A stretch of DNA of 64,000 bases, from the NCBI GenBank assembly GCA_965197925.1, contig CBDAOC010000018.1, forward strand, positions 128,001 through 192,000, read 5' to 3'. Both the position numbers and the translations under genes were made by a program. The notes beneath the pieces are model-generated. The model had not been told where the DNA came from, made no database searches, and saw only the letters and a program-made list of their open reading frames with translations. Shown one piece after another: positions 1 to 64,000 of this stretch; position 1 is the first letter of the stretch; each line of letters opens with the position of its first letter. The DNA is from Nitrososphaerales archaeon (GTDB taxonomy: Archaea > Thermoproteota > Nitrososphaeria > Nitrososphaerales > UBA213).

Positions 1-2
1 CG

Positions 3-1268
3 GAAAAAATAATTCATGAAGAAAGTGAGCAAAATTTTTGCAGTTACTATCTTCAGAAGTTCAAGGCATTGATGGCTAGCCATACCATCTTTAATTATTC
101 AGTCTATCTTTCACTTATGCAATATACCCATGAACTACCGACAAAAAATGTGTTGATATGGGATGAAGCTCACGATTTAGAGAATCATATTGTAAACTTT
201 TATGGTATAACAATATGGAAGGGATGGGCCGACTTTACCAACACTCAATTTCCAAAGTTTAGAGCCGGCGAGGGCAAGGATGTAGCAAAGTGGCTCGAGT
301 ATCTTAAAGTTTTATCAAGACAATATAAAGAATTCATCGATACCTGTAGGGCATCAATCAGAGCAGGAAAGCAAACTAATTCATACAATCACTCTACTTT
401 GAAAAAAGCTGAAGAAAGAGCTGAGAAGATAGAGTTTGTTCTGCAGGAGATAATGGGAGATATGAATAACTATGTTGTGACTAAGGTGAACAGAGATCTA
501 GTGGATAATATAAAGTCTGTAAACATTGAACCAATAGATATAAGCAAACAAGGGGTAAAAATGTTTGCCAGTGCGGGGCTCAATATCTTTATGAGTGCTA
601 CAATCAACAAACAGGTATTCTGCAGAAGTGCTGGTATACCTTCCCACGAATGCATCTTCATTGAGGTAAAACATACACCTTTCGCAGTACAAAATAGAAT
701 GGTCAACTTTCTCAATGTTGCTAGGCTTGGAGCAAATTCAAGCACCAGCGATATGGATACGGTAGTAAGAAAAATAGATGAGCTTATGTCAAAACACAGG
801 ACCGAGAAGGGCCTTATTCTGACCACGTCGTACAAACAAGTTTCCGAGATTGAAATTGGGTTATCAGAAGAGAATGCATCTAGGTTAATGAGTACTGGAA
901 ATGAATACCTTACTCGCTCGGATATACTGAAAAATCACATAGAATCGAAAAAACCCGCTGTTCTCATTTCACCTTCTCTATGGCAAGGGATCGATTTGAA
1001 GGATAAACAGAGCAGGTTCCAGATAATTGTGAAGGCCCCCTTTTTGGATCTTGGTGATGGGCGTATCAACGCCAAGAGGAATCTGGATCCACACTGGTAT
1101 AATGTACAAAGTGGAATGAAACTGATACAGGGATGCGGAAGAAGCATTAGGCATCATGAAGACTACGCTGTAACATATGTATTAGATACAAACGCTACAT
1201 CATTACTAAACCGTATTTCCAATGAAGTGCCTGACTGGTTTAAGGAATCTGTAAGGGGTGTATGGTGA
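3..1268 (+). CDS. DinG/XPD-like SF2 DNA helicase, C-terminal part (runs off the left edge)
   Basis: Frame open from nt 3 (EKIIHEESEQNFCSYYLQK...); WDEAH motif II, MSAT motif III, SLWQGIDL, QGCGRSIRH motif VI. Confidence 0.85.
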   Translation, partial: EKIIHEESEQNFCSYYLQKFKALMASHTIFNYSVYLSLMQYTHELPTKNVLIWDEAHDLENHIVNFYGITIWKGWADFTNTQFPKFRAGEGKDVAKWLEYLKVLSRQYKEFIDTCRASIRAGKQTNSYNHSTLKKAEERAEKIEFVLQEIMGDMNNYVVTKVNRDLVDNIKSVNIEPIDISKQGVKMFASAGLNIFMSATINKQVFCRSAGIPSHECIFIEVKHTPFAVQNRMVNFLNVARLGANSSTSDMDTVVRKIDELMSKHRTEKGLILTTSYKQVSEIEIGLSEENASRLMSTGNEYLTRSDILKNHIESKKPAVLISPSLWQGIDLKDKQSRFQIIVKAPFLDLGDGRINAKRNLDPHWYNVQSGMKLIQGCGRSIRHHEDYAVTYVLDTNATSLLNRISNEVPDWFKESVRGVW

Positions 1269-1780
1269 TATTTCCTATGAATTTTTGATGTGTTACAATT
1301 GAAATGAAATAATCTTTGGTAATTATCTTTCATTGGACCATTACTATCCATTAAACTCATTCATCTTTGTAATCTTCCCCATGCTCATTGCTCTCCTCCA
1401 TTAGTTCTTCTACCTGACTTGAGTTAGGACTCAATTCTAGCTAAATCAGTACTGCAGGTGTGGCTTGTTTGTCAAGAATATTCCCATATAATTGGAACCG
1501 TTCTAAAATCAGCGGGTATCTAATTCTAAACTATGGGTACCGTTATGGAAGAATCTTTGATAAATCTGGATGGGCAATAACTAGATGGACCTATAAACGA
1601 TAAGATTTTATCAATAAAGAATAAATCCGTAACTGATTCCGCTAAAATATTTAACCAGTGTAAACAAATGACAAAATACTGACGGTAGTTACCCTACCGA
1701 CGTCAAATTTACCGTTATAAATACAGTTATTCACTCGTTAATTTCGTTGTCTTTAAAATAACATGGTTCTAAGATTGATT

Positions 1781-2066
1781 TTACGTTATTGGAGTAACCG
1801 TTTTACGTTATTAACGGGCGAAGTTACGTTTTTTTCAATGATACGTTAATAACAGAGATTCTTACGTTAATAATTTGGTAGTTTACGTTATTTAGGGCCA
1901 ATTTATGTTATTCTCTCCATAAAAACGGTATTTTGGGGGTTAATACACGTTATTTCTGCTAAATTACGTTATTTATGTTATTTTTCACGGTTTTACACCC
2001 TGTATTTAGGTATGAATTTGACAAGCAAAAATTAACGGAAATAACGCAAGTCCACGTTAATAACGG
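1781..2066. repeat. Array of short (T)TACGTTA(T/A) motifs with ~21-bp period, iteron-like
   Basis: ACGTT/ATGTT/ACGGT cores at 1783, 1805, 1826, 1843, 1864, 1885, 1905, 1925, 1947, 1966, 1987; inverted TAACG copies at about 2033-2065. Confidence 0.7.
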
Positions 2067-2537
2067 TTCAAAAACAAAGGAGCGAAAGATGTAGCGGTAT
2101 CAAGTGGCAAAATTTATAATCATTTTATTCAATCTCGGAATTAGTCTTGTACAGAAAATAAGAGATACTGCGGTTGCAAAAATAGCTTCATTAACCCTAA
2201 TTTTTTACTAATCACTAGTAAAGTTGAATCTAATGTTGATAATCGAGTATACCATAAAATGGGCTTCTTGATATACACATAAAAAATTCTCAATTTCAAG
2301 CTCAATAATTTAAGGGCTAAACTGCTGTGCGGGTTAGGAATCGCCCTTTTATGAGCGCGTTCTTACTGTAAGTTTTTTTTCCAATCCACCCAATCGTCAA
2401 CAATAGCCCTTTTAGTTTAATGCTTGAATAAAGAATACAATCTTACCCTTCCTTGATCTTAATTCATGATACTTTTTGGTTCTAAATATTTATCCCTTAA
2501 TCATTAAAAGAAAGGGCTTTATCCTTCGATATATAAG

Positions 2538-3185
2538 GTGGACCTAATGAGTGTGAACAAAATACAGGAATCAGTAGATGGCATAACAAACGATCTCAAA
2601 AGTTTAGAAGAACGAAGGGAGAAGTTGATCAATGGAACTAGAGATGTTATCTTGCTCTGCTCAAAGTCAATAGTAGCATTGCACAATGGAAAGTATGAAG
2701 AAGCATTGGAGCTAGCAGACAAAGCGAAAGTCTTACTAGATGAATTGAGGCATTTTGCTAAGGTAGACCTTTACAGGTATCTCATATCCGCAGAGACAGA
2801 ATTTGTAGAAGCAAATGCTCTACAAGCAATAATTTCAGGTTCTAATATTCCTTCAATAGAAACGCTGCATGTACATGACAATTCGTACATTTTAGGTTTG
2901 CTTGACTGCGTTGGTGAACTAAAGAGGTTGATCTATGATCAGATACGTAAGGGAAAGAGTGATGATGCAAGAAATTTGTTTGATTTAATGGAACAGATCT
3001 ACATAATGCTCTCCCCGTTAGCCATTTACGACAATATAGTTCAAGGTGTAAGAAGAAAGTTAGACGTAGCAAGAAAACTAATTGAAGACACTAGAGCTGT
3101 TATTACCGAAGATTCAAGAAGGCTAACTTTGCTGGAATCTATTGACAGATTGCATAATCAACTGTCTGAAAGGAGTCTAGAGTGA
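2538..3185 (+). CDS. Translin/C3PO-family RNA-binding nuclease
   Basis: RREKLINGTRDV, ETEFVEA, YILGLLDCVGELKR, RRKLDVAR motifs typical of archaeal translin. Confidence 0.85.
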   Translation: MDLMSVNKIQESVDGITNDLKSLEERREKLINGTRDVILLCSKSIVALHNGKYEEALELADKAKVLLDELRHFAKVDLYRYLISAETEFVEANALQAIISGSNIPSIETLHVHDNSYILGLLDCVGELKRLIYDQIRKGKSDDARNLFDLMEQIYIMLSPLAIYDNIVQGVRRKLDVARKLIEDTRAVITEDSRRLTLLESIDRLHNQLSERSLE

Positions 3186-4117
3186 AGCTCAAGTTTGGAA
3201 TAAGAGCAATACTGTATGATAATAGCTTTGAACGAATCAAGGATTATATAATTACGGCAGAAAAATTGGGCTATAACAATATTTGGGTCAATGATCATCT
3301 ACTCCCTATTGTGGGTTCCCTACAAAAACCAATGATGGAGTCCTGGACTGTCCTTTCTGTGGTTGCGCCCATAACCAAAGAGATCAGACTGGGTACGCTA
3401 GTACTTAACAATACTTTTAGACATCCACAGGTGGTCGCCAAGATGGCATCCACACTTGATATTATTAGTAAGGGAAGGCTAGAGCTGGGTATCGGGGCCG
3501 GTTGGTTCAAGAGAGAGCATAAGATGTTCGGTTTCCCCTACAAGAAACATTCTGAACGTATAGCTATGTTGACTGAGGCGCTTGAGTTGTTGAAAAAATT
3601 ATGGATTGATAAAAGGGCTAATTTCAAGGGAAATTATTATCATGTAGATAATGCTGTATGTATGCCTAAACCCTTACAGAAGCCACATCCCCCTTTGCTA
3701 ATCGGAGGTTATTCTCGAATTATACTAGATGTTGTTGCGAAGTATGCAAATAAATCTAATTTTATACTGCTATCAAGCAGGGAATTTGCAAAGAAAGCAG
3801 AGATGTTGAATGAACGATGTAAGGCAATAGGGCGGGATTATTCCAGGCTGAAAAAAAGTTTCTTTGGGGAGGCACTGGTTGTGAAATCTGAGAAGCAGAT
3901 GCATGAGGAGATACGGAGGAGGTTAAAGGTAAGGCGAATGCCAGCAAAACAGGGAGTTCAGTATTTTCAGAAGTGTATAATAGGAACATCGGAACAGTGT
4001 ATAAGTCGGATAAAGGAGTATAGTGATGCTGGTGCACAAGAGTTTATGTTGGTCTTTCCGCGGCTTGATACGAGGCAGATAAGGTCGTTTAAAGAAAATG
4101 TAATAGAATGCCTTTAA
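3182..4117 (+). CDS. LLM-class (probably F420-dependent) oxidoreductase
   Basis: IWVNDH, RLGTLV, GRLELGIGAGW, PKPLQKPHPPLLIGG. Confidence 0.9.
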   Translation: MKLKFGIRAILYDNSFERIKDYIITAEKLGYNNIWVNDHLLPIVGSLQKPMMESWTVLSVVAPITKEIRLGTLVLNNTFRHPQVVAKMASTLDIISKGRLELGIGAGWFKREHKMFGFPYKKHSERIAMLTEALELLKKLWIDKRANFKGNYYHVDNAVCMPKPLQKPHPPLLIGGYSRIILDVVAKYANKSNFILLSSREFAKKAEMLNERCKAIGRDYSRLKKSFFGEALVVKSEKQMHEEIRRRLKVRRMPAKQGVQYFQKCIIGTSEQCISRIKEYSDAGAQEFMLVFPRLDTRQIRSFKENVIECL

Positions 4118-4731
4118 CTTTAGACAATGCTCTTCACTTGCAGCTCAAGATGGCAAAGAAAGTAATAAACCATGACATATTAGGATATAATGAGATTCGA
4201 TACATTTGTGGTGTTGATGTTTCTTACCGTAATGATAAAGCATTTGCCTGTGCTGTAGTAGTTGATAAATATGATTTTACTGTAATTAGTTCTTCACACA
4301 GTATAACAACTGTGGAGAACCCGTATTTACCAGGCTTACTTTTTTTACGTGAATCAGGACCAATATTTAGAGTTTTGAAGAAGCTTGATCAACATTATGA
4401 AGTGTTGATGGTAGATGGTCATGGCATATCGCATCCTAGAATGTTCGGGCTTGCTTCCTACGTTGGAACTAAAGTTAACAAGCCTACAATTGGTGTTGCC
4501 AAGACTCTTCTCTGTGGTAATATCTCAAAAAATGGTTCACAAGCTATATTGTCAAATGGCAAAGTCGTGGGTCAAGTAATTAATACAAGTTCAAAACCTA
4601 TCTACGTTAGCATTGGTCATATGGTTAGTTTGGCAACAGCAGTAAAGCTCGTAAAGGAGGTTTCAAAGTATAGGATTCCTGAACCTATAAGGCAGGCCGA
4701 TATAAACTCGCGTAAGATGTCTAAATATTAG
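4108..4731 (+). CDS. nfi: Endonuclease V
   Basis: GVDVSY, PYLPGLLFLRE, MVDGHGISHPRMFGLAS, PTIGVAK, YRIPEPIRQAD. Confidence 0.93.
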   Translation: MPLTLDNALHLQLKMAKKVINHDILGYNEIRYICGVDVSYRNDKAFACAVVVDKYDFTVISSSHSITTVENPYLPGLLFLRESGPIFRVLKKLDQHYEVLMVDGHGISHPRMFGLASYVGTKVNKPTIGVAKTLLCGNISKNGSQAILSNGKVVGQVINTSSKPIYVSIGHMVSLATAVKLVKEVSKYRIPEPIRQADINSRKMSKY

Positions 4732-6233
4732 GCATATACTTCTGGTGTTATTTCGAACTTTTCAAAGGCTCCATTGAGTTCTTTAATCAACATATCATGC
4801 CACAGGGGGAACTCTTCAGGCTTCGTAGGGTAGTTGTTATAAAGGTCCACAAGAATCCTATTCTTGCAAGCTGTGTACTTCAATCCCTCTGAAGTTTTCT
4901 TATCAAGTGCTCCCCTAATCAATAAACCAACTTTATCAATGGTACCAAACTCTGGATGTTCGCCATGCGATATCTTTTCAATATCTAGTTTTGATAGAAA
5001 ATGTTTCATACCATAATTGATCTGCTCATTTTTCAATGTTTGTAGAAACCTCCTGAAAACCTCCAGTCCGGCCGTTTTGTATCCATACTCATGCACAAAA
5101 TCAATATTGTAATTCCATAAACCTTTTTCACTAGTATCGTTAGATTCTATAGCCTCTACAGCGTCCTTACCTGCAATGGTTGCTGCAATTATTGCAGGAC
5201 CTATACCACCTGCATCTAGCGGTTTAGGCATCCAAGCAGAATCGCCAACTACAATGTAGCCGTTCGCCACCATACAATCATTTTGTCTCCTTACTGACAC
5301 CTGCCAAGTTCCCCACCCATTTCCTTCATCTTCGCTACCATTTGCGATTTTTGGGTTCTTTATCACAGGGTTAACTTTCACATAATTATCAATCAGCATT
5401 TTCAAATTTTCAGTCTTGCCCATTGTTCTATTTCTCAACTCTAGGCTTTTCTGTTGAACCCCAAGACCTATATTCACCTTGCTCTCGCTTTTGGGAAACA
5501 CCCACGCATATCCCCCAGGAGCGATTAACTGGTCCAAGTGAATGAGAGCATAATCAGGGTCGAAATATGTCTTATCTTCGTCGCCATTGTCAAATTCATA
5601 AATGTACCTACCAGTTGCCTCGAGATCATCTCGATTTATCATTTTCTGTATATAGCTCTTGATCGAAAGATTTTGCCTCAGAACAGAGGTGACGCCTGCA
5701 CAATCTATAACAAGTTTAGCAGTTTTCTTAAAGGAAGATTTATCCGTTAGATCTGTACCAACGACTCCCCTCACAAAATCATTATCAGAATAAACAGTTC
5801 GTAGGGCAACATTCCATTTAAACTCGATACCGACCTTTTCAGCATCTTTTAGTTGTTTTTGTGGTAATAGCCTTCTGTTTAAAATGTAGCCATCACCATC
5901 AAAATAGATCGATGTTTCGTGATCGGGAGAGTAAGCAACAACGCCTTTAACTGGATGCTCTATCTCAGGTTTATTCCAAGTGATCCCAATATGCTGTGTC
6001 ATGTAATCTACACTGTTCTTTCCCACAGCATCACCACAAATCCAGCCGTTAATCGTTTTTTTACCCGCTACCGGTTGCGGATTCCTGTCCACAACTAAAA
6101 TGCTTAGACTCTGCCTAGAATATATGGATGCGGAGGTGGCAGCAATCATTCCAGCTAATCCAGCACCAGCAACGATTATGTCGTAATCAGTCTCCACATA
6201 TATAGAAAAAATTTCGTCTAATTTAAGTTTCAC
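4728..6233 (-). CDS. Geranylgeranyl reductase family flavoprotein (DGGGPL reductase-like)
   Basis: GAGLAG FAD-binding motif, ICGDAV, PGGYAWVFPK, VGDSAWMPKPLDAGGI. Confidence 0.88.
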   Translation of the reverse strand: MKLKLDEIFSIYVETDYDIIVAGAGLAGMIAATSASIYSRQSLSILVVDRNPQPVAGKKTINGWICGDAVGKNSVDYMTQHIGITWNKPEIEHPVKGVVAYSPDHETSIYFDGDGYILNRRLLPQKQLKDAEKVGIEFKWNVALRTVYSDNDFVRGVVGTDLTDKSSFKKTAKLVIDCAGVTSVLRQNLSIKSYIQKMINRDDLEATGRYIYEFDNGDEDKTYFDPDYALIHLDQLIAPGGYAWVFPKSESKVNIGLGVQQKSLELRNRTMGKTENLKMLIDNYVKVNPVIKNPKIANGSEDEGNGWGTWQVSVRRQNDCMVANGYIVVGDSAWMPKPLDAGGIGPAIIAATIAGKDAVEAIESNDTSEKGLWNYNIDFVHEYGYKTAGLEVFRRFLQTLKNEQINYGMKHFLSKLDIEKISHGEHPEFGTIDKVGLLIRGALDKKTSEGLKYTACKNRILVDLYNNYPTKPEEFPLWHDMLIKELNGAFEKFEITPEVYA

Positions 6234-6248
6234 TTTGCCAGATTAATT

Positions 6249-6326
6249 TCTTGGGTCAGTTCGTCGCGAGGTCTTCACTGCGTTTAGCTCAGACTGGAGC
6301 GGCTCGTTATTCACTTCATCCCAAGA
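6249..6326 (-). ncRNA. Candidate C/D-box sRNA
   Basis: Minus strand reads TCTTGGG-ATGAAGT(C-like)...CTGA(D')...GTGAAGA(C')...CTGA(D)-CCCAAGA, with a 7-bp terminal stem; GC-rich island in an intergenic gap. Confidence 0.6.
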
Positions 6327-6333
6327 CTAAGTT

Positions 6334-6648
6334 TTACTTCACAGTATTAAAAGTTGTTTCTATGAACCGTTTTTTGGTCTCATCAAATCTTGATGCCAGA
6401 GATCTCAAGGTACCGGATGTATCTAGCGTAGTAAACGAGTCATTCATCAACAAAAGCGTTTCCATCAGGTGTGTATAACATGATAAACTACATTTAATAA
6501 TCAGGAACCCCTCTAAATAAGATATCACCTTAAGTGATGCCATTAAAAGATCGGCCTTGTCGAATTTTTCGAGATATCGCCTTTTTATCACAGCCATGGC
6601 ATTATCACCATTATAATGTAATAGCAAGTACCGACGTTTCCGCCTCAA
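6334..6648 (-). CDS. RNase P protein subunit Pop5/Rpp14
   Basis: RRKRRYLL N-terminus and TSGTLRSL C-terminal motif; typical context next to DUF54 and S3ae. Confidence 0.8.
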   Translation of the reverse strand: MRRKRRYLLLHYNGDNAMAVIKRRYLEKFDKADLLMASLKVISYLEGFLIIKCSLSCYTHLMETLLLMNDSFTTLDTSGTLRSLASRFDETKKRFIETTFNTVK

Positions 6649-7115
6649 TTATCATCACTATTTATCAACATCTTTCTGTAATCTTCCATCCCATTACTAG
6701 AATGGAATTTATTTACTATCTTCAATTTTAACTTGATAGAATCTGCTTGCTCAAGTATAACCTTACCTTCGAGGATTTTCTGTTTACTGATCCTTAGAAA
6801 AAAAGAGCTCTTACCATCATTATAAAGGTCAAAATTGTTATGCAAAGCCAGACGATCTGTATCACTCATACTTGTTATTATCGTATATGCTATATTCGTA
6901 GCAAATTTAGTAGAGAGACTTGCCGTATATTGGATAATCTCGTTATTAAAATGACCTATGATTTTATGAGGAGTGAATTCTTCCGGTTCTATTTGCAACG
7001 TTTTTTTTATAGCAGATAATACTTTAACGCTATTTTCCGTGGCATGAATCATAACATCTATCCTCGCAGAAGCAAAAGTAACCAAGCGCATCTTATACAA
7101 ACACGCTATCCACAT
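6645..7115 (-). CDS. DUF54-family RNA-binding protein (true start probably a few codons downstream)
   Basis: IHATEN, GHFNNEI, FFLRISKQ motifs. Confidence 0.75.
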   Translation of the reverse strand: MWIACLYKMRLVTFASARIDVMIHATENSVKVLSAIKKTLQIEPEEFTPHKIIGHFNNEIIQYTASLSTKFATNIAYTIITSMSDTDRLALHNNFDLYNDGKSSFFLRISKQKILEGKVILEQADSIKLKLKIVNKFHSSNGMEDYRKMLINSDDN

Positions 7116-7165
7116 TATATAATCAGTTGTAATTTAGAAAGTGGATATTGTTATTTTGAAATCAT

Positions 7166-7786
7166 CTACACTTGTACCGTTTCAACAACTTCAGTTTTTG
7201 GTGATTCTAGTAACTTTGTCTTTCTTACAGAAATATGCCTAACTCCTACTATCTTTTTAACCTTTGCATGCATACGAGCGTTAAGTTCTGGACCGACCAC
7301 TGCTTGCACAAATTGGTTGATTGCTTTCCGTGGTATTTCATTCTGCAACACCTGGTTTATAATAGCTCTTATCTCATGCTTTTTTGAGGAATTCAACCTC
7401 CTTTGTGAAAAGGTAATTGCTGATACTCTAAATTTATATCCGTCAAGGGTAGAATAATCATTAACATAACTTATCATTGAAGATCCTCTTCTTATCAGAC
7501 TCCGCAGAAATTCTTTAGCAAACTCATGTCCATCAAAACGAGTGTAAGCAGTATCATTTTCAATCTTTTCTATCTGAAAATAAAGCTTTACAGTATGTTG
7601 TTGGGGATCAGTTTTCCAAAGTTCAAACAAGGTTACCTCTATAACCCTACCAATAGCTTTGTCTTCATCTGTTATAGGTATCTGGGCTATCTGCATATTA
7701 CCAAATGAAGGGGGCGCTTGAACTATTACCCATTTCTTATCATGCCATTTGTCCCGTACCTTTCCACCTCTCTTACGCTTTACCAT
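7166..7786 (-). CDS. rps3ae: 30S ribosomal protein S3ae (eS1)
   Basis: KVRDKWHDKKWVIVQAPPSFG, GRVIEVTL, RSLIRRGSS. Confidence 0.95.
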   Translation of the reverse strand: MVKRKRGGKVRDKWHDKKWVIVQAPPSFGNMQIAQIPITDEDKAIGRVIEVTLFELWKTDPQQHTVKLYFQIEKIENDTAYTRFDGHEFAKEFLRSLIRRGSSMISYVNDYSTLDGYKFRVSAITFSQRRLNSSKKHEIRAIINQVLQNEIPRKAINQFVQAVVGPELNARMHAKVKKIVGVRHISVRKTKLLESPKTEVVETVQV

Positions 7787-8760
7787 TGAAAAGCTGGTTT
7801 TGGTTCCAGAATATAAGTGTTAGATTGCTTTGTTCGTTTCAACTTATTTTTCTAAAACTACCCCGTACGGGCAATACCACCATGAAATTCTGTTATGAAA
7901 TTAACGCATTCATTTCTATTCTTCCATACATATTTTGAGTCAAGGACTAATCGGTTACTAACGTTTAAATTCTTGAACACATAATATGGTTACACTTCAT
8001 TCTTTTTTCATTTTTACGACAATTATTCCCGCGATGAACATTTTAAGGAATAAATTAGATGAATGATAATGCCCTGCTTATATCCTCTTCCAAACTTAAC
8101 CGTGCCCTTCATCCAATTGCAACAATGGATTTTTTTCCCTCAATGAACAACTGGTTTGTTTGACTCCAGATTATCCATCGGTAGCTTGTATACTTGTGGC
8201 ATGGTAACGTTTTGTGGGAGTAAATTGTCAGCATACTTCAAGAAATCTAAATCCTGCAGACATTTTTAAGCCTTCATGATTTGCTTATGTTCATGAGATG
8301 ATTTATGGATGAGATTGGACTCCACTTGAGATTATTCATGATATGAGAATAACTATGAGACAAATGGAACATTCTCAATAATCAGTATTTATCCTCAAGC
8401 AGTCTAGATTTTTATATTGTGCTGGATTTGGATATTAAAATTACATAATTTGTTGAATTGTTGATGAACCCTTTTGTTAAGTGCATAATATATGAAAAAT
8501 ATGAGCTGGCCAAATGAACTGACCAAACTTGGAATTCATTTATCTTTAAATACATCAAATCAAAGTTTCAATTCCTCTCATTATCCTTGATGATGAGATG
8601 CAACATCATATGAGATTGGAAGAACAAAACCATCGCATCCATGCAACAAATGTTGACATGCATATTGTCCTTCGATGGTGTATAATATGACAACTCCTAG
8701 ATCAACATTATACTATCTAAGCTTAAGGATATTACATTGCATCTATGGCTATCGACAAAT

Positions 8761-9150
8761 ATGTCAAACAACAAGTACGAAATAAAGAAGGGTATTCGAA
8801 ATGGAGCGATTGCAGGACTCATTGCAGGACTGGTGTTAGCGGTTACTATGTTTGGTACAAACACTCTGGACCTTCAAGTGCTATTGCCTACCACTCTAAT
8901 CGTAGGTGCAATATATGGTGTGTTGACATCCAACGATAGTGTTAAACCAGTAAGAACCAAAGATGCAGTATCATTGGGTGTAATTACTGGATTGGTATCT
9001 TTCGCTGTAATAGCAAAGCCAGAATCAATGCCGTACACAGAATTACTTGTGCCATTACTACAGTATGCTCTCTTTGGTGCCATCTTAGGTTGGATGACCT
9101 CATTCCTGGCTAACAGGGAAGAGAAGCAGAAGATAGGCATCCACGCATAA
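8761..9150 (+). CDS. Small membrane protein with about 4 TM segments
   Basis: Four hydrophobic Gly-rich segments; ATG at 8761; T-rich tract downstream. Confidence 0.65.
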   Translation: MSNNKYEIKKGIRNGAIAGLIAGLVLAVTMFGTNTLDLQVLLPTTLIVGAIYGVLTSNDSVKPVRTKDAVSLGVITGLVSFAVIAKPESMPYTELLVPLLQYALFGAILGWMTSFLANREEKQKIGIHA

Positions 9151-9321
9151 AGAAAGAATCCCGACTCGACTCCATAACTTTTCCTCTTTTTCTTTTTACT
9201 AATTCTTTGTAATTTGAAATTAACTTATATCATGCTAAATTAGCATAATTATTCCAAATAATAGTAAACAGACGACATTCTTCTAGAAAGGTTAAATATT
9301 CTTAGTTCTCATTTCCACGCA

Positions 9322-11611
9322 TTGAGGGATACATTCTTTGTAGGAATCGTAGCGGGTATACTTGTGCTTGCATTCACTTTACCCATCCTCTTGGGACATA
9401 ATGAAGCTGTTAGTTTGGAAATGGAAAATGAAGGAACTGCGCAAGAGATGATAGAAGAAGAATTTGGTAGGCATTTAGTTGACACCGAAACCATAAATCT
9501 TCATGACTGGATAAATCCAGGTGATTTCATCCTTCTAATAGACATCACAACATACTTGTCTGAAGAGGGACATGTTGCAATAAAAGTTCCATGTGGACCT
9601 GATGGTGAACAACTTTTAACTCTACTCACTGGTGTGGCACCAGATGTTGCTCCTGTAAAAATGGAGTATGTTGCCCCACTTTCGAATCCACCATTATCAT
9701 GTGTTTATCATGCAGATATAGGCGAAGGTATTACAGATATCGCTCTAGCAAACACGTCGGAAGAAAGAGTTCGCTTCCACGGTAATGCTGGATATACTGC
9801 AACCATAACGATACATGGTGAAAAAGGTGAAGGACATGCATTACTGCATATGACTACTCACGTCTTTTATGCAACACTGAAGACTGGAAATGCCGTCACT
9901 GCCATACCCGATGATGAACAATGGTTTGCGGGTAAAAGTATGACGAAGTCATCCCAATACTCTCCAATACATCATAATCGACGAAATGATAACAAATGCC
10001 AGATAGTTTTGTGCATTCTTCTCATATCTGATCCTGGTTCTGTGGAACCCATTCTTCAACCAGGCAAAGAATCTCTCCACAACATAGCGCGTCTTGCCGT
10101 ATAGGTATTGTTCTGTATTATCATTTTGTTGTTGTGTCTTACTGTTTTTTCTGTAAGGTATGCAGTCAGAGATTTTTCTTTTGGTGAGGTATTTCCTGAT
10201 GAATTCTGCATCATAGCCCTTGTCTGCTTGGCACCGCGCAATTTTTCTGATAGATCTCTCATCCAGATATTGTGAGATGCCATCCATCACGTCTACAAAT
10301 CTTGCAGAGTCATGCTGATTTGCAGGACCCATCACTACTGAGACTGGCAGTCCGTTTTGTTCCACCGCAACGTGTATTTTTGTGCCTGAAATCCTGTTGA
10401 ATCCGTTGTATCCTATGACGCTTCCCCTTTTTTGGCCGGAACTGATGACGAATCGACCGTTTTTTGCAGCTGCATCTTGCCTGATCTGTGGGCTGATTTG
10501 ACTGCAGCGGAGAGGATATTCTTCCATATTCCACGTCGCTGCCAGTTCTGCAGTCTGCGGTGCGCAGTTGATTTGGAGCCGTACCTTTGTGACATCCCAG
10601 TCCACCTGCATCCTGTTATCCCGACAAACAGGATTCCGTTGACTGTCTTTCTGTCGTCTGCCCTTGGCCTTCCGGTTCTGGCTGGCTTGGGGAGATGCGG
10701 TGATATCATCTTCCATTGTTCACCTGTTATCTCCTGAAATTTCATGATCTGCTACGGGCAGCATTGCAAATAGATCCAAATGATCGTCAATTATTCACTA
10801 AATGATCAGTTTTGGGATCAGTTGGACATATATCTCCACTACGGTAGATAGACGCCTGACATTAGCAACCAGCAGCGGTGAAGACCAAGTGTATGCCTTT
10901 GATACTAGAACAGATGAATTGATCACTACCGTAAAAGTTGGCGAAACACCAAAGGGTATCAAGATCTCACCAGACGAGAAGTTGGCTTTTGTGGCCAATG
11001 AGGCCTCCGGCTCGATAAGTGTTATAGATTTGTCCACATGGAATGTTGTTAAAGAGATTCCAGTTGGTGAAATACCACATAATAGTATCTTCTCACCAGA
11101 TGGGAATCAAGCTTATGTTACCATCCAAGGGGGAGATGAAGTGGCGGTGATTGATGTGGAATCTCTCGAGAAGATTGCGTCGATCCCCTTAGAGAAGAAC
11201 TCGCACAATTTAGACATCACACCTGACGGCAAATACCTCTTCGTGGCAAACATTGGCACTAAGGATGTGGCTGTGATAGACCTCGCAAGTCATGAAGTCA
11301 TGAAGAAGATCGAGGTGAGTACAGGTCACCATGGGATAGATGTGTCACCTGATGGAGACCGAGTGTATGTTTCGGGGATAGGCTCCGATAAAGTGAATGT
11401 TATTGATACCGATACACTAGAACTGGTTAAGCAGATTACGGTTGGGGATGGTCCACATGGTTTACGAACTAGTCCCGACGATAGTCTTCTATATGTTGGT
11501 GTAACTACAACTAACGAGTTCGTTGTCATTGATACAAATAGTCTGGAGATCATCGAACGCATTCCAACAGGGAATGAGCCCTTTTGGATCGCAATGCCCG
11601 GTAATCCTTAA
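9322..11611 (+). pseudogene. Secreted YVTN/YncE beta-propeller protein split by IS5
   Basis: Signal-like N-terminus; removing IS 9945-10824 and one GAC copy restores ...FAGKSMTYISTTVDRR in frame; repeated SPDG..YV..VAVID blades. Confidence 0.85.
9945..10824 (-). mobile_element. IS5-family element, 880 bp, copy 1; two-ORF transposase (10413-10745 and 9949-~10430) joined by a probable -1 frameshift
   Basis: Imperfect terminal IR GAAGTCATCCCAATA / TTTTGGGATCAGTTG; GAC duplication on both sides; AAAAAAGGGG slippery site; motifs TGCRW, GTKIHVAVE, ADKGYD, RYVVERFFAW. Confidence 0.93.
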
Positions 11612-12576
11612 CGATAAGCAGAGATGGGAATGCCACATTTAGAAAATGTATGACAAACCTAACATGTAAACATCCAAAAATTCCTCTCATCGATGCGTCT
11701 CCGCATGATGTCTAACTCAATTGGAGAAAAATGTGTTTAGTCTCTCATTGAAGCAAGGATATTTGTCAAAGATCTTAAAAAGCAATTTCAATAATAATAA
11801 GATGGTGTTTGATGAAACATCAGGCATTTTAATTTGAAAATGAATGTATATGAACAACTTCTAGGAAACTTAACCCAAACTCTGGTAATTGTTGAACTCG
11901 GAGGATTGGGTGGGTTTATACTTTCATTTATTCATTGTTATTGCAGTTCTATTCCGATGGAAGGTCTATAACAATTTTTCTCACCAATAGAGATAAAGAA
12001 ATAATATAATTAGAACCTTGTACCTGCCTATCCAAGAACAGGAAATGGAAATCAAAGAATGGAAATCACCATATATATAACTTTACGACGTAACATTATA
12101 GTCGATAGAGGATATGTTCCGCTTAATTCTTGTTGCTAAAAAATAGATTTAAGAAGGTCTTCAGCAAATATCATGGGGAATACAATGATAAGTATAGTTA
12201 TTCAAGTTACTACATGGATGGAAGGAAACTACAATTAGAAATCATTTCGACATTCAATTGTAATAAGTCCAGACCATGGATTCCTACTTGGTGAGACCAT
12301 ATTCGAGCCCCACCAATCTTATAATATCTTTTTATCTTTTTTTTGACTTCAGGTTATGCCTCCCATTACTACCATGAAGGAAAATCGGGTAAGTTTGACT
12401 TGCTAAATGTGTGATATCAAATTTTCAATTCAGATTCAGAAAGATCCTAAACTTGAAGTCCATTGTTATGAATTGAAATACGATAATATGGATGAATTGT
12501 TACTTTTTAATGAAATGACTAAAACCAATCTTCTAAGTCTCAAAAGACTTACATTCCTGTAGAATTAAGTAAATTC

Positions 12577-13353
12577 ATGGCAAGAAGCAAGACAACATAC
12601 GTGATTGCAGCTGCGATATTTGCAGGGTTATCATTGGTAGCCTTGACGAACATCTTCTCAGATGAGATTGAAACTGAATTGACAAATGAATCAGAGGCAT
12701 ATGCTCAGTACAGTTCCCTAGTAGGGATTAGACAGAATATAATTACAGTATCAGGCTCTGCATCAACAGGGGGGGATCCAAACCGAGTAGTTATAAGCTT
12801 CGGTCTTGAGACGCAAGGAACCACCGCCTCTCAAGCAACTGAAGATAACGCTCAGAAGATGGATGCTGTTGTTAATGCTGTAAAGGAGCTTGGGATTGAT
12901 GATGACGAGATTAGCACATCGATGTTTTCGGTATCTCCAGTCTATGATAGAGACAGAAGATTCATCACTGGATATAGAACATCAAACATGCTTACTGTCA
13001 ACACAGACCAATTAGATAAAGCAAGTCAGATAATCGATACTGCTGTAGCTGCTGGAGCAAACAGAGTGAATAATGTGTTCTTCACACTCTCCGACGATCT
13101 TAGAAAGAGAGTTAGTGACCAGTTGATCGGCGAGGCTGTGAATGATGCAAAGATGAAAGCTGAATTAGCGTTACAACCACTAGGCAAGGAAATATTAGGA
13201 GTCAAGAGTGTTACACTGGAACATTTTGGAATACCCCAACCTGTATCATTTGATACAATTGCGATGGCGAAGAGCACAAAATCTCTACCAACACCGATCT
13301 TTGAATCTGAGCAACGAGTAACTATGAGTGTTAGTGTGATATTCCTGATCTAG
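12577..13353 (+). CDS. SIMPL (DUF541) domain protein
   Basis: N-terminal TM, ITVSGSAS, AVAAGANRVNNVFF, AVNDAKMKAE. Confidence 0.88.
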   Translation: MARSKTTYVIAAAIFAGLSLVALTNIFSDEIETELTNESEAYAQYSSLVGIRQNIITVSGSASTGGDPNRVVISFGLETQGTTASQATEDNAQKMDAVVNAVKELGIDDDEISTSMFSVSPVYDRDRRFITGYRTSNMLTVNTDQLDKASQIIDTAVAAGANRVNNVFFTLSDDLRKRVSDQLIGEAVNDAKMKAELALQPLGKEILGVKSVTLEHFGIPQPVSFDTIAMAKSTKSLPTPIFESEQRVTMSVSVIFLI

Positions 13354-13639
13354 AAGAGAAAGTATTTGTGAGAAGTTAAAACATACACCTCCATTTTTTT
13401 TGAAATATCAACTACTCAATCCATTAAGTATTGAATTCTTTTGGACCCACGAATAATATTTTCATACTAGTTTTGCAATTTTATGAACTATTAATTATAG
13501 GAATGATATCCCTGGTGATGCAGATTAGGGTAGTACTAATCTATTTGGAAACAGCTTCATTATAGCATGTCTCATAATTATTAACATTGCCCAATTTTCT
13601 AGATAGGAATTATCTTAGATCAGTTTCAAAATACTCCAT

Positions 13640-14430
13640 ATATGAAGGAAGGTAAGAAAAATATCGTGTCAAAGATATTATATATTCTTGATGATCTTTA
13701 AGAAGAATTCAAATTGATACTTCCAAAGAAACGAACGCAATTAGAAGTACTACGATAAAGAGTAGTGATGGGTAGTATTAATTTTTCTGAGAAGTGGATC
13801 CAGTGACAAAAGATATCCAAGGACTATTCCAAGTTCGCATTATCGTGGAAGTTTCCTAAGTAAAATGAAATAATGGTTTTTTAGTAGATGTAGAATAAGC
13901 CCCTAAAGTGGTATGATACATTGAATGGTCAATGATCAGAGGTGAAATTATTAGATAGTGCTTCAGAATGTTCTATAAAAGGAGGAACCGGCTAAAAATA
14001 CAAGGGAAAGCAAGCTACCACTAGATACTTACATTCTAGTTGAATTGAATAGATTACTTCACACATCTAAAGGTACTGAAATAATAGATCCTATATGAAA
14101 ACAGCCCTTCCTACAATAGACGGTAATATAACGAAAAATCTAAGTTAACCAGAATATCTGTTTGGATAATAGATACACCATTCAAGAATCAGAGGATGGT
14201 GTTAGAAGGTAGTATGCAAGTTACACTCGTTATAAGAGTAGAATGTTCAAAGAGAATTTGGGGAAATTTCGATCAGTTGTATCTTTGGGGAACAAGAGTT
14301 TTCTGTTCATATTACATATTAGCTAAAGTCGAGCCATCGGATAGGGTATACATCATATTAGTTAGCTCTCACTCTTTCTAATAAACAGTCAGAAAACCAT
14401 GCGGCTAGTGAGAAATCAATACTGTATTGC
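13640..14430 (+). pseudogene. Heavily degraded IS5-family remnant related to the 21463-22514 element
   Basis: From 13667 translates VSKILYILDDL*EEFKLILP, resembling MPTIWHIPDNLWEEFKLVLP; LRSG-QW-like segment follows; boundaries approximate. Confidence 0.6.
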
Positions 14431-14494
14431 ATTATAAAATAGAACCTGAGATTCTTTAGAAAAATATTTGAGGAACATATATACAATAAACACT

Positions 14495-14998
14495 ATGAAT
14501 AAAGGAAATCTACTGGTTGCTACATTCGCAGCGGGCTGCTTTTGGGGAGTTGAAGAGAGCTTCAGGCAGATAAAAGGCGTTAAATCAACCATGGTGGGGT
14601 ACATTGGAGGAACGATGGATAACCCTACATATGCAGAGGTTTGCTCTGGCAGGACAGGACATGCAGAAGCTGTTCAAATACACTATGATACAAAAGAAGT
14701 TTCTTATGAACAACTCCTTGATATATTTTGGTCGATTCATGACCCCACAACCAAGAACAGACAGGGTCCTGATATAGGTACACAATACCGCTCTATGATT
14801 TCTTACCACATTCCTAAACAGGAAGCACTTGCCAACAAGTCAAAGGAGGAAATCGAAAGGTCGGGAAAATTCAAGAGTGCTATCGTGACAGAGATCCTCC
14901 CTGCATCAAAGTTCTACAAAGCGGAGGAATACCACCAACAATATTACAAGAAGAAAAGCGGTGGTATCTGCTATCCTATGAGAGAGATAGGGCAATAG
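14495..14998 (+). CDS. msrA: Peptide methionine sulfoxide reductase A
   Basis: [45 protein letters not shown]. Confidence 0.97.
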
Positions 14999-15428
14999 AA
15001 CTACTATTGAGGAATGGGCTCTGTAGAAACCATACCAAAAATACAGTTAATCTATGCATGTTGTAGGCAATTACTCTGCAGAACAGCTCCCTGTTCTGCA
15101 TTCTAACAGATCTTGATAGTATATGCTCACCAAACATTCTCTTTACCACAGACAGTATGGTTTCTACAGAGCCATAAACTGGGAAACCTTACCCATTGTT
15201 TTGTCAAAAGTATCATTAGAGAATTCTTAGAGAATACAATCTTGAAGCTAGTGCTACTAGACCTTGTAATATCTGTAAACCAGGGCAAGAAATATCAATA
15301 CTTAAGGAAATTAAGGGAGTACTTGATCCTGTTAGATGATTCTGCTTGAGTCACGTCTTACGCGGGAAAATTTTCTTTATTTTCCACTAGAATCCATCAG
15401 TAAAAAAATAATATGGGTTAACTTCTCC

Positions 15429-15780
15429 TTAAGCTTTCCCGCTCGCTTCAGAAAATATTTTCCTAAACTTTGAATCCAGTTCTTTCTTGGCTTCCGACTG
15501 ATTAACCATAGACTGCCAATACTTACCAAATGATTCTATTACCGCATCAGCTGCCTCATCCAGTGAGGATCCCCACAATGATTCAATCCTCTTTCTTAAC
15601 CTCTCCACATGTGCCTCGTGCATCGCTTGGAAGAATGCCTTATGCCACCCTTGTTTTGCATGTTCTACAGGATCCATTGTTTGACAACATTCAGAGCCAC
15701 AACAATCCTCATATGATTTTCCTGATCCACAAGCGCAAGTTTCACCTTTTCCTGTGGTACATGATTGACTCGCATTCCAT
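15429..15780 (-). CDS. Small protein with N-terminal SEC-C-like metal-binding motif (start codon out of frame)
   Basis: In-frame extension upstream of ORF 15429-15677 reads ...GETCACGSGKSYEDCCGSECCQTMDP; ATG at 15778-15780 is off by one base. Confidence 0.6.
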
Positions 15781-15871
15781 GTATCTAACTATCTCTTTAC
15801 CATCTACTATACAAAGGTAAGTATATAAATTGGTAAGTGACTAATTGGTAATGAGATGAAGTGGTAGTAAG

Positions 15872-16282
15872 TTGAATGAGCAACAGTTAGAGTGGGCCAA
15901 AAAGAATATGAAGTGCTGTCCCATTGGAAATACATTTAGAATAATAGGTAAAAAGTTCACTTTCTTGATATTACGTAATATGATGAATTTTAACCAGACT
16001 AGATTCAATCAATTTATTGCTTCAATTAAAGGAATAAACCCAAAGACACTTTCTATTAGATTAAGGGAAATGGAGAGGGATGGCTTGATAGAAAGAAAGA
16101 TCTATCCTGAGACTCCAATAAGGATCGAGTATCATGTTACGGAGAAAGGAGAGGCGTTGAGGCCCATTCTGAAGACAATGGCAGATTTTGCGATGGAGTA
16201 TTGTTGCAACGATGTATTTAGGGATGGAAAACCAAGAACATTCCAACAAGTTTTTGGTAGATCGATGAAAGTTCCATCTTAG
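15872..16282 (+). CDS. HxlR-family winged-helix regulator
   Basis: CPIGNTFRIIGKKF, INPKTLSIRLREMERDGLI, EYHVTEKG. Confidence 0.9.
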   Translation: MNEQQLEWAKKNMKCCPIGNTFRIIGKKFTFLILRNMMNFNQTRFNQFIASIKGINPKTLSIRLREMERDGLIERKIYPETPIRIEYHVTEKGEALRPILKTMADFAMEYCCNDVFRDGKPRTFQQVFGRSMKVPS

Positions 16283-16497
16283 AAGGAAAAGATCCTTAAA
16301 TGTAGGAAGTAAATAATTAAAATTTTCATCCTAAATAGTATCATAATAATGGTGTATGTTCAAGATTAGGTTGAACTAGTGGATATTATCTAGACCCGTT
16401 ATCAACTTGAAATAATTTGTTTGCTTACGATTGTATGATGTAATAAATTACAGCCTTACCTTTTTATAGTATGTGCTAAAAGGTAAGGCGGTAGAAT

Positions 16498-16689
16498 ATG
16501 AAATCTGAAGAGAGTATGATGGATGGAATAATTGCAGAAGCGAAGAGGATGTATCAAAAGATGTCTTTAACTGAGTTGTTGACAGAAGAAAACATGGTTA
16601 CAGAATTCCTGAATAGAAGTAAGGTGGGTTCTGCACACATCAGAATACAGAAAATTCTTCGCTCAGAGATAGAATGTAGATTACGATAG
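16498..16689 (+). CDS. Hypothetical protein (63 aa)
   Basis: ATG start with upstream TTTTATA; plausible composition. Confidence 0.5.
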   Translation: MKSEESMMDGIIAEAKRMYQKMSLTELLTEENMVTEFLNRSKVGSAHIRIQKILRSEIECRLR

Positions 16690-17227
16690 AAATTTTGAGA
16701 GCCAGAGCCTTATACACAGTGGAAAAAATGATGGCTTGATCAGTGATATATTTGGCTATGATAATCATACCATATATATTTCATATATTCTTAACCTCAG
16801 GTTAAACAATTCGAGTTTGGAATCTAAACAAATATACCATGTATTGATTAAAGAAGATTAGAGTCAGAACAATCTATTTTGTACCTTATCTAAACCGGAT
16901 CATATACATATAGAATAGGAAAATGACCTATTCTTTTCCTTTTAGTTAATCATATCCATCTAAAGTTCGTGTTTTTATTATTTAATTATAGGTCTAATTA
17001 AGATTATGGATGAACTACTAAATTCGTGTGGATCATTAGAAAGATTAACAATATCACCCCCCACTGATTTTCATTGATGATTTTGTTTTATTAAACACAA
17101 TATGTATCACAGCCTTCTATTATAGCAGTTTATTGAAGAGGAGCTTATTACAATCATTAAATTGATTTTCTTCAATAACAAATATCATTAGGAAATTCGT
17201 AGAATATACTTAAGTTGTGATTGATAA

Positions 17228-17791
17228 TCAAATTTTTGACCCCGCCCATCTTTTGAAGATCTCGTGCTCAATGTTGAATTGATCCAAAACCTTACCTACA
17301 ATATGGTTCAGTAATTCATCTATACTCTTTGGCTTATGATAAAAGCCAGGCATAGCCGGCAATATTGTAGCCCCCATTTTTGCCAAATTCAACATATTTG
17401 AAAGATGTATGCTTGTAAGAGGTGTTTCCCTGGGAACCAAAACCAACCTCCTAGATTCTTTTAGCGTTACCGAAGCAGCTCTTGAGATCAGAGTATCTTC
17501 ATAACCAGTAGCAATACTGGCCAATGTCTTCATGCTACATGGTATAACAGCCATACCTTCTGTTTTGTATGATCCGCTAGATGGTTTAGCCGCTAGGTCG
17601 TTGTTGTCGTACATGTAATCTGCAAGGGATCTAACATAAGAAGGTAGTTTGTCAGTTTCAATCTTTATACATTCATCTGCCCATTTGCTTAGTATAAGAT
17701 GTGTTTCTATTTTCAAAATCTTTAGAATCTCTAACATTCTTACCCCGTAAGCAACGCCGGAACTACCACTTATTCCTACTAGCATTCGCAT
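17228..17791 (-). CDS. ubiX: Flavin prenyltransferase UbiX
   Basis: LVGISGSSG, SSGS, PCSMKTLASIA, LVLVPRETP, PAMPGFY; start trimmed to MRMLVG. Confidence 0.93.
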   Translation of the reverse strand: MRMLVGISGSSGVAYGVRMLEILKILKIETHLILSKWADECIKIETDKLPSYVRSLADYMYDNNDLAAKPSSGSYKTEGMAVIPCSMKTLASIATGYEDTLISRAASVTLKESRRLVLVPRETPLTSIHLSNMLNLAKMGATILPAMPGFYHKPKSIDELLNHIVGKVLDQFNIEHEIFKRWAGSKI

Positions 17792-18339
17792 ATACATTAA
17801 GTTTTCAACCTGATATTTAATTAATACCATTGAATCATGGTTGACATTATGTTCTACTTGTTGGCATTGGTTATATTGTAGATACCAATGAATAAATATG
17901 CAAAAGTTAGAAAAAAACAATTTGTAACTCGGAAGGAGAAAAACACTTCTACATTCTTTGAGGTTTCTTACCAGAGTCCACTTCCAATGTTTTATTGCAT
18001 TCAAATGTATTAGTATACTAAATTCTATTATTTGAAATTTTTTATAATGTGTTTGCTTCGCTAAGAAAGCCCAAGATTAGTCTTGCGGTTAGGATATTGA
18101 GTTCCTTAACTTCTTTCCCCTTGTTGCCTTACGTTTACCTCTAGGGAGATTAATCACTTTAACAGGTTCTCATTTTCTTCATTGATCTTCTAATTTATTA
18201 TATCCCTCAAAAATTCCCTAAATGTTGAATAAGATTATATCAGTAATAGACAACCAGGACCCAATTCTAATTAGACATAGCATAACAATAATTGTATTAC
18301 AAGATTGTTCATCTATAACAGACAGGAATCAGTAAACTA

Positions 18340-18416
18340 TGACAACCTCAGGAAATACGTATGTTAACATTCACACTACAGGAAATCCTGGTGGAGAAAT
18401 TCGAGGTCAGATCTAA
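18340..18416 (+). pseudogene. CHRD-domain C-terminal remnant
   Basis: Translates GNTYVNIHTTGNPGGEIRGQI*, the CHRD signature; no intact upstream frame. Confidence 0.65.
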
Positions 18417-18922
18417 AAGAACTATTCTGTACCAGTCACACCAATCAACTTTAATGTGATTCGAATTAATTCAGCTCGAACAAGAGTCATTATGGGGCTT
18501 TAAGATTAGGTTGCTGCTAGGACGGTTCCAATTATGTAAGAATATTCTTGAAAAACTAGTCAGAACGACGAGATACTTTTAGACTGTGAAGCTAGTAACT
18601 AATCGCAAAACGTAAAACCATCTTTTTTATTTTTGTTCATAATTTAGACATAGTCATCCAAAATAATTCTACACCACTATTAGACTTCTAATGGAGTAAC
18701 TAGAACATACTTGTTCAATTAATGAAGTGATATGTCGAATGGATAGATGGATATCACAATAGATGAATTATATTAATTTTATTGCTGATTTATGGGCTGT
18801 AGTTTACAAAGTTTCAATACAATACCTTGATGAATTAACTTATAAATATGACACAGATAAGAAAAAATGAAATATACGAGCGTATCTTGGGCATTTATGT
18901 TGTGAATCCATAAAGTTTCGAT

Positions 18923-19582
18923 TTAATTTAAAAATATTTTATGAATGCTTTCTTTGGTCAAATGTAGTTTGTAAATATCATCATTTTTTATAACAAAGAT
19001 TCTATCATGCATCAAAAGGAGTTCAATCATATCTGTAATATCTGAATTCATTAAATCACTAGCTTTGTATGGACAAAACATTAAACCTGGAAGTCTAGCA
19101 TCATCATATTTTCTTTCAAGCTCTATTGCATGTTTAAAAGAATTATCTGCAATGTCAGTTATCATAAAATCAATACAGCATAATGGTCGATTCTTTGATG
19201 CTTTAACAAAATTTTGAACAACTTGATCACAATATCTTGAACTATCTACACCATGCGGTTTATATGGTTTAACAGTTGCATTGTACCAATTAAGTTTGGA
19301 TAGAATTTCTTCTGTATGATGTTTAGGCGGTGCTGCAAATGATTTGAACCATTCAGTATTACTTGTCATTCTGTCTAACGATTTTAGAAAATTATTCATT
19401 GATTTTTCATCAGAGTAAATTAACAAATCATGCACATGAGGCACATGTGTTTTTTTATTCAGCCATTGTTCAACTGCATCTTTTACTATTGAATTAATTG
19501 AAACTCCCATTTGATCTGATTTTTTACCAAGCTCTGTGTGAACGTTATCATCAAATCCTCTAATCAGAATATCTTTTGTCAT
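18923..19582 (-). CDS. Putative regulator with N-terminal RHH-like domain
   Basis: DILIRGFDDNVHTEL..GVSINSIVKDAVEQWL resembles an RHH; divergent from the osmC-SDR pair. Confidence 0.6.
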   Translation of the reverse strand: MTKDILIRGFDDNVHTELGKKSDQMGVSINSIVKDAVEQWLNKKTHVPHVHDLLIYSDEKSMNNFLKSLDRMTSNTEWFKSFAAPPKHHTEEILSKLNWYNATVKPYKPHGVDSSRYCDQVVQNFVKASKNRPLCCIDFMITDIADNSFKHAIELERKYDDARLPGLMFCPYKASDLMNSDITDMIELLLMHDRIFVIKNDDIYKLHLTKESIHKIFLN

Positions 19583-19613
19583 GATATTATTTGTGCATAG
19601 GGATATATAAATT

Positions 19614-19668
19614 ATGATATCATGATAGCATATTCCATAACATTAATATAATGATATCATGATAGCAT
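19614..19668. promoter_or_regulatory. Duplicated near-palindromic 18-bp operator in a divergent promoter
   Basis: ATGATATCATGATAGCAT at 19614-19631 and 19651-19668, 16/18 self-complementary. Confidence 0.7.
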
Positions 19669-19672
19669 TATT

Positions 19673-20257
19673 ATGAAACCAAAACAAACCCAAACAAAAA
19701 TAGTAAATGGTGTTAATGTCACTCAACTTTTTGATACGATTGACAACATCAAAAAAGAACCTAAAATTGCGAAATTCAATTTCAGGGCAAAAAATAAGTG
19801 GATAGGCGGAACAGAAAATCATACAACTGTTTCAGACTATTATGGTGCATGCCAAACCCACACAAGAAGCAAACCACACATCTTCATAAAAGATGAAGTT
19901 CCAATTCTTTTGGGAACTGACAAAGGTGCAAATCCAGTGGAATATCTTCTTGCAGGATTGGCAGGTTGTATTACAACTAGCCTAGTGGCTCATGCAGCAG
20001 CCAAAGGAATCAAAATTGATTCAATCGAATCTACTCTTGAAGGCGACATTGATCTTCTAGGATTTCTGCAATTAGATGAAAACGTAAATCCTGGATATCA
20101 AGGAATCAACATTTCCTTTAAGATAGAGTCTGATGCTTCTGAAGAAACTCTACTAGAGCTAATAGAACTTGCAAAGAAAGCATCTCCAGTAGCAAATACT
20201 ATATCGAAACCCACCCCAATTAATGTGAGGTTAGCAAAACAAGGAGAATCAAGGTGA
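19673..20257 (+). CDS. OsmC-family protein
   Basis: DEVPILLGTDKGANPVEYLLAGLAGC, LEGDIDLLGFL, SPVANTI. Confidence 0.9.
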   Translation: MKPKQTQTKIVNGVNVTQLFDTIDNIKKEPKIAKFNFRAKNKWIGGTENHTTVSDYYGACQTHTRSKPHIFIKDEVPILLGTDKGANPVEYLLAGLAGCITTSLVAHAAAKGIKIDSIESTLEGDIDLLGFLQLDENVNPGYQGINISFKIESDASEETLLELIELAKKASPVANTISKPTPINVRLAKQGESR

Positions 20258-21003
20258 AAGCATTGATTGTTGGTGGCTCTAGCGGTATTGGAAAAGAAAC
20301 AGCGAAACTCCTCTTACAGAGAAATGTAGAGGTTGAATTAATTGCCAATAATCCAAATAAACTTGAAAAAACAAAAAAAGAACTTGAACAATTTGGTAAT
20401 GTTCATACAGAAAGTGTAAATCTGTATGAACAAGACCAAGTTAACAAATTTATTGAAAAAATTCGAAGGGATGAACAACATATTAAATACTTTGTCAATG
20501 CCGCGGGTACCTTCAATCCCAAACCATTTTTAGAACACAACAAATCTGATTACGACCAATACGTAGAACTTAACAAAAGTTTCTTCTTCATCTCCCAAGC
20601 AGTTGCTGAAAACATGAAAAAAAATGGTGGAGGTTCCATTGTAAACATCGGTTCAATGTGGGCAAAACAAGCCATTAAAGCAACTCCCTCATCGGCATAT
20701 TCAATGGCAAAAGCTGGATTGCATTCCCTAACACAACACCTTGCGATGGAACTTGCAGAACACAAAATTCGGGTTAATGCAGTATCACTAGCAGTAGTAA
20801 TAACTCCAATCTATAACAAATTCATTGAGCCAGATAAAGTCAAAGAAACGTTAGCATCGTTTAATGACTTTCATCCTCTTGGGAGAGTGGGAAAACCCAA
20901 AGACGTTGCTTCTGTAATAGATTACTTGTTATCAGATAAATCAGATTGGATAACAGGAGTAATCTGGGACGTAGATGGCGGTGTTATGGCTGGAAGAAAT
21001 TAA
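20254..21003 (+). CDS. SDR-family oxidoreductase
   Basis: GGSSGIG, VNAAG, YSMAK catalytic motif, DVDGG. Confidence 0.93.
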   Translation: MKALIVGGSSGIGKETAKLLLQRNVEVELIANNPNKLEKTKKELEQFGNVHTESVNLYEQDQVNKFIEKIRRDEQHIKYFVNAAGTFNPKPFLEHNKSDYDQYVELNKSFFFISQAVAENMKKNGGGSIVNIGSMWAKQAIKATPSSAYSMAKAGLHSLTQHLAMELAEHKIRVNAVSLAVVITPIYNKFIEPDKVKETLASFNDFHPLGRVGKPKDVASVIDYLLSDKSDWITGVIWDVDGGVMAGRN

Positions 21004-21462
21004 TGCTTTAACCTGTGAGTCTAAAATTAAACTAAATATTCACCAATGTTGATGGTTTCAATAAAACAAAAAACGTACCGCTATAACTGACCGTAAAAAT
21101 GAACTATACTGTCACTTTTCAACAACTTACCGTGAACTCTTCTCAGAAATACCCACGGGATATAGAAAATAAAAATTGGTAGGGGTTATGAAACCACCCC
21201 AATAGCTTACTGCCGCTTTTACAACGTAGTAATACTAATCTCTGTCATCTCTAATCCAGAAGTACTACCAAATGATTGAGTTTGTAAATGAAGTATAGAT
21301 TGACTCACTTAGAAGAAAGTATGGTCAGCTATAGTTAAGGCCAATCTGCGGAATTGGTTTGATATCTACGGTGAAATATCAACATCAAAATTAGCAAGGG
21401 ATTTACCAGTAGTGGTGAAGATTGTGTGTACCTAACACCTTCAAACACTGCTAAACGGCTTA

Positions 21463-22514
21463 GAGCCTATCCTAAAATTCTAGCTGATAGTTAACTATTG
21501 GTAGAAATGATATCATTTAGAATGTAAGAATATTAGTTCATACTGTCAGGTTTAGTTTTCTTACTATTGATTTTATTAGTATTGTAGATAATAGATACTA
21601 GAAACAGTTGCATTAACGTGTTTATGACACTACCAATATATCGCTCTGTACACTATTAGGCAGTTAGCAAATTCTACTAGCGCCTGATAATTTTCCTCTC
21701 TCTTCTCGAACCTTACCAATAACTTTCTGAACCTGTTATGCCAAGATGCGGTTCTTTCTACAACCCATCTCTTTGCTTTGTATAAATTCTTTTTCAACAC
21801 TTCACCCTTATGACGAATGTGATCCACATATCCCCTTCCTAACTCCATATTTCATACTCTATACTCTATCTCTGGAAAATCGTATCCTATTCATGCATAT
21901 GTTCTGTTTAACTTTGGGCCTATCAACAACAATGCTATCTATTGTAGGAAAGGCTGATTTCATATCGTGTTTATTTGCTTCAGTAATTACAGATGAGGTA
22001 CTCCTCTTCTATCAACCAGCATGTGACGTTTGGTACCTAGCTTGCCTCTATCCGTTGGGTTTGCTCCGGTCGTTTTCCCCCTAATGGGGCCTTCGGTACG
22101 CTATCCATGGATTGCCAGTCCCATCCTATACCCTTCAATTCATCATATATTTCCAGCAGCCTCTTCCATACCTTCTTGAATACTCCTATCCCAATCCATT
22201 CCTGAAATCTTGCATGGCAAGTTGAACCAGAACCAAATTCTTTCGATACCTTCTTCCACTGGCATCCAGTTCTTAATACATACAGTATTCCATTCAATAC
22301 TTTTCTAAATGGCACAGCTGGCCTTCCAACTGTTCTTGCTGGTTTCCCTGGCGGCAGCACTAGTTTGAACTCTTCCCATAGATTGTCTGGTATATGCCAT
22401 ATGGTCGGCATGCTCTTTTTCTTTGATTTTCTCACAAATTTAGCTAGAGATAACGGTTCTAGATCTGTTTCGGTATAAACAATTAGGCTATGATGTTAAT
22501 TTTAGGATAAGCTC
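21463..22514 (-). mobile_element. IS5-family element with fragmented transposase
   Basis: IR GAGCCTATCCTAAAATT / AATTTTAGGATAAGCTC; TTA on both flanks; ORFs 22037-22435 (LRTGCQW) and 21630-21848 (RWVVERTASW..RFRKL). Confidence 0.88.
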
Positions 22515-22870
22515 TTAATCGTATCTTGTAATTTATGGGAGAATGTGAAGACATTCTTTACCCATTCTTGAAGAATACGTTACCCGATTTATGGAGAGAG
22601 TCTGCAAATCAAATTGAGTCTATTGAACAAGATACAAGAGGTATTCAATGAATGTGAATCAACCTTATCTAAAACATGTAGATTTCATTTATTTGTTACA
22701 ATAATATTGATAAATATGATATTAAGGAATTAAACCACCTATGCGACTCCCATTACATTTCAGAAAGTTCGTTATTACCTACGAAGCTCAAAAAATAATG
22801 GGAATATCATAAAAGAATTCATCTATACTATTAGTATTGGTTGAATATTAAAATTAATTTTTGAGCTAAT

Positions 22871-23965
22871 TGAGGCTTGGGCGTAATTTAGTTCGAAACG
22901 ATAAGATCAGGTTCTAGTTTTTATTGGTAATATGTTTAGCTCAGACTCCATACTTCTTCGTATATTATTTTTGATTGACGTGATTCGGCCAAAACCTCTT
23001 AGGAAAAGGGGTAGACCATTCTACTATTCTCCTACAGTAATGATGAGATGCTTCATCGTTAGAGTATGGATAAGAATACCAGGCAACAATGTGTTACATC
23101 AATATTTTTCGATAGACATGCCATACAACAGGAAGGTAATGAAGGCATGTGGTCTTGATAAGTTGCCAGACAGAAGAACATTCGACAGAAGGTTCAAGGC
23201 CATATCAATTGACATAAGATCAAGGATAGATGTTATGGGTATGCTCTTCATAAAAGATGGGTTGGTAGACTCATCCATAGTATCCGTTGACAGTTCCTTG
23301 TTGAAAGCAAAGGGACATGTATGGCATAGATCAAACATGAAGAAGAATGAAGTGCCACGCTCCGGTATAGATACAGATGCTCGATGGGGATTCAGCAGAA
23401 CCAAGGGATGGATATTCGGATACAAGATGCATCTAGCATGTAGCACAGGTTCATTGATAGTTCCATTATCAGCTGATTTCACAACAGCTAACATTACTGA
23501 TAACAAGATGTATGAAAGCATAACATCTTCATTGCCTACAGGAATGGTAAGGTATGTTGTAGGAGATGAAGGATATGATGATCACAAGTTATGTGATTTC
23601 AGCAGGTATAGAGGGCATCCAGTATTCCCATTGGAAAGGTATAGGCATGCTACAGATAATAATAGACTGGCATTGCTGCAGTTCTATAACTCTGAATATA
23701 GGCGGCATGTATATTCTCGGAGGAGCATAAGCGTTGAGCCATTGATAGAGCATATGAAGGATGTATTTACCATAGATCCATTGCCAGTTAGAGGGTTCGA
23801 TAAGGTAAGGAGCATTGTATTGTTATCTGCATTATTGTATCAGGTAATGGTGTACTACAATCATCTAGCAGGAAGACCATTAAGGGCATTGAAGCACATG
23901 CTCGGAAGTTAATCAATCAGAGGCATCAAGTTATTTTTGTTATATGGAATAATGCCCATGCCTCA
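22871..23965 (+). mobile_element. IS with DDE_Tnp_1-type transposase (22932-23912, apparently intact), copy 1
   Basis: IR TGAGGCTTGGGC / GCCCATGCCTCA; VDSS, GYKMHL, GDEGYD, SVEPL motifs; second copy at 35502. Confidence 0.88.
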
Positions 23966-25129
23966 ATTACCTACCTTTCTGCAATTGCTTCAGATACTGT
24001 AGGTTTAGCTAATAGTCCTAGATGCTCACCCGCCTCAGGTTCAATTTTTGTATTAGGTACCACAATAGTTAATTGTGTAGCAATTGACAATGCAGGTAAC
24101 CTAGCAACAACAACATTCACAGTTGAAGTACAGGATACTATTCCCCCAACAATATGGTCTCCGGGTGAGATCAATTTAGAAGCCACCGGTACATTGACTC
24201 CAATAGCCCTTTCACCCCCAGAGGTCACTGACATTGTAGATACTTCACCCAAGATTAGGAGTGATGCTCCTAGAGCTTTCCCGTTTGGAACTACAATTGT
24301 CACATGGATAGCTACAGACTTTTCGGGTAATTCCATAACAAACCAACAATTTATAACTATTATAGACCCCTTGCCAACTAAACCAAATACCATAATCGAT
24401 AGTGCTGACACTGGAGAAGAGGGTTCTCTCGTCACATTCTCCGCAATTGGTTCCGTTCAACCAGAGGGCCATTTTATCAATAGTTATGAATGGGATTTCG
24501 GTGACGGAGCTGGTGAATTAAGTGCCAAGGTGGCACACATATATGATGACGATGGCAACTACGTTGTTACTTTAACTGTGATTGATGTTGAAGGTCTAAT
24601 TGGAAAATCTACCAAAAAAATTCAGATATTAAATGTTCCTCCCAGCATAAGGGAGTTCAATGCAGATAAAGAAACGATAGATATTGGTGATACGGTCAAT
24701 ATTGAGGCTATGTTTGAGGATCGTGGTGAATCTGATACACATACAGTAGAGTGGTATCTTGGAGGGGAAAACATTATTATTCTTGCTGGAGTTTCTTCTG
24801 ACCCTCAACATGAGAGTTTTACATTTAACGAACTTGGAACTTACAAGATAACCTTTGTAGTTAGAGATGATGATAATGGTGTAGCAGAGGAGAGTATAGC
24901 TGTTATAGTTAATCCTTTATCAACACCACTCATCCCTCATAATGCTTGGCTATTTGTAGCAGGGGCTGCTAGTGCAGGTGGTGTGGGTGTAGGTGGATAT
25001 GCTTTGATCAGGTTCTTTAAACCACTCCGTAAACCAATTAGCAATACAGGTAATACATCAAATCATGGGGAGAAACCTAATACCAATCAACCACACATAA
25101 GTGTGGAAATTCGAAGGGGTATAGAATGA
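23966..25129 (+). pseudogene. HYR + PKD domain surface protein, 5'-truncated at the IS end, with C-terminal TM anchor
   Basis: Frame continues upstream of 24194 (SGSIFVLGTTIVNCVAIDNAGN, HYR-like); YEWDFGDG PKD motif; C-terminal TM. Confidence 0.75.
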
Positions 25130-25705
25130 CAGTAGAACCAGGGATCTCTTCCAGCAATATGGCTGGCAAAGTTGGAACAGAATTAGGTAATGCCTTTGAA
25201 GGTATATTGAACAACGCGGAATTGAATCAATTGCAGGAGCTGAAGGTTGTTGCTGGATGGTATAGGGAAGCTAAAGAAGATCCAACTATGATTCCCTCAT
25301 TGATAACAAATAAAATCCTTGAGCATATGTTAGAGCACCTAAAACCATATTTCATCAACCTCTTAATAGAACATTTCAAGTTTGAAACCCAAGCTAGAGC
25401 ATAGGGTACAAGATTCGATCTGAATTTTAGTCTAAAACCTAAAAAGCCTTATGTGGAATTGGTTAAGGCATTTGAGGGAGTAGAAATTCCCCCACAAGTT
25501 AAGATTGACATTCCAGATTAATACGAATCTAGATGGAAAGAATTTAGAAATTCATCCGAGTTCAGAAGGTATAGTGGTAGAATTAGAGAAGCTCATTGTT
25601 TCTTTGAAACTATTAATCGTGAAGCTACCAATCACTACTTTGAGTGAACCAAAGTTCTTGGGTGAAAGGAAATTTGAACTAAGCAAACTTTCTTTGAAAT
25701 TATAG
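25126..25705 (+). pseudogene. Hypothetical gene apparently broken by an in-frame TAG and a frameshift
   Basis: Coding-like reading continues past TAG 25402-25404 (GTRFDLNFSLKPKKPYVELVK) into ORF 25505-25705. Confidence 0.45.
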
Positions 25706-26395
25706 AATTGATAGTTCAAGTCCCATTTATTGAATTGATTTAGGCATGATCGTACTACGAAATAAGAAAAGGTCATCTAAACTCCTGATTGATGATATAT
25801 TATAGGATGATGATCTGTAATAATAATCAATAATAATCTAACATTTTTCTAAAATTATTTTTAACTCTATTGAAGATTGGAGTTTAAGGTCAGCTGATTT
25901 TAACAAATTTCAAGTTGTCCAAAATACTGCGTATTGCTACGGCAGAAACACCTGCAGACTATGCTATATCAGCAATGATGGACAAAGGAATAGCGGTAAC
26001 TAATTTGTAAGACATAATGATAGGAACGGCCATCTTTTGCAGTTGGTGTAGTTCTGACGACCTAGGAAGAAAAAAAAGAAAAGAAATAACAACCACTAGA
26101 TAATTTTTTTGAGAGAATCTTTTTGACCTATCAAATTGGAGAATTTTTGCACTATGAAGAATGTTATCAATTCTTTCTTACTAGTGGGATTCCTCATACT
26201 TTTTTCATCCTTCTCATACTTCTGGCATTCATTTAGCAGACATTATCATTTCAAAATTTTTATGCTTCGGGAAAATACTAGAAATGCTTTAACTATAGGA
26301 AATCTATACATGGGGGTGTATCAAAATTTGTTAAAAGTGTACAACACCATAAGAAAGAAAACTTCTTTAAATGGTATGATTAACCACTAATAGGT

Positions 26396-26638
26396 ATGCC
26401 AATATCCTATGTTCTCATAAACTGTGATCTTGGATTTGAAGAATCCATTGTAAAAGAATTAGGAGGGATTCCAGATATAACAGAGGTGCGTGGTGTCTAC
26501 GGGGTATTTGATATATTTGTTAAGGTTCAATCTGATGATATGGATCGAGTGAGAGATGTTGTAACAAAGATAAGAAGATTTGATAAGGTCCGATCAACCA
26601 ACACACTTACAGCAATATTGGAACAGGGTGGCAAGTAA
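26396..26638 (+). CDS. Lrp/AsnC ligand-binding-domain protein
   Basis: SYVLINCDLG, EVRGVYGVFDIFVKV, KVRSTNTL. Confidence 0.9.
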   Translation: MPISYVLINCDLGFEESIVKELGGIPDITEVRGVYGVFDIFVKVQSDDMDRVRDVVTKIRRFDKVRSTNTLTAILEQGGK

Positions 26639-27141
26639 CTTATTTCAAGACTTTTCCTTGGTTAGAGCTTAATTTGAAGAACTTTCATGATTAGAGTCAT
26701 CCAATTACAGTTCTGTTCAAAAGAAAATATCATAACTAAACAAGATAAAACATAAGGATTCGCTGTGTATACTAGTAACTTATTCATAAGACCTATTTCA
26801 CCCTCATCTACTCTCTGTGGTGGTGTTTGACAATCTGCTATGTGTATTATAATTATTGTTTCTACAAAGTTCAAAATGTGGATCAATACTCCCCCAATCA
26901 ATCAAGATATTAATTTCAGAATAAGTTCTATACATAAAGCACTTGATTGCACTAGGTCTCAATATAACTACAAAAAGACAGGTGAGTCAATGAATATATT
27001 ATCGACCAGTGTCCACTTTTTATGGCTCCGATTGATCTTCTATTAACACATACCAACTTCTGGCCGATTAACCCTATCTAATCTTACATCTAAAATTATA
27101 TCAAGAACAAATTTATTGTTCTTTGATTCATTCTGCTGATA

Positions 27142-27435
27142 ATGACATTTGAGTCATTTAGTTGGATAAAAAGAATTGTACTAAAACAAGAGAGATTCAT
27201 GAGAAAAGAATACACAGAACAATATGTTACTCGGTGCTTGGGGGATGGTATTAACCCGTTGCCCTATGCAGCATGGAGACAACAGAGGAATGAACCAAAA
27301 TTGTTGGAATTTCTGATAGAAGAAAATAGGCTCAATCACACAACGGATGATCAAGATCCGTTAAATACATATTTTAGTGATAGGATATCTGTATTTGCAG
27401 GTATCACTGAAGCCCCTACTCTTCCCGTTGTCTAG
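27142..27435 (+). CDS. Hypothetical protein
   Basis: ORF only. Confidence 0.4.
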   Translation: MTFESFSWIKRIVLKQERFMRKEYTEQYVTRCLGDGINPLPYAAWRQQRNEPKLLEFLIEENRLNHTTDDQDPLNTYFSDRISVFAGITEAPTLPVV

Positions 27436-27819
27436 TTCAGAAACCTGAATTAGAAGACTTTTCAAGTAGCTGCGGGAATTTTTACTCGATTTGTGCCCGT
27501 TGCGTTTTCACGTTTCGGAATATAAATTAACCAGGAGCAACAATTAATAAGAATTTATTTTTTCGGCCTTAAATCAATTCCGATTTTGTCTTGAATTACA
27601 AATCATTGTAAAACACATTTGTATTTCAAGAGATAAAAAATTAAGATATAGTTCAAGATTGCAAATGGGATATGCTAAGATCTACAAGAAGGAAGTATTT
27701 GTTGTTCAAAGAGATAGGTGGAGCATGCTAAACAGAATGGAATCCAGGAGCCTGTCACCAAAGTTCTTGAAATGGAGAATTTAAGAATTCTTGTATGATT
27801 ATCAGCCGGGCCATGTTAG

Positions 27820-28620
27820 TCCTTTGTGAAGTATGTAAATGCTTTCTGGATTTCCTTAACTTCTATCACACTATCTCATACTAATCATTATTGATCAAGG
27901 ATAAACTTGCTGGTTCGATACTGCGGTTTCTATAGCGTACATTTCCTATTTTCTATTCCTCACAGGATTGAATCTGAGCTGTATTTTGCCCTAATGGAAT
28001 CAGGAAGATTTTCATTCCATACTTCCCAGTACCATCTGTCTTTTCTATAATTCTCCCAACTCTACCAATAATTCCAATTGGATTTATTGAGCCAGTCATT
28101 AGAACATCTCTTTTGACCCCCTTCTTGACTAATTCAGAAATAATTAAAATCGTAATGGCTACTCCAGCACTTTGACCAACCTCTACCTTCATATCTTGAT
28201 CTGATTCTATCGCAAATATCATATCATAGTTTGATACATCTACAATATTCTTAGACACCTGAACTGCAGTCCTCACTGAAGGCTGAAAATCCACTACAGT
28301 TGAGGAGATGTATCAATGAGAATATTTCCAACTCCCAGTCTAATTTCCACAGTTATCTGCATGGTTGTATCAAATCTGTAGCTCTGGAAGAAATCACCCA
28401 TTGGAACCTGCCTGACGCCAAGGGTTGTTATGGTCTTTCTACTATCTCCGCTTACGCTGACCGAATAAAAGGGCTTAATCTGAGTATCAGGCGTTTGCTT
28501 AGCTACCTTATTTTGGAAAGATAATTGGTTCTGCAGTGATACCTGTTGACTCATCATGAACTTGATTGTGAAATATGTAGTTCATCAATAAAGAAATTGC
28601 CAGAACGGCCATAACTCTAT
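27820..28620 (-). pseudogene. Lon/S16-type archaeal serine protease pseudogene
   Basis: Fragments DFQPSVRTA, VGQSAGVAITI, VLMTGSINPIGIIGRVG..IEK; frameshifts; boundaries approximate. Confidence 0.75.
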
Positions 28621-28737
28621 AGATTATGGGATTCCTACCTGTAGATTATGGGATTCCTACCTGATGGGGTTAATATTATTCTATTTTCGTTCATCTATAC
28701 ATTAATAATTTAATTATTACCTATTGGTAAAATTATC

Positions 28738-28956
28738 ATGTCTTGGTTTAGGCACGGAGTGGATACTTGGCATCTTGATTGCAATTTGATCTTAGACAAG
28801 CATGATTTTATAGCATCGATAACTAGGACTAACGACACTTTCTTGGTACAGATTCCTGATTCTTCTGAACAGAAGGCAATTAGACAAAGTTTCGATTCTA
28901 CCAAAGAACTAAATGAGTACTTGACGTTGATAGGACTAGAGCAACTTAAGTTATAA
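28738..28956 (+). CDS. Hypothetical protein (72 aa)
   Basis: ATG ORF with upstream AT-rich promoter-like sequence. Confidence 0.45.
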   Translation: MSWFRHGVDTWHLDCNLILDKHDFIASITRTNDTFLVQIPDSSEQKAIRQSFDSTKELNEYLTLIGLEQLKL

Positions 28957-29487
28957 TGCACGAACCCCAACATTATTTTTATTTATTATGGAACGGTAAA
29001 GAAGGTTATCGAGTGATTCTATATTATTCATCCATAAAATAACATAACCACTATGTTTCCTATAAGAAAATAACGTGGGAGAATGGTTAACTACCAACTA
29101 ATTGAACTTTCTAAATTATGATGAATAACTCTAGCCAAATATCATGTGATTTTTACTTTAGGATTATTTCATCAGTTCTTAGGAAATAGTTACTGAGAGA
29201 CAAAAAGAGCACCTGTATTTGTTTTGATAAACATATATCACTTTTACTTCATTGAAGATACTTTACTAATGACTTGGATACGTTTGTTGACTAATCTACC
29301 AAATATATGGTCTGTATAGTTACCTCCTATATCGTCATCATTATATATTCAAGAGAATGAATATATTCAAACTTAGCTGATTATCAGAAGGGAATAATAA
29401 GAAAAACTTGTCCATTGAAGAATAAAATGATTCCAATTTAATTAAGGAAGAACTATAAATGATAAATCATTGTATATAATTGTTAGA

Positions 29488-30018
29488 TCAAAGGGATGCA
29501 ATATTTTTTCGAAAATTCCTGAAATCTTCTAGGAAGCTTTCAGGATCTACATCTACTCTTGGTGGTTCGCCACACCTAATATATCCTGCCATTACACAAT
29601 CCCGAAATTGCTCATCCGTCCAATTGAAGAATGAGCGAAGTGTTTCACATCTTTCATACGCCGACTCCATCCATTCCAAGACAGTCTTGATATAAAATTG
29701 AGCATTAAATCTAACTCTAATTGCTTTAGGACCCTTTCGGATCAGTTCCTCCCTAATTTGCCCACTCCCAGCGAAATCAGTTATTTTACCATTAGAAATT
29801 TTCCTGACTACTGCCTCTGTTTTTATATGTAGTCTAACTTGACTTTCACCCTCTTTTTCATCTTTTTCTTCCAGTTCATGCTTGACCACGTCTTTCAATT
29901 CTATTTCCAACATTTCATCACCCTGGTCACTCCGCGATGTAACTAAAATACAATAATTTGCATTGTCTGATTGCCTCAGGATTCCTCTCACTGAGAGTCC
30001 CCACGAGTTCCTTATCAA
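29488..30018 (-). CDS. Hypothetical protein (start possibly at MLEIELK)
   Basis: ORF with globular, charged composition. Confidence 0.5.
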   Translation of the reverse strand: MIRNSWGLSVRGILRQSDNANYCILVTSRSDQGDEMLEIELKDVVKHELEEKDEKEGESQVRLHIKTEAVVRKISNGKITDFAGSGQIREELIRKGPKAIRVRFNAQFYIKTVLEWMESAYERCETLRSFFNWTDEQFRDCVMAGYIRCGEPPRVDVDPESFLEDFRNFRKNIASL

Positions 30019-30272
30019 ATTTATAGACGCTTGTATGTTTTATTAAATCCTCTAATTTTTCTTTGACTCCACTTTCTTCCAATCAATATAATTTCTCAAA
30101 CAAGTATTATTTAAGCCAATCTTGCTCCAAATGAGCTTAGAGAAAATTAAAGGGCGAGTTGTATCTTTCTTCCAATCTTCCTTACTCCTTATTGACTGTT
30201 ATAAAATGAAAATAGATCATTCCAGAGTATTTTCTCAAAATTTTTCTCAAAATCATATAGATAATATTCTCT

Positions 30273-30398
30273 TCAATCTATTATTCCACATGTGATTTTG
30301 CAGGCCATACAAACTATCTCAACAACTGCAGAAGTAGGTCTCCGCTTCTGCACATGTCTCTCCATACCATGTCCGCATTTACAGGCTACTTGACCCAT
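30273..30398 (-). CDS. 41-aa Cys/His-rich microprotein, putative zinc finger
   Basis: MGQVACKCGHGMERHVQKRRPTSAVVEIVCMACKITCGIID*; TTTAAAAA box about 25 nt upstream. Confidence 0.55.
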   Translation of the reverse strand: MGQVACKCGHGMERHVQKRRPTSAVVEIVCMACKITCGIID

Positions 30399-30603
30399 AA
30401 TAAAATAATCGAAGCTCTATTTTTAAATTCTACTTAACTAACTCTCGTAAAAATGTCTTCAAACATGCTTCATTGGACAAAAAAGGGGGAAGGTAACCTC
30501 TCCTTTAGTTTGCCTAACCGTTCTAGAAAATGATAACTGGGTGAATTTATTCAGAATTTGTTTAAGCATTAGCTATAAACAAGGCTATTTTCTAGAAGAT
30601 GTC

Positions 30604-31602
30604 ATGATACGTATAGATGAACAGAAGATCTTCGAAGTTATAAGGGCAAGAAAGCCCAAAGTAATAGCATTCAACGGACCTGAAGGAATATTTCAAAAAA
30701 TACAGAAAGTTGCAGACAAGGTCAGTAATGAATTCGATTTAACAGCTTACATCATAGGTGACCCTTGTTATGGCTCATGCGATATAAACTCACATGCTGC
30801 TGATATGCTTGGTGCAGAAGTCCTTTTCCATATAGGACATTCAATATCAATCGATCAATTTGGAACCAAGATCGTGATGGTTGATGCATTGGATGATATA
30901 AGCTTCGATTCTGTGGCAGAAAGGTGTGTGACCATATTTAAGGATTATAAAACTCTATCCATCCTTACTGATAGCCAACACTTACATCAAATACAACCAG
31001 TAAGAGAAATTTTGGAGAAACATGGTTTTACGGTTGTAATAGGTAAAGGTAAGGGACAGCTGAATGATGGTCAAGTGTTTGGATGCGAATTCTATCCGGT
31101 ATCTGAAGTTAAGAATGAGGTAAATGCGTATGTGTTCTTGGGCCAGAGTCAATTTCATGCTGCGGGTATTGCACTTTCGAGTGGCAAACCAGTCTTTATT
31201 TTGGATCCGTATTATGATGAAATAAAAGATGTGACAGATTTTGCTCTTGAACTACAGAAGAAATCTATTCTGACTATCTATAAAGCAATGGAAGCCAATA
31301 CTTTTGGATTGGTGGTAGGTTTGAAGGAGGGTCAGTTTATGCTCAATCGAGTGCTTGAATTGAAGAAAGAGCTTGAGAAACATGAAAAACAAGTTAGGTT
31401 GATTGCGCTTACAGAAATCACTAATGATAGATTAATGATCTTCAGTGATATAGATGTATTTATTCAGGTGGCTTGTCCTAGAATATCCATTGATAATTCC
31501 TTTAAGAAGCCAGTTCTTTCAGTGCCGCAGGCAAAAGCATTGATAAACCTATTCAATAAGCAAAATATAGACGACTTCCTGAAAATACCACATTGGCTCT
31601 AA
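30604..31602 (+). CDS. dph2: Diphthamide biosynthesis enzyme Dph2
   Basis: GPEG, DPCYGSCD, HIGHS, GQVFGC, ACPRISID. Confidence 0.95.
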   Translation: MIRIDEQKIFEVIRARKPKVIAFNGPEGIFQKIQKVADKVSNEFDLTAYIIGDPCYGSCDINSHAADMLGAEVLFHIGHSISIDQFGTKIVMVDALDDISFDSVAERCVTIFKDYKTLSILTDSQHLHQIQPVREILEKHGFTVVIGKGKGQLNDGQVFGCEFYPVSEVKNEVNAYVFLGQSQFHAAGIALSSGKPVFILDPYYDEIKDVTDFALELQKKSILTIYKAMEANTFGLVVGLKEGQFMLNRVLELKKELEKHEKQVRLIALTEITNDRLMIFSDIDVFIQVACPRISIDNSFKKPVLSVPQAKALINLFNKQNIDDFLKIPHWL

Positions 31603-31642
31603 TGATAAATAATAGTCTATTGTAAGGTACTACGAATAAGAC

Positions 31643-32191
31643 ATGGGAGAGATTGTAAAACTACCTGGCGAGAGGATTGCGTCAATAGAGGAGTTTGAAA
31701 ATGGAGATGGTACTTATGAGCACGATGGTGTCATTAGAGCCGGTGGATTAGGCAAGGTCTTACTTGATTTTAAAAAGAGGGTTGCAAAAGTTGATCAAAC
31801 AAAGAAAACTGGGTTTCCGAAGACTGGTGATATTATCTTAGGCTTCATTGATATGGTGCCAGGGAATATGGTGAGTGTGCGCGTCCTTTACGTGAATAAC
31901 AGGAAAACTAATGCCGGATTTATTGCAATATCCTTGATGCGCGGTGGAAGAGGGAAAAGAAGTATTATGTTTAGGGTAGGAGATGTGGTTAGGGCCAAAG
32001 TATCTAGCTTGCTAAACGCCAATATACACATAAACTTCCTGGATCCAACCTTAGGAGTAATCTCTACTAGATGTCATGCATGTGGTGGTAATGTTGCAAA
32101 GGTTAATGGCCGTGTAAAATGTGTGGAATGCGATACATCTGATGAGAGAAAGCTTGCGGATGATTTTGGCAAGGCGAATCTGAAACTGTAA
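31643..32191 (+). CDS. csl4: Exosome RNA-binding subunit Csl4
   Basis: LPGERIASIEEF, S1 domain, C-terminal Zn ribbon CHAC/CVEC, ERKLADDFG. Confidence 0.92.
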   Translation: MGEIVKLPGERIASIEEFENGDGTYEHDGVIRAGGLGKVLLDFKKRVAKVDQTKKTGFPKTGDIILGFIDMVPGNMVSVRVLYVNNRKTNAGFIAISLMRGGRGKRSIMFRVGDVVRAKVSSLLNANIHINFLDPTLGVISTRCHACGGNVAKVNGRVKCVECDTSDERKLADDFGKANLKL

Positions 32192-32201
32192 GGTAATTAA
32201 A

Positions 32202-33017
32202 TTGAAAGTTGCGTTCCAGGGGGAGCGTGGTGCATATAGTGAAATGGCGGCACGTCAGCACTTCGGACCCAATATAGAGGTATTACCAAGAAAGACCCTC
32301 ACAGATGTCTTTCATACTATTGAAAGTAAGAAAGATTTCTATGCTGTCGTACCCATAGAAAATTCATTAGAAGGGAGTGTAAATGAAACTTATGATTTAT
32401 TGGTTTATACAAGAAAGATGGTTTGTAACGAAATCTTTTTTCGTATAACCCATTGCTTAATTAGCTATAGTAATATTGGACTTGGTAAGATAAAAGGCGT
32501 ATATTCGCATCCACAAGCACTTGCCCAATGCAGAAATTTCTTATCGAAATATGAAATGACGCCCATTCCTTTTTATGATACTGCTGGTAGTGTAAAAATG
32601 CTTAAAGAATTTCCTGTCGACCACGCGGGTGCTATTGCCAGTCAAAGTGCTGCGGAAATATATGAAATGAAAGTAATTAAGAAAGGTATAGAAGACAACA
32701 AGAAAAATTATACTCGCTTCTTAGTATTAGCATCCAGAGATTCAGAACCTACCGGCAATGACAAAACTCTGACAATTTTTACAACTAAACATGTCCCAGG
32801 TGCTTTGCATAGAGTAATTGCAGAATTTGCTGCGAGAGACATAAATTTAACAATGATAGTTTCTAGACCCAAAAAGGAGAAACCGTGGGAGTATAATTTT
32901 TATCTTGATTTTGAAGGTCATAGGAAGGATCCAAAAGTCAGGGAATGTTTGAGGTGTTTGAAATCTTATACTGTATTTTTGAAGGTATTGGGTTCTTACC
33001 CTAAATTTGGCCAGTAA
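32202..33017 (+). CDS. pheA: Prephenate dehydratase
   Basis: AFQGERGAYSE, PIENSLEGSV, SHPQALAQC, NYTRF, ACT domain, LGSYP. Confidence 0.96.
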   Translation: MKVAFQGERGAYSEMAARQHFGPNIEVLPRKTLTDVFHTIESKKDFYAVVPIENSLEGSVNETYDLLVYTRKMVCNEIFFRITHCLISYSNIGLGKIKGVYSHPQALAQCRNFLSKYEMTPIPFYDTAGSVKMLKEFPVDHAGAIASQSAAEIYEMKVIKKGIEDNKKNYTRFLVLASRDSEPTGNDKTLTIFTTKHVPGALHRVIAEFAARDINLTMIVSRPKKEKPWEYNFYLDFEGHRKDPKVRECLRCLKSYTVFLKVLGSYPKFGQ

Positions 33018-34892
33018 ATGTATAACGTGAACAATAAAGAGCTATACTGTTCCAGGAATCCAGATATCCTTACCTGTAATATGCTATAAAGAAAAATCAT
33101 CGGAGTAACTATGTGAACCTTAGTTTGCTCAATTATTGTTAAAAGACTCAATATGCATACTTTAGAAAACAACGTCCTGGTAATTGAAATTGGCATGTTC
33201 TCTACATTTTCCCTTTTCAAAAATACTCCACTAATCCAAATATTTCTATTATTCATTGAGTCAAAAAAACTTTGATAATTTGTACGATTTTTTAGTTTCT
33301 ATGCAAAAGAGTTTCAAATAGCAAGGCTTTATACTCAAAACCAAACTCCATTCTTTCATACTATATAACCATCTTTCTGGTTCAACATGCTTCCTTGAAG
33401 ACATTATTCGCTGGAACTTTCATAAAATTACTCCTTAACTTCTTCAGCTGCTCATATGATAGAAAGCATTTTACTCAAAGCTTCATCTTTTCATACAACA
33501 TTCCCAGATCATTCCTATGAATCCTATTCAACTAGTCTATTGGCTGATTGTGAGAATTATTTATGCCAAGTATGTACGTATCTTCTCCTCTAGAAAATCC
33601 ACATTTGACCGAAAGCGAAATTTTATTTATTTTTTTCTATTAGATTGTTATTTTCTATTAGATTGTTACGTTTTTTTCTTACTATCTCCCTCCATTAGTA
33701 TATAGTATATGGCAAATATAGGAGAAATTGTCTGTGAATAAATAATTATAACATGGTTTTTTTTGGAAAGCCAGCTTTGGACAAAACTAGCTTCTTTGAT
33801 TGCCTTTTAGAACCTCTCCGATCTACTTCCAGATATCTCTCGCGTCTGAACCTTCTCCTTGTATCTCGTGAAAATCAACAATTATGGTAGTTATTCTTTA
33901 GGATCCCTTACTCCTAGCTCAATAATTTGGCCATGAGTTAGGTGTGTTTATCTGAAGAAACCAACTAGTTAATATTGGCATGCTGTTGTAGTTTCTTTGG
34001 ACTTTATAGCACAATCAAACAATTGCTGAACCTGTTAGTTTTTGCAAGCTAACAAAGGCTTGACATTATAAGTCATATGGCGTTTTACGTCACATAACAT
34101 CAACGTTATGATGTATTAATGCAACACAACTAGAGATATTTAGCTGGTGAATTAGACAAAATCCCTTAACAATATGAAGAAAATAAGTATCAGTAATAGA
34201 ACAGAAAGAGGATCTTCATACATGGAAGGAAAATCATGAATGTGGACTTACGGTAGAATCTGTGTTTATATTCTCTGTATTCAAGCGTAACTTTGGTTTT
34301 GGTGAACATGTGAAGCCAGTAAGATGGAAGAATATGGTGAAGGAACTAATGCTAAAAGCTCTATATGTAACATGTTCATTGCGATGAATCCAAAAGGGTT
34401 TGTATACCGCTATAATATGGTAATTATTCGGCATATGAAATAAATTTACTTCTTTTCTGAAAGAAAAAGGAAATTTTTGTTTTTGATTGGTTCCTAATCC
34501 CATCCACATTCCGAGAGCATATGTTATAACCTCTCAAAAGGGTTCGCTCTCCTACTCTTGGGACTTGTCTAACTTCTAAAGCGACAGCTTTGAAAAGCGG
34601 GAAGCCATAACAATATAAACTAAAATCCATTCTTACCTTGAAAAGCGGGAAGCCATAACAATATAAACTAAAATCCATTCTTACCTTCTTTTTTTGGGGG
34701 TTTAATTCGTATTGATCCATTGACTTATTTAATACCTTGAATATGTATTCATGCATTCCAACTAAAGAATAATTTCAATTACCTAATGCAGAAGCTACAA
34801 ATGGGAATTTAGATTGATTCTATCTGAAACAGTAAGGCTTAGTAACTGCTAATACATACCTTATTAACATAGTAAACGCTACTATATGTGAG

Positions 34893-35117
34893 ATGAAAAC
34901 AAGAACCAATGAAGATCCTGGAATAAATCGCATGTATAAAACTATTCAGTCTTATCTAGATGGTAAGAACGACTGCGCTGAGGTGGTTAGTTATATGAGG
35001 GAGTCTGGTCTCAAATCAGAAATACTTGCTGGAATTATGAGGCAACTCTCCGATTTTGGTGATATTGATAGATATTCATTGTTGCGTCAAGAATGTAAGT
35101 TATTTGGTTTGTACTGA
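34893..35117 (+). CDS. Hypothetical protein
   Basis: ATG ORF, 74 aa. Confidence 0.5.
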   Translation: MKTRTNEDPGINRMYKTIQSYLDGKNDCAEVVSYMRESGLKSEILAGIMRQLSDFGDIDRYSLLRQECKLFGLY

Positions 35118-35177
35118 TGTCTGCAAATATGAATTGGGTGATATGTGACGAGTAATATCAGGGAAAATATAGAATAA

Positions 35178-35441
35178 ATGAATTCTAAAAGTATGAAAAT
35201 AATAGAGATATCTAATCAGGCTACGCACTCCCCAACTGAGGATCTCAAACATCGCGTTTCCTTCCAGAAGCAGCAAAAGCAAGCCAAAAATGATCTGGTC
35301 AGTGAATTGATGACACTACTGAGCGAAAGTAGAAAAATGAAACTCAATGAGTCAGATAGCGCCTTGTTAGATGCATCTCTAACTAAATTAAATAAAAAAC
35401 TTTACGACGCTACTAGTCTAACTATACTAACTATACTTTGA
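35178..35441 (+). CDS. Hypothetical helical protein
   Basis: ATG ORF, 87 aa. Confidence 0.45.
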   Translation: MNSKSMKIIEISNQATHSPTEDLKHRVSFQKQQKQAKNDLVSELMTLLSESRKMKLNESDSALLDASLTKLNKKLYDATSLTILTIL

Positions 35442-35501
35442 TTATTATTCATATATTGTCAGGAAAACCAAATTATAGTCATCGAATCTCCTATATGTAA
35501 T

Positions 35502-36595
35502 TGAGGCTTGGGCGTAATTTAGTTCGAAACGATAAGATTAGATTTCTAGTTCATATTGGTAATGTGTTTAGCTCAGACTCCATACTCCTTCGCATATTAT
35601 TTTTGATTGACGTGATTCCTCGGCCAAAACCTAATAGGAAAAGGGTAGACCATTCTACTATTCTCCTACAGTAATGATGAGATGCTTCATCGTTAGAGTA
35701 TGGGTAAGAATACCAAGCAACAATGCTTTGTATGAATACTATTCGTTAGACATGCCATACAACAGGAGAGTTATGGAATCATGTGGTCTTGATAGGTTGC
35801 CAGACAGAAGAACATTCGACAGAAGGTCAAGGCCATATCAATTGACATAAGATCAAGGATAGATGTTATGGGTATGCTCTTCATAAAAGATGGGTTGGTA
35901 GACTCATCCATAGTATCCGTTGACAGTTCATTGTTGAAAGCAAAGGGACATGTATGGCATAGATCAAACATGAAGAAGAATGAAGTGCCACGCTCCGGTA
36001 TAGATACAGATGCTCGATGGGGCTACAGCAGAACCAAGGGATGGGTATTCGGATACAAGATGCATCTAGCATGTAGTACTGGTTCGTTGATAGTTCCATT
36101 ATCAGCTGATTTCACAACAGCTAACATTACTGATAACAAGATGTATGAAAGCATAACATCTTCATTGCCTACAGGAATGGTAAGGTATGTTGTAGGAGAT
36201 GAAGGATATGATGATCACAAGTTATGTGATTTCAGCAGGTATAGAGGGTATCCAGTATTCCCATTGGAAAGGTACAAGCATACTACAGATAATAATAGAC
36301 TGGCATTGCTGCAGTTCTATCAATCGGAATTTGAGCATGTATATTCTCGGAGGAGCATAAGCGTTGAGCCATTGACAGAGCAGATAAAGGATGTATTTGA
36401 TATAGACCCACTACCTGTTAGAGGATTTGATAAAGCTAGGAGCATCGTTCTGATTTCTATATTGCTATACCAGCTGATGGTATACTATAACTACTTGACA
36501 GGAAGACCATTAAGGGCATTGAAGCATATGTTGGGAAGTTAATCAATCAGAGGCATCAAGTTATTTTTGTTATATGGAATAATGCCAATGCCTCA
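35502..36595 (+). mobile_element. IS with DDE_Tnp_1-type transposase, copy 2 (frameshifted 5' part)
   Basis: Same IRs and closely similar sequence to 22871-23965; intact frame only from 35868. Confidence 0.88.
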
Positions 36596-36619
36596 AATAT
36601 TTAATTAATTGACAATCTA

Positions 36620-36801
36620 GTTTCAATCCTTGTTATTATGGATTCATCATTATGATTATGATCATTCGTTCATAACGATCCCAGAGTGTCGGTTTCAATC
36701 CTTGTTATTATGGATTCATCATTATGATTCAAGTGTATGCTCATCGACCTCAATCCGTATATTAGTTTCAATCCTTGTTATTATGGATTCATCATTATGA
36801 T
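36620..36801 (-). CRISPR. Orphan CRISPR mini-array: 3 identical 37-bp repeats, 2 spacers (35 and 36 bp)
   Basis: GTTTCAATCCTTGTTATTATGGATTCATCATTATGAT at 36620, 36692 and 36765; the reverse strand ends in ATTGAAAC with an AATCC/GGATT hairpin; orientation inferred from that end motif. Confidence 0.92.
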
Positions 36802-38030
36802 CTTTATCGTCGTAATATGCTGTTAATTTCTCTCCAGATGCGTTTGTCAATCTATCTTTTGGGCATAACCTTGATGGAATCTCCATCATTGATGATGGTT
36901 ATTCTTTTGATTCGTTTTCCAGGATTATTTACAAAGTTTGGTTTTGTACCGGCTTGTTTGATTAAATCCATGCACTTGTCCCGTCCAAGAGCAAGATCAA
37001 CGTTGGTTGCTTTGGCAGGTGTCTTGCCATTCAGACCCCTTATGTGGCTTTACAAAGTTATGGTTTATCTTCAACAGTTCTGAGAATGTCTGGACTGATT
37101 CATCATTGCCCAGTCCACTCCTTGCCTTGAGTCTCTCCCTGATTTTGTTGTGGTATATTTCCATTGGCCTGTTACAAATCCGTCTTTTAGTGATTTTGTC
37201 TTAATGTGCACTGTCCTGTTTTCAAATTCTTTTCTGATTGCCTCTTGGTAGGAGTTTAGGGGATCGGTTAGAATATGGTTCGGGTTTTTTTGATACCGTC
37301 CTCTTACCGCTTGGAATAATCTTCCTTGCATTTGCAACTTCACGTCTTTTGGAGACTTTTGTAGATATGGGAAATCGGGTTTTAGGATTTATAATACTCC
37401 ATAACCAATCATAAAATCCCTTTCCGGCCTTCTTTATGTTCTTGACGTTTAGAACCATTTCATCAAGTGACCAGGCATCACCTAAATCAGGATAAAATGA
37501 TTCTACATATTCTTTGATCAAGTATATGTGATTTTTTTATCCAGTTGATGACAGACACATGGGTTATTGAAATTCTATGTGTTGATTCTATATGTCTTGC
37601 AGTATTTCTGTATGAAACACCAGATATTACTAGGTTGATTGATTCGTAGATTATCTTGGGATCCGATGATACCTTTGAAAAACCATTCTCACCCAGAACG
37701 AATTTTCTATTGCATTGCTTGCAAGAATATTTCTGTCGTTTTGTTCCGTTTTTAAGCTTTCTGAATCCATGTTTGACTATAATGATAGAGTTGCATCTTG
37801 GACATATCTGTAGTCTTTCAGTCTTTTCGATTCTGTTTTGAATGGGAGATATTTTCTTTTAGGATAACGCAGCTCTGAATATACCCGCAATGCTTGTCAT
37901 CCTGCGTTCTTAACCTGTAATGAAAGTCATGGCATTCACAAGTCCAAATATCAACATCCGGGAATCTCTGAATGTTATACTGTTTTTTTGAGTTTTGGGA
38001 ATCTACAACATGTGGTTGTTTGTAATTTTA
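36802..38030 (-). pseudogene. IS6/IS1-like DDE transposase pseudogene with SWIM and Zn-ribbon N-terminus
   Basis: Reassembled frames: WTCECHDFHYR..C (SWIM), CPRC..KHGFRK..QKYSCKQC, HTH, WSLDEMVL, LTDPLNSY, HNFVKPHKGLNGKTPA; several frameshifts. Confidence 0.8.
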
Positions 38031-38214
38031 GTATACTTAAAAGTAATCCCTTACCAATTGGATCACGCCCGGGAATAGAAACAAATCTACCACCGGCTTT
38101 CTGCAGGATATGATGACTTCTCTTGTGACTATAGATCCATTCTTTATCTCTAAGAAATTTTATTATATCCCTACTGGATACCTGAGGAAGCCTAGTCACT
38201 CGTGTTTTCAACAA
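38030..38214 (-). pseudogene. hicA: HicA-like toxin, 3' end fused to the transposase region
   Basis: LPQVSSRDIIKFL..W....SHHILQK...VSIP..DPIGKGLLLSIL. Confidence 0.7.
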
Positions 38215-38400
38215 TAATCAAGTTAAATTCTTTTTCTACCCCACGAGCTAAGTATTCCTTCTGCGGCTTTATGCATTTCTTATAGCCTCATCCTCCGTAG
38301 CCCCATCTGTAACTAAACCTTGTAAATCTAAGGATCTAGCTACGATTCTACCATCTTTATCTTGTTCTAATACTATTATACGATTGTTTCGTTATTAATG
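38197..38400 (-). pseudogene. hicB: HicB-like antitoxin, frameshifted
   Basis: RIIVLEQDKDGRIVARSLDLQGLVTDGATEDEAIRNA; not in the ORF track; boundaries approximate. Confidence 0.7.
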
Positions 38401-38626
38401 ATTCCGCAATGAATTGAAACTAGAAAAGTCAAAAGCAAAACTTGATTTTGGGAAAATAATTCAAGTTGAATCCGTCCATTCTCTTCAAGTTAAGAAGGTT
38501 GATGGTGAAAAATATGCAGAAAAATGTGAAGGTCGTCTTTTAGTTGAAGGAACCGATATTGATTTTGCGAGTGTGCGGAACGATGACAACCAACGATATC
38601 GCCCCATTTTTAGAGATGAATTATCT

Positions 38627-39513
38627 CAACTCATCTCAAAACTAACCATTTAGACAATTTTTAGCGACCATTTAGATCTATGAATAGCATCTATGAATAG
38701 CGACATCTAAAATTATTTTATGAAATTCCAAGAATTATCAGACAAACAGTGGAGTATGATGGAATCACACATACCACCACATGCAAAAACTGGCAGGCCT
38801 AGAGATGATGATAGAAAAATCATTAACGGAATAATCCATGTTCTAACTACTGGATGCCGATGGGACGATATGCCAAAAAGATATGGTGATGATTCTACTG
38901 CAAACAGAAGGTTAAACAAATGGCAACAAAAAGGAATCTGGAAAAATATTCTATCACGTACTATTCACTCAGCACATAAATCTGGCAAAATTAATCTACA
39001 AAAAATATCAGTTGACTCTTCATCCATTCCTGATAAAAAAGGGGCAATGTAACTGGATATAATGGATTCAAGAGAATAACAGGTACAAAAATACATGCCG
39101 CAGTAGAGGGTAACGGATTTCCAATATCCATACTGCTGAGTCCGGCAAATGAACATGACAGTACAAAATGCATGGATGTTACAGGATCAATTTCAGACTA
39201 TCTTGATGATGATTCAATACAACAGATAGAACCAGTTTATGCAGACAAAATGATGCAAAATACATCAGAATGTATTTGTGGGATAGAAATATTGCATGTT
39301 GCATCCCATACAAAATAAATTCCAAGTTCATCTTGCAAAATAATGATTGCAAACATTACAACAAGACAAGATTTGTAGTTGAGAGATTCTTTGCATGGCT
39401 CAAGAATGGATTTCACAGAACAAGAATCAGGTATGAAAGAACGGCAGAAAACTATCTGGCATTTGTTAATCTTGCATCATTTTTGATGTATTGTAGGGTT
39501 TTGAGATGAGTTG
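38627..39513 (+). mobile_element. IS5-family element, diverged and decayed relative of the 880-bp IS
   Basis: Perfect IR CAACTCATCTCAAAAC / GTTTTGAGATGAGTTG; ORFs 38720-39052 and 39270-39509 homologous to copies 1 and 2; flanks TCT/ATG (no duplication). Confidence 0.9.
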
Positions 39514-39822
39514 ATGTTCAAATTCAGAAAACAACAAATTCTAATAAAAAAGGCTAAATCCTAGATTATGAAAGAACTTAATGGATTTAAAGCCGACTCG
39601 CATCTTATGCACTACGTCATAAGCCATGGATCTATGAAATTAAAATAGATAATGAAGGCATCACATCTGACTACTGGACAGGGAGAAGCAGAATTAAGGT
39701 AAACATCATGCCAAAGTCGCATTTGTTCATAAATTCAAGCCGTCCTAGTATGGGGGTTACCACTATGTAAACCAAAAATTAAAGTCCGAATAGGGCAGCA
39801 GGAAAGCCATAGTAAAACTTAC

Positions 39823-40068
39823 CTACGAAGTTCTCCGGTTACCCTTTTCGAAGAGAGAATCTACTATGATAGGCGCAAATAGCATAAGTATTACCAAACC
39901 CAAACCCAAACCAAACTTGTAACTCTCCGTAGAGTTTGGAAACGTCCAACTGAAGCTGTCCTCAATAAAAAGTATGTAAGCTATAACACAGGTGAACGTA
40001 AAAAGTAATATGTTCTTCAAATTCAACATCGGTTTCAAGTTTAGCTTGAGCCGATCGATGTTGTTCAT
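39823..40068 (-). CDS. Small membrane protein with 2 TM segments
   Basis: Two hydrophobic segments. Confidence 0.5.
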   Translation of the reverse strand: MNNIDRLKLNLKPMLNLKNILLFTFTCVIAYILFIEDSFSWTFPNSTESYKFGLGLGLVILMLFAPIIVDSLFEKGNRRTS

Positions 40069-40287
40069 TACTTATACTTTGAGTGTTTTGATATTAAATT
40101 TATTTTGAATATGGAATAAAATACTGGGCTATTTTAGAGAAGTATAACGGGTAAATAATAACAAAAGAAATTCAGACATGGAATGCAAAATAAGAGAAAA
40201 TGAGAACATAGGGCTTGCTCGGCTAATTTGACATTTCCTTAATAGTGGTTTACATTAAGTTATACCCTTATTCTTTGAAGGTATAGA

Positions 40288-40803
40288 TCACTGACTTGAA
40301 AGGGTATCACTATGATAATTTACTTCATGACCATTATCTCTACAATATTCCTCATATGCCTGTCTTGACAGTTGGTCTGCTTCTGCATTATTTTCTCTAT
40401 TGACCCATATGAAACGCAGGCTCGCATTCACCTTGAACATCAGTCTTTTTGCTTCCTTAAATTTCGCAACATAAAGACCATTTTTGACTTTCCACTTACC
40501 CGTCATCTGCTCCACGACAAGTTTCGAGTCCAATTTTACTGAGATATTGCCTTGAATACCCTTTTGTATCAGATACTCGAGAAGTGCTACTAGACCAGAA
40601 TATTCTGCAACGTTGTTACTCATTCCATCGCCCTTACCGACGAATTTGGCCTCTTGATGAATTTTCACCATATTCCTATCATATACGACAAAACCATATG
40701 TTGCAACTCCACCTGGATTGACAGGTTCACATAGACCATCTATGAATGAAGTAAAGTCCTTTTCAGGTGCTAAATAGTCATCAAAAGACATCTGTTTAGT
40801 CAT
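40288..40803 (-). CDS. rnhA: Ribonuclease HI (archaeal type)
   Basis: FIDGLCEPVNPGG, SNNVAEY, LDSKLVVEQMTGKWKV, WVNRENNAEADQLS. Confidence 0.88.
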   Translation of the reverse strand: MTKQMSFDDYLAPEKDFTSFIDGLCEPVNPGGVATYGFVVYDRNMVKIHQEAKFVGKGDGMSNNVAEYSGLVALLEYLIQKGIQGNISVKLDSKLVVEQMTGKWKVKNGLYVAKFKEAKRLMFKVNASLRFIWVNRENNAEADQLSRQAYEEYCRDNGHEVNYHSDTLSSQ

Positions 40804-41852
40804 TGGAAAAACCTATGGTAGAGCTGTTAACTGTTTAGCATGGTATATCCCTTTTGGTGAAGTTTCTTTACTTACCTTTCTCTACCTCTGTTCTTATTAT
40901 CTTAATAATAGATCACTGTTTATTGAATTATCAGTAGAATACAGAGTTGTTCTTAGTTACAGTTTTGATATTAGGATAATTCTTACTTTACTTACCTCTT
41001 ACTTTACCATAAGGTTTAGTGGTTAGATTGAAAAGGGGATATAGATAGAAAAAAGATTTTGAACGGTACTACCATATATACTACTGTTAATACGAATGTA
41101 TTCACCAAACATGCTAAACAATGCAAAGAACAATCCTACTGGTAATACCTCAATTATAGTCTAGCAATTGGACTTTGCATTTGCCCATGGTGTGACACCA
41201 TCACCAGTTGTGTGACAGTCAATTACTGTGTCAATAAAGAAGGTGATAGGGTTATTATATTAATTCAATCAAAATTGCTTACCTCCAACATCATATCTTA
41301 ATATGTATCAGAATATTGTCTATTGGAGTATTGGAGGAAATACCTAACCTAACTTCGGTATCTTGGTTCACTTGTAGTGACATGGTAGTCCTTTTGTATT
41401 AAATTCTAACAGCACTCAAGTACTTTTCTAAATTAAGAATTTTCTAAATTAAGAATATTACAATAATCCATGTGTGAACTTCAGCATTATGGGAATTATT
41501 ATTTTAATATATTCATATGTAATTGAATCCTTTTTTATTTCCCTTACACTTCATCATATGGGAGGAATAATCAATTCAATTTTTGAGACTCATTATCATA
41601 CCTCTTGTTTATTGAGGGTACACACCAAACTGTGTAGTTATTGAAGTGGGGCTTCAATTAATCTCACTAAATCCTGTAACTTGGACAATAATCGAATGGG
41701 TATATCAGGGATAACTTTCTACTGTGTTTGGAATTGGTATCAAGCTTCTAAAAAGAATCTTCCTCACCCTTAATAATTCATATACAAATATCTGATGGGA
41801 TAGTTATCGATTCAGCTTTTTGGCAACCATCTGGAAATTATTATATATTTAG

Positions 41853-42884
41853 TTGAGGAATTATGCAATAATGAGCATAACTTGGGTGAGGTTGTTCCAG
41901 TTTAATCTTGATAGAATATCATCCATTATAGAGTATTCATTGTCGAAACAAAGAAGACACTTTCTGTTGCTAACAGGGATATTCTTCATCAGTATTTTTC
42001 TTCTTTTCATGGCGGCTGCTTGGCTTTCAATATCATCAACGAGGGGAGAATTTGGTCACCCACCTGTAGGTGTTTACCCAAATTATTTCGACTTTACACC
42101 GGAGAATATCGCTAATACAATATCCTACTGGCGATCTCCAACATACGGACTTATTGAGAAGATAGAATTTTTGCTCAACACCTCCATATTGATATATGGT
42201 TCATATAATCCCGAAACTAATGTTGTTTCGGGAGCGTTTCAGGTCGGTTTAGGCCAATTACTAGGTATAGTTTCAATGGCTTTTCTAATGAGTATGTACA
42301 CGAACCTTTGGTTACTCTCTAGGAGAAATGGTTATAGAATTAGTGCAGTTGCTAAAGGAACAGGCTTTCTAGCTGCAAGTGGAGCAGGAGCGAGTGGTAT
42401 TTTCTCGATGTTATTGCTTGCAGGTAGCGATGGAGGGACAGGTGCAAGTGCTCTATTCTTTTCCTTGCCGATTATAGGTCAGTTCTTCAGTGGATTATAT
42501 GCTAAATTTGACACTATGTCAGTTTTACTGATCGTAATCCCTGCAAATTTGTTATTGACCGGTCTGATTGTTTTTTTGGCTAGCAAGTTCCGGGAAATTC
42601 CCACTGCGGAATCCAAAACAACAAAAGAATTTAACGGCTGGTTAAATATTGTTGCTTATCTAATTGTAGCAGTCATCTTTCTATTCACTTTTGCGATTGC
42701 AGTCTACTGGTGGTATTTTCAATCCATAGTAGTGATAAACTCGGGGTTAACGGGCGGAGTTCAGAATGCAACTGTGGCCATTTACACCACGTTACCTTTA
42801 TCCGCATCTCTATTCTTGATGTCAGCCTATACACATCTTCGTTGGACGTTCCGTCAACGGAAGCTCTTGAAAATATCTGGATAA
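41853..42884 (+). CDS. Multi-pass membrane protein of unknown function
   Basis: About 7 hydrophobic segments; start probably ATG at 41871. Confidence 0.7.
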   Translation: MRNYAIMSITWVRLFQFNLDRISSIIEYSLSKQRRHFLLLTGIFFISIFLLFMAAAWLSISSTRGEFGHPPVGVYPNYFDFTPENIANTISYWRSPTYGLIEKIEFLLNTSILIYGSYNPETNVVSGAFQVGLGQLLGIVSMAFLMSMYTNLWLLSRRNGYRISAVAKGTGFLAASGAGASGIFSMLLLAGSDGGTGASALFFSLPIIGQFFSGLYAKFDTMSVLLIVIPANLLLTGLIVFLASKFREIPTAESKTTKEFNGWLNIVAYLIVAVIFLFTFAIAVYWWYFQSIVVINSGLTGGVQNATVAIYTTLPLSASLFLMSAYTHLRWTFRQRKLLKISG

Positions 42885-43421
42885 AGACTTAAAGTCCAGG
42901 CTAAGACTGCATAACAAGATATCTCTAGCTTTTCACTACTCAATTAATAAATATGTAGAAAAAATTGTCCAATTACTCGATTGCTACAAGTCATATTTTT
43001 GGAATGATAATTGATATCTATCAATAGGGAATCCAGTAGAATAGATCAATTATCACTATGTTATACTTCAAACAGTTGTATAACCATGGAGTTGCTCAAG
43101 CTAATTTGAAAGGATAATTTAGGTCCAAATTGTTGATTTGGTAAAAATAACCTAGATGTGAAATACCGTTACTGGTTTCTAATTGTGATATTGATAAGAA
43201 TCTCATAAACCAATTTGGAAAATTGTTAACGAGGTTGTTTTCTCTGGGAAATGTGCCATACAAGTTAAAAATCACATCGAATTGAACTAGTAAACAAAGA
43301 TTTGATGATGTCTGAAATGACTTCATAGGCACACTACGGAAGTTAAGAACCTATAATGCTCTCAATACACATACTAGTATTTAGTTGACTAAATAACATT
43401 TTATACAAACGACACATGTAG

Positions 43422-43703
43422 TTGTATATGACTGAAGAGAAACCACAAGAAAGAGTCGAGGAAAATGAACTAGACCAGAAAGTACAGGAACCTATAAAGA
43501 AGTTCGAGGAACTTGTTGCAAAATATGGAAGGATGCAGAATCTTCATATGTTCGAATCTTTCCATAGTCCTGGGTTTAACAGAAAGCATCCAAGTAAGGT
43601 TAATACTATCAGGTATGTATTAGATGGAAATCAAGTTAAGGTAAGTTGCATATGTGGTGCATCGCTGAATTTGACTGATTACACTAAACTAGGCTTGGCG
43701 TAA
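43422..43703 (+). CDS. Hypothetical protein with C-terminal CxC
   Basis: ORF; TTTTATA upstream. Confidence 0.55.
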   Translation: MYMTEEKPQERVEENELDQKVQEPIKKFEELVAKYGRMQNLHMFESFHSPGFNRKHPSKVNTIRYVLDGNQVKVSCICGASLNLTDYTKLGLA

Positions 43704-43756
43704 CAAGTTTACTTTTATTGAGGCCTAATATTGAGTTGAACGCCCTGACGGAGTAT

Positions 43757-44863
43757 TTATTTTGCCATCTTGGTAAGCAGATCTTTAAATTCACTTTCGC
43801 TGAGAGGTGAGGTTTCTGCTATCTTGATATTTTCCTGCACATGTTCTACCCGCTTATGTCCAACGAGTGGTATAGCACCAGTTGATCTTACAAACTGCAA
43901 ACATCTGAGAGCGGTCGATTCTAAGTTTGCAAATTTCGGTATTGTATTGTCATTCAATAACTGTCCTTGCATGAAGGGTACGCTAGTAAACACACTTACA
44001 CCTAGTTTTTTTGCAACCTCTAGGAATGAAACAGTACTACCATCAACTTCTTGGTTATTCTCAGTCAGTGCTTCACTCATTGCCATATTAAATGGTAGTT
44101 GCACAAATGCAAATCCATTATCCTCCCCACCAACTTCTTTGGCTATATTTGCAACATTTTTTAGGTTAAGATATTCCAGATTGTTCTTAGCAACTCTGAA
44201 ACAGTTCCATGTGGCCAATCCATAATACTTTATCTTTCCTTCCTTCCGCTTCTCCTCATAAAACTGGAACACTTCCTTTAGCATTTGGATGAACTTGAGT
44301 ATCCCAACATCCTGAACCTGACCCTCTACAGAGTTATGCAAATACATCAGGTCTAGGCATTCAAGATCAAGATTTTTCCTGCTCCTCTCGAGCTGTTCCT
44401 CAAGGTAAGGTATAGTCATACAGTGATACCCGGATGAAATATCATCAGCTTTAATTACACCAGTTTTGATGAGCGTGTTTTGGATATAAGTCCAGAACTC
44501 CATTGGCATATCTGCATCGTTTGTTATGTAACCATTCTTTGTACTGATAAAAATTTCATCACGTTTAATCTCTTCTGATCCAATAAGTTCATTCAACGCC
44601 TTTCCGATGGCCCGTTCTGACTTTTGCGCCCGATAATTAACAGCGGTGTCAACCACATTGATTGCCCCAGATTGTATGGACAACTTTACTGCATCCTTCA
44701 CCATCCGATCTGTTGTAGCATCAGATTCACCAAGATATGTACCCATACCAACACTCGTTAGGTAAAGATTTTTTATGGAACGGAAATGCCCTTCTGCACC
44801 AGATTTTACATTTTTCTCCTTGAATCTTGCTGTACCTTCTTCTGTGGCAAATCCTGGGATCAT
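43757..44863 (-). CDS. Aldo/keto reductase
   Basis: GMGTYLG, VDTAVNYR, FISTKNG, LDLMYLHN, VQLPFN. Confidence 0.92.
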   Translation of the reverse strand: MIPGFATEEGTARFKEKNVKSGAEGHFRSIKNLYLTSVGMGTYLGESDATTDRMVKDAVKLSIQSGAINVVDTAVNYRAQKSERAIGKALNELIGSEEIKRDEIFISTKNGYITNDADMPMEFWTYIQNTLIKTGVIKADDISSGYHCMTIPYLEEQLERSRKNLDLECLDLMYLHNSVEGQVQDVGILKFIQMLKEVFQFYEEKRKEGKIKYYGLATWNCFRVAKNNLEYLNLKNVANIAKEVGGEDNGFAFVQLPFNMAMSEALTENNQEVDGSTVSFLEVAKKLGVSVFTSVPFMQGQLLNDNTIPKFANLESTALRCLQFVRSTGAIPLVGHKRVEHVQENIKIAETSPLSESEFKDLLTKMAK

Positions 44864-44952
44864 ATACTGTTTCTACTAATTACCCCTTAAATACTTGAGC
44901 ATAGGCAAAATTCTCCAATTAGATAATGGGATCAAGATAGTTCATTATATTA

Positions 44953-45834
44953 TCAAATCAAAAAACTCAAAACAAGCAATACTCCCACCAGCCTTGAAAA
45001 TGTTACAGTGGAACCCATGACTGGGATCAGCGTTTTGACTTCATCATGACCTTTCCTCAAAAGTCTTCCCACCCTATATGCGTGGGGTGCGGCTGCGAAA
45101 CAGATCATGGAATAAATAGGTAACATATTCAATATTATGCCAGCTAGGATCAACCCATAGATCATGACAGGGAAGAAAATAAAGAAATCTGGTGCCCTCT
45201 TCCTTCCAAGTAAAATGACAAGCGTTTTTCTTCCCCTGCTTCTGTCCGCATCATAATCAGGGAATGAATTCACAAACAATACTGAAGCTGAAAGCAGGCC
45301 AATCAAGGTGCCAACATAGAGCGGTTCAGGAAATATCACCCCCGCTTGAACAAAAAATGTGCCTAACACTATCATGGCACCCTTAACGGCTACGAACAGT
45401 TCACCCAACCCTATGTTTACTATACTCGTTGAGTAAAAGTAAATGGAAATCACTGCAAATCCTAGTATAACAGCTATCGTGATCCCTCTGACGAAGACGA
45501 AATATATTCCGATCATTGTTCCTATGGCAAGAAACATTAAACCTGCAGTGTAAATACTTGAAGGTTTCAATAAATTTTCTGGCAAAACTCCGGTACCCCC
45601 ACTGAATGGGGTTCTCTTCGTTAGCCTGTCTATTCCACGTTTGTAATCCCAATAATCATTGAGAAGATCCACACTTACGTGCAGAGATACCACACCAACA
45701 TAGGTCAGAAGAGCATAAAATGGATCTATATGCTGAAACTCCCACCATGTTACTCCCAAGCCCCCGCTAACTGCAATTATGGAAGCAAGTAGAAACCTTA
45801 TCCTTATTGCCCTGAACCAGCTCGAAAGAATCAA
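44953..45834 (-). CDS. menA: MenA-like UbiA prenyltransferase
   Basis: LLNDYWDYKRGID, TPFSGG, NSFPDYDADRSRGRKTL. Confidence 0.85.
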   Translation of the reverse strand: MILSSWFRAIRIRFLLASIIAVSGGLGVTWWEFQHIDPFYALLTYVGVVSLHVSVDLLNDYWDYKRGIDRLTKRTPFSGGTGVLPENLLKPSSIYTAGLMFLAIGTMIGIYFVFVRGITIAVILGFAVISIYFYSTSIVNIGLGELFVAVKGAMIVLGTFFVQAGVIFPEPLYVGTLIGLLSASVLFVNSFPDYDADRSRGRKTLVILLGRKRAPDFFIFFPVMIYGLILAGIILNMLPIYSMICFAAAPHAYRVGRLLRKGHDEVKTLIPVMGSTVTFSRLVGVLLVLSFLI

Positions 45835-46385
45835 ACTAAATATTCATCACATATTGTTCGTGATAAATCTTCATTCCATATTCTCCAATGTTTATTTAAA
45901 ATACCTCTTCGCGAAACTGGGAGATATTTTATCATCAATATCTATTGGGCAATCCTGACTGGTCCACGATTGAGGATTTCATGACGTAATAATTTATTAG
46001 GATCCTGTAAAATATACTGTATTTCAAGCCAGTAGAGTTTGATAGGTTGCCATTGAAGTTGATCAATATTTCCCTTTAGGATAGATTCCAAAATTTGTGC
46101 CTAACTCAAACGAAATACTGCTTATATTCAATCTTGGCCTCTTGTATCATCGCATCATGGTTTGTATCTACAAAATAATAATGAAGTTCATAACAATCGG
46201 AATGCCCCAATCATCGAAACCCAAAGTCCTCGGCCGGAATTTTCCCCCAAAAATCCTCCTTCATAACTCGTAAGGAAATCTCTACGATTTTCCTTATTAT
46301 GTGAGGAAATGCACGTTTCTTGAAACAAGTACATTATAAATATCAGTAAATTTAATTACTTATTATCCATAAAACAAAGGAAGAA

Positions 46386-46832
46386 ATGAGTTCTATTAGT
46401 GAGACACTCTTTGTTGCCACAGCCGAATCTGAGCATATTGAAATGTATCTTAAGGCTATATGGTGGATCAAGGAGCAGACCCAAAAGGTAAAAGTGAGTT
46501 CGATTGCAAAGATCTTGAGCATTAGCCAGCCTAGTGTTGTTCAAATGTTGAGGAAACTTGATGATTTGAAACTAGTCACCTACAACAAGCGTGGAGTGTA
46601 CTTTACAAAGAAAGGCGAAGTAATAGGTAAACAGATGATAAGAAATAGCAGATTATTAGAAGTTATGATGAATAATGCATTAAAGATCAATGTTGATGAA
46701 GAAATGGTCTGTGGTATTGAGCACCATATGAAAAAGAAGTTCTCAGATGCATTATGTACGTTACTAGAACATCCCGAAACATGTCCACATGGAAAAAATA
46801 TACCCCATGGTGATTGCTGCCCGATTGAATGA
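46386..46832 (+). CDS. DtxR/MntR-family metal-dependent repressor
   Basis: EMYLKAI, SQPSVVQMLRKL, RLLE, GIEHH, CPHGKNIP. Confidence 0.92.
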   Translation: MSSISETLFVATAESEHIEMYLKAIWWIKEQTQKVKVSSIAKILSISQPSVVQMLRKLDDLKLVTYNKRGVYFTKKGEVIGKQMIRNSRLLEVMMNNALKINVDEEMVCGIEHHMKKKFSDALCTLLEHPETCPHGKNIPHGDCCPIE

Positions 46833-47273
46833 TCATCAGTATAGGCTCAGACTAATCATGTAACCTAGTTGACGCTGGTATTTTGTCTAGGAGAGACGGA
46901 CTATGGGATGACCCACAACGATGCTCTCCCAGCTTAGGCAAGAGGGGATATTAGTCAATAACCAAGTGCGGACTTGTTTGGACATATTGGTTATCCCCAC
47001 TTTATGATGTTACTATTCTGAATGTTTTATACCCTGGGATTGGTAGCAGCAAAACCATTGCAACATTGATATGTTTGGAATGATTGTATCGATAGATGCC
47101 GATCGATAAACAATAGGATTAGCATACTATTCTCTGAATTTCAGAGTGATGTTACCAACCGATTATTTGCATCATATTCAATTGGATAAAAAATAATGGA
47201 GGAAATTGATATCATAATAGTTGATATCATAATAGTTTAGAGCTCAATTGGAGAGCCTGCCTAAGTTTAACTA

Positions 47274-48056
47274 TTAAGCTTGAATTTTTACTCCCCTTTG
47301 AGCCTTTATTATAAATCTATCACGGATCCGCACACTTATCCAGTCTATTATCAGCACTGTAGCAAGCACTACTAACATGAACACAGCTGCTTTGCCATAT
47401 TCGAAGAACTTTATGTAATTTATTATGTAAAAACCTATACCACCTGCCCCAACGAGTCCAAGGATACTCGTCTGTCTTACATTGTAATCGAACATGTACA
47501 ACAACTGGCTGAGAAGATGTGGTGCAGATTCAGGTACTACCACATATTGCAGTAATTGCAACTTAGAAACTCCTATGGCGCCTACCGCTTCCATCGGATC
47601 TGAATCTATAGCTTCTATGGATTCATATTGCAATTTAGAGATGAAACCTATTGTATACATTGTGATAGCAAGTATCCCAGCAAATGGTCCTAGTCCGACC
47701 ATGATCACGAAAAGTATTGCCCAAAGTATGGACGGGAATGTTCTTATCGCTGCCAGCAGCGCTCTTATCGGTGCATAAACGAATTTGCTGTTAAGGTTTC
47801 TTGCGGCCAACATACTTAATGGTAGCGAAATCGCTACACCAACTATAGTTCCTATGAAAGCCATTTGTATAGTTTCTATCATAGACCAGAATGCGGTTCC
47901 GAACAATGTGGGTTCAACATGTACCATCTCTTCCACAACTATCATCACGTTCGGAATTCCTTTCACAAACTGGGCAGGATCTACACCAACGTTAAAAGAA
48001 GCAAAAACAAGTGCTGCTATTACTAATCCTATAACAATATTGTCCTTAGGATTCAT
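47274..48056 (-). CDS. phnE: PhnE-type ABC permease
   Basis: ETIQMAFIGT, RTFPSILWA, DYNVRQTSILGLVGAGGIG. Confidence 0.9.
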   Translation of the reverse strand: MNPKDNIVIGLVIAALVFASFNVGVDPAQFVKGIPNVMIVVEEMVHVEPTLFGTAFWSMIETIQMAFIGTIVGVAISLPLSMLAARNLNSKFVYAPIRALLAAIRTFPSILWAILFVIMVGLGPFAGILAITMYTIGFISKLQYESIEAIDSDPMEAVGAIGVSKLQLLQYVVVPESAPHLLSQLLYMFDYNVRQTSILGLVGAGGIGFYIINYIKFFEYGKAAVFMLVVLATVLIIDWISVRIRDRFIIKAQRGVKIQA

Positions 48057-48840
48057 GCGTGTTGAATAACCCCACCACTTCTTCTCTCTCAGTTTCGTTA
48101 GGTTTGAATTCAGCAATCTTGTCTCCTTGCTTGATCACTGCAACTATATCCGCATAATCAAATGCGAGAGATACATCATGATGCACCATAATAGCTGTTA
48201 GATTTAATCTTCGCCTGGAATCCATAAGTAAATCCATAATTTCCCTGGCTGTAACATAATCTAACTCTGATACAATCTCGTCCGCAAGCAAAAGTTCAGG
48301 CTTCTGCACCAATGCTCTAGCAATTGCAACTCTTTTCTTCTCTCCACCACTTAGCATGTAGATCTTCCTTTCGGCTTTACCTTCAAGACCCACAAGTTTC
48401 AGTGACATTTCTGCATCACCTACTTCCTTATCTGGAAATATCTTGAAGAATGATTTGATCTTGCTTACTCTGGGTAGAGCACCAATAAGCAGATTTTCCA
48501 TTACTGTCAAGTTCTTTACCAGTCCTAAATTTTGGGGTATATATCCGATTTTAGGCAAGATTACCTTAAACTTATTATCACGCATATTCGGGCTTCTGCC
48601 AAAAACCTCGATTTGACCCTTGTTGGGCATCACCATACCGTTTACAAGTTTAAGCAAAGTAGTTTTTCCAGAACCTGATGGGCCTATAACAGTATAATTT
48701 TTGCCAATTTCAACAGATAAGTTGATTCCCCGTAAAGCATAACTCCTTCCGTCGTAAGATGCCCAAACATCATGCATTTGCAATATTGAACCGGTAGATA
48801 GATAATTTGCTGAGGTTTCGATTTCCATCAATCTGATCAC
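48046..48840 (-). CDS. phnC: PhnC-type ABC ATPase
   Basis: GPSGSGKTT, LSGGEKKRVAIARAL, LLADE. Confidence 0.9.
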   Translation of the reverse strand: MIRLMEIETSANYLSTGSILQMHDVWASYDGRSYALRGINLSVEIGKNYTVIGPSGSGKTTLLKLVNGMVMPNKGQIEVFGRSPNMRDNKFKVILPKIGYIPQNLGLVKNLTVMENLLIGALPRVSKIKSFFKIFPDKEVGDAEMSLKLVGLEGKAERKIYMLSGGEKKRVAIARALVQKPELLLADEIVSELDYVTAREIMDLLMDSRRRLNLTAIMVHHDVSLAFDYADIVAVIKQGDKIAEFKPNETEREEVVGLFNTHES

Positions 48841-49796
48841 TTTATTTTGTCCAATATTTTTTCCTCTAAGCCAACAAGCGCATTTATTTTGTCTCCAAAG
48901 TCTCCAACGTGCATTGTAGTAGTTGTTGGAAGCAGAGCTTCAGCACCATATATTTCGCGTAGTATTTGATTATGCTCGTCGTAGTTCAACTCAGTCATAG
49001 CCCTGACCAACAAGTTCTTTATTATCCTAGGCATATTCTTGTCAACAACGAAGACGTGAGATGGTACAGGTCCTATCTTCTCAACTATCCTTATCTTACC
49101 CTGATCCTCTGGGGTAAGAAATCTTTGTGGTGCATCTTCGGCACCAAATGCAACATCAACATTACCATTTACTAAAAGCTTAAGCGCTGACTTGTATCCT
49201 CCAGCAAAAGTGTAGCTCCTGAATTCTTTGACCAATGCCGATTCAAGCGCTACCAAGTCATTACCATCTACCTTGATTAACCCCTTTTCAATCAGCGTTC
49301 CTATTGGCCTTACAAATCCAGAAGAACCCGTCATGCTGGTGAATGCAACCCTTTTGCCTATAACATCATCCAATGTTTTGATAGAATCATCACCTGCCCT
49401 GGCGAATACTGTAGCCTGATAGTAAATCTTTCCATCAACTACTTCTGCAAGTACAATTTCTGCACCAGTTTTCTTATGAGTTATCCAACCAGGCCCAGCG
49501 TCCATAAATGCAGCATGTACATGCCCAAATCGCAGTCCTTCAATCAATGCCTCGTATGAGGTAGGTACCAACACTTCCACATCAAGTCTATACCTAAACT
49601 TTTCTTCAAGATACTCTTCTAGATCTTTTGCCTTTGGTGTTAATTCTTCCGCCTTTTCTGTAGGTATAAACCCGATGACCAACTTCTTAAAGTTCCTATG
49701 CTCCGCATCTGCTGTCTGTGACATTACAAACATTCCTACAAGTGTACCAATTAGCACAACAGCCAACGAGATTACTGCGACATTTTTTGTTTTCAT
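48837..49796 (-). CDS. phnD: PhnD-type substrate-binding protein
   Basis: GFIPTE, YEALIEGLRFG, TSMTGSSGFVRP; N-terminal TM. Confidence 0.88.
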   Translation of the reverse strand: MKTKNVAVISLAVVLIGTLVGMFVMSQTADAEHRNFKKLVIGFIPTEKAEELTPKAKDLEEYLEEKFRYRLDVEVLVPTSYEALIEGLRFGHVHAAFMDAGPGWITHKKTGAEIVLAEVVDGKIYYQATVFARAGDDSIKTLDDVIGKRVAFTSMTGSSGFVRPIGTLIEKGLIKVDGNDLVALESALVKEFRSYTFAGGYKSALKLLVNGNVDVAFGAEDAPQRFLTPEDQGKIRIVEKIGPVPSHVFVVDKNMPRIIKNLLVRAMTELNYDEHNQILREIYGAEALLPTTTTMHVGDFGDKINALVGLEEKILDKIK

Positions 49797-49808
49797 TAGC
49801 CCACCCAA

Positions 49809-49848
49809 TTAGGATTGCCTAATTAGGCAGGCCTAATCTTATTTAAAC
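49809..49848 (-). promoter_or_regulatory. Tandem TTAGG-N4-CCTAA palindromic operators immediately downstream of a TATA box
   Basis: TTAGGATTGCCTAA (49809-49822) and TTAGGCAGGCCTAA (49823-49836); minus-strand TTTAAATAA at about 49839-49847. Confidence 0.75.
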
Positions 49849-51304
49849 ATTCTTGAACGGGATTCTGTCAATTCTTGTATTGTCAAAATCGTATTGGTAA
49901 AAGGTGTATTGGATACAGGTATCCTATCTATTGTTGAGCTGGGTAACATTTTTCAATAATATGCCGACCTACTCAGTCGTTTAAAATCAACCCTAATATT
50001 TTATCTTGATCTTTCTGCAAATCCAATGGTAAGAACTAAGTACTTTTGTAGTAAACACGATTATAGAAAATACTCCAAGTCTTGCCCTGAACAATTCCAA
50101 AGCTCCAAGAATATCATTTCTCTGCGATAATACACTGGCAGGCATGTACCTCGTGTCCGGATCAATAGCTATGGAAGATTTAGAGGCATACCTAGAAGTG
50201 AAGATCTTGAACTAGGAATAGCAACATTCCTGATGTATCCTAACGGAGTATCGCTAGTGCCTGGTATTACCGTGGAAGTCTCTGGCAGAAGGATAAAGGA
50301 CCAATACGATGCTGACTATAACCATGCATACCGCCACGACAAGATAACAAACGTCTAATTCAGGCATTTGGTGTTTGACCCCCGTTTGTAGGGCGTTTGT
50401 TGATTTTGTTAACATTGTTAACAGAAAACTTATGAACGGATCAAACGGGCTTAAAACGTTATATATACACCAAACAGGAGACCGAACAATAGAAGAACCC
50501 GTTCGGTCATAGATCAACAAAAAAGGATAGACCGTCGTCATCGCATCAAGGAATCTTAAATCTGAACTAGAATTTAGATATAATATCCCAATCTTGGCCT
50601 TTACCGTGACGTGGAGGCACCAAACGCCTAAAACCAAACGCAAAACCTACTGTATATAGTATACGTGAGTAGGCGTTTGGCGTTTGGTCTGATTGACAGT
50701 ATTACCACGTTCTATATCATAAAATGAAAAAGTCGAAAAGTGTACTAAGAAGCCTGAAACGGCACAATGACCATTGGGCCTTTCCCAACATAGACCAAGA
50801 TATAATCAACTAACGTAATCTTATCCAATTAATACATAATTAAGAAGGATTAGGAATCTATCGCATTGAGTAAAAGTCAATTTCTTTAGGCATTCTTCTG
50901 TTTTAAGAAAATGAAATATAACTTCACCCTTCTTTCCATTCCTACCCTGGATACCAAGTCAAGTTGGAAGTCGCGGATGTTCAGTATGTTAATGGTAGGA
51001 TATCCTTAGATTTCTGAAGTATCTCAAGCATAAACCGAAAAACCATTTCGTCTGGGTTTAGAAGTTCCTTAGCAAGTCGCATAGATCGCGTAGGATTGTG
51101 CAGGACTTTTACTCTATTGTGCCGCCGGTGGGAAATTAAGTATGAGTTAAAGTCCTACACATTTTGTGCAGACATTATTCTTTTTTGAGGTTTTTTGTGA
51201 TAGAATTGCTATAAACACATTCAACATCGCTTTGTTAAGCGTAGTTCGCCTTGCACGATAGAAATTCAGTAAACTGCACTTCAATTGGGTTTGCAAGAAA
51301 TGTA

Positions 51305-51330
51305 GCGGGCCTGGTGGGATTTGGACCCAC
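51305..51330 (-). other. tRNA 3'-end fragment (T-arm plus acceptor strand), att-like scar
   Basis: Minus strand GTGGGTCCAAATCCCACCAGGCCCGC: GTGGG/CCCAC stem with T-loop-like loop; no 5' half present. Confidence 0.65.
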
Positions 51331-51655
51331 AGTGCGTCCAAATCAATTGAACTAATCAGGTGACATAACGGCAGAAGCTATTGGGGTGGCTACATAATCC
51401 CTACCCAATTTTTTTTAGAATTTTGTTGATTGGGATTATTCATAAGGTAAAGCTCTTTTTAGTTTGTCTAATTCGTAATCTAATTTTCTGTACAATTCTG
51501 ATTGCCCACCTATGAGAGAACTTATCGGTCGCCTAGCGGGGAGAACTTAACCAAGTAAGACATCATCTCCTATTATTTCATCCAATCTTTTTGGTTCTTT
51601 TAACGGGTTCTATTAACTTTCAAGTCTCGACTGCAAATAAAGGAAATTATAGATT

Positions 51656-52321
51656 TTAAGCTGGTGTCTTTTCTTTCCTGTGCCACTCATAAGTGTCACA
51701 AAATACTCCGTCATCTACGACACATATCTGAGAAGTGGTTTCCGTCCCACATGTGCAATCGGACTTCCAGAGCCCGCCTGTAGACAGACCAGCACTAACC
51801 CACCTACCTAAAAAGGTAGATGCTGCCCCCCAGAAACCACCTACGTCTGGGAGTCTCCGCTCAAGAGTTTGTATATCTGGTGTATTGACCGTATCACGCA
51901 AAGGTGGCACTGAGGCAATAAGATTATCTAACCCTTCTTCAATTCCAAATCGTCTCACCAAGTCAGGTTCTTTCAGCCGTGCCTTCAAAATCTCATCGCT
52001 AAGTTTTCTTACAAACAGAGAAAGGGCTACCAGTAAGCTCCTCCGGCTCCTAATCACGTCCTCTACCGGCGTGTTATTGTCTTGTCTTGAACATTCTTGG
52101 AAGTGTGTGCTAAGATCAGCCGCTGTACTGTGTAAAATACGGTCTGTATAGCCAAGCTCAACTACACGATTCTCAAGCCTTTCAAATGACTGAGAGGCTT
52201 CTTCGAGTTTCCTTTGAACATTCATATTTTGATCAGTAAATGCCTTCCCTACAGATTCTAGTGTTGCCGCAAATGCTTGTACCGCAGGCAGATCTCTCTC
52301 AAGCACGTCATTTTCTGACAT
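51656..52321 (-). CDS. Hypothetical protein, helical N-terminus and Cys-rich tail
   Basis: 221-aa ORF, visibly GC-richer than flanks. Confidence 0.65.
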   Translation of the reverse strand: MSENDVLERDLPAVQAFAATLESVGKAFTDQNMNVQRKLEEASQSFERLENRVVELGYTDRILHSTAADLSTHFQECSRQDNNTPVEDVIRSRRSLLVALSLFVRKLSDEILKARLKEPDLVRRFGIEEGLDNLIASVPPLRDTVNTPDIQTLERRLPDVGGFWGAASTFLGRWVSAGLSTGGLWKSDCTCGTETTSQICVVDDGVFCDTYEWHRKEKTPA

Positions 52322-52586
52322 ATGTTCTATAATATCTAGATGGTTATCAAGTTCATCGTGATGTTTTTAGCCTGTTAACACTTTATCGAATAATTACCCA
52401 GTTATAGCAGTTGTCCACGCCATTTTGGATTCATTGCAATGAACATTTTGTATATTAATGCTTTTAGCATTAGTTCCTTTACCATATTCTTCCACTAAGA
52501 AAGAACTAGGTCACCCCTTCTTCTCAATTTATGAAGCAAAGATCCAACTAGACAAATTCATCTATTGAATAATGACTTTTAAAAAT

Positions 52587-53006
52587 CTACAACCAAATGG
52601 TTTTTGCTTCGCTACTATCCGTAGTTACTTTCCTAATAGCTATATGATCGAAATCTTTTCCTTCTCGAGCACCATGCCAGTGTAATTTGCCCGCTGGTAC
52701 GCAAAATGTATCGTATTTTTCTCCATCAAGATCAAATTTGCATACTTCAGATTTTTCAAGTTCATTATCCCGACTGGACGAAATTTTTTCAAAAATTACA
52801 ACAACGCCTTTCCCCTTAGTAGCAATCAGTATCTGCTCAGATAGGTGATAATGCAGTCTGGTTCTAGCACCTTTTTTGAAGCTAACATAATACATTTCTT
52901 GTTCCTTAGATTCATGTTCATCTAGGATTGTTTTTAAATCAACTTTACCTATAAAATTTTTACCGCCATCTTTCCCTTTAATAGAATTAATGTGCTTTAT
53001 CTCCAA
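52587..53006 (-). CDS. Cupin domain protein
   Basis: VSFKKGARTRLHYH..EQIL and VPAGKLHWHGA cupin motifs. Confidence 0.88.
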   Translation of the reverse strand: MEIKHINSIKGKDGGKNFIGKVDLKTILDEHESKEQEMYYVSFKKGARTRLHYHLSEQILIATKGKGVVVIFEKISSSRDNELEKSEVCKFDLDGEKYDTFCVPAGKLHWHGAREGKDFDHIAIRKVTTDSSEAKTIWL

Positions 53007-53173
53007 TAATTATCTGCCATGTTCATGATCAATATATTTGTTGAATTATACAAAAAATCAAGGGAACATGAGGAAAAATATATCAAGCTAATGAACTGTC
53101 TCTATACATGTTAAAGTAATTAATGCGTATGACAACCATTTTAATATTTTCAAAATCAGGTTAAACAGATGCA

Positions 53174-54628
53174 ATGTTTAAGGAATATAGATCTTGGATC
53201 ATAAGTGTAATATTCGGTCTTCTCATATCGGTTCCTGCATACCAAGTATCAGCTCAAAGTAATATATTGATAAACGAAGTTGAAATTAATCCTAGCCATG
53301 ATAACCCATACGGTCCTTCCGTTCAATGGGTTGAACTTTACAATCCTTCAGCCAGTCCAGTAAATTTAGGTGGGTGGGTTATAACTTCCAATTCCACAAA
53401 TTTTACAATCACAATTGAGAAAGATATAATCCTAATTCCCAAAACCTACCTTATAATAGGTGCCGGCTCTAGGGCGTTTGATTCACAATGGTTTAGTAAC
53501 TCTAATGAGACTATAGTTTTAGTTGATTCTCGTGGAACTATTATTGATAGTATAGGTCCCTTCACTGATGATGTGAATGTTAGCTACACATGGCAACGGT
53601 TAGCAGTCGACAATGATAATTGGGTATTTGATACACCGAATCCAACAGGCAAACGCTTAGTATATTATGGTAAATCCAGCAAATTGTTACCTGATCACTC
53701 CCCGGTGGAGATTCATGCCGAGCTATCTAACAACGACACATTATTAATTTCAATAAATAATACGAAACAAATTTTCGGCCTACATCATTTCTTCATCGGT
53801 ACCAATGATGCAATTATTGAAGAGGCTACTCTTCCAGAGGGATGGAAAGAAATTACAACATATGATTATCCTTATGATGATGACAATATTTTTACTACCA
53901 AAAGTTCCTTTGTGACAGATATTAATCCCATAATTCCAAACGAATCAAAGGAATTTCAGTTTAAGATTAGTTTACTTTCTCCCAGAATAATGTTTGAATA
54001 TGCGGCGTTCAATGAAGCTGGAGATTATAACTACGGAATTTACCACGTTAAGACCGCATTTATCAAGGATTCAAATCCACAACGTCCTTCAGATCTCAAC
54101 AATGTGACTATTGGGATGAGAAGATCATCATGTTTGTTCGGCTGTTTTTCTTATACCTTAAATATTGAGGGGGATGGTACTGTTCTTTTTGAAGGGAAAA
54201 CATTTGTAACAACTAAAGAAATCCAAGTCTACCAAATACCCCAAGATAAAGTGGAAGAACTTGTAAATGAGTTCTTTAGAATTGATTACTTCTCCTTGAA
54301 AAATGAACATAGATCTTATCGAGTCATGGATTTACCTTCTGAAATAACTTGGATTACAATAAATAGTGTATCAAAGTATGTTAATAATAATGGCTGGAAT
54401 GCACCAGAGGAATTATATGAATTGCAAAGGAAGATAGATGAGGTAGCTAATTCCAAACAATGGATGGAACAATCAGCTACAAAAGCAACCTTAGCAGGAC
54501 AAAATGATGTGAACAATCTTGGAATGCCGGCGTTTCTTATCATTGGAATGATTATTGTTGCGATCGTAATATCAATTATAATTGCAACGAAAACAAAATT
54601 GTTAAAATTGCCGAAGAAAAATATCTAA
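53174..54628 (+). CDS. Secreted, membrane-anchored protein with lamin-tail domain
   Basis: Signal peptide; ILINEVEINP..WVELYNP..VNLGGW; RSSCLFGC.SY..I.GDG.V.FEG domain; C-terminal TM. Confidence 0.8.
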   Translation: MFKEYRSWIISVIFGLLISVPAYQVSAQSNILINEVEINPSHDNPYGPSVQWVELYNPSASPVNLGGWVITSNSTNFTITIEKDIILIPKTYLIIGAGSRAFDSQWFSNSNETIVLVDSRGTIIDSIGPFTDDVNVSYTWQRLAVDNDNWVFDTPNPTGKRLVYYGKSSKLLPDHSPVEIHAELSNNDTLLISINNTKQIFGLHHFFIGTNDAIIEEATLPEGWKEITTYDYPYDDDNIFTTKSSFVTDINPIIPNESKEFQFKISLLSPRIMFEYAAFNEAGDYNYGIYHVKTAFIKDSNPQRPSDLNNVTIGMRRSSCLFGCFSYTLNIEGDGTVLFEGKTFVTTKEIQVYQIPQDKVEELVNEFFRIDYFSLKNEHRSYRVMDLPSEITWITINSVSKYVNNNGWNAPEELYELQRKIDEVANSKQWMEQSATKATLAGQNDVNNLGMPAFLIIGMIIVAIVISIIIATKTKLLKLPKKNI

Positions 54629-55038
54629 TATTCTTTCTTTGGAAAATAACAAAAGTAAATCAATATTATTTTTGTAAAAATATCTTGACCTCATCAGGCA
54701 CTAAATTTCACATTAGAAGTTGAATTATATCTGTCTTAGAATTTCTCCACTAGGATTTCCTACAGTGTGAATGTTAACATACGTATTGCCTAACATCATC
54801 CCAGTAATGAGTACAAATCTCTCCCGGCCCATTGTAGTTTGGAGTATAAACAAAGTACAGACGTTTTGCCAGTAAGCCAGGGGGTGGCTACATAACCCCT
54901 TTCTCTTTTTTTCAGTGAATGAGACTTTTATCTTGTTCTAACTTTTCTTCCTGTTAATCAATCTGATATTGGCGATTCAGAATTATCATTATTATTCTTG
55001 AACCGAAAAGTGATTTTAAATCTAGAAACGATTCATCT

Positions 55039-58000
55039 TCATATGTGGCCAGTAGTTACTAAACGAAGAATAGAAAAAATTGGTTTTATATCTCCCTTAA
55101 TTATGAGCTTCACAGCGGAATAATGCCTCACCGTTCTGACAAGTCCCCCCCCAACATCATTCTCACCGCCATCTAACCTATCTATACCTATACCACCAAA
55201 CAAGTTATCATCTCCATCTTGTCCAAATAAACTGTCATCCTCTGTTCCACCAGACAAACCATCATTACCATCCCCACCAAATATACGGTCATTTCCAGAA
55301 CCACCAAATGCTCTGTCATTACCTTGACCAAGACTTATGAAGTCGTGTCCCATTCCACCACCTGCTGTATCATTACCATTTCCTCCAAATATCTTATCAT
55401 CTCCATCTCCACTACAGATTATGTCATTGCCGCCTAATCCAACTATGGTATCATTTCCTCCCAATCCATGGATTACATCAACTTCGCCTGTTCCCACAAG
55501 GATATCATTACCTGCAGTGCCTATTAGAGTAGGCATCACATTAAAGCAGTTTAGCCCAATTCCTTCAATATTTATGATACCATTAAACTCCTGGTTCATA
55601 GATGAACCATCTCTGATATCCATGTAATTTGCTTCAAGGTCCATCATCTCTGTTATCACAGATACGGGAGGAGTTTCAGGAGTGCCAGGCGTTGCATCAA
55701 CCAGTATCGCCATTGGTATGGTTATCTGTGCTACAAATGTTCCAGTATTGGTACCTGTCTCCAATAGTGTAGTATTTACTGCATTGAAGAAAGAGTCTAT
55801 TTCTCCTGGTGCACAGCTATTGGCATCACCACCTAGTATACCAGATACCGCTGGATCTACCTCTGAGCATACTCTTTCTTCACTTAACTCGAAGAAGACA
55901 AAACTATCAATGGGTAGGTGGTACCTCTCTTGGGAATCTGCTCTTCTGTTAAGGTCCTCATCCTTTATGGTCAGGAAGGCATCCTGTCCAAATGAGAATA
56001 AACTCCTATCCCATTCTATCATACCATCTCTAGTTTCGTAGTCGAATGTTACATTTACTTCCCTGAAGAAATCTACGCTGTCAGTATCGAAGTATGTGAA
56101 CGCTAATCTGTTGGGTGTAACTAATCTATTCGGTACCCACATCTTCACTGGATCACCAGTCAAGGTAATGTCAGCCAATATATCCGACACGGTGTCGAAT
56201 TGGTTGAACGTGAAAAAATCAGCCCTCCCGCTGAATACACTGGAGTTAGAACCATCTTCACCAAGGTCCATCCTGTAGGCAACGTTTGAGAATGCAGTAC
56301 CTATAGGTGAGGCGATATTGTCAGGCTCCTGATCGGTTGGTGCAGGAGAGAATACTACGCCGAGTCCAACTATGTCTACTAGTATGGTGTGGGCAACTAG
56401 ACTTATGATATCAGCCGTATCGATTATTCCTGAATCATCATCTAGTAAGAGTGTAGTTACTCTAATCTGGTCCTCTGGTTCAACCATTGGATAGTCTACC
56501 AAGTCAAGAACTCTGAATGCACCCACAGAGATCCTACTTGTTGTTAGGTCTCTGTCGAAACCAACAGCATCGCTACCTGTTAGTGTGTCCCAAGGATCAC
56601 CTGGTCCAATTACACCAGGAGACAAATCAGGTAAGCTATCATAAACTTCTCCAGTCAATGGATTTCCGTCTATGTCTCTATTGTCCGTCTCTTTTATCTG
56701 AAAGTCAACTATCTGTGATGCATGTACACATGTCTCGTCGAATGCGATCTCTGAATCTGTTTCTCCATCAGCCATACATGCTGGATCTACAGCGTCTATC
56801 TTTGCAACTAGTTGTTCGATTCCTGTTGTGGTATGAAGTTGTTGTACATTCATGTGCAGAAGGTTATACCTTGGCATGTCAACGGTAAGCAATTCATCAT
56901 CAGGTATAGGACCTGCGCCCAATAGGCCGAGAACTACATCCCTTCCTATTACCTCACCTGTAGATCTGGTGATTCTTGCTACTTGTGTGACAAAGTTCTC
57001 TTGCTGTTCATCCAGCAATGAACCGCCAAATTCCTGTAAGTTATTTACCCTTATCTGTCCCAGAATCTGGGCTTTAGTGGCCGTTGTACTGAATTGGACA
57101 TCATTGATATCGTCAATGGTTACACTGGTATCAATCATGATGGCATTGGGATTGTCAAAGCCGATCCGATCTGTGGTAAATACTAGGGAGAACTTGTCAT
57201 TTTCTGTTGGTAAATCAAATTCACTATCCCTGCTGACTGCTATAATATCAAAAAAATGAGCTTGGAACGCCTCTGGACCGAACGTGCCTCCTGTAGCGTC
57301 AACTACATCATCATCGTTGAAATCTGCAAGAACGTTAGCTCCTGTGTCATTTAGACCGAACAATGCAGTATCCCCTTGCGCTGACAAGAATATAGCTTCC
57401 CATATCTGAAGGACGTTGTTCAATGTTGGGTCAAATATTCCACCGGCATCAAGAGCAGTCCTCGTGTTAATTAGAGGGATTGGTTCTCCAACTTCTAATA
57501 TGTTGTTTGCATTCCTTCCATCACGTGGTTCACTTGCTGCGCTACTCAAGTTCTGGTCAGGATCTGTGACAATAAATACCGCTCTATCAGCAGAATCAAA
57601 AACCTCTCCATCAACACTTGTAATGCCATCATGTAAAGCAAATGGAACACTGCTGACTAAATCGAAGTACTTGAAATTAGCAATTCTGTCTCTAACACCT
57701 GCGAATATTGTAGACCTGTCACCTTTTCTTGCTTGACCCGTGTTGAAGCTGCCAGAGTTTGGTTTGGCTGATGCTTCATTGATCCTAACTACAGATGAAA
57801 GGTCTCCTGGTTGTGCAGCACTGATATCTATTGGTATAGCGGTACCTGGTAAGAATACAGTATCGATATCGTCAAATTCTGTAGTTAATCTGGCATTCTC
57901 TCTTACTAGAATGAATGAGGAGAGTCTGGTACAAAGTTCACTTCCCTATCCAGAGATTCTGAAAAGGCGAAGATCCATGCTACAGATTCAACTCCATCGT

Positions 58001-58268
58001 CAAGCTCGAGTATCTGTCTGTGGTCAAAGTCAATGTCGGGGAATATTGGAAGTACATCCTGTTTTTTAATTGATCCTTTTGGCGAGCTTAGAATCTTCTC
58101 TATGAATCCAGTGTCTTTGTTCAAGACCATAAAAAGTTGGTCAACTTCTCGTGGATTAATATTCCACTGAAAGTCGTTGATTTCGTAGAATATCTCTGCA
58201 CCCAGTAGATAAGAATTTCTATCTAGGGATGATGTAATAGATTCCGGCAAGTCATCAAATGTAAGTAT
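55039..58268 (-). pseudogene. S-layer (SlaA-like) paralog with C-terminal RTX-type Ca-binding repeats; 5'-truncated by IS and frameshifted near 57910
   Basis: LDRNSYLLGAE, VTDPDQN, LGEDGSNSSVFSG, IKDEDLN, LLETGTNTGTF motifs; GGxGxD nonapeptides at the C-terminus. Confidence 0.7.
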
Positions 58269-59148
58269 GAAGTCATCCCAATACTCTCCAATACATCATA
58301 ATCGACGAAATGATAACAAATGCCAGATAGTTTTGTGCATTCTTCTCATATCTGATCCTGGTTCTGTGGAACCCATTCTTCAACCAGGCAAAGAATCTCT
58401 CCACAACATAGCGCGTCTTGCCGTATAGGTATTGTTCTGTATTATCATTTTGTTGTTGTGTCTTACTGTTTTTTCTGTAAGGTATGCAGTCAGAGATTTT
58501 TCTTTTGGTGAGGTATTTCCTGATGAATTCTGCATCATAGCCCTTGTCTGCTTGGCACCGCGCAATTTTTCTGATAGATCTCTCATCCAGATATTGTGAG
58601 ATGCCATCCATCACGTCTACAAATCTTGCAGAGTCATGCTGATTTGCAGGACCCATCACTACTGAGACTGGCAGTCCGTTTTGTTCCACCGCAACGTGTA
58701 TTTTTGTGCCTGAAATCCTGTTGAATCCGTTGTATCCTATGACGCTTCCCCTTTTTTGGCCGGAACTGATGACGAATCGACCGTTTTTTGCAGCTGCATC
58801 TTGCCTGATCTGTGGGCTGATTTGACTGCAGCGGAGAGGATATTCTTCCATATTCCACGTCGCTGCCAGTTCTGCAGTCTGCGGTGCGCAGTTGATTTGG
58901 AGCCGTACCTTTGTGACATCCCAGTCCACCTGCATCCTGTTATCCCGACAAACAGGATTCCGTTGACTGTCTTTCTGTCGTCTGCCCTTGGCCTTCCGGT
59001 TCTGGCTGGCTTGGGGAGATGCGGTGATATCATCTTCCATTGTTCACCTGTTATCTCCTGAAATTTCATGATCTGCTACGGGCAGCATTGCAAATAGATC
59101 CAAATGATCGTCAATTATTCACTAAATGATCAGTTTTGGGATCAGTTG
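58269..59148 (-). mobile_element. IS5-family element, 880 bp, copy 2
   Basis: Same length and identical ORF translations as 9945-10824; flanks TAT/GAT, no target duplication. Confidence 0.93.
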
Positions 59149-60757
59149 GATAAAGGTAAACGTTGACTTCGTAGAACTTTCAGCTTGATGTATAACTTCC
59201 CATCCTTTTCGAATGTTTCAATGTGCTCAATATCCCGTTTTCCTAAATTACCAAACCCTCGTTGCTTCCATTTACCATTGAACCTATAAAATCCATTTTG
59301 AAGGTAGAACACGTCATCAGCATGATCCTTGGAAGAAAACTCACCTAACTCCGAGGAGTCTAGGCCAAGTTCTTTGGTGGTGCAGATTGAATCGGTTGCA
59401 AAACTAACAACACCCCTTCCCAAGGCATTATCAACCACAAATTTGTAAAGCTAAGCTCTAGTACTCCCTGTTATGGTTGCAAAAATAACAGGGCAGAATA
59501 AGTTTCCTATTACGTGTTTAACTTTCTGGCCTGTCTTTCCGTATATAGAATTTAGAATTAACTTTATGACTGATTGACGTGGATCGTTAGCAGTCTTTAG
59601 TTCCATCCTTTTCTGGTAAAGGTCTTCAATAAAGTTCTTGTATGGACGATAATCAGAGTTTGGGATAAACTGCCGAGATTGCAATATTTTATAATATGTA
59701 TTTGGACATGCTCTCAGCTCATCTATCGTTGCATATGTTATGAAACGGCCAGAAGGAAAGCTCAAGTCGCCATTAACTCTAAAAGGAAATGGTGCGATGT
59801 AATTCCCGTCTGGAATGTCTGCCAGAATTTTGAAAAAGCCTAGCTTTGCGTCATAATGAATATTGTTTCCATTTATCCACCTTCCGTCAGTCAGATCTGG
59901 AAGTTTAGCATTTTATCTGGATATGCCGAGTTTATATCATATAGGAATGCCTTGCCAATGAACCCACGTTTCAGCATCTCAAATCTTCCCCCAAAATATG
60001 ATCGAAAAGCCAAGTCCTGTACGTCATAGGGAATGGAATCAAACAGTGGAAAGTTTAACCCACTGTTTATCACCACCTTTTCTGCTAGATATGCAGGTGA
60101 GAGCCATTTTTGTGGAAAAAATCCAAAGATATCATAAAACAGATGTATCCAATGTTGTGATAACTCTTCCGTATACTTACAGTCCTGAATACAATAATTT
60201 CTTACCTCATTAGTATTACGGCGATAAAACCTTGGAGAAAATTGACTTCTATCCCCCTTGAAACCTAGATACGACTCATCTACGGGGCCTATATTATCTT
60301 GGTAATCCTTTGCAAGACCCTTACCGTAGAATTGCGCTATATCATAAAACTTTACGGAATGATGACCTTTATTGATAGTGAGACATTTTTTCGGATAGTA
60401 AGTATAGCGGTAATCTCCATACTTGAACGATAATTTTCCAGTAGTCTTATACGTGCTTAACGCATTCCCAAACACTGCTTTTAAAATAACTTCAGCATCA
60501 TATTCCAATCGATAGAAGAAATTCCATGCACCTTGGTACTTCTTACAATAAAGAAATCTTGTCAAAGACATAGGCGTTATTTTATCGAGATACCTTTTAT
60601 CAGAATCTGCTATTAGAAATACATCGCCCTGATAGGTTTCTACATCTACAGCATAGACTTTTCGTGGTTCTGATTTTGCTGGATCTCTGTACTGGATTTT
60701 ATTAGTCCATAACTTTCGTAGATCCTTGTAGTCTGTTATGGAGATGGATTCTGCCAT
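59149..60757 (-). pseudogene. polB: Family B DNA polymerase, protein-primed/casposon type; frameshift near 59905, in-frame TAG at 59451-59453, 3' end cut by IS5
   Basis: ExoI DVET, ExoII LEYD, ExoIII YCIQD, SYFGGRFE, motif A YDINSAYP, motif B KLILNSIYGKTGQ, motif C ATDSI. Confidence 0.88.
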
Positions 60758-61081
60758 ACGACATCAGGAATTGACCCTTCTTTGCCTTCTTTTCTTGCCT
60801 TGAATTCCTTTCGTATCTCCTGATATGGTACTTCCGGAAAGTTATCATGAATCAATCTTATGTAGCGATGATAATTTTTTAGTTTGCTTGACCGTGATAT
60901 TTTTCCTTCAGATTTCCTTTCTTCCTCCTCCACTTCTCTTTCAGCCCTTCTTCGCTTTTGTCTTGATTTTTTCCAGCTTTGATGTAAGCTCCTTTCTTAG
61001 TTGCCTCACCGTTCTTGTGTTTGGAAAATTCTTTAGGGTCCTTATGAGTTCAATTAATTTACTATCATCAAGTTGGGACAT
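60736..61081 (-). pseudogene. Basic helical protein overlapping the polB start (one frameshift)
   Basis: MSQLDDSKLIELIRTLKNFP... joins to ...NYHRYIRLIHDNFP..IPDVVWQNPSP. Confidence 0.6.
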
Positions 61082-61109
61082 TCATTATCACTTCCGAAAT
61101 AAAAAATCC

Positions 61110-61469
61110 TTAGGGCGATCTGCTTTCGAATTCAAAAACAAATCGCCTGATAGTTCTCCCTGTTGTCAGTGACTTCCCTAACCATGTTTTTAGTTTGAAT
61201 TTTATACCTGGTTTGATGAGTCCCTCCTCATATGTGCTCCATTGGTTCTGTAGACTGACATTGTTGGACGTGTTTGATTTCAGTAGAATTACAACGTCGT
61301 GGAATTTGTCGTCTTGTTTTAGCTGTGCTTTGACATTCGTAGAATACATGGTCTCGAATGTCTCGATATCTGTTATCTTCATCTCTAGGATGTCTGGATT
61401 GTTTGCGTCACTGGATTTGTAGGGCCCCCAATTGACGAATGGAGCCCAGTTAGTTCGGTCCTGTGTCAT
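61110..61469 (-). CDS. Hypothetical beta-rich protein, possibly OB-fold/SSB-like
   Basis: Intact ORF in the polB operon; fold is inference only. Confidence 0.55.
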   Translation of the reverse strand: MTQDRTNWAPFVNWGPYKSSDANNPDILEMKITDIETFETMYSTNVKAQLKQDDKFHDVVILLKSNTSNNVSLQNQWSTYEEGLIKPGIKFKLKTWLGKSLTTGRTIRRFVFEFESRSP

Positions 61470-61653
61470 TGCTCTTTATCCCCTTAATGGGCGTCAGAGT
61501 GAGCTTTCCATCTGTACCCATGGTCATATATACTCTCATTCCTTTATCCAGGAAATTGTCGGTGAATGTCTTAGGCAAAGTAACCACTTTTGAAAAATTC
61601 ATGGTGCTCACCTTCCTTATGCCTAGATTCAGATTCTTCTTCATATTTTTCAT
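61450..61653 (-). CDS. AbrB/MazE-like DNA-binding protein
   Basis: RKVSTMNFSKVVTLPK..LDKGMRV..GKLTLTP swapped-hairpin pattern. Confidence 0.7.
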   Translation of the reverse strand: MKNMKKNLNLGIRKVSTMNFSKVVTLPKTFTDNFLDKGMRVYMTMGTDGKLTLTPIKGIKSNDTGPN

Positions 61654-61720
61654 TTCAATCGTTATGCTTTACGTTATCTTATTATATATGACCTATGTTA
61701 AGTAGGTTGACCTATAAATA

Positions 61721-62359
61721 ATGATTAGCAGTGAACCACGCAGAACAGACAAGAGTGTCCCTAGGAGGACGGAGTTTGGAGAAGTAAAGCAAAGAGAGAT
61801 ATCGATTCTTAAAACCATCAAGGAACATCCAAACATACATCACAACGCATTGAAGAAAATTATTGTTGAGGAGCTGGATCTTGTAGCAATTAAAACATTT
61901 GACCGATTAATAAAAGAATTGATAAAAACTTACAAGATTTCTTTTACTTATGAGAATAATAAAAAGCTCTATTCGATTCCAAATATTTCAATTCTACAAG
62001 ATTCTCAGGATTTAATAATACCGTATCTAAACTCTATGAACGAGCATCTTAAAATATTTGAAAAAGTGTATCCAAGGCTGTCTTATTATGAGAAGGTTGT
62101 AATTTCAGAGCATTTTGTTAAACAATTGCTGAGTAACTTATACGGGATAGATTTGTACCGTCAAATTAATTCTGATAAAAAAATAGAAGATTATCTTCAA
62201 ATCAAAGATGATTTTATGAAAAAGATAAGGAAGATTTTAGAAATATTCTCCCACGATTCTGCCGGTGGTGCTTTAACTTCCAACCTTCTATTTAGCATAA
62301 TAAATCTGAATCCAGATCAGAATGCCGAAGTAGCCTCCCTAATGAATTCTAAGAAATAA
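61721..62359 (+). CDS. Winged-helix protein, divergent from the polB operon
   Basis: ILKTIKEHPNIHHNALKK...TFDRLIKELI...KKLY. Confidence 0.65.
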   Translation: MISSEPRRTDKSVPRRTEFGEVKQREISILKTIKEHPNIHHNALKKIIVEELDLVAIKTFDRLIKELIKTYKISFTYENNKKLYSIPNISILQDSQDLIIPYLNSMNEHLKIFEKVYPRLSYYEKVVISEHFVKQLLSNLYGIDLYRQINSDKKIEDYLQIKDDFMKKIRKILEIFSHDSAGGALTSNLLFSIINLNPDQNAEVASLMNSKK

Positions 62360-62374
62360 TAAAATTCCTCTATT

Positions 62375-62605
62375 CTAATCAGATCCACTTCCAGAGTCCA
62401 CCTTGAGGACCTCACAAAATTCTTCTACAATAGTTATTTCGGAGAGGCTCTTTACCTTTGGTTCTCTGCTTGATTGCGTTTCTATTTTTTCTTTGATTAC
62501 TTTCCGTATAGGAGCTGAAGGAGTGCATCCCTCTTTGTTGCATATATCCACTAATCTATTATGTTCATCCTCTGTAAGTTTGTTAGATACCATTCGTTGA
62601 CCCAC
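62375..62605 (-). CDS. RHH/CopG-like protein within IR arm 1
   Basis: RMVSNKLTEDEHNRLVDICNKEGCTPSAPIRKVIKE beta-alpha-alpha pattern. Confidence 0.65.
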   Translation of the reverse strand: MGQRMVSNKLTEDEHNRLVDICNKEGCTPSAPIRKVIKEKIETQSSREPKVKSLSEITIVEEFCEVLKVDSGSGSD

Positions 62606-62861
62606 GGTAGACCTAGGTAGACAATAGATAGACCTGAGCTAAAAAACTTTCGATTATAATAAATTCAACGCTTACGACAAGCGTCAGTTTTCTAGGCGTA
62701 AAAGGGGGGGATACCATTTTTATTCAGTAGCTATAAAAAGTGATTCCCCCCTCCTAGGCACGGATTTGTGTCGCTTACTAGATTATAATACACGTTATGG
62801 TCTACCTCTATAATCGAAAGTTTTTTAGCTCAGGTCTATCTATTGTCTACCTAGGTCTACC

Positions 62862-63092
62862 GTGGGTCAACGAATGGTATCTAACAAACTTACAGAGGAT
62901 GAACATAATAGATTAGTGGATATATGCAACAAAGAGGGATGCACTCCTTCAGCTCCTATACGGAAAGTAATCAAAGAAAAAATAGAAACGCAATCAAGCA
63001 GAGAACCAAAGGTAAAGAGCCTCTCCGAAATAACTATTGTAGAAGAATTTTGTGAGGTCCTCAAGGTGGACTCTGGAAGTGGATCTGATTAG
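62862..63092 (+). CDS. RHH/CopG-like protein within IR arm 2 (identical copy)
   Basis: Identical translation to 62375-62605. Confidence 0.65.
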   Translation: MGQRMVSNKLTEDEHNRLVDICNKEGCTPSAPIRKVIKEKIETQSSREPKVKSLSEITIVEEFCEVLKVDSGSGSD

Positions 63093-63247
63093 AATAGAGG
63101 AATTTTATTATTTCTAATTAAGCAATGCAGCTAAGGTAATCAATATCCTTCTTTTGGGCGATATTTTTTACCATATATAAAAACAAAGGTGTAGATCCCC
63201 AACTATAATTAACCCTATATGATCCTTATAGAATAAATGATTGAGAA

Positions 63248-63725
63248 ATGAAAGTGTGGAGATCCTTCGGGGAAGCCAGAAAGTTTGTACATTCATTAAA
63301 ACTAAAAAATAAGAACGAGTGGCAACAATATTGCAAGTCTGACGAAAAACCTGGTGATATTCCGTCTTCACCGGATAAGATCTATCGAAATAAGAGTTGG
63401 TATGGTTATCTTGACTGGTTAGGGAACGAGGCGAAAAGGGGTAGAAAACTTTGGCTAGGAAAGCATTTTGCAGAAGAACGTCAGAGAAAGCTGAACAAGG
63501 CGGGAAGGGGTAGAAAGAAATCGGAAGAACATAAAAGAAAGAAGAGCAGGTAAAAACGGTAAAAAAAGAACAGAAGAATCAAAGAGAAAGATGAGTGAGG
63601 CGGCAAAGGGCAAAACAAATTCTGGTCACTTCAAAAAAGAGGTAATACCTTAAAATAGAGGAAAAAGAGGAGTATATTCAGAAGAAACTAAGAGAAAGAA
63701 GAGCGAGGCGATGAATGGTAAAAAG
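63248..63725 (+). pseudogene. Integrase-repeat-like unit plus NUMOD3 DNA-binding repeats (homing-endonuclease-like), frameshifted and truncated
   Basis: SFGEARKFVHSLKLK...EW...IPSSPDKIY...W...DWLG followed by KKSEEHKRK, RTEESKRKMSEAAKGK, YSEETKRKKSEAMNGK. Confidence 0.65.
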
Positions 63726-64000
63726 AGTATCCCCCTCCTAGGCACGGATTTGTGTCGCTTATCTAAATTAATACGCAGGTTATGATTAGTTGGATAATGG
63801 TTAAGATCTTAATAAGTCAATACATTGTGAAAAGTTTATTCTTGCACAGTTATGGACTTTTAATAAAAGTCAAGAATATCAGATTAGTATTCTCTTAAGG
63901 AATAGATCCCTTCAATGACAATAGGGAAATCTTAGAGCTGCCTGCAAGAGCTTGTCCATTTTAAAGTGATCATACAGGGGAATGGTTATGTTTCTATTGA

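What the first reader, a model, noticed from the sequence alone, without database searches (positions are those of the whole stretch)
59149..62359. Casposon-like PolB module lacking its casposase
Seen: operon AbrB-like > 119-aa protein > basic helical protein > PolB, with a divergent wHTH gene. PolB has all exonuclease and polymerase motifs but carries a frameshift, an in-frame TAG and an IS5 truncation. Known: thaumarchaeal family-1 casposons encode protein-primed PolB plus Cas1. Inference: cas1 or another integrase was lost at the IS5 junction. The basic protein overlapping the polB start is a candidate terminal or priming protein, and the 119-aa protein a candidate SSB.
Basis: partly seen in the sequence, partly recalled or inferred. 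Interest (0 to 1): 0.7.

Follow-up and report, generated by a model that had tools for sequence, protein, structure and literature searches.

The report
Decayed family-1 casposon, right end
This is the broken right-hand end of a known kind of archaeal self-copying transposon (a casposon); it is ordinary as an element, but comparing its small genes with relatives points to the serine that may prime its replication and to its single-strand-binding protein.

Summary
The basic gene is itself frameshifted. A casposase (cas1) relic lies 1.4 kb right of the finding, behind its own terminal repeat. The lesions are real (identical contigs in three studies). The PolB is 58-61% identical to those of published Nitrosopumilus/Nitrosotalea family-1 casposons and nests among them (99%). 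The three small upstream genes are the family's known conserved trio. A family-type TIR ends the element at about 62721, followed by a 13-bp TSD-like spacer and a second TIR: a tandem-casposon junction. The left part, probably with the element's own cas1, was lost or moved at the IS5; a matching polB 3' end lies on contig C20. The element is dead as an autonomous unit. The scan found family-1 casposons before on other DNA, and the terminal-protein idea was published in 2014. Added here: the basic protein's only invariant columns are a C-terminal Asn-Pro-Ser (134 sequences; Ser kept across TCN and AGY codons), a candidate priming residue. The 119-aa protein models as an OB fold nearest gp32, PRD1 P12 and phi29-type SSBs (weak scores). 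These PolBs keep TPR1 but lack most of TPR2. None of these roles is shown.

The parts
58269..59148 (-). IS5-family insertion sequence at the junction; its flanks match at only 2 of 3 bases, and genes on both sides are truncated
   Evidence: Pfam DDE_Tnp_1 and DUF4096; 38 full copies; 12 of 34 copies with both ends found have an exact 3-bp duplication, this one does not
59149..60757 (-). Protein-primed-type PolB pseudogene: frameshift at about 59915, TAG at 59451-59453, about 59 C-terminal residues missing
   Evidence: PF03175; 379 homologues, best 65% identical; tree; contigs of 3 studies identical
60736..61081 (-). Basic helical protein gene, split by a frameshift (between about 60945 and 61000); ends in WQNPSP and overlaps the polB start by 22 nt; terminal-protein candidate
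61110..61469 (-). 119-aa OB-fold protein, open frame; SSB candidate; occupies the position of arCOG14992 in published casposon tables
61450..61653 (-). 67-aa AbrB/MazE-like gene, open frame; position of arCOG14321; probable regulator (inferred)
   Evidence: (E 0.059)
61721..62359 (+). 212-aa divergent gene with a probable N-terminal winged helix
   Evidence: weak Pfam hits; homologues beside some relatives
62375..62605 (-). 76-aa RHH-like gene inside arm 1 of the inverted repeat
   Evidence: weak hits
62352..62658 (.). Arm 1 of a perfect 307-nt inverted repeat (subterminal DNA of the PolB element)
   Evidence: a 307-nt contig at 1.5-1.8 times the depth of the unique contig in 3 runs
62666..62721 (-). 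TIR-A: family-1-type terminal repeat facing the PolB element; its right end
   Evidence: resembles published TIRs
62722..62734 (-). 13-bp spacer between the two TIRs; on the minus strand it has A1, A11, T13 and a TTT leader, as a family-1 TSD does; no twin found
62735..62790 (+). TIR-B: end of a second, tandem casposon; 96% identical over 50 nt to the TIR behind the aEF-2 gene on C1
62809..63115 (.). Arm 2 of the 307-nt inverted repeat, with a second copy of the RHH-like gene (62862-63092, +)
63248..63553 (+). 101-aa basic ORF followed by decayed repeats; cargo relic
   Evidence: INT_rpt E 0.039, weak
63720..63775 (+). TIR-B': a third casposon end, in front of the cas1 relic
63782..64000 (+). 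Decayed 5' part of a casposase (cas1): stops, a frameshift, truncated after about 100 codons (ends about 85 nt past the window)
   Evidence: 64-78% identical to casposon Cas1 of L112/L114/L118/L121; Pfam Cas_Cas1 E 0.01 for one of two pieces
57906..58268 (-). Host gene cut at its 5' side by the same IS5 junction; a paralogue on C20 runs about 300 codons further upstream

Best explanation
This is the right-hand 3.6 kb of a family-1 casposon, dead as an autonomous unit, at a tandem casposon junction in an IS-riddled thaumarchaeal genome. SHOWN: family-1 PolB, the conserved three-gene block, a family-type TIR, a TSD-like spacer and a neighbouring TIR; real lesions in polB and the basic gene. INFERRED history: IS5 activity (insertion, then deletion or recombination between copies) removed or relocated everything left of polB codon ~536, probably cargo, cas1 and the left TIR, and fused the stump to a 5'-truncated host gene. 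The polB 3' end with EVE/AAA cargo and a convergent cas1 3' end on C20 may be the missing middle. The cas1 relic at 63782 belongs to a different casposon. INFERRED mechanism of the ancestor: Cas1 integrates at a 13-bp target. For copying, the basic protein binds PolB (TPR1 is present) and the terminal DNA and offers the hydroxyl of its C-terminal NPS serine as primer. The OB-fold protein coats single-stranded DNA, which would help a PolB that lacks most of the TPR2 strand-displacement hairpin. AbrB-like, wHTH and RHH proteins regulate expression.
For: PolB N-half is 58-61% identical to PolBs named by their sources for N. koreensis AR1, N. sediminis, N. adriaticus and Nt. devaniterrae, species with published family-1 casposons; it nests in their clade at 99% SH-aLRT with His1/His2 outside (29 rows). 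Basic gene in 32 of 32 named loci with >=500 nt upstream; 119-aa gene in 18 of 32 with >=1300 nt; cas1 in 19 of 19 full-flank loci. TIR pattern: 6 matches in the genome, 3 of them in this window, against 2, 0, 0 in three simulated genomes. N-P-S are the only invariant columns in 134 sequences; 120 of 120 best hits end NPSP; Ser in 36 of 36 loci where the motif was found (37 examined), 22 TCN and 14 AGY, also where it does not overlap polB coding sequence. 119-aa model: pLDDT 84.6, five strands plus a helix; best matches T4 gp32 (Z 5.6, rmsd 3.6, 96 aligned) and PRD1 SSB P12 (Z 5.4, rmsd 3.9, 100 aligned); nearest Pfam-bearing Atlas cluster is Phi29_Phage_SSB (0.90; 13% of members). Against phi29 polymerase the A-to-B region aligns throughout while 17 residues of TPR2 have no counterpart; motif B to TxxxR is 20-24 residues in casposon PolBs, 58 and 64 in His1 and His2. 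The C20 polB piece starts at residue 538-539, the window's ends at 535-536, and both have P0004 as best of 120 homologues.
Against: No left TIR, no twin TSD and no cas1 inside the element. In 10 of 10 named full-flank relatives with the 119-aa gene cas1 is upstream and co-oriented, so its lost position is uncertain. No IS lies beside the C20 polB piece, and score ranks of the two pieces correlate only weakly (rho 0.21). The basic protein has no fold match to any known terminal protein and no sequence family. The SSB fold scores are below the tools' own bars (no PDB Foldseek hit at E<=0.001; Z<8; no Pfam SSB hit in 21 members). Among 85 distant representatives only 50 end in NPS; many of the rest stop short of the C-terminus, but some carry variants such as NLS or NVS.
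Confidence: 0.85

Rival explanations
1. Same relic, different history: the element had the majority layout (TIR, cas1, cargo, abrB, SSB, basic gene, polB, all co-oriented). Its cas1 was lost or flipped on the RIGHT side during the rearrangement that made the 307-nt inverted repeat, and the relic at 63782 is its own inverted casposase.
For: 10 of 10 named full-flank relatives with the 119-aa gene have cas1 upstream and co-oriented; a cas1 relic does lie upstream; the region has clearly been rearranged.
Against: The relic has its own outward TIR and the wrong orientation. TIR-A continues into the subterminal DNA as it does at a homologous end on C18 (73% over 109 nt). The window's PolB groups (99%) with L051, which has abrB and the 119-aa gene yet cas1 downstream and convergent; the published NitEve-C1 table shows that layout too (not counted as independent of L051).
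Confidence: 0.2
2. The basic protein is not a covalent primer but a DNA-binding or polymerase-accessory factor; its invariant tail is a docking motif, and PolB is primed by a hairpin 3' end, a host primase or itself (as pipolin PolBs are).
For: No structural likeness to solved terminal proteins was found. At about 110-130 aa it is small. Pipolin PolBs keep TPR1/TPR2 yet need no terminal protein (PMC5695915 passages). The TIR junction folds back well as ssDNA (z -3.2).
Against: It is the one gene always kept next to polB (32 of 32). The invariant residue is a hydroxyl residue kept across both Ser codon blocks. The nearest sister PolBs belong to His1/His2, whose genomes carry terminal proteins (PMC4284463, PMC7221443 passages), and their polB-upstream ORFs also have a penultimate Ser.
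Confidence: 0.35
3. Relic of a virus or linear plasmid (His1/His2-like, tectivirus-like) or a pipolin rather than a casposon.
For: PolB is of the organellar/viral type; relatives at 25-32% identity occur in viruses and virus-like contigs.
Against: No close relative in viral contigs; best of 25 phage records about 25-28% identical; casposon TIRs and gene trio present; 19 of 19 relatives carry cas1.
Confidence: 0.03

Closest known systems
Family 1 casposons of Thaumarchaeota (NitAR1-C1, NitAR2-C1, NitNF5-C1/C2, NitDev-C1; Krupovic 2014 PMC4046053, 2019 PMC6563490)
   Same: PolB 58-61% identical to source-named proteins of these species; same three small genes upstream of polB; same TIR type; tandem TIR-TSD-TIR junction as described for NitNF5; the genome also has a TIR behind aEF-2.
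   Different: Pseudogenised and cut by IS5; no cas1 or left TIR inside; the spacer is not the aEF-2 target; a 307-nt perfect inverted duplication of subterminal DNA surrounds the junction.
NitEve-C1 (Ca. Nitrososphaera evergladensis), as tabulated in the 2019 supplement
   Same: Layout polB(-), arCOG14992(-), arCOG14321(-), divergent HxlR-type HTH gene(+), small genes, TIR; cas1 at the far end, convergent with polB; similar TIR sequence.
   Different: NitEve-C1 is complete (11.3 kb) with HEPN and ATPase cargo; here the cas1 half is missing.
Protein-primed replicons: phi29, PRD1, haloviruses His1/His2
   Same: PolB with a TPR1-length insertion; small basic gene directly upstream of polB; an SSB-like fold nearest PRD1 P12 and phi29-type clusters.
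   Different: PolB only about 25% identical to His1/His2; TPR2 largely absent; integration by Cas1; no capsid gene in this stretch; candidate priming residue is penultimate, not internal (internal positions in phi29 and PRD1 are recalled, from no call).

Membership tests
Family 1 casposon | Protein-primed-type PolB in the family-1 clade, sister to His1/His2 | tested here: met
   (99% clade of 22 rows); the gene is broken
Family 1 casposon | Three conserved small genes directly upstream of polB | tested here: met
   the third is frameshifted here
Family 1 casposon | Family-type terminal inverted repeat at an end | tested here: met
   TIR-A at about 62666-62721
Family 1 casposon | Paired TIRs enclosing the element | tested here: not met
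   No TIR left of polB in the window; so this is a fragment by descent, not an intact member
Family 1 casposon | Casposase cas1 inside the element | tested here: not met
   None between IS5 and TIR-A; relic outside at 63782; 6 Cas1 matches elsewhere in the genome
Family 1 casposon | 13-bp target-site duplication (A1, A11, T13, TTT leader; PMC8464041) | tested here: inconclusive
   Spacer 62722-62734 fits the rules on the minus strand, but no twin beside a TIR was found with up to 2 mismatches
Family 1 casposon | No capsid genes | tested here: inconclusive
   None among the ORFs scanned in this stretch; cargo of relatives was not scanned for capsids; no close PolB in viral contigs
Protein-primed replication system | TPR1 subdomain in PolB | tested here: met
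   About 130 residues between motifs A and B, aligning along phi29 polymerase; sequence level only
Protein-primed replication system | Full TPR2 subdomain in PolB | tested here: not met
   20-24 residues between motif B and TxxxR; 17 phi29 residues unmatched; no structure of this PolB was examined
Protein-primed replication system | Terminal protein covalently primes synthesis through Ser, Thr or Tyr | not testable with these tools
   Invariant C-terminal Ser is a candidate
phi29/PRD1/gp32-type SSB | OB fold of that type | tested here: inconclusive
   OB-like model; best Z 5.6 and 5.4; Atlas lead 0.90; no Pfam hit
Pipolin | piPolB clade with a tyrosine integrase | not tested
   No pipolin sequence was in the tree; no integrase among the ORFs scanned here
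His1/His2-like virus | PolB in the viral clade, with structural genes | tested here: not met
   About 25% identity, outside the clade

The most novel reading that the evidence does not exclude
Family-1 casposons carry a complete, minimal protein-primed replication kit not characterised so far: a 110-130-aa terminal protein that primes from a penultimate C-terminal serine (NPSP), a phi29/PRD1-type SSB (arCOG14992), and a TPR2-less PolB that depends on that SSB or on a single-stranded template. Priming from a C-terminal tail may extend to the sister archaeal clade: the polB-upstream ORFs of His1 (ends GSP), His2 (RSS), L075-L077 (TY/SY) and L150 (GSP) also have a penultimate Ser/Thr (7 of 17 lineages against a 13% background, p about 0.004, post hoc). 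That would also name the terminal-protein genes of His1 and His2.
Probability: 0.4. Interest if true: 0.68.

Novelty: new member of a known kind. Interest (0 to 1): 0.36.

Why it matters
The element itself matters little: it is a dead fragment of a kind described in 2014, filed with family 1 by descent only. What has value is the comparative result. Casposon replication is, in the papers seen, a model without experiment, and the primer is an open question. One invariant serine, one SSB candidate and one missing subdomain give three direct in-vitro tests on intact relatives. The locus also shows how tandem casposon arrays are broken up by IS expansion.

Tried and rejected
Complex prediction of an intact PolB with its basic protein: no answer (score 0.02, mark 0.32); it counts neither way. 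Fold searches with the basic-protein model: only generic helical matches. Profile comparison of the basic family with polB-upstream ORFs of L075, L074 and His1: not significant (probability 3.6, 0.4 and 1.1%); an HMM gave L075 E 0.0004 among only 7 sequences, a lead at most. Search for an intact near-identical element: the metagenome scan gave 5 distant loci only; viral scans gave none close; the 119-aa search gave 6 hits, one 99% identical, without DNA context. Twin TSD: not found. Sequencing error or mis-assembly as the cause of lesions and inverted repeat: rejected, though contigs cannot fix the orientation of the 150 nt between the arms. No RNA holder listed. tRNA genes in the window: none. 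My errors: the first tree held a wrong row (an aminotransferase-like ORF taken for host PolB) and was replaced, which uses 29 rows and leaves out that row, ABV2, MetSV and several close or long-branch rows; the C1 cas1 query was out of frame and corrected; two rows (x1, x2) are not TIRs. Literature: searches casposon + terminal protein, + OB-fold (88), + TPR2 (94), + PRD1 P12 (79) listed 3, 4, 2, 2 and 0 papers; in the passages read I saw no priming residue, SSB assignment or TPR2 remark for casposons. The library lacks most subscription papers, two OB-fold listings and one terminal-protein listing were not opened, and unseen supplements could hold such assignments.
Full report
1. What is in the sequence. 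The minus strand carries a 67-aa AbrB-like gene (61450-61653), a 119-aa gene (61110-61469), a basic gene (60736-61081) and polB (start 60757); a 212-aa gene (61721-62359) points the other way. PolB has a frameshift at about 59915 and a TAG at 59451-59453, and stops at 59149, where an IS5 begins (58269-59148). Homologues are about 594 aa, so about 59 residues are missing. One contig covers 59124-62381 without a difference in 3 of 4 runs laid, from three studies; the fourth covers it in pieces. One run may be the source sample, but the lesions are not errors. Exonuclease motifs I-III and polymerase motifs A, B and TxxxR are present. Motif C reads ATDS, as it reads ATDS or ATDC in close relatives and His1/His2; PMC11161782 (passages) notes active PolBs without that Asp.

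2. What it belongs to. The N-terminal half finds 379 longer proteins, the best 65% identical; those named by their sources include PolBs of N. koreensis AR1, N. sediminis, N. adriaticus and Nt. devaniterrae at 58-61%. These species carry the published family-1 casposons (PMC6563490: passages, supplement file 1 part 2 of 29, four rows of file 3). Of 300 other genomes of the class, 24 have a match (the count includes the unpublished G132). In a 29-row quick tree the PolB lies in a 99% clade of 22 rows with those proteins; His1/His2 and L075/L076 form a separate group and two tectiviruses lie further out. No pipolin or cellular PolB was included. Viral contigs hold no close relative; the best of 25 phage records are about 25-28% identical. 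From 76 named loci I took 36 whose match includes most of polB or its 5' part. The basic gene precedes polB in 32 of 32 with enough flank and the 119-aa gene in 18 of 32; cas1 is present in 19 of 19 with at least 7 kb on both sides (34 loci scanned). A set of 27 unnamed loci gave the same picture; the two sets come from the same kind of collection and are not independent. [quoted passage not shown]

3. Ends. A pattern modelled on the TIR-like repeats here and on the published TIRs matches six places in the genome, against 2, 0 and 0 in three simulated genomes. Three are in this window: TIR-A facing left (about 62666-62721), TIR-B facing right (from 62735) and TIR-B' (from 63720). The 13 bp between A and B have, on the minus strand, A1, A11, T13 and a TTT leader, the determinants reported for the N. 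koreensis casposase (PMC8464041, abstract and passages). No twin was found. The same TIR-spacer-TIR form appears in several related loci, and tandem integration is published for NitNF5. So the PolB element ends at TIR-A and a second casposon began at TIR-B. A perfect 307-nt inverted repeat surrounds the junction; it assembles as its own 307-nt contig at 1.5-1.8 times the neighbouring depth, so it is a real two-copy sequence. Behind TIR-B' lies the decayed 5' part of a casposase (63782 onward), 64-78% identical to Cas1 of four related loci and only 37% over 30 residues to the open cas1 on C1.

4. Where did the element's cas1 go? The IS5 has non-identical 3-bp flanks (12 of 34 copies have identical ones) and the host gene on its left lacks about 300 codons that a paralogue has. 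Truncation on both sides points to a deletion or recombination, not a plain insertion (inference). A polB 3' end starting at residue 538-539 lies on C20, followed by EVE/AAA cargo and a convergent cas1 3' end; it and the window's C-terminal piece share the same best homologue among 120. The published NitEve-C1 table has the window's layout with cas1 beyond polB, as does L051, in the PolB's 99% subclade; I do not count these two as independent. Against this, 10 of 10 named full-flank relatives with the 119-aa gene have cas1 upstream and co-oriented, and no IS borders the C20 piece. I put loss at the IS5 side at about 75-80%.

5. The basic protein. Homologues are about 105-130 aa, very basic (pI 10.4 for P0137) and helical (pLDDT 90.8, pTM 0.54), with no known fold or family. 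In 134 sequences the only invariant columns are the C-terminal N-P-S; 120 of 120 best hits end NPSP; 50 of 85 distant representatives end in NPS, the rest being mostly matches that stop short, or variants such as NLS. The motif often overlaps the polB start by 22 nt, but the constraint is not from polB: in loci with a 4-nt overlap the polB frame has stops there, and the Ser is kept in 36 of 36 loci where the motif was found (37 examined), 22 times as TCN and 14 times as AGY. Protein priming needs a Ser, Thr or Tyr hydroxyl (established knowledge), so this Ser is the natural candidate. ORFs upstream of polB in His1, His2, L075-L077, L150, L162, L071 and ABV2 have a penultimate Ser/Thr; those of L074, L078, L083, L086, L087, L151/152, L161, L166, Badulia and Toil do not: 7 of 17 against 13% background, p about 0.004, post hoc and with hand-chosen ORFs. 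Profile comparisons with these ORFs were not significant. That this gene 'could encode a terminal protein' is in PMC4046053; I found no priming residue in the passages read.

6. The 119-aa protein and PolB. The model (pLDDT 84.6) has five strands and one helix. Foldseek returns mostly OB-fold proteins, none at E<=0.001 in the PDB and one uncharacterised viral protein at 3e-4. The wide search ranks T4 gp32 (Z 5.6) and PRD1 SSB P12 (Z 5.4, 100 of 117 residues) first; the Atlas lead is Phi29_Phage_SSB (0.90, 13% of members). Each is weak; together they make an SSB likely (about 70%), and the gene is dispensable in some lineages. PolB aligns with phi29 polymerase through the TPR1 region but lacks 17 residues of TPR2; the segment is 20-24 residues in casposons against 58 and 64 in His1/His2, and is also short in L076 (19) and Toil (25). 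TPR2 gives processivity and strand displacement (PMC5695915, PMC11161782 passages), so an SSB-assisted or single-stranded-template mode fits the 2014 model. This is inference from sequence.

7. Verdict. The stretch is a family-1 casposon fragment by descent. It fails the tests for an intact member (no paired TIR, no internal cas1) and is dead as an autonomous unit. Earlier notes of this scan report intact family-1 casposons and the same module in other genomes and another relic in this one. Interest 0.36: ordinary as an element, raised by three testable predictions on how casposons replicate.

Noticed in passing
G000:C20 about 205100-205554 (L061:9100-9556) and L054 at about 12686: A family-1 TIR followed by a cas1 5' fragment sits directly behind the GMP synthase (guaA) stop codon; a TIR behind a near-identical gene end occurs in L054. 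The targets named in the 2019 passages read are ef-2, phosphoribosylamine-glycine ligase and an intergenic site, so guaA may be a further target.
   Followed up: partly
G000:C1:31612-32805 (L059:9613-10806): Open 398-aa casposase-type cas1 between IS elements, with no TIR pattern match nearby and no polB; 65% identical to the Cas1 in L051.
   Followed up: partly
G000:C20:1009847-1015011 (L072): polB 3' end, a 1011-aa EVE + AAA_5 protein, a 475-aa partner gene and a convergent cas1 3' end (92% identical to the C1 gene over 64 nt): the middle of a casposon with restriction-like cargo ('McrBC-like' is my recalled label).
   Followed up: partly
window 62352-63115: Perfect 307-nt inverted duplication around the TIR/TSD/TIR junction; both inner breakpoints share TATAA. 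Template switching at the imperfect TIR palindrome is my inference; the central 150 nt could be invertible.
   Followed up: partly
G000:C18 about 192600-195030 (L007:7615-10015): A TBP gene right after the cas1 relic, then another decayed TIR preceded by an aEF-2-like target sequence, a DUF5615 gene and an RHH-like gene 47% identical to the window's.
   Followed up: no
G000:C20 about 766100-766360: A TIR-B'-like end lies about 150 nt from a second, weak polB 3' fragment: a collapsed casposon remnant.
   Followed up: no
whole genome: Heavy IS expansion: 38 full copies of this IS5 plus many copies of related elements at 65-70% identity; only 12 of 34 copies keep an exact 3-bp duplication, which points to frequent IS-mediated rearrangement.
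   Followed up: partly
window 55039-58268 (-): Large host gene in several pieces with RTX-type calcium-binding repeats at its end and paralogues on C20; it looks like a thaumarchaeal S-layer-type protein (recalled label, no call).
   Followed up: no
L075, L074: Uncharacterised 9-11 kb contigs with a distant protein-primed-type PolB, a small upstream gene, an ATPase-like gene and membrane-protein-like ORFs: probable small viruses or plasmids.
   Followed up: no

Follow-up and report, generated by a model that had tools for sequence, protein, structure and literature searches.

A perfect 307-bp inverted repeat straddles a tandem casposon junction in a Nitrososphaerales archaeon

Two ends of casposons, which are self-copying transposons of archaea, face each other across a 13-bp target site duplication in the window analysed here (a 64,000-nt stretch of contig CBDAOC010000018.1), and a perfect 307-bp inverted repeat, with one identical gene in each arm, straddles this centre. 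In the interpretation that we favour and consider probable, two different, decayed family 1 casposons meet across the single duplication, and the arms are a later, functionless inverted copy of the RHH-like cassette that lies subterminally in the left element. The tandem junction itself is an already described arrangement, of which this locus is a decayed new example. The mirror duplication around it probably represents a one-off accident. The features of the repeat and its centre are as follows.

62352-62658, minus strand: left arm, probably native, with GTAGAC/GTCTAC repeats, the RHH-like gene and a T-rich 3' end
62375-62605, minus strand: RHH-like gene copy 1 (76 aa), differing from its closest homologues by T8N and L32P
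62666-62721, minus strand: left-facing family 1 casposon terminus (the true TIR), tip at 62721, profile E 5e-9, best match in the genome
62722-62734, minus strand: 13-bp target site duplication common to both ends, with A1, A11 and T13 after TTT on the minus strand
62735-62799, plus strand: right-facing family 1 terminus of a different lineage, tip at 62735, breaking off after a conserved TTATG
62800-62808, plus strand: nine non-terminal bases ahead of the right arm that may be a short templated insert or else the start/operator motif native to an RHH gene
62809-63115, plus strand: right arm, probably a derived copy, in place of the sequence that normally follows this type of end and with a 3-bp repeat at its borders
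62862-63092, plus strand: RHH-like gene copy 2, 76 aa, identical to copy 1

The inverted repeat and the casposon junction at its centre

The arms (62352-62658 and 62809-63115) are 307 nt each and 100% complementary, with 150 nt between them. Neither side allows an extension of the match, and no third copy of the arm is present in the 2.91-Mb genome. Each contains an identical 76-aa ORF (62375-62605 on the minus strand, 62862-63092 on the plus strand). The 50-nt central palindrome at 62703-62752 is present as a sequence-only reading of this DNA had written it, but the imperfect symmetry of the centre extends over approximately 45-55 bp per side, not 20. Six read runs from three studies contain 98% of the sampled words, and four of them, one of which may be the source sample, were examined closely. 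In all four runs (three studies), the arm formed a single 307-nt contig with no differing letters, and the two inner and two outer junctions were bridged by contigs, which do not phase the orientation of the spacer. Arm depth against flank depth was 18.4 against 12-14.5, 39 against 19.5-22.3, 52.7 against 25.1-29.5 and 50 against 24.7-27, that is, 1.3-2.1 times the flanks. Assemblies do contain inverted chimeras, and the relative G005 has a candidate 4.8-kb perfect repeat, but the roughly doubled depth together with all four junctions in 4/4 runs from three studies makes a fold-back or chimeric artefact very unlikely, close to negligible. The perfect mirror repeat is a real genomic structure, and the two arms and 150-bp spacer of the sequence-only reading are confirmed in both sequence and reads, the fold-back that it had named as its own undoing being very unlikely.

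The ends at the centre were matched by a profile made only from casposon ends of other species, with the reversed genome as control. In addition to the clear left-facing end, the right-facing end was detected at E 0.009, against a best reversed-genome score of E 4.5, and it is identical at 49 of 52 positions to the end directly behind the aEF-2 gene of the same genome, a gene labelled from the match of its 3' end to the published target. The 13 bp between the tips agree with what the family 1 casposase of N. koreensis AR1 targets, a 13-bp duplication with A1, A11 and T13 after TTT (PMC8464041). Thus, two facing ends, one 13-bp duplication, the A1/A11/T13 pattern and the TTT leader are all present, which identifies the centre as a tandem junction of family 1 casposons, made of an end, a 13-bp target duplication and an end. 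The earlier proposal of two casposon termini head to head therefore holds, both ends being matched by the other-species profile; its gap of approximately 9 bp was wrong and is the 13-bp duplication at 62722-62734.

Further copies of the duplication at outer ends were not found. The genome holds no second exact copy of the 13-mer, only seven one-mismatch sites without an end motif, and no host gene ending in the codons spelled by it was found. The loss of the outer copies is as expected if an IS-linked deletion removed the outer ends. Only 8 of the 13 bases match the published aEF-2 target, the classical casposon target (PMC4046053, PMC6563490).

In relatives, each element opens with an A-run that is followed by 5-8 bases and then a C-run, and 13-bp direct repeats lie on both sides of it. 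The geometry of end, 13 bp and end is common to 38 distinct other junctions. These comprise 31 loci from a junction census and seven from separately fetched loci, one duplicate having been removed. The census was a pattern scan over 36 of the 64 parts of the species genomes, which gave at least 118 loci; the 31 with Nitrososphaerota titles were kept and 87, mostly from Prochlorococcus and other bacteria, were dropped. In one orientation, 28 of the 31 census spacers carry A11, while A1 and T13 are forced by the search pattern. Tandem insertion has been described for family 1 in strain NF5 (PMC6563490) and for family 2 in Methanosarcina (PMC4779613), and it has been shown in vivo (PMC10359463). 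With 38 examples here against one in what we could consult of a 2019 survey, it is common for unrelated family 1 casposons to meet in tandem.

In all 11 whole elements (L063-L081), a run of 5-6 A's is present at each tip, inside the 13-bp duplication. The complement of this terminal A-run would rebuild the TTT leader after each insertion, which offers a testable reason for casposons stacking like CRISPR spacers. In another genome (G163), two elements with converging polB genes lie around one junction.

A decayed element on either side

The left side holds the following features.

58267-59148, minus strand: IS5-family insertion sequence truncating polB, with DDE_Tnp_1 and DUF4096
59149-60757, minus strand: broken protein-primed PolB of a family 1 casposon, PF03175
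60736-61069, minus strand: conserved gene directly upstream of polB, frameshifted, its two frames matching one ORF in relatives
61110-61469, minus strand: conserved family 1 casposon core gene, 119 aa, 35-49% identical to same-position genes of related casposons
61450-61653, minus strand: small core gene, weakly AbrB/MazE-like, 67 aa, 64% to the orthologue in L091
61721-62359, plus strand: winged-helix-like gene, 212 aa, full length, its final 8 nt within the left arm

The order of PolB, three small conserved genes and the winged-helix-like gene is that of relatives, in which the last has counterparts of 192, 204 and 211 aa in the corresponding position. The element thus has the protein-primed PolB and the conserved small genes upstream of polB that mark family 1; the position directly upstream of polB is that of the proposed terminal protein (PMC4046053). 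PolB residues 1-534 are 46-63% identical to the 592-624-aa PolBs of related casposons, and relatives of this PolB occur in 25 of 301 genomes of the class, including its own and the unpublished genome G184, which is counted in this tally only. The gene has a frameshift near 59910 and a stop at 59451-59453, is truncated by the IS and lacks its last ~60 codons; the decay of polB noted in the sequence-only reading is borne out. The IS5-family element has about 40 near-identical copies in the genome, several of them with matching flanks. Its 3-bp flanks here do not match (TAT/GAT), which suggests that a deletion at the IS probably took away the far end of the left casposon; of the element's two TIRs, one end is clear (E 5e-9) and the other is lost there. 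No cas1 lies between the tip at 62721 and the IS, stubs being found only to the right; in some relatives cas1 lies beyond polB, in the segment lost here. On the far side of the IS, a large RTX-repeat protein gene in two frames (window 55039-58250) seems to have lost its start to the IS at 58267, and elsewhere in the window three CRISPR-like repeats at 36618-36808, approximately 72 bp apart, adjoin an IS.

Right of the inverted repeat, three further casposon features reach the end of the window.

63248-63719, plus strand: casposon cargo relic, a 101-aa ORF (weak INT_rpt) and NUMOD3-like repeats, with homologues inside casposons of G005, a genome of the same family as the window's
63720-63784, plus strand: third casposon terminus, of the same type as that at 62735 and pointing right, with a 31-nt exact repeat, profile E 6e-4
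63839-64000, plus strand: casposase (cas1) pseudogene reduced to a 5' stub, interrupted by stops and frameshifts and continuing to ~64076, beyond the window

An open casposase reading frame is present on another contig, C1 (L004:1339-2535), where the outer end was removed by an IS, and the ends described here could in principle remain substrates of that casposase.

That the facing ends derive from two different elements is indicated by their tips, which have 0 bases in common after the A-run, whereas the two ends of one element share 12-75 bases in 11 of 11 single elements. Facing ends at other junctions share 0-5 bases in 36 of 38 cases and 10-12 in two. Moreover, each tip is closer to ends elsewhere in the genome than to the opposite tip. 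The sequence-only reading had instead seen a second copy of the PolB element, or a circle. A single element whose long TIR carries the RHH gene, in the form of a circle junction or tandem dimer, would fit casposon TIRs of up to 602 nt (PMC4046053), the circular intermediate proposed, though undetected, for M. mazei (PMC10359463) and the two direct-orientation IS copies that flank the 8-kb region in a cointegrate-like arrangement. It is contradicted by the tips and by the absence of a polB C-terminus beside the second IS copy (67257), where a circle needs one. Neither near-identical tips nor an element contiguous around a circle was found, and the inner flanks of the two IS copies differ (GAT, AAT). 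We therefore hold a single-element origin to be highly improbable. A cointegrate between the two IS copies was also considered and rejected on the mismatch of the inner flanks and the missing polB C-terminus by the second IS; a search for the partner end through the polB C-terminus gave a fragment at C20:1009847 without an adjoining IS or end.

Other casposon remains were observed in this genome and its relatives. From window position 63720 to ~1.9 kb past the window's end, two cas1 5' stubs lie between facing ends together with an intact paralogue of the TATA-binding protein, its DNA 82% identical to the copy on C17 (L001:5720-7893). At L001:8262-9015, an aEF-2-like 13-mer occurs together with a casposon end at a site other than aEF-2; after them come a DUF5615 (PIN-like) gene and another RHH-like gene, which shares 47% identity with that of the arms. 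Further solo casposon ends lie at C20:205553, C20:766356, C20:213314, C6:3800, C1:35813 and C1:77858. The first is at the 3' end of a host gene, presumably a GMP synthase, a target absent from those parts of the casposon literature that were examined. In G005, a unit of 1.6 kb (L078:4742-6353, contig C43) is bounded by casposon-type ends, with one and the same 13-mer on either side; it encodes an RHH-like gene and NUMOD3 ORFs, with no cas1 or polB, and is a candidate natural non-autonomous mini-casposon. A unit of ~0.9 kb in G004 (L076:422-1393, contig C218) lies between facing casposon-type ends and is followed by a 13-bp spacer and another end. The candidate perfect repeat of G005 spans at least 4768 bp (L075:656-5423 and 9233-14000, contig C6), includes host-like genes and ends inside homologues of the window's 101-aa ORF; it may be an assembly artefact.

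The arms, their RHH-like gene and the origin of the duplication

Because the arms begin 63 and 74 bp inside the tips, which differ and have not been homogenised, they are not TIRs, contrary to the earlier description of them as the TIR of the element. At the 38 other junctions, 36 of which had at least 300 nt on both sides, no perfect inverted repeat longer than 17 bp was present. The flanks of the arms suggest a direction of copying. On the left, homology with another casposon end in the genome extends 41 bp into the arm (76/102), and the arm contains the stop of the full-length winged-helix-like neighbour gene. On the right, sister ends continue past TTATG into a conserved stretch, and these sisters have ATAAT in register with the arm start. 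From the homology crossing into the left arm, the neighbour's stop and the break-off on the right, the left arm is probably native and the right arm copied. Arm DNA had no match in eight same-family genomes (five >90% complete), two of which had end motifs only. As no empty pre-duplication site was found in any genome, we infer the direction of copying and the switch points.

Recent copying or conversion of the arms, as proposed in the sequence-only reading, is borne out. The probability of zero differences between the arms is 0.29 at 0.2% per-copy divergence and 0.002 at 1%, so that perfect identity would date the copying only loosely and place it after most of the decay only if divergence since the decay is near 1%.

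The arm protein is likely an RHH regulator. It matches DUF6290 at a sub-threshold E 0.016, and its homologues, three of which are also 76 aa with the same start, match DUF6290 and NikA-like families at E 1e-4 to 4e-3, all likewise short of the cut-offs. Its ESM Atlas features score 0.91-0.92 to RHH clusters, and a weak fold model (pLDDT 60) has two helices. PDB sequence and Foldseek fold searches returned nothing significant, the RHH-type rows at E 5-9 being no evidence. Of the earlier claim of an identical RHH-like gene per arm, the identity stands, and the RHH label is likely and, with sub-threshold domain scores, unproven. Both copies have N in place of the T found in 17 of 18 homologues and P in place of a residue that is hydrophobic or aromatic in 17 of 18 and P in none; being common to both copies, these changes predate the copying. 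The protein is probably impaired, although P32 falls early in the second helix, a place in which proline can at times be tolerated, and the duplication is probably not under selection.

RHH homologues occur in 15 of 400 other genomes of the order. Among 19 homologue loci inspected, a clear casposon end was recognised by a simple pattern at L091 only, and none had an inverted repeat longer than 22 bp. L091, from a metagenome, is a casposon at aEF-2 with an intact polB, a short TIR and one RHH homologue starting 89 bp inside the tip. This single RHH gene just inside a short TIR comes close to one of the cases that the sequence-only reading had named as counting against it. Small RHH genes are listed among casposon cargo (PMC4046053). 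Viral contigs yielded no RHH homologue, and six viral pattern matches had no casposon marker. A further locus, L092, proved to be a spurious transposase match.

In the origin that we favour, a casposase inserted the second element at the target beside the first, as the sequence shows, by the mechanism known from the literature, and the T-run at each end would have recreated the TTT leader, permitting stacking. Both elements then decayed, as seen in the frameshifted and IS-truncated polB and in cas1 reduced to stubs. During replication or repair, the imperfect hairpin of end, duplication and end could align both sides; the nascent strand may have switched template at the common ATAAT, copied 307 bp of the left arm up to the stop codon of the winged-helix-like gene and come back by way of a 3-bp microhomology. 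Template switching is documented in bacteria and yeast (PMC5941160, PMC10622511). The spacer folds as an imperfect hairpin (z = -3.2), a fold equalled by 1 of 200 shuffles, and the nine bases ahead of the right arm have an 11/12 match 40 bp away in the arm (null 23/5000). The 3-bp repeat at the arm borders was rejected as stand-alone evidence, since it is found in 11% of random tests. Taken together, the 5-bp in-register entry match, the border repeat and the nine-base stretch are consistent with a strand that switched templates and later returned.

Among 24 closely spaced inverted repeats that were examined across the genome, the arms of 22 are present in 4 to 98 copies. Only this repeat and a perfect 381-bp one in the assembly (C20:508776-509156 and 511141-511521; L251) have two. 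The 381-bp copy is a mid-gene piece, of a source gene that we take from its motif to be patatin-like; some 2 kb separates it from that source, its borders show a 3-bp repeat, and it has no casposon end. This assembly-based duplication at a site without a casposon end suggests a host process.

Alternatively, both elements may already have had homologous RHH cassettes behind their facing ends, which gene conversion or quasi-palindrome correction made identical, an explanation that we consider possible but unlikely. An RHH gene behind a casposon end is natural, as at L091 with its 89-bp distance from the tip and in G005, which carries an RHH-like gene behind an end, and imperfect repeats are perfected by template switching elsewhere (PMC5941160). 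The ATG GTC TAC ahead of the right arm resembles the start of several homologues, and a GTCTAC-type hexamer occurs one to four times ahead of 10 of 13 RHH homologues, against 0.08 expected per 80 nt; the nine-base stretch thus resembles the upstream motif of the RHH family itself, which keeps conversion of two homologous cassettes in play. However, no diverged RHH sequence is left outside the right arm, the arm takes in the end of the gene neighbouring it on the left, and same-type ends elsewhere continue into other conserved sequence, which at 63720 leads to cas1.

Copying of the left cassette, as we prefer, would leave arms that could let the 150-bp spacer flip by homologous recombination, with no known consequence. 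The locus is accordingly a clean natural substrate for asking whether 300-bp arms flip a spacer in an archaeon. A maintained switch, in which flipping swaps the terminus and promoter facing each element, would make use of perfect arms around an asymmetric spacer, a plausible recombination substrate, and a promoter-like hexamer pair spans the left inner border only, although a bacterial consensus carries little weight in an archaeon. With both neighbours pseudogenised, no invertase among the nearby ORFs, arms at none of 38 other junctions and RHH copies that look damaged, such a switch is hardly probable. More speculatively, the junction hairpin may let a polymerase, perhaps the element's own strand-displacing PolB, copy a subterminal regulator cassette into the neighbour, and flipping of the ends may exchange casposase-recognised ends between neighbours and yield hybrid elements with long gene-bearing TIRs, which the C1 casposase might still be able to move. 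We regard this as doubtful; if true, it would explain long casposon TIRs and the exchange of ends between elements.

Comparison with known systems

In a literature search that took in few subscription journals, no report of an inverted duplication at a casposon junction was found. The closest arrangement in the sources consulted is that of NitNF5-C1 and NitNF5-C2 of Ca. Nitrosopumilus adriaticus NF5, where, as here, two unrelated protein-primed PolB casposons have only a common target duplication between them (PMC6563490). Unlike that pair, both elements here are broken and have lost their outer ends, their 13-mer differs from the aEF-2 target (8/13), and an inverted copy of 307 bp spans the junction. 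The target follows the rule reported for Ca. N. koreensis AR1, with a 13-bp duplication, A1, A11, T13 and a TTT leader, but differs in the inner bases; in the genomes compared here, the tips have 5-6 A's outside the TAGAA that the paper gives as the TIR end for AR1 (PMC8464041).

Family 2 casposons of Methanosarcina, as described in the material seen, resemble this locus in the reuse of one target, inactivated neighbours and many solo ends, and differ in having family 2 PolB and ends and closely related tandem copies (PMC4779613, PMC10359463). Perfect arms, an imperfect hairpin centre and microhomologies at the borders are also reported for template-switch correction and foldback duplications (PMC5941160, PMC10622511). 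Those processes were shown in bacteria and yeast, and the one here is a proposed counterpart. In yeast, according to the same sources, central mismatches are often corrected, whereas those at this junction remain.
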